Virus record (IMG/VR): IMGVR_UViG_2728369554_000019 | Strand: one strand, 5' to 3' | Source: a virus | Taxonomy: Duplodnaviria > Heunggongvirae > Uroviricota > Caudoviricetes | Length of the DNA: 7,959 nt | Shown: piece by piece, positions 1 to 7,959 of the stretch | Position numbering within the stretch: the stretch's first letter is position 1 | Layout of the letters: each line of letters opens with the position of its first letter | The notes under the pieces: generated by a model | Seen by the model: only the letters and a program-made list of their open reading frames with translations | Databases searched by the model: none | What the model was told of the DNA's origin: nothing | Made by a program: the position numbers and the translations under genes

Positions 1-1002
1 TTACCCTCTATTGTCAAAAGGGTTCAATTCAACAGCAGCCTCTAAATGACCTGGAGCAAAATGCGCATAACGCATAGTCATTTTTATATCGCTATGCCCC
101 AGTATTTTTTGCAACACAAGAATATTTCCGCCCCGCATCATAAAATGACTGGCAAACGTGTGACGTAGCACATGAGTTAATTGCCCATCAGGAAGCTCGA
201 TCTTCGCTCTCTTAATTGCAGCGTCAAAAGCCTCATAACATGGTGAAAATAGCGCTCCTCGTTTTTTGGGAAGCATAGCCTGCAATTGAGGTGAAATCGG
301 TACAGTGCGGTTCTTCTTTCCTTTAGTTTTAACAAATGTGATTCGACCGGGCAGTACTTGAGATTGCTTTAATCCTTCTGCTTCACTCCACCGAGCACCA
401 GTCGCAAGCCCAATACGGACAACAACCCCCAAATCTTTATTCCGTGACTCATCACACGCAATCAGAAGGCGTTCAATCTCATCTACATACAGAAACGCCA
501 GTTCCTTTTCTTCCTCACGAAACTTGCGAATACCAGTCAGGGGGTTTTCACCAGACCACTCCCCAAGGCGCTTCAGTTCGGCAAAAACAGCATGTAGATA
601 TGACTGCTCGCGATTAACGGTTGCTTCACTAAGTTTTTTCTTCCCCTTGGGATTCCATTCTCCTGATAGCCTTCTTTCCCGATAAGTGGCAAACATATTT
701 TTGTCAAACTGAGAAGCAAATGGATCTCCCAGCCTGGAACAAATCGCCTCAAGTTTGACTTTGCGCTCTGCACCAGAGGACAAGGTTTTACCGTACATCT
801 CAAACCAACGAGCAATCAACTCAGAAAGACGAGGACCAGAACCATCTTGAAACTCGTCTCCAACTCTACTATTCATTAAACGGCGCTCATAAGAGAGCGC
901 CTCACTTTTTGTCGCAAACTGTTTACGAATGCGTTTTCCCGATGCCCCGTAGGGATAACATTCGCAAAGCCATTTACCTGATGGAATCTTACGAACCGAC
1001 AT
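1..1002 (-). CDS. int: Tyrosine recombinase / phage integrase, P2/186 family, complete (333 aa)
   Basis: Translation shows the P2-family N-terminus (MSVRKIPSGKWLCECYPYGASGKRIRKQFATKSEAL) and tyrosine-recombinase catalytic boxes (GARWSEA; HVLRHTFASHFMMRGGNILVLQKILGH; MTMRYAH with the catalytic Tyr). Start ATG at 1000-1002 and stop TAA at 1-3 on the minus strand. Family assignment is from memory of 186/HP1/P2 integrases, not from a search. Confidence 0.9.
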   Translation of the reverse strand: MSVRKIPSGKWLCECYPYGASGKRIRKQFATKSEALSYERRLMNSRVGDEFQDGSGPRLSELIARWFEMYGKTLSSGAERKVKLEAICSRLGDPFASQFDKNMFATYRERRLSGEWNPKGKKKLSEATVNREQSYLHAVFAELKRLGEWSGENPLTGIRKFREEEKELAFLYVDEIERLLIACDESRNKDLGVVVRIGLATGARWSEAEGLKQSQVLPGRITFVKTKGKKNRTVPISPQLQAMLPKKRGALFSPCYEAFDAAIKRAKIELPDGQLTHVLRHTFASHFMMRGGNILVLQKILGHSDIKMTMRYAHFAPGHLEAAVELNPFDNRG

Positions 1003-1007
1003 TTTAG

Positions 1008-1355
1008 TTACTTATCACATAAATCAAATGCAGCCTTAGTGACATCCCCCAGACTCTTTTTTAACCCTGGGGCGGCATCATTATCTAGCCAAAATGGATT
1101 ATTGTTATCTAACGGTAACGCACCAAATGTTTTACCTTTTATTCGAGCCAAACCTGTAAGTGCATATAACTTATTATCGTCAAAATTCATCACATAAGGA
1201 TTACCATCAAGACACTGTAATTGAACCTCATCAGTATTAAATGGCCATACCCCATTGAAACTCTCACGTTCAATAGTTTTAAAAGGCATTGCGACGGCGG
1301 AAAAAGAAAACATAGATAAAAAAGTAACTAATAGTTGAACCTTTTTTACTTTCAT
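1008..1355 (-). CDS. Small secreted/periplasmic protein of unknown function (115 aa) with N-terminal signal peptide and two Cys in the mature part
   Basis: N-terminus MKVKKVQLLVTFLSMFSFSAVA-MP has a basic n-region, hydrophobic core and AXA-like cleavage site. Cys in QCLDG and DLCDK. SD GAGGT lies about 8 nt upstream of the ATG. Stop is 5 nt before the int start, with no separate SD for int. Confidence 0.6.
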   Translation of the reverse strand: MKVKKVQLLVTFLSMFSFSAVAMPFKTIERESFNGVWPFNTDEVQLQCLDGNPYVMNFDDNKLYALTGLARIKGKTFGALPLDNNNPFWLDNDAAPGLKKSLGDVTKAAFDLCDK

Positions 1356-1384
1356 ATCATTACCTCAATTTAGCTCAAGTAAGA

Positions 1385-2035
1385 TTACAAATTAAAAAAC
1401 GCCCTAGAAATGACACCGCCTACCAAAACCCCTACGCAGATAAAGAATATTATTTCTTTTGGATAAAGTCGGATTAATTCTGAAGCACGAAGTCGGACTT
1501 CTGGTAAGGTCGAACTCTCTGTGTGGCTTGATGCCGATTGTTGCTCTAACCACGACAATGCAGACTGTAACTGAGAACGAGTAAGATCGTTTAAACGTCC
1601 TGTACCGAAATTGATATGGCAATACCGCAGAAGTTTTTGTCGAAGTCCACAGTCTTCACTGTTACGTAGTAATAAACTTACAAGAGCCTTACAGGCATCA
1701 TGATCTTTACATCGCTCAAGCATTGCATGCAGAAAACTCTCCGCTGTTTTATATTGATTTACTGTCATATCATCAATACCAGCTACACCAATCTCCGCAT
1801 GTACTTTTTGCCAAATAATAAACGCTTCAGTATTGCTAGCTTCTGCAATAGCAGCAACCAAGCTATTTAGCTCCTTACGCTGAGCCTTAAGCAAAGGGCG
1901 ATCGTCATCATCATTATTCGAAGGGATTGCGATATTGACAGTATGAGAACCATCATATCGCTCTATCTGAATATTCTTTTCGTGAAAATCACGCCCAGCA
2001 ACGCGATTGTTTGAACCGTTTGAGTTGACGGCCAT
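1385..2035 (-). CDS. Tail-anchored membrane protein of unknown function (216 aa): soluble N-terminal domain plus a single C-terminal transmembrane helix
   Basis: Strong SD (AGGGAGGTGA) immediately upstream of the ATG. The only hydrophobic segment is at the extreme C-terminus (EIIFFICVGVLVGGVISRAFF). Acidic DDDD tract near the N-terminus. No recognisable catalytic motif by eye. Confidence 0.65.
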   Translation of the reverse strand: MAVNSNGSNNRVAGRDFHEKNIQIERYDGSHTVNIAIPSNNDDDDRPLLKAQRKELNSLVAAIAEASNTEAFIIWQKVHAEIGVAGIDDMTVNQYKTAESFLHAMLERCKDHDACKALVSLLLRNSEDCGLRQKLLRYCHINFGTGRLNDLTRSQLQSALSWLEQQSASSHTESSTLPEVRLRASELIRLYPKEIIFFICVGVLVGGVISRAFFNL

Positions 2036-2050
2036 GTCACCTCCCTACTA

Positions 2051-2455
2051 TCACCTACCCTTAGTTTCGTTATAGTCACGACCAGCGATACGGTTATTAC
2101 CACCAGAAATATTTAACTCACGTCCTGATGGCTGAGTTTCCTTTTCACTGATCGCACCTTTTAAAGCCCCAATCACCGCGTTTTTCACATCTAACGAAGC
2201 TGCTCGAAAGCGAGTAATCAACTCCTGCTCATCATCGTTATAAGTTTCAGGTGAGTGAATTCCCAACACAACATACTGAACATCAAGGCCAAAACGAGAC
2301 AGCGCTGCCAAATACGCAGCATCAGGAAAGCTATCTCCTTTCTCATATCTAAGCTGAGTTAGCTTTTTGACTCCACCAATGTCGCTCATGGCAACTTGAC
2401 TAAGTCCCAATCTTTCCCTTTCCTCACGCAACCGCTGACCAATATCATTTTTCAT
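2051..2455 (-). CDS. HTH XRE/Cro-CI-family transcriptional regulator, putative prophage immunity repressor (134 aa)
   Basis: N-terminal helix-turn-helix signature (IGQRLREERERLGLSQVAMSDIGGVKKLTQLRYEKG). It is the first gene of the leftward operon ending in int and is adjacent to the switch region, which is the position of C/cI in P2/186-type phages. Confidence 0.8.
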   Translation of the reverse strand: MKNDIGQRLREERERLGLSQVAMSDIGGVKKLTQLRYEKGDSFPDAAYLAALSRFGLDVQYVVLGIHSPETYNDDEQELITRFRAASLDVKNAVIGALKGAISEKETQPSGRELNISGGNNRIAGRDYNETKGR

Positions 2456-2530
2456 ACAAAAACCTTGACAGGTATCTTTTTTGATACCAAAATGATTTCA
2501 CGAGCTATTAGATGATCACAATATACCACT
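2456..2530. promoter_or_regulatory. Lysis/lysogeny switch region: candidate sigma70 -35 box plus 18-bp palindromic operator candidate
   Basis: TTGACA at 2465-2470 on the + strand; the downstream -10 is weak (CAAAAT-like). Perfect inverted repeat GGTATC-N6-GATACC at 2471-2488 lies in the promoter spacer. The 75-bp gap sits between oppositely oriented operons. Confidence 0.4.
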
Positions 2531-2737
2531 ATGAAACAAGTTCTTCACGATACCAGATCACGCATTCCGCGTAACACCGCCACAGGTCCAAGACTGGCAC
2601 TTCGGCTGTCCCTCGAGGAGCGAGCCGTCATTGATGAAATGGCAGCTAAAGAACAACGCTCATCCTCTAACATGGCGCGCATGATCTTCCTTCGCGGCCT
2701 AGAGCTAACCCAGAAAGAACAAAACAAATCTTCCTGA
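2531..2737 (+). CDS. Small DNA-binding protein, possibly ribbon-helix-helix (68 aa); putative early/lytic regulator
   Basis: First ORF of the rightward operon. Segment LALRLSLEERAVIDEMAAKEQRSSSNMARMIFLRGL resembles a beta-strand plus two-helix RHH pattern. No clear SD, so the start is uncertain. Confidence 0.45.
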   Translation: MKQVLHDTRSRIPRNTATGPRLALRLSLEERAVIDEMAAKEQRSSSNMARMIFLRGLELTQKEQNKSS

Positions 2738-2753
2738 TCAGGAGGCTAGTGGG

Positions 2754-2957
2754 ATGTCAGGTATAACCATCAATATCAATGTGAATGCCCCCTATGTATC
2801 CCTGCAGAAATATGCAGAGATAACAGGTATCCCTCTTAATACGTGCAAAAAGATGTTGGCTGACGGTCGAATTATTATCCGCCCCAAACGCGCCAAAATG
2901 GAAAAGCCTGAAGTAAACCTTGTGGCGATGTTAAAAGACGCTTTGGCTAACAGCTAA
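2754..2957 (+). CDS. Small HTH protein, Cox/Apl/excisionase-like (67 aa)
   Basis: SD AGGAGG 8 nt upstream of the ATG. Motif YVSLQKYAEITGIPLNTCKKMLADGRIIIRPKR matches the small HTH excisionase/regulator pattern of P2 Cox and 186 Apl (recalled from memory). Confidence 0.55.
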   Translation: MSGITININVNAPYVSLQKYAEITGIPLNTCKKMLADGRIIIRPKRAKMEKPEVNLVAMLKDALANS

Positions 2958-2978
2958 AACAATGAACAGAGCACCATC

Positions 2979-3586
2979 ATGAAAAAAAACGCTAATAATC
3001 CATACTCCAAATTTCGTAATGGCGTAGAACGCCATGTACACCACGTCGCTACCAGTGCATCACGTAGTAACAGTCGCTATAACCTGAACGAGACGCACGC
3101 AACACCGGATGGCCACGCTGTAAAACAAATCGGCGAGCATGCCTGGCTGATTGAGAAAGCTGGAATCGTGGTCCACAAATGCCTACGCAATCCGTTTACC
3201 GGAAACCGCATTTTTGCATTGAACTGCGGCGACAATCACTTCGGGCAGGATTTCACATTATACGAAGCACTTCGCACGGTTGATCGTCTGCTTCGCGGGC
3301 AAAGTTTTATTAAACAGNNNNNNNNNNNNNNNNNNNNNNNNNNNNNNNNNNNNNNNNNNNNNNNNNNNNNNNNNNNNNNNNNNNNNNNNNNNNNNNNNNN
3401 NNNNNNNNNNNNNACGCAGCTACTTACGTTTATCTGAACGGTACGCGCCTGACTGTGGAGCTTCCGTACCAGACCGTACGAGAAATCATTAGCGAAGCTG
3501 AAAAGGCACGTCAGGTTAATGGCGATGAACCCTATATCGAAATTATTTGTATGGATTCAGAAGCTGAAATTCAGAAAGCAGATTAA
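2979..3586 (+). CDS. Hypothetical early-region protein interrupted by a 96-N gap; N-terminal part 2979..3317, C-terminal part 3416..3586
   Basis: Open frame from ATG 2979 up to the N-run. After the gap a clean coding frame (AATYVYLNGTRLTVELPYQTVREIISEAEKARQVNGDEPYIEIICMDSEAEIQKAD) ends with TAA at 3584-3586. The two parts are in different frames across the N-run, so the gap length is not the true length. Confidence 0.4.
3318..3413. other. Assembly gap or masked region (96 N)
   Basis: Run of N inside an apparent coding region. Confidence 0.9.
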
Positions 3587-3597
3587 AGGGCGTTGCG

Positions 3598-3840
3598 ATG
3601 GGCAAAGAATATAAAACTCTCATTAACAAAGCACTTGAACGATTTTATTTTCGCTTAAGTGCATCAGGCGCTCATGCTGAACATGCAGCCCGTGACTCAT
3701 TGACCAGGGCAATCCGGAGTTTGTATGACGTTGCTTTTTACGCTGATGATCTGGATGCACTTAACGAACTTTCCGAGCTGATCTGTGCCGCAGAATGCGG
3801 GGAACATATTGAACCGTATAAGCTGGGGAATATTGCATGA
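3598..3840 (+). CDS. Hypothetical protein (80 aa)
   Basis: SD AAAGGG about 8 nt upstream. Stop overlaps the next start (ATGA). Non-repetitive, helical-looking composition. Confidence 0.5.
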   Translation: MGKEYKTLINKALERFYFRLSASGAHAEHAARDSLTRAIRSLYDVAFYADDLDALNELSELICAAECGEHIEPYKLGNIA

Positions 3841-3950
3841 GTATATTTATCTCATGGCTTGTTCTGATTATTTCGGTGGCCTGCGCCATTGGGATTATGC
3901 GAATTATTCATTCAGTAAAAAAGATTGAACGCTTTTTCACTGGTGAATAA
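3837..3950 (+). CDS. Small hydrophobic membrane peptide (37 aa)
   Basis: ATG at 3837 overlaps the upstream TGA (ATGA coupling). Translation MSIFISWLVLIISVACAIGIMRIIHSVKKIERFFTGE is one predicted TM helix followed by a basic tail. Missing from the supplied ORF track, presumably because it is short. Confidence 0.35.
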   Translation: MSIFISWLVLIISVACAIGIMRIIHSVKKIERFFTGE

Positions 3951-4043
3951 CGATACAAATAAAGCATCAAATTAAATAAGAAAACGTGAAAACCATCCGT
4001 ATTAACGGAGGTATTCGCACACGCAAATAACGGAGATACAAAA

Positions 4044-4365
4044 ATGCACGCAAAAGAAGAAGGTATCATCAGAGCACTGAAAGAAATNNNNNNNNNNNNN
4101 NNNNNNNNNNNNNNNNNNNNNNNNNNNNNNNNNNNNNNNNNNNNNNNNNNNNNNNNNNNNNNNNNNNNNNNNNNNNNNNNNNNNNNNNNNNNNNNNNNNN
4201 NNNNNNNNNNNNNNNNNNNNNNNNNNNNNNNNNNNNNNNNNNNNNNNNNNNNNNNNNNNNNNNNNNNNNNNNNNNNNNNNNNNAATTCTGACAAATCTCC
4301 GCCTGATAGAACGCTCTCAAGCTGTATTCATTGATGACGCGCAACGTGCCGTATTTAACGCATAG
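4044..4365 (+). CDS. Hypothetical early-region protein interrupted by a 196-N gap; N-terminal part 4044..4087, C-terminal part 4285..4365
   Basis: SD GGAG 8 nt upstream of ATG 4044 (MHAKEEGIIRALKE...). After the gap a coding-like frame (ILTNLRLIERSQAVFIDDAQRAVFNA) ends with TAG at 4363-4365. Frames do not match across the gap. Confidence 0.35.
4088..4283. other. Assembly gap or masked region (196 N)
   Basis: Run of N inside an apparent coding region. Confidence 0.9.
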
Positions 4366-4388
4366 GGTTACTGGACAAAGGGGGCGCA

Positions 4389-4592
4389 ATGGCAATTAAG
4401 CATTTTTCCGTCGTTCGCTTTACCTCCAGAGGGCGCGAATACGAGGTCGACGAACGCCTGATTACCACTATCGACAAACATCGTTCGGAAAAGGATGCAC
4501 ACCACATCTACCTCACTGACGGCACTTATTTCTGCGCCACCAACGTGGCGCGGGTGAATCTTATCCGACAAGTACAGGAGCCACGCAGATGA
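4389..4592 (+). CDS. Hypothetical protein (67 aa)
   Basis: Strong SD AAGGGGG upstream. Stop overlaps the next start (ATGA). Confidence 0.55.
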   Translation: MAIKHFSVVRFTSRGREYEVDERLITTIDKHRSEKDAHHIYLTDGTYFCATNVARVNLIRQVQEPRR

Positions 4593-4855
4593 CCATTCTG
4601 GACTACATCGCTACTCATCCGGGGTGTAGCGGCGGAGAGATCGCCGCAGCACTGAATACTCCAACCACAGCCATTAATGCTGAGTTACGCCAACTTTGGC
4701 GCGGCGGCTTAGTCATCAGAACAAACCGCAGCACAGGTGGTCGCGCTCGCAAAACTGGAGGCCAGGCTTCTTACCACGTAAACCCGATGCCGTTCGGGTG
4801 TAGCAATCCACTTACTCACATGTTTAACCAGCTACTGAAGGAAGCCAGAACATGA
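4589..4855 (+). CDS. Hypothetical protein (88 aa), possible winged-helix DNA-binding fold
   Basis: SD CAGGAG 8 nt upstream. ATGA overlap at both ends. Segment SGGEIAAALNTPTTAINAELRQLWRGGLV is HTH-like; this is a weak inference. Confidence 0.5.
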   Translation: MTILDYIATHPGCSGGEIAAALNTPTTAINAELRQLWRGGLVIRTNRSTGGRARKTGGQASYHVNPMPFGCSNPLTHMFNQLLKEART

Positions 4856-5151
4856 GCACCATCAACCACCAGAAGCTACGCGAACTGGCATTTGCCCTGC
4901 AACGAATGGCAACGCCTCAAAAATTACTGGCATTTCGCGCAATACTCTCGCCGTCTGCTGTGCTGGCACTGCTGGATCAGCTGGAGCACGCCAGAACCAC
5001 GGCTCCTGCCATTCGCCTCACGCTCCATCATGAAATCGCTGATTTCTGCGCAACGCTGGGGGCACCTGGCGAACCGGAAACGCCGGAAGCAATGCAGCAA
5101 GAGCTGCTGCAACGCATCGATAACGTTTTTGATTTTTTTCTGAACCAGTAA
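4852..5151 (+). CDS. Hypothetical protein (99 aa)
   Basis: SD GAAGGAAG upstream; translationally coupled to the previous gene. Followed by a structured noncoding region. Confidence 0.5.
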   Translation: MSTINHQKLRELAFALQRMATPQKLLAFRAILSPSAVLALLDQLEHARTTAPAIRLTLHHEIADFCATLGAPGEPETPEAMQQELLQRIDNVFDFFLNQ

Positions 5152-5273
5152 GAAACCAGAACATGCACACACAAAAAAACCGCTTGCCATGCCTCAATCG
5201 GTCAGGTTACATTTCCGCTGCACCTCATAAAACGGGTGCCGGGATTCTCAACCCGATACAGAGCAAAGCGCAT

Positions 5274-5296
5274 AACCGCGCAAGCGGTTTTTTTGT
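5274..5296 (+). terminator. Candidate rho-independent terminator
   Basis: Stem ACCGC / GCGGT (5275-5279 and 5284-5288) with GNRA tetraloop GCAA, followed by a run of eight T (5288-5295). Confidence 0.5.
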
Positions 5297-5473
5297 GCGT
5301 ACTGTATTGCCACGTCTTTTTCGCGTCAGAATTATGGCGGGGCGTACGGGGCCGACTTCGGTCGGGCCGGATTCTTTGCTCTCCGGTGTTGAGAACCCTG
5401 TACGTCTCGCCACCCCGAGATTCTCAACTCTGGATGGTGAGTTATTTCTATCACCGAGCAAAGAGGCCACACC

Positions 5474-5704
5474 ATGGCAGACCGCAAACAGCACCGCGCT
5501 ATCGCGGAGCGTCGTCACATCCAGACTGAAATCAACCACAGACTTTCCCGCGCATCACGCGTCGCGCAAATCATGCACATCAATATGCTGCATGAGCGCA
5601 GCCACGCACTATCAAACATTTATTCCGCCTCTGTTTTCAGCTATCTGGCGGATGATCTGCACGAGCTTCAACAGCTCATCCAGCAGCAAAACAAACTCCA
5701 TTAA
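5474..5704 (+). CDS. Hypothetical small basic protein (76 aa)
   Basis: SD AAGAGG about 8 nt upstream. Charged, helical-looking composition. Preferred over the overlapping 205-aa ORF 5163..5780, which runs through the terminator structures. Confidence 0.45.
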   Translation: MADRKQHRAIAERRHIQTEINHRLSRASRVAQIMHINMLHERSHALSNIYSASVFSYLADDLHELQQLIQQQNKLH

Positions 5705-5776
5705 TTCCTGTTCCGGGCCTTTCCTGCACCTTGCGGCGGGAGGCCTTCGCACATCTGTAACAAGAGGATTGCCGCA

Positions 5777-6142
5777 ATGATTCTCGCCAACGACTTTCTT
5801 GAATACCTGCTCAACACAGAGCGTGATCTTGCCGCTCGCGTACGTGATCGTTATGACATGTATCTGAAATCCCTGCCTGTACCGCAGCTCGCTGACGGAA
5901 AAATTGTTATTGATGGTCGCTACATGATTGACAGCCACGAGGGGAATTACAGGCTTTACCGCATTGAAGCCGGCACCCCGTCCGTTATTGGCATTTACCA
6001 GCGCCCATCCTCTGCGATCGTCGATGTGATTGCCGACAGCATCCGCATCACACACCACCATGCCGACACAGAAGACACTGTGCTGGAGATTCAGCGGCTG
6101 GCTACCGTTTGCCGTGACACTCTGAACGGAATGACGAAGTAA
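5777..6142 (+). CDS. Hypothetical protein (121 aa) immediately upstream of the replication gene
   Basis: SD AAGAGGA 8 nt upstream. Stop is 6 nt before the gpA-like start. A second, 5'-truncated copy lies at 6538..6858. Confidence 0.6.
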   Translation: MILANDFLEYLLNTERDLAARVRDRYDMYLKSLPVPQLADGKIVIDGRYMIDSHEGNYRLYRIEAGTPSVIGIYQRPSSAIVDVIADSIRITHHHADTEDTVLEIQRLATVCRDTLNGMTK

Positions 6143-6148
6143 ATCAGT

Positions 6149-6526
6149 ATGACGACAGAGTACATCAGGGACTGGCAACAACCGCGCCACACAGTAGGAC
6201 GTGAAGGAACGGAGATCCCCGCACCTGAATCCGCACTTTCCTCCTGGCTGGATGCCTACCGGGCAGAGAACGAACGCCGCCAGGAAATGGCTGATGCGGC
6301 GTTCTCCGCCACACCGCTGGGCAACCTGATTAATAAAAGCCTGGACGCACAGGAAAAACAGGACAAAACCATCACACTGGCCAGAGAAGCCAGAAAACAG
6401 GCACGCGGCGCGGTGGATGAAGCCATGGCCTCGCTGCGCCTGCTGCCATCCTATCTGCGCGATCCGCTTATTCGCCACCTCTCCTTCCTGCGCAAAAAAC
6501 AGGAAGCCGATCGCCGGAAAGGCAAA
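6149..6526 (+). CDS. N-terminal 126 codons of a gpA-like replication initiation gene (copy 1), cut off by the 10-N gap
   Basis: Translation MTTEYIRDWQQPRH...RKKQEADRRKGK is near-identical to the first 126 aa of the CDS at 6865..7959. The frame runs into the N-run at 6527. Confidence 0.5.
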
Positions 6527-6536
6527 NNNNNNNNNN
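6527..6536. other. 10-N scaffold gap at the junction of two about 95% identical direct repeat copies
   Basis: Run of 10 N. Sequence 5822..6526 is repeated at 6538..7242. Confidence 0.9.
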
Positions 6537-6537
6537 A

Positions 6538-6858
6538 CGTGATCTTGCCGCTCGCGTGCGTGATCGTTATGACATGTACCTGAAATCCCTGCCTGTACCG
6601 CAGCTCGCTGACGGAAAGATTGTTATTGATGGTCGCTACATGATTGACAGCCACGAGGGAAATTACAGGCTTTACCGCATTGAAGGTGGCACCCCGTCCG
6701 TTATTGGCATTTACCAGCGCCCATCCTCTGCAATCGTCGATGTGATTGCCGACAGCATCCGCATCACACATCGCCATGCCGACACAGAAGACACCGTGCT
6801 GGAAATTCAGCGGCTGGCTACAGTCTGCCGCGACACCCTGAATGGCATGACGAAGTAA
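6538..6858 (+). CDS. Second copy of the 121-aa hypothetical gene, 5'-truncated at the gap (lacks the first ~15 codons)
   Basis: In-frame translation from 6538 (RDLAARVRDRYDMYLKSLPVPQ...GMTK) matches residues 16-121 of the 5777..6142 product with a few substitutions. The M at 6556 in the ORF track is an internal GTG. Confidence 0.5.
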   Translation, partial: RDLAARVRDRYDMYLKSLPVPQLADGKIVIDGRYMIDSHEGNYRLYRIEGGTPSVIGIYQRPSSAIVDVIADSIRITHRHADTEDTVLEIQRLATVCRDTLNGMTK

Positions 6859-6864
6859 ATCACT

Positions 6865-7959
6865 ATGACGGCAGAGTACATCAGGGACTGGCAACAACCG
6901 CGCCACGCAGTGGGGCGTGAAGGAACGGGGATCCCCGCTCCTGAATCCGCGCTTTCCTCCTGGCTGGATGCCTACCGGGTAGAGAACGAGCGCCGCCAGG
7001 AAATGGCTGATGCGGCGTTCTCCGCCACGCCGCTGGGCAACCTGATTAATAAAAACCTGGACGCACAGGAAAAACAGGACAAAACCATCACACTGGCAGG
7101 AGACGCCAGAAAACAGGCACGCGGCGCGGTGGATGAAGCCATGGCCTCGCTGCGCCTGCTGCCGTCCTATCTGCGCGATCCGCTTATTCGCCACCTCTCC
7201 TTCCTGCGCAAAAAACAGGAAGCCGATCGCCGGAAAGGCAAAAAGAGCTGGCAGGCGGAACGCTATGCACGCGGAACCCTGCGCAAAATATTCGAACGTC
7301 TGGATCGCACTGACGGACACTGGCTGACACCGGGTTATCGCTCCCTTGCCGGACGCGAACGCCTGGACGATTTGCTTTACCTGCCGCAGCTCAACAAACA
7401 CCAGATACAGACGCTGGCCACCATGACGGCGGCGATGTTCAGCAGCACCTTCGAAAAACTCTGCGATGGATTTGGCGCGACCGATGGCGAACTGACCATG
7501 GATGTAACGCTGAAGGCGTATCAGATGCTGGCCCGCATGGCGTTACACCTGCACATCATGCCTCCACATTATGACGCACTGACAACAGATAAAGACCGGA
7601 GGAACGAACCGGACACGGAGCTGCTGCCGGGCGCAATCCTTCGCCTGACCTGTGCTGAATGGTGGAAACGCAAACTGTGGCTGTTACGTTGCGAGTGGAG
7701 AGAAGAACAACTCCGCGCCGCCTGTCTGGTTTCCAGAAAAACATCGCCCTATCTGAGCCAGGACGCATTAAGCGAGTTTCGCGCACAGCGCGAGAAAACA
7801 CGCGATTTCCTGAAAAGTTTCATGCTGGAAAACGAAGACGGGTTCACGATTGATCTCGAGACAGTGTATTACGCGGGAGTAAGTAACCCGGTTCACCGTA
7901 AGGCAGAAATGATGGCCACCATGAAGGGGCTGGAACTTCTGGCCGAAGCCCGTGGCGAC
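6865..7959 (+). CDS. Replication initiation protein, P2/186 gpA-like (rolling-circle replication endonuclease); 5' complete, 3' partial, runs off the window
   Basis: ATG at 6865; 365 codons to the window end with no stop. Position as the last large gene of the early operon and sequence character recall gpA (Phage_GPA family), but this is from memory, not a search. Absent from the ORF track, presumably because it has no in-window stop. Confidence 0.6.
   Translation, partial: MTAEYIRDWQQPRHAVGREGTGIPAPESALSSWLDAYRVENERRQEMADAAFSATPLGNLINKNLDAQEKQDKTITLAGDARKQARGAVDEAMASLRLLPSYLRDPLIRHLSFLRKKQEADRRKGKKSWQAERYARGTLRKIFERLDRTDGHWLTPGYRSLAGRERLDDLLYLPQLNKHQIQTLATMTAAMFSSTFEKLCDGFGATDGELTMDVTLKAYQMLARMALHLHIMPPHYDALTTDKDRRNEPDTELLPGAILRLTCAEWWKRKLWLLRCEWREEQLRAACLVSRKTSPYLSQDALSEFRAQREKTRDFLKSFMLENEDGFTIDLETVYYAGVSNPVHRKAEMMATMKGLELLAEARGD

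What the first reader, a model, noticed from the sequence alone, without database searches (positions are those of the whole stretch)
1008..2455. Unknown two-gene cargo (membrane protein + secreted protein) inside the repressor-integrase operon: candidate exclusion/defense module
Four minus-strand genes form one tight operon (intergenic gaps of 15, 29 and 5 nt): HTH repressor, 216-aa tail-anchored membrane protein, 115-aa signal-peptide protein with a Cys pair, then int. In P2/186-type phages the repressor normally sits directly upstream of int, so the two middle genes look like inserted cargo expressed in the lysogen. A membrane protein paired with a periplasmic protein, co-transcribed with the repressor, recalls known superinfection-exclusion arrangements (lambda cI-rexAB, T4 Imm/Sp). 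Neither protein shows a motif I can assign to a known family.
Basis: partly seen in the sequence, partly recalled or inferred. Interest (0 to 1): 0.75.

Follow-up and report, generated by a model that had tools for sequence, protein, structure and literature searches.

The report
Phage repressor paired with membrane partner
In this E. coli P2-like prophage (O157 Sakai Sp13 type) the two "cargo" genes are different things: the small secreted protein is swappable cargo of the YebY family, while the membrane protein is a fixed partner of the repressor, carrying at its start the same short peptide the repressor carries at its end, a pairing not described in the papers I could search.

Summary
The four minus-strand genes, their gaps (15, 29, 5 nt), the tail anchor, the signal peptide and the Cys pair are all there. 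The region is prophage Sp13 of O157:H7 Sakai (ECs2617-2620) and occurs in about 500 of 5,426 complete E. coli genomes.

Both proteins do belong to known families. ORF115 is a DUF2511/YebY-fold periplasmic protein. ORF216 is an Flk_N domain plus a C-terminal tail anchor.

They are not one cargo unit. In about 105 related loci the Flk_N gene always follows this XRE repressor. The interval between it and int is hypervariable, with at least 10 gene contents. One of these is a homolog of Vibrio phage K139 Orf2. K139 has the same layout, cI-orf2-glo-int, and glo is annotated as a periplasmic exclusion protein.

The unexpected result is a shared peptide. The repressor ends with "NISGGNNRIAGRDYNE" and ORF216 begins with "VNSNGSNNRVAGRDFHE". 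Across P2-like, Mu-like (BcepMu gp17/gp18) and metagenomic relatives, the repressor's C-terminal tail and the next protein's N-terminus co-vary by lineage, even where the partner is a different membrane protein (0 of 20,000 permutations).

I infer direct repressor-partner coupling through these tails, most likely as an input to the lysogenic switch. A Rex-like effector is the main rival. ORF115 is probably an envelope-level exclusion or conversion factor. None of this has been tested experimentally.

The parts
1..1002 (-). Tyrosine integrase (ECs2617), last gene of the leftward operon
   Evidence: Pfam Int_N 5e-32 and Phage_integrase 2.5e-22; phrog_1 1.4e-76
1008..1355 (-). ORF115 (ECs2618): secreted DUF2511/YebY-fold protein. 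It occupies the hypervariable slot next to int. Mature protein is about 93 aa, 10.4 kDa, pI 4.7
   Evidence: Pfam PF10709 2.3e-6, 28.4 bits against cutoff 21. PDB YebY 7n0j E=0.003 by sequence. AF2 model against PDB: YebY E=1.5e-4, TMt 0.73-0.80, and MlbQ. Cys48/Cys113 invariant. GC 35.3%. Slot variability.
1290..1355 (-). Signal peptide of ORF115 (aa 1-22, MKVKKVQLLVTFLSMFSFSAVA|M)
   Evidence: Read directly from the sequence. YebY family members are periplasmic (PMC8689200). No SignalP run.
1385..2035 (-). ORF216 (ECs2619): repressor-linked tail-anchored protein = N-terminal matching motif + Flk_N helical domain + C-terminal TM
   Evidence: phrog_5825 4e-103. NCBIfam Flk 8.6e-16 over aa 37-166. 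PF27202 Flk_N on homologs. Present after the repressor in all surveyed loci.
1979..2029 (-). N-terminal motif of ORF216 (aa 3-19, VNSNGSNNRVAGRDFHE), matching the repressor's C-terminal tail
   Evidence: Conserved in all 48 distinct pairs. Co-varies with the repressor tail in distant lineages. Disordered in the AF2 monomer, pLDDT 41-47. Only two copies of the motif in the 40-kb prophage region.
1520..1927 (-). Flk_N-type helical domain of ORF216 (aa 37-172)
   Evidence: NCBIfam Flk match to aa 37-166. AF2 five-helix bundle aa 50-172, pLDDT 82-92 over most of it with a dip to 66-73 at aa 111-130. No significant structural neighbour in PDB or BFVD.
1394..1462 (-). C-terminal tail anchor of ORF216 (aa 192-214)
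   Evidence: AF2 helix 192-214. A C-terminal hydrophobic segment is present in most phage-type family members.
2051..2455 (-). XRE-family HTH protein (ECs2620), the inferred immunity repressor and first gene of the leftward operon
   Evidence: HTH_31/HTH_3. Repressor-type PHROGs. Divergent from the Arc-like and Cox-like genes. Homolog BcepMu gp17 is treated as the lysogeny repressor in PMC2628397.
2066..2116 (-). C-terminal tail motif of the repressor (aa 114-130, LNISGGNNRIAGRDYNE), followed by the basic end TKGR
   Evidence: G/N/Q fraction 0.33 in tails against 0.16 in the rest of the protein.
2456..2530 (.). Divergent control region. A promoter-like site for the rightward early operon (2465-2493, +) has the perfect inverted repeat GGTATC-N6-GATACC (2471-2488) in its spacer, a candidate operator
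   Evidence: Consensus scan (at chance level overall); sequence. Inference only.
2531..2957 (+). First two early genes: Arc-like RHH protein (2531-2737) and Cox-like excisionase/repressor (2754-2957)
   Evidence: phrog_3431 1e-28; phrog_575 1.2e-27

Best explanation
The finding contains two separate things.

(A) The repressor and ORF216 are a matched pair.
- Shown: the XRE repressor (2051-2455) and the tail-anchored Flk_N protein ORF216 (1385-2035) form a conserved two-gene immunity cassette. It is found in P2-like and Mu/BcepMu-like temperate phages.
- Shown: the repressor's last ~17-30 residues and the partner's first ~17-30 residues are the same G/N/Q-rich motif. The motif differs between lineages but matches within each pair.
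- Inferred: the two proteins associate directly through these tails by beta-strand pairing, which may be amyloid-like. This would link repressor availability to a membrane-anchored protein.
- My preferred reading is that ORF216 is an input to the lysogenic switch. It would tether, titrate or conformationally inactivate the repressor. It sits where ImmA sits in ImmR-ImmA-Int operons, and the logic resembles sequestration of Mlc by PtsG or of the VP882 repressor by Qtip.
- I put the direct coupling at about 0.6-0.65 and this direction of action at about 0.35-0.4.

(B) ORF115 is swappable cargo.
- Shown: ORF115 (1008-1355) is cargo in the hypervariable slot between the cassette and int, and it is a secreted YebY/MlbQ-fold protein.
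- Inferred: it acts in the periplasm as an exclusion or lysogenic-conversion factor, as Glo does at the same position in K139. I put this at about 0.45.
- It does not need ORF216 to work. ORF216 has almost no periplasmic part, and the two genes occur apart.
For: Linkage:
- The HTH gene lies upstream of the Flk_N gene in all of about 105 loci, with gaps of 2-18 nt. Two Erwinia loci are the exception, with the YebY-like gene interposed.
- The same cassette occurs in Mu-like prophages of Pectobacterium and Gilliamella and in BcepMu as gp17/gp18.
- Flk_N (56-72% id) is more conserved than the HTH (34-56% id).

Matching tails:
- They match in all 48 distinct enterobacterial pairs.
- Lineage-specific matches include L112 'QQFNGPVGTVTTGDVVN' | 'QQFHGAVEQVAAGDIKN', L131 'INGGQFSTGTIHNHYKEK' | 'DIHGGQFGNIHNHYEQK' and L133 'VHGGVAAGDIVN' | 'VHGGVAGRDIYN'.
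- In 39 non-redundant repressor + next-ORF pairs, cognate scores average 34 against 18 for non-cognate pairs. No permutation out of 20,000 reached the observed sum.
- Within the motif-bearing pairs the means are 50 and 25, with 0 of 50,000 permutations.
- Only 4 of 397 other adjacent gene pairs in the same loci score 30 or more.
- Only 45% of identical residues use the same codon, so this is not recent gene conversion.
- The motif is attached to unrelated partners (2-TM, Zn-ribbon + TM, soluble), so it behaves as a portable adaptor.
- HTH relatives without the tail have no such partner.
- Host Flk-type proteins lack the motif.

Cargo slot:
- At least 10 gene contents occupy the slot.
- ORF115 has low GC.
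- K139 shows the same synteny, and its Orf2 has a homolog in the slot.
- Family and fold assignment of ORF115.
- The YebY paper itself notes DUF2511 genes lying between a XerD-like recombinase and a phage CI repressor in Enterobacteriaceae (PMC8689200).
Against: - There is no experimental or structural evidence of an interaction.
- A few tail-bearing repressors lack a motif-bearing neighbour: Komp_PAO1_1, L141 and L155. The tail therefore has a role of its own.
- The permutation test within the motif-bearing set was run on pairs selected by their cognate score. The unselected test is the cleaner one.
- The loci are phylogenetically related and over-sample E. coli.
- An antagonist made from the same promoter as its repressor would need extra control, and I found no such control.
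- Small 2-TM partners look more like effectors than sensors.
- The prophage also carries an isrK/C4 antisense-RNA module that may already provide an antirepressor route.
- For ORF115, there is no sequence similarity to Glo and no defence-model hit. YebY and MlbQ are linked to copper handling and lantibiotic binding, not to phage.
Confidence: 0.4

Rival explanations
1. Rex-like effector reading. ORF216, and the other motif-bearing membrane partners, are the killing or exclusion arm of an immunity-linked abortive-infection system. The repressor acts as sensor or guard. When the repressor is attacked, titrated or degraded, for instance by another phage's or a satellite's antirepressor, its tail activates the membrane protein, which then perturbs the membrane.
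For: The gene is co-transcribed with the repressor, as rexAB is with cI. One regulator is combined with many different small membrane partners (2-TM, tail-anchored), which is the usual pattern of swappable effectors. Exported or lipoprotein morons lie next to it in many loci.
Against: Neither ORF216 nor the alternative partners match any PADLOC or Pfam effector family. The Flk_N domain is a soluble helical bundle with a single anchor helix, not an obvious pore. Some partners are soluble. There is no phenotype.
Confidence: 0.27
2. ORF216 and ORF115 are one inserted two-gene superinfection-exclusion unit, a membrane protein plus a periplasmic protein working together as in T4 Imm/Sp.
For: The two co-occur in this order in E. 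coli, Klebsiella, Citrobacter, Serratia and Rosenbergiella, and in swapped order in Erwinia, with similar divergence of about 60-70%.
Against: ORF216 homologs occur without the YebY-like gene in most lineages, with at least 9 other slot contents. DUF2511 genes are reported next to CI-type repressors, which are a different repressor family (PMC8689200). ORF216 exposes at most about 6 residues to the periplasm. ORF115 has a distinctly lower GC.
Confidence: 0.1
3. The matching tails do not mediate a repressor-partner contact. Either both are recognised by a third factor, such as a protease or adaptor (as the C-terminal tail of Mu repressor and the end of MuA are by ClpX; own knowledge). Or they are relics of a tandem repeat in an ancestral fused protein, kept similar by occasional gene conversion.
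For: The repressor tails end in a basic cluster (KK, KKNK, RRRKTK) reminiscent of ClpX C-motif-2 (the ClpX comparison is from memory). The two copies are close direct repeats and are in frame in many loci. Some repressors keep the tail without a partner.
Against: 55% of identical residues use different codons. The match persists across very different motif versions and onto unrelated partner proteins. That needs continuing selection for matching, which a generic protease tag would not require. No fused HTH-Flk_N protein appears among the several hundred relatives found.
Confidence: 0.15
4. ORF115 is a lysogenic-conversion factor for the host rather than an anti-phage protein. It would be a periplasmic binder of copper or of peptide antibiotics/bacteriocins, like its relatives YebY and MlbQ.
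For: Its fold and Cys pair are those of YebY and MlbQ. YebY is linked to copper delivery and MlbQ is proposed to bind the lantibiotic NAI-107 (PMC8689200). The gene is retained intact in the degraded Sp13 prophage and in about 500 E. coli genomes.
Against: It has only about 30% identity to YebY and is not next to yobA/yebZ. The slot it occupies also holds a homolog of a K139 gene that is reported to prevent superinfection (the K139 Orf2 phenotype is from my memory of Nesper et al. 1999, which is not held in the library).
Confidence: 0.3

Closest known systems
Vibrio phage K139 control region cI-orf2-glo-int (Nesper et al. 1999; GenBank NC_003313)
   Same: It is a P2-family phage with extra genes between the repressor and int on the lysogenic transcript. 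The gene next to int encodes a small periplasmic protein annotated as involved in phage exclusion. A K139 Orf2 homolog (34% id, E=9e-51) sits in the equivalent slot of related prophages.
   Different: The K139 repressor is of the CI type (PF07022 + Phage_CI_C), not this XRE class, and K139 has no Flk_N partner. Glo and ORF115 share no sequence similarity. The window itself has no Orf2 homolog.
E. coli YebY (PDB 7n0j) and Microbispora MlbQ (2mvo); Pfam DUF2511
   Same: ORF115 passes the Pfam threshold. It has the signal peptide, the two conserved cysteines and the predicted fold.
   Different: It is about 26-32% identical to YebY. It is encoded by a prophage next to int rather than in the yobA-yebZ-yebY operon. 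Its function is unknown.
Flk, the tail-anchored flagellar export regulator of Salmonella/E. coli (NCBIfam NF007987)
   Same: ORF216 shares the Flk_N domain (8.6e-16) and a C-terminal tail anchor. Flk is treated as a tail-anchored protein in PMC6794478.
   Different: It scores 58 bits against the equivalog cutoff of 353. It is 216 aa rather than about 330 aa. It has the N-terminal matching motif that Flk lacks. It is always phage-borne and follows a repressor. It is common in Klebsiella prophages; Klebsiella is generally non-motile (own knowledge), so a flagellar role is unlikely.
Amyloid signalling motif pairs: fungal HET-s/NWD2 and bacterial BASS Bell/NLR pairs (Dyrka et al. 2020, bioRxiv 10.1101/2020.01.06.895854)
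   Same: Short G/N/Q-rich motifs match between the C-terminus of one protein and the N-terminus of the protein encoded by the adjacent gene. The two genes are collinear and closely spaced or overlapping. One partner is membrane-directed.
   Different: The partners are an HTH repressor and Flk_N or other membrane proteins, not an NLR and a Bell domain. The hosts are unicellular Proteobacteria and the carriers are phages, where BASS pairs were reported to be rare or absent. Amyloid formation is untested here.
ICEBs1/phage ImmR-ImmA-Int operons (own knowledge)
   Same: The gene order is HTH repressor, then a partner that acts on it, then the integrase, all on one lysogenic transcript.
   Different: ORF216 has no metalloprotease signature or Pfam hit. 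The coupling would be through matching tails, not proteolysis.
Lambda cI-rexA-rexB (own knowledge)
   Same: A membrane protein is expressed from the repressor operon in the lysogen.
   Different: There is no similarity to any PADLOC model. Only one partner protein is present. The matched-tail feature is absent from Rex.

Membership tests
DUF2511 / YebY (PF10709) | Matches the Pfam HMM above the gathering score | tested here: met
   28.4 bits against cutoff 21, E=2.3e-6, profile positions 2-87 of 87
DUF2511 / YebY (PF10709) | Two conserved cysteines (YebY Cys48-Cys113 disulfide) | tested here: met
   Cys48 and Cys113 align with those of YebY and are invariant in 13 homologs. The disulfide itself was not tested.
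DUF2511 / YebY (PF10709) | YebY/MlbQ fold | tested here: met
   AF2 model (pLDDT 76) against PDB: 7n0j E=1.5e-4, TMt 0.73-0.80; MlbQ 6qfp and 2mvo E~0.01
DUF2511 / YebY (PF10709) | Signal peptide / extracytoplasmic location | tested here: met
   n-h-c region ending AVA|M, by inspection. No SignalP or fusion data.
YebY orthologue of the AZY operon | Encoded with yobA (CopC) and yebZ (CopD) | tested here: not met
   It lies between ORF216 and int in a prophage
Flk (NCBIfam NF007987 equivalog) | Flk_N domain | tested here: met
   aa 37-166 match Flk 20-149, E=8.6e-16; PF27202 on homologs
Flk (NCBIfam NF007987 equivalog) | C-terminal tail anchor | tested here: met
   AF2 helix 192-214; hydropathy of family members
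Flk (NCBIfam NF007987 equivalog) | Full-length score at or above the curated cutoff (353 bits) | tested here: not met
   58.1 bits; 216 aa against about 320-420 aa for Flk-type representatives
Flk (NCBIfam NF007987 equivalog) | Controls FlgM secretion / the flagellar export switch | not testable with these tools
   -
K139-type exclusion genes (orf2, glo) | Located between the repressor and int on the lysogenic strand of a P2-family phage | tested here: met
K139-type exclusion genes (orf2, glo) | Sequence homology to Glo or Orf2 | tested here: not met
   Glo vs ORF115 E=9.1. Orf2 vs ORF216 E=0.24. An Orf2 homolog is present only in the slot of related prophages.
K139-type exclusion genes (orf2, glo) | Blocks an early step of superinfection | not testable with these tools
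   -
Amyloid signalling motif pairs (BASS / HET-s type) | Matching motifs of 15 or more aa at the C-terminus of one protein and the N-terminus of the adjacent gene's product | tested here: met
   0 of 20,000 permutations; 4 of 397 control pairs reach the score
Amyloid signalling motif pairs (BASS / HET-s type) | Collinear genes, closely spaced or overlapping | tested here: met
   Gaps of -4 to +45 nt, except two Erwinia loci (L022/L023) where the YebY-like gene is interposed (gap 388 nt); compare
Amyloid signalling motif pairs (BASS / HET-s type) | One partner is an NLR (NB-ARC/NACHT + repeats), the other a Bell/HeLo-type domain | tested here: not met
   The partners are an XRE HTH protein and Flk_N or other membrane proteins
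Amyloid signalling motif pairs (BASS / HET-s type) | The motif forms cross-beta fibrils / templates its partner | not testable with these tools
   Only composition is available (G/N/Q 0.31-0.33 against 0.14-0.16) and disorder in the monomer model
Known anti-phage defence systems (PADLOC-DB v2) | Match to any defence-protein model | tested here: not met
   No hit for ORF115 or ORF216 at E<=1. None of note for the alternative partners.
ImmR/ImmA-type repressor-antirepressor-int operons | The partner is an ImmA-type metalloprotease | tested here: not met
   No such Pfam hit in ORF216. Only the gene order is shared.

The most novel reading that the evidence does not exclude
The matched tails are a prokaryotic amyloid-like (prion-type) signalling device used by temperate phages of unicellular Proteobacteria. 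The membrane protein's N-terminal motif would template the repressor's C-terminal motif, or the reverse. Repressor molecules would be converted or sequestered in an all-or-none, self-propagating way, giving a protein-conformation commitment step for prophage induction or for triggering a membrane effector. This would take the NLR/Bell amyloid-signalling principle into phage lysogeny control, with new partner domains.
Probability: 0.17. Interest if true: 0.92.

Novelty: new variant of a known kind. Interest (0 to 1): 0.72.

Why it matters
This repressor class has no RecA-cleavable domain and is used by P2-like prophages of E. coli O157 and other STEC, Klebsiella, Salmonella and Serratia, and by BcepMu-like transposable phages.

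How such prophages sense when to induce, and what their lysogenic operons do for the host, is largely unknown. A repressor coupled to a membrane protein by a co-evolving terminal peptide gives a concrete hypothesis. It can be tested by tail swaps, localisation, induction assays and fibril assays.

If the tails act by templated beta-structure, this would be an example of amyloid-type signalling outside NLR systems and in unicellular bacteria.

The work also defines the Flk_N-to-int interval as a hotspot of uncharacterised lysogen-expressed genes. These include YebY-like, DUF8087, BRCT/WYL-like and K139-Orf2-like proteins and several secreted or membrane proteins. It is a ready source of candidate exclusion or conversion functions.

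Tried and rejected
Computations that could not be run or gave nothing:
- The afdb50 fold library was unavailable.
- Foldseek of the ORF216 model found nothing at E<0.001, in either PDB or BFVD. The best hits were the SaPI2 Stl/Sak complex, an ORF6C-domain protein and RecT C-termini.
- PADLOC gave nothing for ORF115, ORF216, the slot proteins or the alternative partners, apart from weak PDC-S48/WYL hits for the BRCT proteins.
- Viral-contig scans for distant Flk_N representatives P0163 and P0235 found nothing.
- The species-representative genome scan gave only 7 loci.
- Nesper et al. 1999 (PMC93736) is not held, so the K139 Orf2 phenotype rests on memory.
- A literature search for ECs2618-2620 found only a gene list. 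A search for Flk with prophage found nothing relevant.

Ideas considered and rejected:
- Stop-codon read-through or ribosome hopping producing an HTH-Flk_N fusion. There are three consecutive stops in the window, the gaps are not always multiples of three, and no fused protein appears among the relatives.
- Recent gene conversion as the cause of the matching tails. Only 45% of identical residues share a codon.
- A flagellar role like that of Flk. The family is abundant in Klebsiella prophages.
- The PHROG 'transcriptional regulator' hits of ORF 5163-5780. I treat them as artefacts, because that ORF overlaps the isrK and C4 RNA genes on the same strand.
Full report
**What is there.** The window is the left arm of a P2-like (Xuanwuvirus/P88-type) prophage integrated beside yecA in E. 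coli. In O157:H7 Sakai it is prophage Sp13, and the four genes are ECs2617 (int), ECs2618, ECs2619 and ECs2620. At least 80% of window 1-3300 is present in 508 of 5,426 complete E. coli genomes. ORF216 is found in 525 genomes and ORF115 in 507.

ORF216 and ORF115 have strong ribosome-binding sites. No terminator-like site lies between 900 and 2800. In the related phages P88, PhiR44_2 and P88_4B11 the C repressor lies directly next to int. The extra genes really are a departure from that layout.

**Family assignments.** ORF115 is a DUF2511/YebY protein.
- It scores 28.4 bits on Pfam against a cutoff of 21.
- It matches the crystal-structure sequence of E. coli YebY, with both cysteines aligned.
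- The cysteines are invariant in 13 homologs.
- An AF2 model (pLDDT 76) finds YebY (E=1.5e-4, TMt up to 0.80) and the lantibiotic-binding lipoprotein MlbQ as its only significant PDB neighbours.
- It has a classical signal peptide, judged by inspection. The mature protein is 93 aa and acidic.

ORF216 consists of four segments.
- A disordered N-terminal segment of about 45 residues.
- A five-helix bundle, aa 50-172, pLDDT 82-92 over most of it with a dip to 66-73 at aa 111-130.
- A linker.
- A C-terminal membrane helix, aa 192-214.

The bundle is the Flk_N domain. NCBIfam Flk matches at 8.6e-16 over aa 37-166, but at 58 bits against an equivalog cutoff of 353. Homologs carry PF27202. No structural neighbour is significant in PDB or BFVD. 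An exhaustive HMM search of 1.8 billion representatives finds only 135 relatives. They fall into two classes:
- a phage type of 180-220 aa, like ORF216;
- a host Flk type of 320-420 aa.

Neither ORF115 nor ORF216 matches any PADLOC defence model.

**The two genes are not one unit.** I collected about 105 loci that encode ORF216 relatives. They came from NCBI genomes of Klebsiella, E. coli, Citrobacter, Serratia, Erwinia and others, and from IMG/VR contigs. I mapped the four gene types onto them.

In every locus the XRE repressor gene lies upstream of the Flk_N gene. The gap is 2-18 nt in 47 of 48 distinct pairs. The exception is Erwinia, where the YebY-like gene lies between them.

The interval between the Flk_N gene and int is hypervariable, with 60 distinct sequences of 300-1,850 bp. 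Its contents include:
- the YebY-like gene;
- DUF8087-type proteins of 81-108 aa;
- a BRCT + WYL-like protein of 288-295 aa;
- a 292-298-aa protein with a C-terminal BRCT domain;
- a zinc-ribbon protein together with a tail-anchored coiled-coil protein;
- several signal-peptide or transmembrane proteins.

ORF115 also has a markedly lower GC (35.3%) than its neighbours (41-45%). So ORF115 is swappable cargo, and ORF216 belongs with the repressor.

The 2021 YebY paper had already remarked that DUF2511 genes occur between a XerD-like recombinase and a phage CI repressor in Enterobacteriaceae (PMC8689200).

**Precedent for exclusion genes in this slot.** The Vibrio P2-family phage K139 has the order cI, orf2, glo, int. 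Glo is annotated as a periplasmic protein involved in phage exclusion (also PMC4870250). K139 Orf2 is a BRCT-domain protein. It is 34% identical (E=9e-51) to the 292-aa protein that fills the slot in some of the prophages surveyed here.

From memory of Nesper et al. 1999, Orf2 also contributes to preventing superinfection; that paper is not held in the library. Glo and ORF115 are not similar in sequence. The slot is therefore a plausible home for exclusion functions, and ORF115 is a positional and topological analogue of Glo. That is an analogy, not a demonstration.

**The unexpected feature.** The repressor ends with ...LNISGGNNRIAGRDYNETKGR. ORF216 begins with MAVNSNGSNNRVAGRDFHEKNIQIE. These are the only two copies of the motif in the 40-kb prophage region. 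The match holds in all 48 distinct enterobacterial pairs, even though the HTH proteins have diverged to 34-56% identity.

The repressor family extends to Yersinia, Salmonella, Dickeya, Pectobacterium, Gilliamella, Pseudomonas and Burkholderia, with several different tail versions. Where I could see the neighbour, the next gene starts with the same version:

| Locus | Repressor C-terminal tail | Next protein N-terminus |
|---|---|---|
| Pseudomonas-like contig L112 | QQFNGPVGTVTTGDVVN | QQFHGAVEQVAAGDIKN |
| Pectobacterium Mu-like prophage L113 | IFNGDISGQFAGNQIIN | EFNGTAQGQFSSRDIIN |
| Gilliamella L114 | GEGQIAGGNIY | TAEQIAGRDIY |
| BcepMu gp17 / gp18 | EQVFHGSVGQAVKVEG | KQEFNKPVGQAIQAGE |

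A metagenome scan with the HTH alignment gave 80 more loci. Whenever the repressor homolog has a G/N/Q-rich tail, the next ORF usually begins with the lineage-specific match. The gap ranges from -4 to +45 nt. The strongest examples are:
- L131: INGGQFSTGTIHNHYKEK | DIHGGQFGNIHNHYEQK
- L133: VHGGVAAGDIVN | VHGGVAGRDIYN

The partner is not always an Flk_N protein. In many loci it is an unrelated 2-TM protein of 136-175 aa, a zinc-ribbon + TM protein, a larger multi-TM protein, or occasionally a small soluble protein. None of these has a Pfam or PADLOC match.

HTH relatives without the tail have no such neighbour. Host Flk proteins lack the motif.

**Statistics.**
- Among 39 non-redundant repressor + next-ORF pairs taken without regard to motif, cognate tail/head local-alignment scores average 34 against 18 for non-cognate combinations. 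None of 20,000 permutations reached the observed sum.
- Within the 21 motif-bearing pairs the means are 50 and 25, with 0 of 50,000 permutations. That set was chosen by cognate score, so it is the weaker test.
- Of 397 other adjacent collinear ORF pairs in the same loci, only 4 score 30 or more. Of the 39 repressor pairs, 20 do.
- At residues identical between tail and head, only 45% of codons are identical. The match is therefore maintained at the protein level, not by recent gene conversion.
- The motif regions are twice as rich in G/N/Q as the rest of the proteins.

Caveats: the loci are related by descent and over-sample E. coli. A few tail-bearing repressors (Komp_PAO1_1, L141, L155) lack a motif-bearing neighbour.

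**Interpretation.** What is shown:
- a portable two-gene cassette, repressor plus motif-bearing and usually membrane-anchored partner, occurs in P2-like and Mu/BcepMu-like temperate phages;
- the terminal peptides co-vary;
- a cargo slot lies downstream.

What is inferred is that the tails mediate direct, specific association of the two proteins.

This architecture is the genomic signature used to discover amyloid signalling pairs, namely fungal HET-s/NWD2 and bacterial BASS Bell/NLR pairs (Dyrka et al. 2020). The signature is matching short motifs on the C-terminus of one protein and the N-terminus of the adjacent, collinear, closely spaced gene's product. The domains here are different: an HTH repressor, not an NLR, and Flk_N or other membrane proteins, not Bell. 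That study reported such pairs as rare or absent in Proteobacteria. I therefore do not file this as a BASS system. Amyloid-like templating remains the most novel reading that is not excluded.

For the direction of action I favour ORF216 as an input to the lysogenic switch, tethering, titrating or inactivating the repressor. My reasons are:
- the repressor has no other signal-receiving domain;
- the gene order repressor-partner-int mirrors ImmR-ImmA-Int operons (own knowledge);
- the protein with the N-terminal motif is the sensor side in the amyloid-signalling paradigm;
- Flk itself is a membrane-anchored protein that affects the fate of a transcription regulator, FlgM (own knowledge).

The main rival is that the membrane partner is a Rex-like effector controlled by the state of the repressor. 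The diversity of small 2-TM partners favours that reading. I cannot separate the two readings computationally.

A flagellar function like that of Flk is unlikely, because the family is abundant in Klebsiella prophages.

A variable, probably exclusion-related cargo slot does lie next to int, and ORF115 sits in it. ORF216, however, is a constant partner of the repressor, and the two proteins are separable. Both have recognisable families.

**Novelty.** ORF115 is a new member of a known kind, a DUF2511 moron. The repressor-partner cassette with co-varying termini is, as far as I could find, undescribed, although BcepMu gp17/gp18 have been in the databases since 2004. I rate it a new variant of known kinds (repressor/antirepressor modules; matching-motif signalling pairs), and it is experimentally very accessible.

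**Also seen in the window.**
- isrK and C4 antisense RNA genes at 5220-5417, unannotated in RefSeq copies. They suggest a P1 ImmI-like antirepressor control.
- A 300-nt direct repeat at 5822-6121 and 6538-6837.
- A perfect inverted repeat in the spacer of the early promoter-like site.

Noticed in passing
window 5220-5294 (+) and 5330-5417 (+): Rfam matches above the gathering scores to isrK (63 bits) and C4 antisense RNA (78.5 bits). This is a P1 ImmI-like antisense-RNA module in the early region and is not annotated in the RefSeq copies. The downstream ORFs 5474-5704 (phrog_3688) and 5777-6142 (phrog_3237) have unknown function and may be the controlled antirepressor cassette.
   Followed up: partly
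window 5822-6121 and 6538-6837: A 300-nt direct repeat, 95% identical, 716 nt apart, with a 10-nt N-run (6527-6536) between the copies. In the RefSeq annotation of strain RM11911 this interval holds only two small CDSs directly followed by the replication endonuclease. I did not compare the sequences. It could be a real duplication or an assembly artefact. The long minus-strand ORFs over this area look spurious.
   Followed up: no
window 3318-3413, 4088-4283, 6527-6536: Runs of N (masked sequence) interrupt several early-region ORFs.
   Followed up: no
window 2471-2488: The perfect inverted repeat GGTATC-N6-GATACC lies in the spacer of the promoter-like site TTGACA-17-CAAAAT (2465-2493, +) between the divergent operons. 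It is a candidate operator for the repressor.
   Followed up: no
window 2531-2737 (+) versus 2545-2682 (-): Annotation conflict. An Arc-like ribbon-helix-helix ORF (phrog_3431, 1e-28) on the + strand overlaps a 45-aa 'hypothetical protein' that RefSeq calls on the opposite strand.
   Followed up: no
L199 (BcepMu NC_005882: 9226-10421): The long-sequenced phage BcepMu has the same arrangement: gp17 (repressor-like HTH) and gp18 (membrane protein) overlap by 4 nt and share matching termini. gp18 carries a second motif-like copy (SIGSVAGRDIVNV).
   Followed up: partly
L200 (Pseudomonas phage Komp_PAO1_1: 36468-37613); L141, L155: These repressor homologs keep the G/N/Q tail, but the next gene has no matching motif; in Komp_PAO1_1 it encodes a signal-peptide protein. 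The tail must therefore also have a partner-independent role.
   Followed up: no
L006-L010, L078, L097 etc. (slot between the Flk_N gene and int): Klebsiella and other prophages carry uncharacterised BRCT-domain proteins in the slot. One type is 288 aa (BRCT + WYL-like). Another is 292-298 aa with a C-terminal BRCT domain and is a clear homolog of K139 Orf2.
   Followed up: partly
L072, L073 (IMG/VR contigs): The repressor is 93-94% identical to the window's, but the Flk_N protein is only 71-72% identical and the slot content differs (DUF8087). This points to a recombination breakpoint at the repressor/partner gene junction, where the repeated motif is encoded.
   Followed up: no
L198 (E. coli RM11911, intact prophage, locus 9493-10768 and 35635-35775): The intact version of this P2-like prophage carries a ParM-type segregation pair and a Hok/Gef toxin gene, which are unusual plasmid-like maintenance functions for an integrated prophage.
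   Followed up: no

Follow-up and report, generated by a model that had tools for sequence, protein, structure and literature searches.

A probable IsrK-C4 RNA immunity module ahead of an epsilon-like gene in a P88-like prophage

Background

Immunity modules built from a short target-bearing RNA and an antisense RNA are already known as seqA-CI-seqC in P4, c4 in P1/P7 and IsrK-STnc1160 in Gifsy-1; the module described here belongs to that kind and lies in a P88-like (Xuanwuvirus) prophage. The characterised relatives differ in their mode of action, which combines a translational block with Rho polarity in P1, depends on termination in P4, and involves trans-activation by IsrK in Gifsy-1. Among relatives of P1/P7, differences in the paired a and b sites reportedly define heteroimmunity. 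IsrK and C4 are structural homologues of seqA and CI of P4, the pair has been named the IsrK-C4 immunity system, and the anti-immunity CA RNA of N15 is reported to be structurally similar (PMC3632133). CI and C4 are substrates of RNase P (PMC5499578). In Gifsy-1, IsrK binds Hfq and trans-activates its own read-through mRNA, and a processed RNA, STnc1160, is found downstream of it (PMC4825925). According to PMC10111431, the constitutive promoter, CI and seqA lie within the P4 gene eta, and termination is prevented when eta is translated from an upstream promoter. The basic picture drawn from P1, P4 and Gifsy-1 is unchanged by the P88-like module.

Results and Discussion

Location and distribution of the module

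The window, i.e., the whole stretch of DNA that was analysed (7,959 nucleotides, IMG/VR record IMGVR_UViG_2728369554_000019), contains a structured region between accessory early genes and the epsilon-like gene and gpA replication genes, where a previous sequence-only reading had correctly placed it. We identify this region, with good confidence, as an IsrK-C4 RNA immunity module, in which a terminated decoy RNA (IsrK) is followed by a C4 antisense RNA directed against an epsilon-like anti-repressor gene. The flanking genes are all on the + strand, as are the following predicted features:

5163-5780, +: long open reading frame (ORF) of 205 codons from the ORF list, positional analogue of P4 eta
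5167-5187, +: left arm of the long inverted repeat, coinciding with long-ORF codons 2-9 and promoter positions -53 to -33
5184-5213, +: putative sigma-70 promoter of IsrK (promoter scan)
5220-5294, +: IsrK small RNA, the seqA region in P4 terms (Rfam RF01394)
5220-5239, +: IsrK hairpin 1
5240-5255, +: IsrK hairpin 2, with target copy a1 (5242-5252) in its loop
5260-5268, +: IsrK linker bearing target copy b1
5274-5289 and 5288-5294, +: hairpin and U7 of the IsrK intrinsic terminator (terminator scan)
5280-5300, +: right arm of the long inverted repeat; terminator loop, 3' half of the stem, U-tract and 6 bases beyond
5330-5417, +: C4-type antisense RNA of the P4 CI / P1 c4 class (Rfam RF01695)
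5335-5351 with 5396-5412, +: C4 outer stem
5352-5365, +: C4 hairpin 1, with a UUCG loop (CCGAC-TTCG-GTCGG)
5366-5387, +: C4 hairpin 2, whose loop is recognition element b' (5372-5382)
5388-5398, +: C4 recognition element a', single-stranded
5418-5428, +: downstream target a2, near-copy of a1 and complementary to a' (a':a2, -11.4 kcal/mol)
5456-5466, +: downstream target b2, complementary to b' (10 bp, -14.3 kcal/mol)
5474-5704, +: regulated gene, encoding a 76-aa homologue of the P4 epsilon 'derepression' protein (PF25738, phrog_3688)
5777-6142, +: next gene of the operon (phrog_3237)
from 6149, +: gpA-type replication gene (PF05840 in the P88 orthologue)

The module is carried by a complete P2-like phage that encodes a protein repressor (2051-2455) and a homologue of Cox; therefore, by analogy with the described systems, the RNA module would be a second layer of immunity rather than the sole one, situated in the early operon of a P88-like (P2-related) prophage upstream of gpA. 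About a fifth of complete Escherichia coli genomes (1178/5426) carry the module. The isrK and C4 pair precedes the epsilon gene in both P4 and P88, precedes genes of the Rha/Ant type in Stx phages and in ASU11, and is present in a P1-like Punavirus as well; some phages have two tandem modules. The RefSeq and GenBank records inspected annotate no RNA gene at the module, and one record draws a minus-strand 'hypothetical protein' across it. A literature search of incomplete coverage found no paper on the module in P88-like phages.

The diversity of the relatives was drawn from IMG/VR and from look-ups of exact protein matches; a scan of genome contigs with the epsilon-like protein as query yielded two loci only. 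Covariation was assessed in 55 distinct relatives that are closely related (mean column identity 83%), so the counts of open frames and of compensatory cells given below overstate the number of independent events.

IsrK, C4 and the epsilon-like gene

The sequence-only reading had proposed a small structured RNA, and the + strand in fact holds two, both above the Rfam gathering score. The first is a full-length match to the isrK model (RF01394; 63.1 bits, gathering score 50; E 4.8e-12; 5220-5294, +), with a predicted length of 75 nt and a fold of -24.2 kcal/mol (z = -3.1 relative to shuffles); its stems are 99-100% paired among the 55 relatives, with one compensatory pair. The GNRA hairpin reported on the + strand is there (AACCGC-GCAA-GCGGTT) and was recognized by the terminator scan, but the T run that follows is one of seven, not eight. 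Upstream, the putative promoter consists of a -35 hexamer TTGCCA (5184-5189), an 18-nt spacer and a -10 hexamer TACATT (5208-5213), with a predicted start at approximately 5220; relatives keep the TTGC that opens the -35 hexamer and the -10 region GGTTACAnTT without exception, the spacer varies by sub-lineage, and the isrK match begins 7 nt past the -10 hexamer. Promoters are found at the equivalent position in P4, Stx phages and ASU11. IsrK is thus predicted to have its own promoter directly 5' and an intrinsic terminator at its 3' end.

The second RNA, which begins 35 nt after IsrK and is 88 nt long, matches the C4 model (RF01695) over positions 1-87 of 87, scoring 78.5 bits (gathering score, 45; E 1.4e-14), and its minimum free energy (MFE) structure (-47.6 kcal/mol, z = -4.9) is identical to the Rfam consensus. 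The UUCG-tetraloop hairpin that had been picked out from the sequence is the first internal hairpin of C4; compensatory changes affect four of its five pairs among relatives, and two pairs of the outer stem, which is 99.9% paired and followed by a conserved GCCACCC tail. Over the 55 relatives, pairing within IsrK and within C4, taken together, is retained at 98.1%, eight pairs are changed on both sides, and none of 500 shuffles reached the observed score. A dedicated C4 promoter, TTGCCA-17-AATTAT (5307-5335), was considered and rejected: its -35 hexamer is TCGCCA in many relatives, and its would-be -10 hexamer AATTAT belongs to the conserved 5' end of C4.

IsrK and C4 are the only Rfam matches in the region, and the minus strand has none. 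ARAGORN predicts no tRNA or tmRNA. A retron msr-msd, which might be suspected from inverted repeats around approximately 90 nt, was rejected, there being no reverse transcriptase nearby and no Rfam family besides isrK and C4.

The protein encoded directly after the RNA elements matches Pfam PF25738 (E 2.9e-8) and phrog_3688 (E 5e-45) and is 34% identical to P4 epsilon (E 4e-10), which itself matches PF25738 (E 9e-51). It is presumed from these similarities to be an anti-repressor, and the genes under control would accordingly comprise anti-repressor and lytic replication functions, the epsilon-like gene first and then gpA.

Pairing among six antisense sites

The recognition elements a' and b' of C4 can pair with sites on either side of it: with a1 and b1 in IsrK (a1:a', -19.8 kcal/mol; b1:b', -12.5 kcal/mol) and with a2 and b2 downstream. 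The b':b2 duplex (5456-5465) overlaps the Shine-Dalgarno sequence AAGAGG (5461-5466) of the epsilon-like gene, which starts with the ATG at 5474. The 8-bp inverted repeat with a 25-nt spacer that had been taken for regulatory sites of the downstream module is part of this system: GTTGAGAA (5388-5395) lies in a', TTCTCAAC (5421-5428) in the facing target a2, and the two are exact complements 25 nt apart. In the MFE structure of the read-through RNA, the C4 loops are paired in cis with a2 and b2.

Covariation among related prophages, which had been suggested as a check, bears out the IsrK and C4 pairs and the six antisense sites alike. In the 55 relatives, b1:b' is 99.6% paired with both sides changed in seven of nine pairs, b2:b' is 96.6% paired with both sides changed in six of nine, a1:a' has seven pairs changed on both sides, and the core pairs of a2:a' each occur as 3-4 pair types; control pairings with the partner slid by 1-3 columns are only 39-56% paired. 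The six sites co-vary three ways, giving 12 a-types, 19 b-types and 31 combinations, and the mean duplex energy of C4 with its target is -19.7 kcal/mol for cognate versus -6.5 kcal/mol for non-cognate pairs. The a and b sites may constitute a large, naturally reassorting set of orthogonal antisense/target pairs, comprising 12 x 19 types or more.

The long inverted repeat

The perfect 15-nt inverted repeat flanking 92 nt, from which the sequence-only reading had started, is genuine and longer than claimed: AAAAAAACCGCTTGC (5173-5187) and GCAAGCGGTTTTTTT (5280-5294) are exact reverse complements with 92 nt between them, and the repeat extends to 18 nt without mismatch (5170-5187 / 5280-5297) or 21 nt with one mismatch (5167-5187 / 5280-5300). 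This is far beyond chance: when 5163-5470 was dinucleotide-shuffled 300 times, perfect inverted repeats had a mean longest length of 7.4 nt and never passed 11 nt. Within the left arm fall the A-tract of the IsrK promoter (-47 to -41) and bases 1-4 of its -35 hexamer. Its core, AAAAACCGCT, is invariant in the 55 unique P88-like modules; it was seen only in P88-like phages, with no counterpart in P4, Stx phages or ASU11.

One role for this repeat, which we consider possible though on balance improbable, is that of an RNA antiterminator dependent on the origin of the transcript. In transcripts initiated upstream, the left arm might conceivably capture the loop of the terminator together with the 3' half of its stem and the U-tract, resulting in read-through; transcripts from the internal promoter, having no left arm, would on this tentative scheme terminate as IsrK. 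When the left arm is included, the MFE structure exchanges the terminator hairpin for the long helix (-54.4 kcal/mol, z = -6.8), and folding of successive prefixes pairs the nascent 3' half with the left arm at once in 42 of 55 modules and in all 55 by the time 10 more nucleotides have been added. Every P88-like module can form the helix (88.7% of cells paired), and two compensatory pairs distinguish E. coli from Salmonella types; the helix is absent from the modules of P4, Stx phages and ASU11, which sit outside a P2-type early operon. However, this support is thermodynamic, and a local hairpin is normally favoured kinetically; the terminator loop faces a mismatch in 39 of 55 relatives; the covariation of the helix amounts to one lineage split; and the left arm is constrained also as promoter (-35 hexamer and A-tract) and as codons 2-9 of the long ORF. 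Because a translating ribosome would melt the helix, the helix may duplicate or serve another step, as an RNase III site or by occluding the AUG at 5163.

It is very unlikely that the arms act as the bidirectional intrinsic terminator first proposed, insulating early genes from the replication module, with any RNA of the region being approximately 100 nt long and bounded by the arms. The 18-nt perfect repeat is well past chance, the + strand hairpin with its U7 is a good terminator, and a run of seven T residues does follow the left arm on the minus strand; but the minus-strand hairpin (-8.2 kcal/mol, z = +1.2) is equalled or bettered by 183 of 200 shuffles and gave no hit in the terminator scan, so that only the + strand qualifies. 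A minus-strand small RNA was likewise rejected, with a fold no better than shuffles and no Rfam match on that strand. All flanking genes being on the + strand, there is no convergent transcription to terminate, and the replication genes downstream, in the same orientation, must be reached by read-through. Furthermore, the + strand terminator belongs to a recognized small RNA whose 5' end (5220) is downstream of the left arm; the left arm is not part of IsrK because it is upstream of both the IsrK promoter and the start, and an RNA of approximately 100 nt bounded by the two arms does not fit this arrangement.

The long open reading frame

The description of the region as noncoding was only partly right: besides the two RNA genes, an ORF in a conserved frame (5163-5780) crosses it. 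Its ATG (5163) is upstream of the internal promoter, just before the left arm; it spans IsrK, C4 and the targets and then the epsilon-like gene in the +1 frame of that gene, and its stop codon (TGA, 5778-5780) overlaps the ATG of the next gene (5777). Of 55 unique relatives, 51 keep the frame open throughout the module (the other two frames have 0-7 stops), an in-frame ATG stands 12 nt before AAAAACCGC (15 nt, P88 type) in many unrelated upstream contexts, and module lengths differ by multiples of three in all but 2 of the 49 modules first collected. Counted from the AUG at 5334, the frame is 144-154 codons long in 58 of the 63 unique sequences; its end is mostly an ATGA overlap, which recurs in several distinct contexts. 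Within the epsilon-like gene, all 12 of 12 valid representatives of less than 85% nucleotide identity are free of stops in the +1 frame, and for each of them the probability of an open frame under synonymous shuffling is 0.03-0.35.

The predicted ORF has the layout of eta in that it starts upstream of the internal promoter and spans the equivalents of seqA, CI and seqC; however, the epsilon-like gene (5474) is in another frame and is not nested as kil is in P4 eta, so the analogy is positional, not exact. The product has no significant similarity to P4 Eta by BLASTP (E 0.09), and its residues 16-108 match Pfam PF10554 (Phage_ASH) with E 0.0027 and 18.6 bits, under the 26-bit cutoff. One GenBank record labels the locus 'similar to ash family protein'. 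That the region simply encodes a 205-aa 'Ash family' or Eta-like protein, with incidental RNA structures, is scarcely credible despite the conserved frame and length class, the weak Phage_ASH match and the 'ash family' label, given three-way compensatory changes at sites up to 220 nt apart that a protein cannot explain, two RNA models far above threshold, the absence of significant similarity to P4 Eta, and a C-terminal two-thirds that is an out-of-frame reading of a gene with real homologues.

Proposed mechanism and its implications

We infer the IsrK promoter, the RNA ends, their processing, the repression and the anti-repressor activity by analogy with P1, P4 and Gifsy-1. On the IsrK-C4 interpretation, the internal promoter would yield mostly terminated IsrK in a lysogen, and some read-through transcript that RNase P may process at the 5' end of C4 to give a stable C4 RNA; C4 would pair with a2 and b2 and block translation of the anti-repressor; and the replication genes would be kept silent via polarity or termination. 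Silencing by C4 would extend to superinfecting phages of the same a/b type. The decoy sites in IsrK would present a second target for C4 in cis, and in trans they may titrate C4; therefore, the ratio of IsrK to C4 set by the terminator could tune the switch. As for transcripts from the early promoter, conservation of the long ORF and the precedent of P4 eta suggest that ribosomes would traverse the terminator, C4 and the targets, preventing termination and antisense pairing so that lytic transcription reaches the replication genes. The left arm may assist by pairing with the 3' half of the terminator and the U-tract, which is the least certain step.

A more speculative proposal, which we rate as doubtful, is that the P88-like module is a rewired version of the P4 type, combining an IsrK terminator whose use depends on transcript origin through the helix with an eta-like ORF that is not nested, features undescribed for P4, P1 or Gifsy-1. 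If so, the helix 5167-5187/5280-5300 would cause transcripts from the internal promoter to terminate and those of the early operon to read through, and ribosomes on the eta-like ORF, open over the +1 frame of epsilon, could carry lytic transcription to the replication genes.

Recognition of the module offers an explanation of how P88-like prophages may silence anti-repressor and replication genes by a second, RNA-based layer, and the variety of a/b types predicts that otherwise near-identical prophages fall into many heteroimmunity classes. The co-varying antisense/target pairs provide a natural test set for rules of RNA-RNA specificity and for orthogonal synthetic regulators. With its left arm and overlapping ORF, the module makes a simple system for examining how lytic transcripts override an embedded terminator and antisense RNA.

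Comparison with known systems

Functional analogues are immI of P22 (sar antisense RNA and ant) and the anti-immunity system of N15 (CA RNA), where silence of an anti-repressor in the lysogen depends on a small RNA; sar differs in being a cis-antisense transcript of a different family. P4 shares with the window a one-strand order of promoter, isrK-type RNA with a1 and b1, C4-type RNA with b' and a', and a2 and b2; a b2 site on the Shine-Dalgarno sequence; epsilon (PF25738) as the next real gene family; and a long ORF that starts upstream of the internal promoter, covers all RNA elements and reads isrK in the same register (8812-8168 in P4, 5163-5780 in the window). In P4, however, seqC is followed by kil (ATG 8365), in frame within eta, and then by epsilon, whereas here the gene after b2 is epsilon itself, over which the long ORF runs in the +1 frame as far as the next gene's ATG; the spacer between isrK and C4 is 107 nt in P4 and 35 nt here; the replication gene is alpha in P4 and of the gpA type of P2 here; and P4 has no complement of the left arm. 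Homology to P4 over the whole module was considered and rejected, since epsilon is all that the two share: no similarity links the 121-aa protein to P4 ORF151, and the replication protein is distinct from P4 alpha.

The immI region of P1/P7 (c4 - icd - ant) has a C4 RNA of the same family (RF01695), a single transcript on which a' and b' have a1 and b1 upstream and a2 and b2 downstream, a b2 located at the first ORF's ribosome site, and anti-repressor and lytic replication functions downstream. It differs in the regulated protein, Icd/Ant there and epsilon-like here; moreover, the upstream copy here is predicted to be a terminated small RNA with its own promoter.

Gifsy-1 (isrK - orf45 (STnc1160) - anrP) is a lambdoid phage in which orf45 has 45 codons and is coupled to anrP, whereas the corresponding frame here has approximately 148 codons and ends at the gene after epsilon. 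Trans-activation of the read-through mRNA by IsrK, which switches on the anti-repressor, has been demonstrated in Gifsy-1 (PMC4825925) and would be expected here by analogy. As is predicted here, Gifsy-1 has an IsrK of RF01394 transcribed from a promoter of its own up to a leaky terminator, and beyond it a processed RNA resembling C4 and an anti-repressor (PMC4825925). The counterpart of the first orf45 AUG is the AUG conserved in AAUUAUGG at the C4 5' end, which in the window (5334) lies in the frame of the long ORF.

Two small RNAs upstream of an epsilon-like gene

The window belongs to a P88-like prophage (Xuanwuvirus, P2-related), of which it is the early region. When it was scanned whole against Rfam, exactly two matches were obtained, both full-length, above the gathering score, on the plus strand and inside the region 5163-5470: an isrK RNA and a C4 antisense RNA. 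C4 carries the recognition elements a' and b', with target copies in IsrK (a1, b1) and downstream (a2, b2).

Features of the window in order of position
1-1002, minus strand: integrase, upstream of the region
2051-2455, minus strand: HTH repressor, upstream of the region
upstream of the region: Arc-like and Cox-like genes
4852-5151: Ead-like gene, last of the accessory early genes, upstream of the region
5163-5780, plus strand: long ORF of 205 codons, its ATG (5163) at the start of the region
5184-5213: promoter-like site (TTGCCA, 18-nt spacer, TACATT; promoter scan), ending 7 nt before the IsrK 5' end
5220-5294, plus strand: isrK (RF01394; Rfam, 63.1 bits)
5242-5252: a1, loop of IsrK hairpin 2, a near-copy of a2 (repeat finder)
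5260-5268: b1, in IsrK, complementary to b'
5330-5417, plus strand: C4 antisense RNA (RF01695; Rfam, 78.5 bits)
5372-5382: b', loop of C4 hairpin 2 (repeat finder)
5418-5428: a2, target downstream of C4 (repeat finder)
5456-5465: b2, complementary to b'
5474-5704, plus strand: 76-aa 'derepression protein' (epsilon-like; Pfam PF25738), downstream of the region
5777-6142: phrog_3237 gene, downstream of the 76-aa gene
after the phrog_3237 gene: gpA-type replication gene, start only

The b2 site overlaps the Shine-Dalgarno sequence AAGAGG (5461-5466) of the epsilon-like gene, whose product is homologous to P4 epsilon (34% identity over 50 amino acids, E 4e-10); P4 epsilon itself also matches PF25738. 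Both RNAs fold well below shuffles in energy (IsrK z = -3.1, C4 z = -4.9), and in the predicted minimum-free-energy (MFE) fold of the read-through RNA the C4 loops pair in cis with a2 and b2. Inspection of the alignment by eye shows that a conserved GGTGAG (5437-5442) immediately past a2 complements the outer stem of C4 on its 3' strand (5406-5411; CTCGCC in the window, CTCACC in many of the relatives). This points to another possible fold of the read-through RNA before processing, resembling the pair of conformers described for Gifsy-1.

Every element noted in a sequence-only reading of the region proved on re-checking to lie exactly where it had been placed. The right-arm plus-strand GNRA hairpin (AACCGC-GCAA-GCGGTT), also found by the terminator scan but followed by seven T rather than the eight claimed, forms the IsrK terminator; the UUCG hairpin (5352-5365), as described, corresponds to the first hairpin inside C4; and in the equally accurate GTTGAGAA-N25-TTCTCAAC (5388-5428), GTTGAGAA is the single-stranded C4 element a' and TTCTCAAC its downstream target a2. 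The anticipated small RNAs and regulatory sites were present, but not the bidirectional terminator: the hairpin proposed for the minus strand at the left arm is no more stable than shuffled sequence (z = +1.2) and is absent from the terminator scan.

Further downstream, direct copies of 705 nt (5822-6526 and 6538-7242), 95.3% identical and separated only by a 10-N gap (6527-6536), span part of the phrog_3237 gene and the gpA N-terminus; other N runs lie at 3318-3413 and 4088-4283. The duplication has the appearance of two diverged P88-like copies joined in scaffolding, or of an assembly artefact, and the minus-strand ORFs overlying it (5612-6478 and 6451-7401) are probably spurious.

Covariation among relatives

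Relatives were collected via the epsilon-like protein (80 IMG/VR loci, exact-protein look-ups and two genomes), via the promoter/IsrK pattern and from reference phages; 55 distinct P88-like modules were aligned and their pairs counted. The epsilon ORF of one IMG/VR contig (L110, near 14328-14652) is artificially extended because the contig ends in the Illumina adapter AGATCGGAAGAGCACACGT.

Covariation across related prophages, proposed as a check in the sequence-only reading, was found in the RNAs and in the recognition sites alike. Intramolecular IsrK and C4 positions are 98.1% paired, with eight compensatory pairs and a score reached by none of 500 shuffles. Variation falls mainly in the six recognition sites, where it is compensatory three ways: b1:b' is 99.6% paired, with both sides changed in 7 of 9 pairs; b2:b' is 96.6% paired, with both sides changed in 6 of 9; a1:a' has seven pairs with both sides changed; and the core pairs of a2:a' occur in 3-4 types each. 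Control alignments with the partner slid by 1-3 columns are only 39-56% paired. The a and b sites, both hypervariable, have been reassorted, 12 a' types and 19 b' types giving 31 combinations. Mean duplex energies are -19.7 kcal/mol for cognate versus -6.5 kcal/mol for non-cognate partners, a gap of about 13 kcal/mol. In the promoter, TTGC (the first four bases of the -35) and GGTTACAnTT (-10 region) are invariant, and the spacer differs between sub-lineages. Together, these comparisons argue strongly that the RNA-RNA contacts have a function and set specificity classes. Classes of this kind are known for P1 versus P7. The a and b sites represent a natural library of orthogonal antisense/target pairs.

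An open reading frame across the RNA genes

The region had been called noncoding; it does contain two RNA genes, but it is also crossed by the 205-codon ORF, whose frame is conserved. Among 55 relatives, 51 keep this frame open through the entire module, with 0-7 stops in the other two frames, and module lengths (316, 319, 322, 325 and 328 nt) differ in steps of three, the only exceptions being two sequences with altered homopolymer lengths. In many unrelated upstream contexts, AAAAACCGC is preceded at a distance of exactly 12 nt (15 nt in the P88 type) by an in-frame ATG, and homology between phages starts at this ATG. From the conserved AUG at the C4 5' end (5334), 58 of 63 unique sequences keep the frame open for 144-154 codons; the frame crosses epsilon in that gene's +1 frame, mostly ending as an ATGA overlap with the start of the next gene, in several different sequence contexts. 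The epsilon +1 frame is free of stops in 12 of 12 valid representatives below 85% nucleotide identity, with 1-5 stops in the +2 frame; in synonymous-codon shuffles it stays open with a probability of 0.03-0.35 per sequence. Real selection on the long-ORF frame is probable, and is rated no higher because the relatives are not independent.

Translations that cross isrK and C4 (window, 5163-5777; L085, 1458-2120; L082, 8168-8584) match Pfam PF10554 ('Phage_ASH'): E is 1.3e-18 for ASU11 (residues 16-107), 4.3e-16 for the old P4 'cI protein' and 0.0027 for the window ORF. The similarity of the long-ORF product to PF10554 and to P4 Eta is not significant at the protein level. At least part of this family may reflect conserved RNA genes, not a protein domain.

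The left arm of the inverted repeat

The long inverted repeat is stronger than the 15 nt first claimed: 18 nt are perfect (5170-5187 / 5280-5297), or 21 nt with one mismatch, and the longest perfect inverted repeat in 300 dinucleotide shuffles of the region never exceeded 11 nt. The left arm occurs in all P88-like modules, with an invariant core AAAAACCGCT:AGCGGTTTTT; it has no equivalent in the modules of P4, Stx phages and ASU11 (longest complement 4-6 nt).

The most economical reading, which we nevertheless hold only tentatively, is that the left arm acts as an antiterminator, such that terminator override would be set by the transcript start site. Folding is consistent with this: in the MFE structure of an upstream-initiated RNA the long helix displaces the terminator hairpin (z = -6.8), and in prefix folds of 42 of 55 modules the terminator 3' half, once made, pairs with the left arm. 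Outside A/T tracts, the E. coli type (CAC...GTG) and the Salmonella type (CACGTA...TACGTG) differ by two compensatory pairs, but these trace to one split between lineages, and a mismatch lies opposite the terminator loop in 39 of 55 relatives. Alternatively, the left arm may be an RNase III site, or may occlude the AUG at 5163. It doubles as codons 2-9 of the long ORF and as promoter positions -53 to -33, and its complementarity may be a by-product of overlapping constraints.

Distribution and annotation

The isrK and C4 pair lies upstream of every epsilon homologue examined, including those of P88 and P4, and of Rha/Ant-type genes in Stx phages, ASU11 and many lambdoid phages. It is also present in the P1-like Punavirus JL22 (2374-2452 and 2497-2584), located between pacB and an icd-sized ORF plus a Roi-type gene, adjoining the c1/coi region. 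Some relatives carry tandem complete IsrK-C4-epsilon modules (L092, 947-1422 and from 1776; L095/L097, 947-1428 and 1559-2040; L106, 3588-3906 and 4267-4582), with a/b types differing between copies and each module opening with the same ATG and left-arm block.

Of 5426 complete E. coli genomes, 1178 carry the module. None of the GenBank and RefSeq records inspected annotates an RNA gene at it: P88 (KP063541) has a minus-strand 'hypothetical protein' over isrK/C4 (5033-5221), and RefSeq NZ_CP018323 leaves the stretch (5498-5819) empty. A literature search found no papers on an IsrK-C4 module in P88-like phages.

Proposed mechanism and comparison with known systems

In the lysogen, the internal promoter would yield mainly IsrK and some read-through RNA, processed to C4, which would cover the ribosome site of the epsilon-like gene, a presumed anti-repressor, and silence the downstream operon, in superinfecting phages of the same type as well; IsrK, with its decoy targets, could titrate C4. 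During lytic growth, transcripts from the early promoter would traverse the module under translation of the long ORF, perhaps aided by the left arm, and this translation would abolish both termination and antisense pairing.

Several systems of this design have been described. P4 seqA and CI RNA are structural homologues of IsrK and C4, and the 'IsrK-C4 immunity system' has similar forms in P1, P7, N15 and some lambdoid prophages (Barquist et al., PMC3632133); RNase P substrates include CI and C4 (PMC5499578). In Gifsy-1, a fraction of isrK transcripts passes the terminator into orf45-anrP, where anrP encodes an anti-repressor; short IsrK acting in trans on the read-through RNA permits its translation, and a processed downstream RNA, STnc1160, is complementary to IsrK (Hershko-Shalev et al., PMC4825925). 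The first AUG of orf45 is the counterpart of the window AUG at 5334. In P4, the constitutive promoter lies within the eta ORF together with seqA and CI; RNAs started at the internal promoter undergo early termination and give CI, and full-length Eta, of which Kil is a nested short form, is translated only from the upstream late promoter, its translation preventing termination (PMC10111431). The equivalent P4 ORF (8812-8168) likewise starts upstream, before PLE, spans isrK, C4 and seqC, and reads isrK in the same register as the window ORF, a likeness that is positional; the P4 kil ATG (8365) is in frame with eta, whereas epsilon in the window is not nested in the long ORF. The window module, unannotated in the records inspected, belongs to a well-known class of systems and differs from its other members in two lineage-specific features.

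Follow-up and report, generated by a model that had tools for sequence, protein, structure and literature searches.

The question raised by this locus is whether a segment that appears twice in direct orientation in a viral record was duplicated in the phage or only in the assembly. The window, by which we mean the whole stretch of 7,959 nt analysed here from IMG/VR record IMGVR_UViG_2728369554_000019, is made up of contigs separated by runs of N, and the apparent repeat surrounds one of these, a 10-N placeholder gap at 6527-6536 between contig C (4284-6526) and contig D. In direct comparison, 5822-6526 and 6538-7242 align over 705 bases at an offset of 716 throughout, with 33 mismatches (95.3% identity) and no indels, which confirms the direct duplication of about 95% identity described in the sequence-only reading, and a repeat search of the window also seeds this pair. 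Chance alone would not produce a match of 705 nt at 95% identity. The base at 6537 (A) is likewise part of copy 2 and differs from its counterpart at 5821 (G), giving a unit of 706 nt with 34 differences. Copy 1 occupies 5821-6526 on the plus strand, forming the allele-specific 3' end of contig C, and copy 2 occupies 6537-7242 on the same strand as an alternative 706-nt allele at the 5' end of contig D, from which it continues unbroken into the remainder of gpA. As had been noted, the N run falls at the repeat junction, with copy 1 ending before it and copy 2 starting after it. The earlier estimate of about 90 identical nucleotides before the gap was too high: the copy-1 tail that is identical to its copy-2 counterpart measures 78 nt (6449-6526).

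The repeat holds parts of two genes, in agreement with the content first read from the letters (most of a 121-aa gene plus 126 codons of a gpA-like gene), namely codons 16-121 of the 121-aa ORF, a 6-nt spacer, and codons 1-126 of gpA. The 121-aa ORF itself (5777-6142, plus strand) has its start codon in a shared stretch just upstream of the repeat and takes its body from the copy-1 allele. Its product had no Pfam match; public assemblies contain the exact protein in 76 blocks, and at all six distinct places listed the gene lies directly upstream of a 940-aa gpA. The gpA fragment of copy 1 (6149-6526, plus strand) comprises the first 126 codons and is cut by the contig end, not by mutation. The intact gpA-like gene (6865-7959, plus strand), which runs off the end of the window, matches PF05840 (Phage_GPA) at residues 179-365 (E = 5.6e-60; 203.5 bits against a cut-off of 31.4), and closed genomes annotate gpA as a 'replication endonuclease' of 940 aa. 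Since the 126-aa fragment stops before the domain starts at residue 179, it contains no part of it. Exact protein look-up of a 144-aa ORF spanning the N run returned no record, and look-up of a 100-aa GTG ORF of copy 2 gave two unrelated assemblies (L009, a Logan contig, and L010, an ENA metagenome scaffold).

Taken at face value, two copies at 95% identity with the first one truncated look like an old duplication in place that has since diverged by 5%, leaving the copy-1 gpA as a decaying pseudogene. We compared the window with annotated closed loci (L001, from the closed genome of E. coli O145 RM11626, and L002) and with assembly loci (L003-L008), and copy 1 (5822-6526) proved identical at 705 of 705 positions to L003, L004, L005, L007 and L008. 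In the L003-type P2-like prophage this allele is single-copy and is followed by an intact 940-aa replication gene, and the copy-1 gpA fragment translates to the exact N-terminus of gpA in L003. Drift in place cannot give an exact match to a functional allele found elsewhere. Copy 1 was also searched for indels, stops and frameshifts, and none was found; within the 121-aa ORF the copies differ by 15 synonymous and 2 non-synonymous substitutions, a ratio that would be expected of two functional alleles, while the differences in the N-terminal part of gpA (8 synonymous, 7 non-synonymous) give a weaker signal of constraint. No closed genome is intermediate. The reading of the locus as a real diverged repeat with a truncated gpA pseudogene is therefore disfavoured, and an old in-place duplication is effectively refuted by the identity to L003-type prophages; we regard its probability as negligible.

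The divergence between the copies instead fits the allele or strain heterogeneity that the sequence-only reading had suspected, copy 1 being the allele, at 100% identity, of another P2-like prophage. L003-type prophages have a different integrase (38% amino acid identity) and a different repressor (22%), as well as a Cox protein and a Band_7 gene. In L003 the integrase is adjacent to pdxB/usg, and the integrase, Cox and Band_7 genes fall within 1859-7330. Copy 2 is 99.4% identical to L001 and represents the common allele, with at least 99% identity in 760 complete-genome records, the best match of copy 1 in the same collection being 97.6%. A copy-1-specific 59-mer had no match in the viral, genome or metagenome contig collections. 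Over its whole length contig D matches a natural single-copy gene of NZ_CP097001.1 at 99.6% identity. Downstream of the repeat, the rest of the 5' half of gpA (7243-7959, plus strand) is common to both haplotypes and written once, and contig D differs there from L003 at only two sites, 7319 and 7470. Upstream of the repeat lie 146 nt (5675-5820, plus strand) that are identical in both prophage types.

Comparison with closed genomes of related prophages, a check that had been proposed for this locus, gave one copy. On L001, contig C (4284-6526) maps to 5913-8155 and contig D (6538-7959) maps to 7451-8872, giving an overlap of 705 nt; the distance across the placeholder gap in a closed genome is thus -705 nt and not +10. 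The whole window spans 7369-7372 nt in the 25 best complete genomes, which is the single-copy length (3317+137+673+285+2243+1422-705 = 7372). Related phage records have one place each (14 of 14), and each of the loci L001-L008 has one 121-aa gene followed by one gpA, which is 940 aa long wherever the locus holds the whole gene (the L001 gpA runs off the fetched stretch). About 110 complete genomes have two or three places for the repeat, and the single-copy state is accordingly a statement about the inspected relatives; for NZ_CP026723.1, there was no second copy within 7 kb on either side of the match.

These comparisons also bear on the possibility of a real tandem. A partial duplication could arise if a resident P2-like prophage recombined unequally with a different P2-like phage, either co-resident or superinfecting, so that a position inside gpA of one became joined to a position ahead of the 121-aa gene in the other. 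The product would be a gpA fragment of at least 126 codons placed before a complete 121-aa gene and gpA, the junction being concealed by the N run. In favour of it, each copy is a good natural allele, and the scaffolder did place contig D after contig C. The other two gaps of the window are underestimated by 41 and 89 nt, and a junction of 80-100 nt could likewise have been written as 10 N. The tandem arrangement is nevertheless absent from the 25 best complete genomes, the 14 phage records and the inspected loci L001-L008, and a search for the literal junction (the end of copy 1, 0-30 nt, and the start of copy 2) found none in the viral, metagenome or genome collections, a result that covers gaps of at most 30 nt. 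If true, a real tandem would mean a free-standing N-terminal gpA fragment, at least 126 aa long and without the endonuclease domain, arising where two heteroimmune P2-like phages recombined, and such a fragment might disturb or modulate how the phage, or a relative resident alongside it, replicates.

Further evidence comes from where the contigs of this record end. Besides the placeholder, the window has a 96-N gap at 3318-3413, which corresponds to 137 nt in L001, and a 196-N gap at 4088-4283, for which the missing sequence is 285 nt long and identical in both prophage types; relative to L001 these runs are too short by 41 and 89 nt, respectively. Three independent contig ends (3317, 4087 and 6526) each lie exactly 78 nt past the last base that distinguishes the two types, contig A at 3317 ending 78 nt past the last base at which it differs from the L003 type. 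We built an in-silico de Bruijn graph at k = 79 of two prophage haplotypes, H1 and H2, with k derived from these three ends and the assembler likewise deduced from the sequence alone. The model predicts five of six contig ends exactly: 3317, 4087, 4284, 6526 (on the H2 arm) and 6537. The sixth, the start of contig B at 3414, falls 3 nt short of the first distinguishing base, beside a 9-nt indel. Around the repeat the modelled nodes are a shared node at 5753-5820, an H2-only node at 5821-6526 and an H1-only node at 6537-7242, and a 285-nt shared node between the H1-only nodes 3964-4087 and 4284-5752 makes up the entire second gap, as a stretch collapsed into one node would. No single rule relates the lengths of the N runs to the sequence that they replace (96 N stands for 137 nt, 196 N stands for 285 nt). 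The model gives the first shared node a length of 96 nt, as long as the first N run; since the second gap breaks this rule, we take the agreement to be a probable coincidence.

The nodes begin on the first allele-specific base and end k-1 bases after the last, a convention that we take to be that of Velvet. SPAdes-type assembly works with k = 77 and writes artificial gaps of 10 N. An origin of this type fits less well: contig D begins with the first specific base and not k bases earlier, and the tail is 78 nt, not 77. We also considered the N runs as masks or uncovered positions in a reference-guided consensus and rejected this, since their lengths of 96 and 196 differ from the 137 and 285 nt of the closed genome and such a consensus would carry no duplication.

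The boundaries do not by themselves separate an artefact from a tandem, since by the same reasoning a real tandem of two alleles would give breaks, and thus node boundaries, at identical points of a k = 79 graph. What they do show is that the second haplotype extends beyond the 705-nt segment. The breaks at 3317, 4087 and 4284 indicate that an L003-like haplotype was present among the reads for 3 kb or more, and this full-length second haplotype explains the extra arm without any rearrangement. A real tandem would add a rare event on top of heterogeneity that an artefact also needs, and we consider it improbable. The pattern also bears on other errors of post-assembly joining, in which two assemblies or isolates were merged, or contigs were set end to end during gap-filling or reference-guided ordering. 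Pipelines that join contigs commonly insert a fixed spacer of 10 N, and the outcome would be the same, overlapping contigs with a short spacer of fixed length between them. With three ends exactly 78 nt past a distinguishing base and contigs that start on distinguishing bases, the contigs look like graph nodes of one joint assembly; independently assembled contigs would not show this pattern, and a joining error of that kind appears more doubtful still than a real tandem.

We therefore favour, with high confidence, an assembly or scaffolding artefact in which two alleles of one prophage stretch were placed in series. The suspected misjoin of overlapping contigs is upheld by the 705-nt overlap seen on closed genomes, by the one copy in each of the relatives inspected, by the exact match of copy 1 to another prophage's allele and by the coincidence of contig ends with graph nodes. 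The assembler behaviour that we infer behind it would run as follows. The read set would have held two haplotypes of the early region of a P2-like (P88-like, Xuanwuvirus-type) E. coli prophage, identical over some stretches and about 5% apart over others, and in a de Bruijn graph at k = 79 the identical stretches would collapse to shared nodes. In 5821-6448 the 34 differences are never more than 60 nt apart, so that this region would form a single bubble with two 706-nt arms, copy 2 being arm I and copy 1 arm II. The assembler would have continued the upstream contig across the 146 shared nucleotides and on into the copy-1 arm, which belongs to the second prophage type, and halted its extension k-1 = 78 nt beyond the last difference. 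The copy-2 arm would begin at its first allele-specific base and run on into the rest of gpA. With read pairs linking both arms to one neighbourhood, the scaffolder may then have serialised them and inserted its minimum gap of 10 N, while the real molecule would have a single copy of the stretch at this position. In keeping with this, removal of 5821-6536 gives back an intact 121-aa ORF followed by gpA.

False duplications arising from divergent haplotypes were reportedly described by Ko and colleagues in 2022. In its details the locus also resembles an unpopped bubble of a Velvet-style de Bruijn assembly, with arms that reach from the first allele-specific base to k-1 past the last, shared stretches that turn into N runs, and a minimum N spacer where the estimated distance is not positive; the lengths of the N runs and the start of contig B are incompletely explained by such a bubble. 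Errors in which divergent haplotype contigs with mate links to one region are placed adjacently have been termed 'duplicated overlapping contigs' (Kelley and Salzberg 2010; PMC2864568). As in that class, two adjacent contigs of one scaffold are separated by a gap (contig C ending at 6526, 10 N, contig D starting at 6537), the alignment at 95.3% identity reaches both contig ends, starting with the first base of D (6537/6538) and stopping at the last base of C (6526), and independent finished assemblies of the locus are single-copy. The cause in that class, reads from two versions of a sequence with mate links to a common neighbourhood, would apply here too. The published cases are diploid vertebrate genomes, whereas the versions here would be related prophages in one bacterial genome or in two strains.

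Where the second haplotype came from is a separate matter, and we place a second prophage in the same genome at slightly better than an even chance and a second strain in the sample at slightly short of one. When sites of the window were scored by their L001 (type 1) or L003 (type 2) state, contig C had the L001 state across 4284-5674, except for six L003-state sites in 4345-5237 and two that match neither; it had zero type-distinguishing sites in 5675-5841 and the L003 state at 35 of 35 distinguishing sites in 5842-6448. Contig C thus changes from type 1 to type 2 across 5675-5820. In both NZ_CP065615.1 and NZ_CP018323.1 the copy-2 allele has a type-2 integrase about 4 kb away, and given this natural mosaicism of P2-like prophages the 'types' are only local; contig C could be a genuine recombinant haplotype and not a chimera.

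In conclusion, the apparent duplication is very probably not biological. Its practical weight falls on users of the record, in which the scaffold would overstate the locus by 716 nt, introduce two false features, a truncated gpA 'pseudogene' and an incomplete copy of the 121-aa gene, and mix alleles of two prophages, with the change of haplotype in contig C at 5675-5820; dropping either 5821-6536 or 6527-7242 would correct it. More generally, an assembly artefact of this kind may be diagnosable without the reads: contig ends that fall a constant k-1 past the bases distinguishing a known relative can expose the underlying graph and, here, even k. For the phage itself the biological weight is small. 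The window is 98-99% identical to phage P88, vB_EcoM-569R5 and E. coli O145 prophages, and it has the early region of P88-like and P2-like prophages (Peduoviridae, Xuanwuvirus), with, in this order, integrase, repressor, early genes, the 121-aa ORF and a gpA whose PF05840 match is that of their rolling-circle replication endonuclease. Once the artefactual 716 nt are removed it would not differ from them, and the prophage would be an ordinary member of this group.

The window's three runs of N (3318-3413, 96 N; 4088-4283, 196 N; 6527-6536, 10 N) indicate a scaffold of four contigs, A (1-3317), B (3414-4087), C (4284-6526) and D (6537-7959). The sequence-only reading had placed a repeat around the last run, and direct comparison bears this out: 5822-6526 (copy 1) and 6538-7242 (copy 2) lie at a constant offset of 716 and differ at 33 of 705 bases (95.3% identity), with substitutions but no indels. 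The identical tail ahead of the 10-N gap, earlier put at about 90 nt, measures 78 nt (6449-6526). Because the first base of contig D (A at 6537) mismatches its counterpart (G at 5821) and the tail is identical up to 6526, the repeat spans contig D's first base to contig C's last, which makes each unit 706 nt long instead of 705 nt. Judged by sequence comparison, the duplication is very probably an artefact of assembly and scaffolding and not a real genomic feature.

On the closed genome of E. coli O145 RM11626 (L001), contigs A to D fall at 1501-4817, 4955-5627, 5913-8155 and 7451-8872, so that C and D overlap by 705 nt on a finished genome. Comparison with closed related prophages, proposed when the repeat was first noticed, thus finds one copy per locus: L001 and a second annotated closed locus (L002) each carry a single 121-aa gene followed by a single replication endonuclease gene (2823 nt in L002, running past the fetched stretch in L001). 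In the best 25 complete genomes the window spans 7369-7372 nt, the single-copy length, and all 14 phage records match in one place per record. Deleting 5821-6536 leaves an intact 121-aa ORF, followed by gpA. The first two N runs were also considered as masks, a possibility rejected because L001 has 137 and 285 bases, respectively, in their place.

Copy 1 has its own identity elsewhere. Its 121-aa protein occurs exactly in 76 blocks of public assemblies; its context was read from the 24 longest contigs of these, where the gene is single-copy and directly 5' of a 940-aa gpA in all six distinct places listed. Its DNA matches that of five such loci (L003, L004, L005, L007 and L008) at 705 of 705 positions, and we assign these loci to a P2-like prophage different from the window's. 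This L003-type prophage adjoins pdxB/usg, encodes a Cox protein, and has an integrase and a repressor 38% and 22% identical to those of the window; its integrase-repressor-cox module is present in 342 complete E. coli genomes. It also differs from the window by an insert of about 1.1 kb at ~5169, just 5' of isrK (L003 6300-7330), which has the look of moron-type cargo and encodes a Band_7 (SPFH) protein of 276 aa besides a protein of 67 aa. Among complete-genome records, copy 2 represents the common allele, with 760 of them at 99% identity or higher, and copy 1 reaches 97.6% at best. Two observations exclude an old duplication that diverged in place: a functional allele elsewhere matches copy 1 in full, and synonymous differences outnumber non-synonymous ones 15:2 in the 121-aa ORF. 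The full match also counts against the earlier fallback of a real diverged tandem repeat with a gpA pseudogene, and the misjoin of overlapping contigs with allele heterogeneity that the sequence-only reading preferred is supported by the 705-nt overlap, the single-copy relatives and the occurrence of copy 1 elsewhere.

The contig ends follow a common rule. Contig A ends at 3317, 78 nt past 3239, the last site at which it differs from the L003 type; contig B ends at 4087, 78 nt past the distinguishing site 4009; contig C ends at 6526, 78 nt past 6448, the last difference between the copies; and contigs C (4284) and D (6537) start on distinguishing bases. We modeled two haplotypes at k = 79, H1 being the window with copy 2 and gaps filled from L001, and H2 being L003. 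In this model, H1-only nodes extend up to 3317 and over 3964-4087 and 4284-5752, a 285-nt shared node takes up all of the second gap (4088-4283), further shared nodes lie at 5753-5820 and from 7243 onward, and the H1 arm (6537-7242) is paired with an H2 arm mapping to window 5821-6526. Five of the six contig ends are predicted exactly, and the start of contig B (3414) is off by 3 nt, beside a 9-nt indel. As differences inside the repeat are spaced at most 60 nt apart, each arm is one unbroken node at k = 79; thus the two "copies" would be both arms of one bubble, written in series. The breaks at 3317 and 4087/4284 show that a second haplotype was in the reads across at least 3 kb, beyond the repeated 705 nt. 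The second gap coincides exactly with the stretch identical between prophage types, which makes it a repeat node that collapsed; for the first gap, the 96 N equal the predicted shared node length (96), probably by chance, and contig B then begins 32-41 nt late. The node convention of the contigs would fit that of Velvet.

Mechanistically, the assembler may have left the 706-nt bubble unmerged and the upstream contig may have extended via a 146-nt shared stretch into one arm; read pairs tying both arms to the same flanks would then have led the scaffolder to set the arms in series and insert its minimum gap of 10 N. The C/D join is the same class of error as the "duplicated overlapping contigs" that divergent haplotypes cause (Kelley and Salzberg 2010, PMC2864568). 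A recent tandem duplication, made by recombination between two phages, would be expected to give the same graph boundaries, but it requires an extra rare event, is lacking from every closed genome, phage and assembly locus inspected, and is in our view highly improbable. The literal copy 1/copy 2 junction, with gaps of up to 30 nt covered, is absent from three large collections (viral, metagenome and genome).

Painting at positions where L001 (type 1) and L003 (type 2) differ assigns contig C the L001 state over 4284-5674, save six L003-state sites (4345-5237) and two matching neither; 5675-5841 is without distinguishing sites, and 5842-6448 is type 2 at 35 of 35 sites. Contig C could be a genuine recombinant haplotype, since such phages are naturally mosaic. 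Over 3414-3626 contig B matches the L003 type without a difference, and private and L001-type states follow; either the haplotype switches here as well, across a shared node of 135 nt, or the mosaic is a natural one. Contig D is type 1 at most sites over 6558-7164 and type 2 from 7305 onward, with two private differences from L003 (7319, 7470), so that its gpA switches from L001-like to L003-like between 7164 and 7305. We attribute this switch (7165-7304) to natural recombination and not to assembly, because complete genomes carry the same combination: the entire contig is 99.6% identical to the natural single-copy gene in NZ_CP097001.1.

Gene content and matches assign the window to a P2-like prophage (phage P88/Xuanwuvirus type), of which it is the early region; the entire window is 98.4-98.8% identical to prophages of complete E. 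coli genomes, and contig D 98.1-98.7% identical to phages vB_EcoM-569R5, P88 and P884B11. It encodes an integrase (1-1002, minus strand), a helix-turn-helix repressor (2051-2455, minus strand), DUF4754 and MarR-like early genes, a 121-aa ORF of no family (5777-6142) and the gpA replication endonuclease (from 6865, PF05840). Rfam matches place isrK at 5220-5294 (63 bits) and a C4 antisense RNA at 5330-5417 (78.5 bits), a short way upstream of a 76-aa ORF (5474-5704) of the Pfam "Derepression" family (PF25738, E = 2.9e-08). Taken together (5163-5704), they resemble a P1/P7 immI-type module of antisense RNA and antirepressor, here carried by a P2-like prophage. An inverted repeat of 21 nt (5167-5187/5280-5300, 95% complementary) brackets isrK, and a 205-aa ORF (5163-5780) reported by some gene callers (L010, an unrelated ENA metagenome scaffold) overlaps both RNAs and is probably not a real gene.

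The second haplotype may stem either from another prophage of the same genome or from a second strain in the sample. Co-residence of both prophages in one genome is plausible, because their integrases and repressors differ, and about 110 of the 1158 complete genomes having a match show two or three places. An unrelated Logan contig (L009; 9990, 14893) shows a rearrangement at the position corresponding to window 5829/5830, and L010 has its own 10-N gap (1746-1755) about 25 nt upstream of the 5821 equivalent. Breakpoints of both mosaicism and assembly seem to recur at the 5' edge of the 121-aa gene in P2-like prophages.
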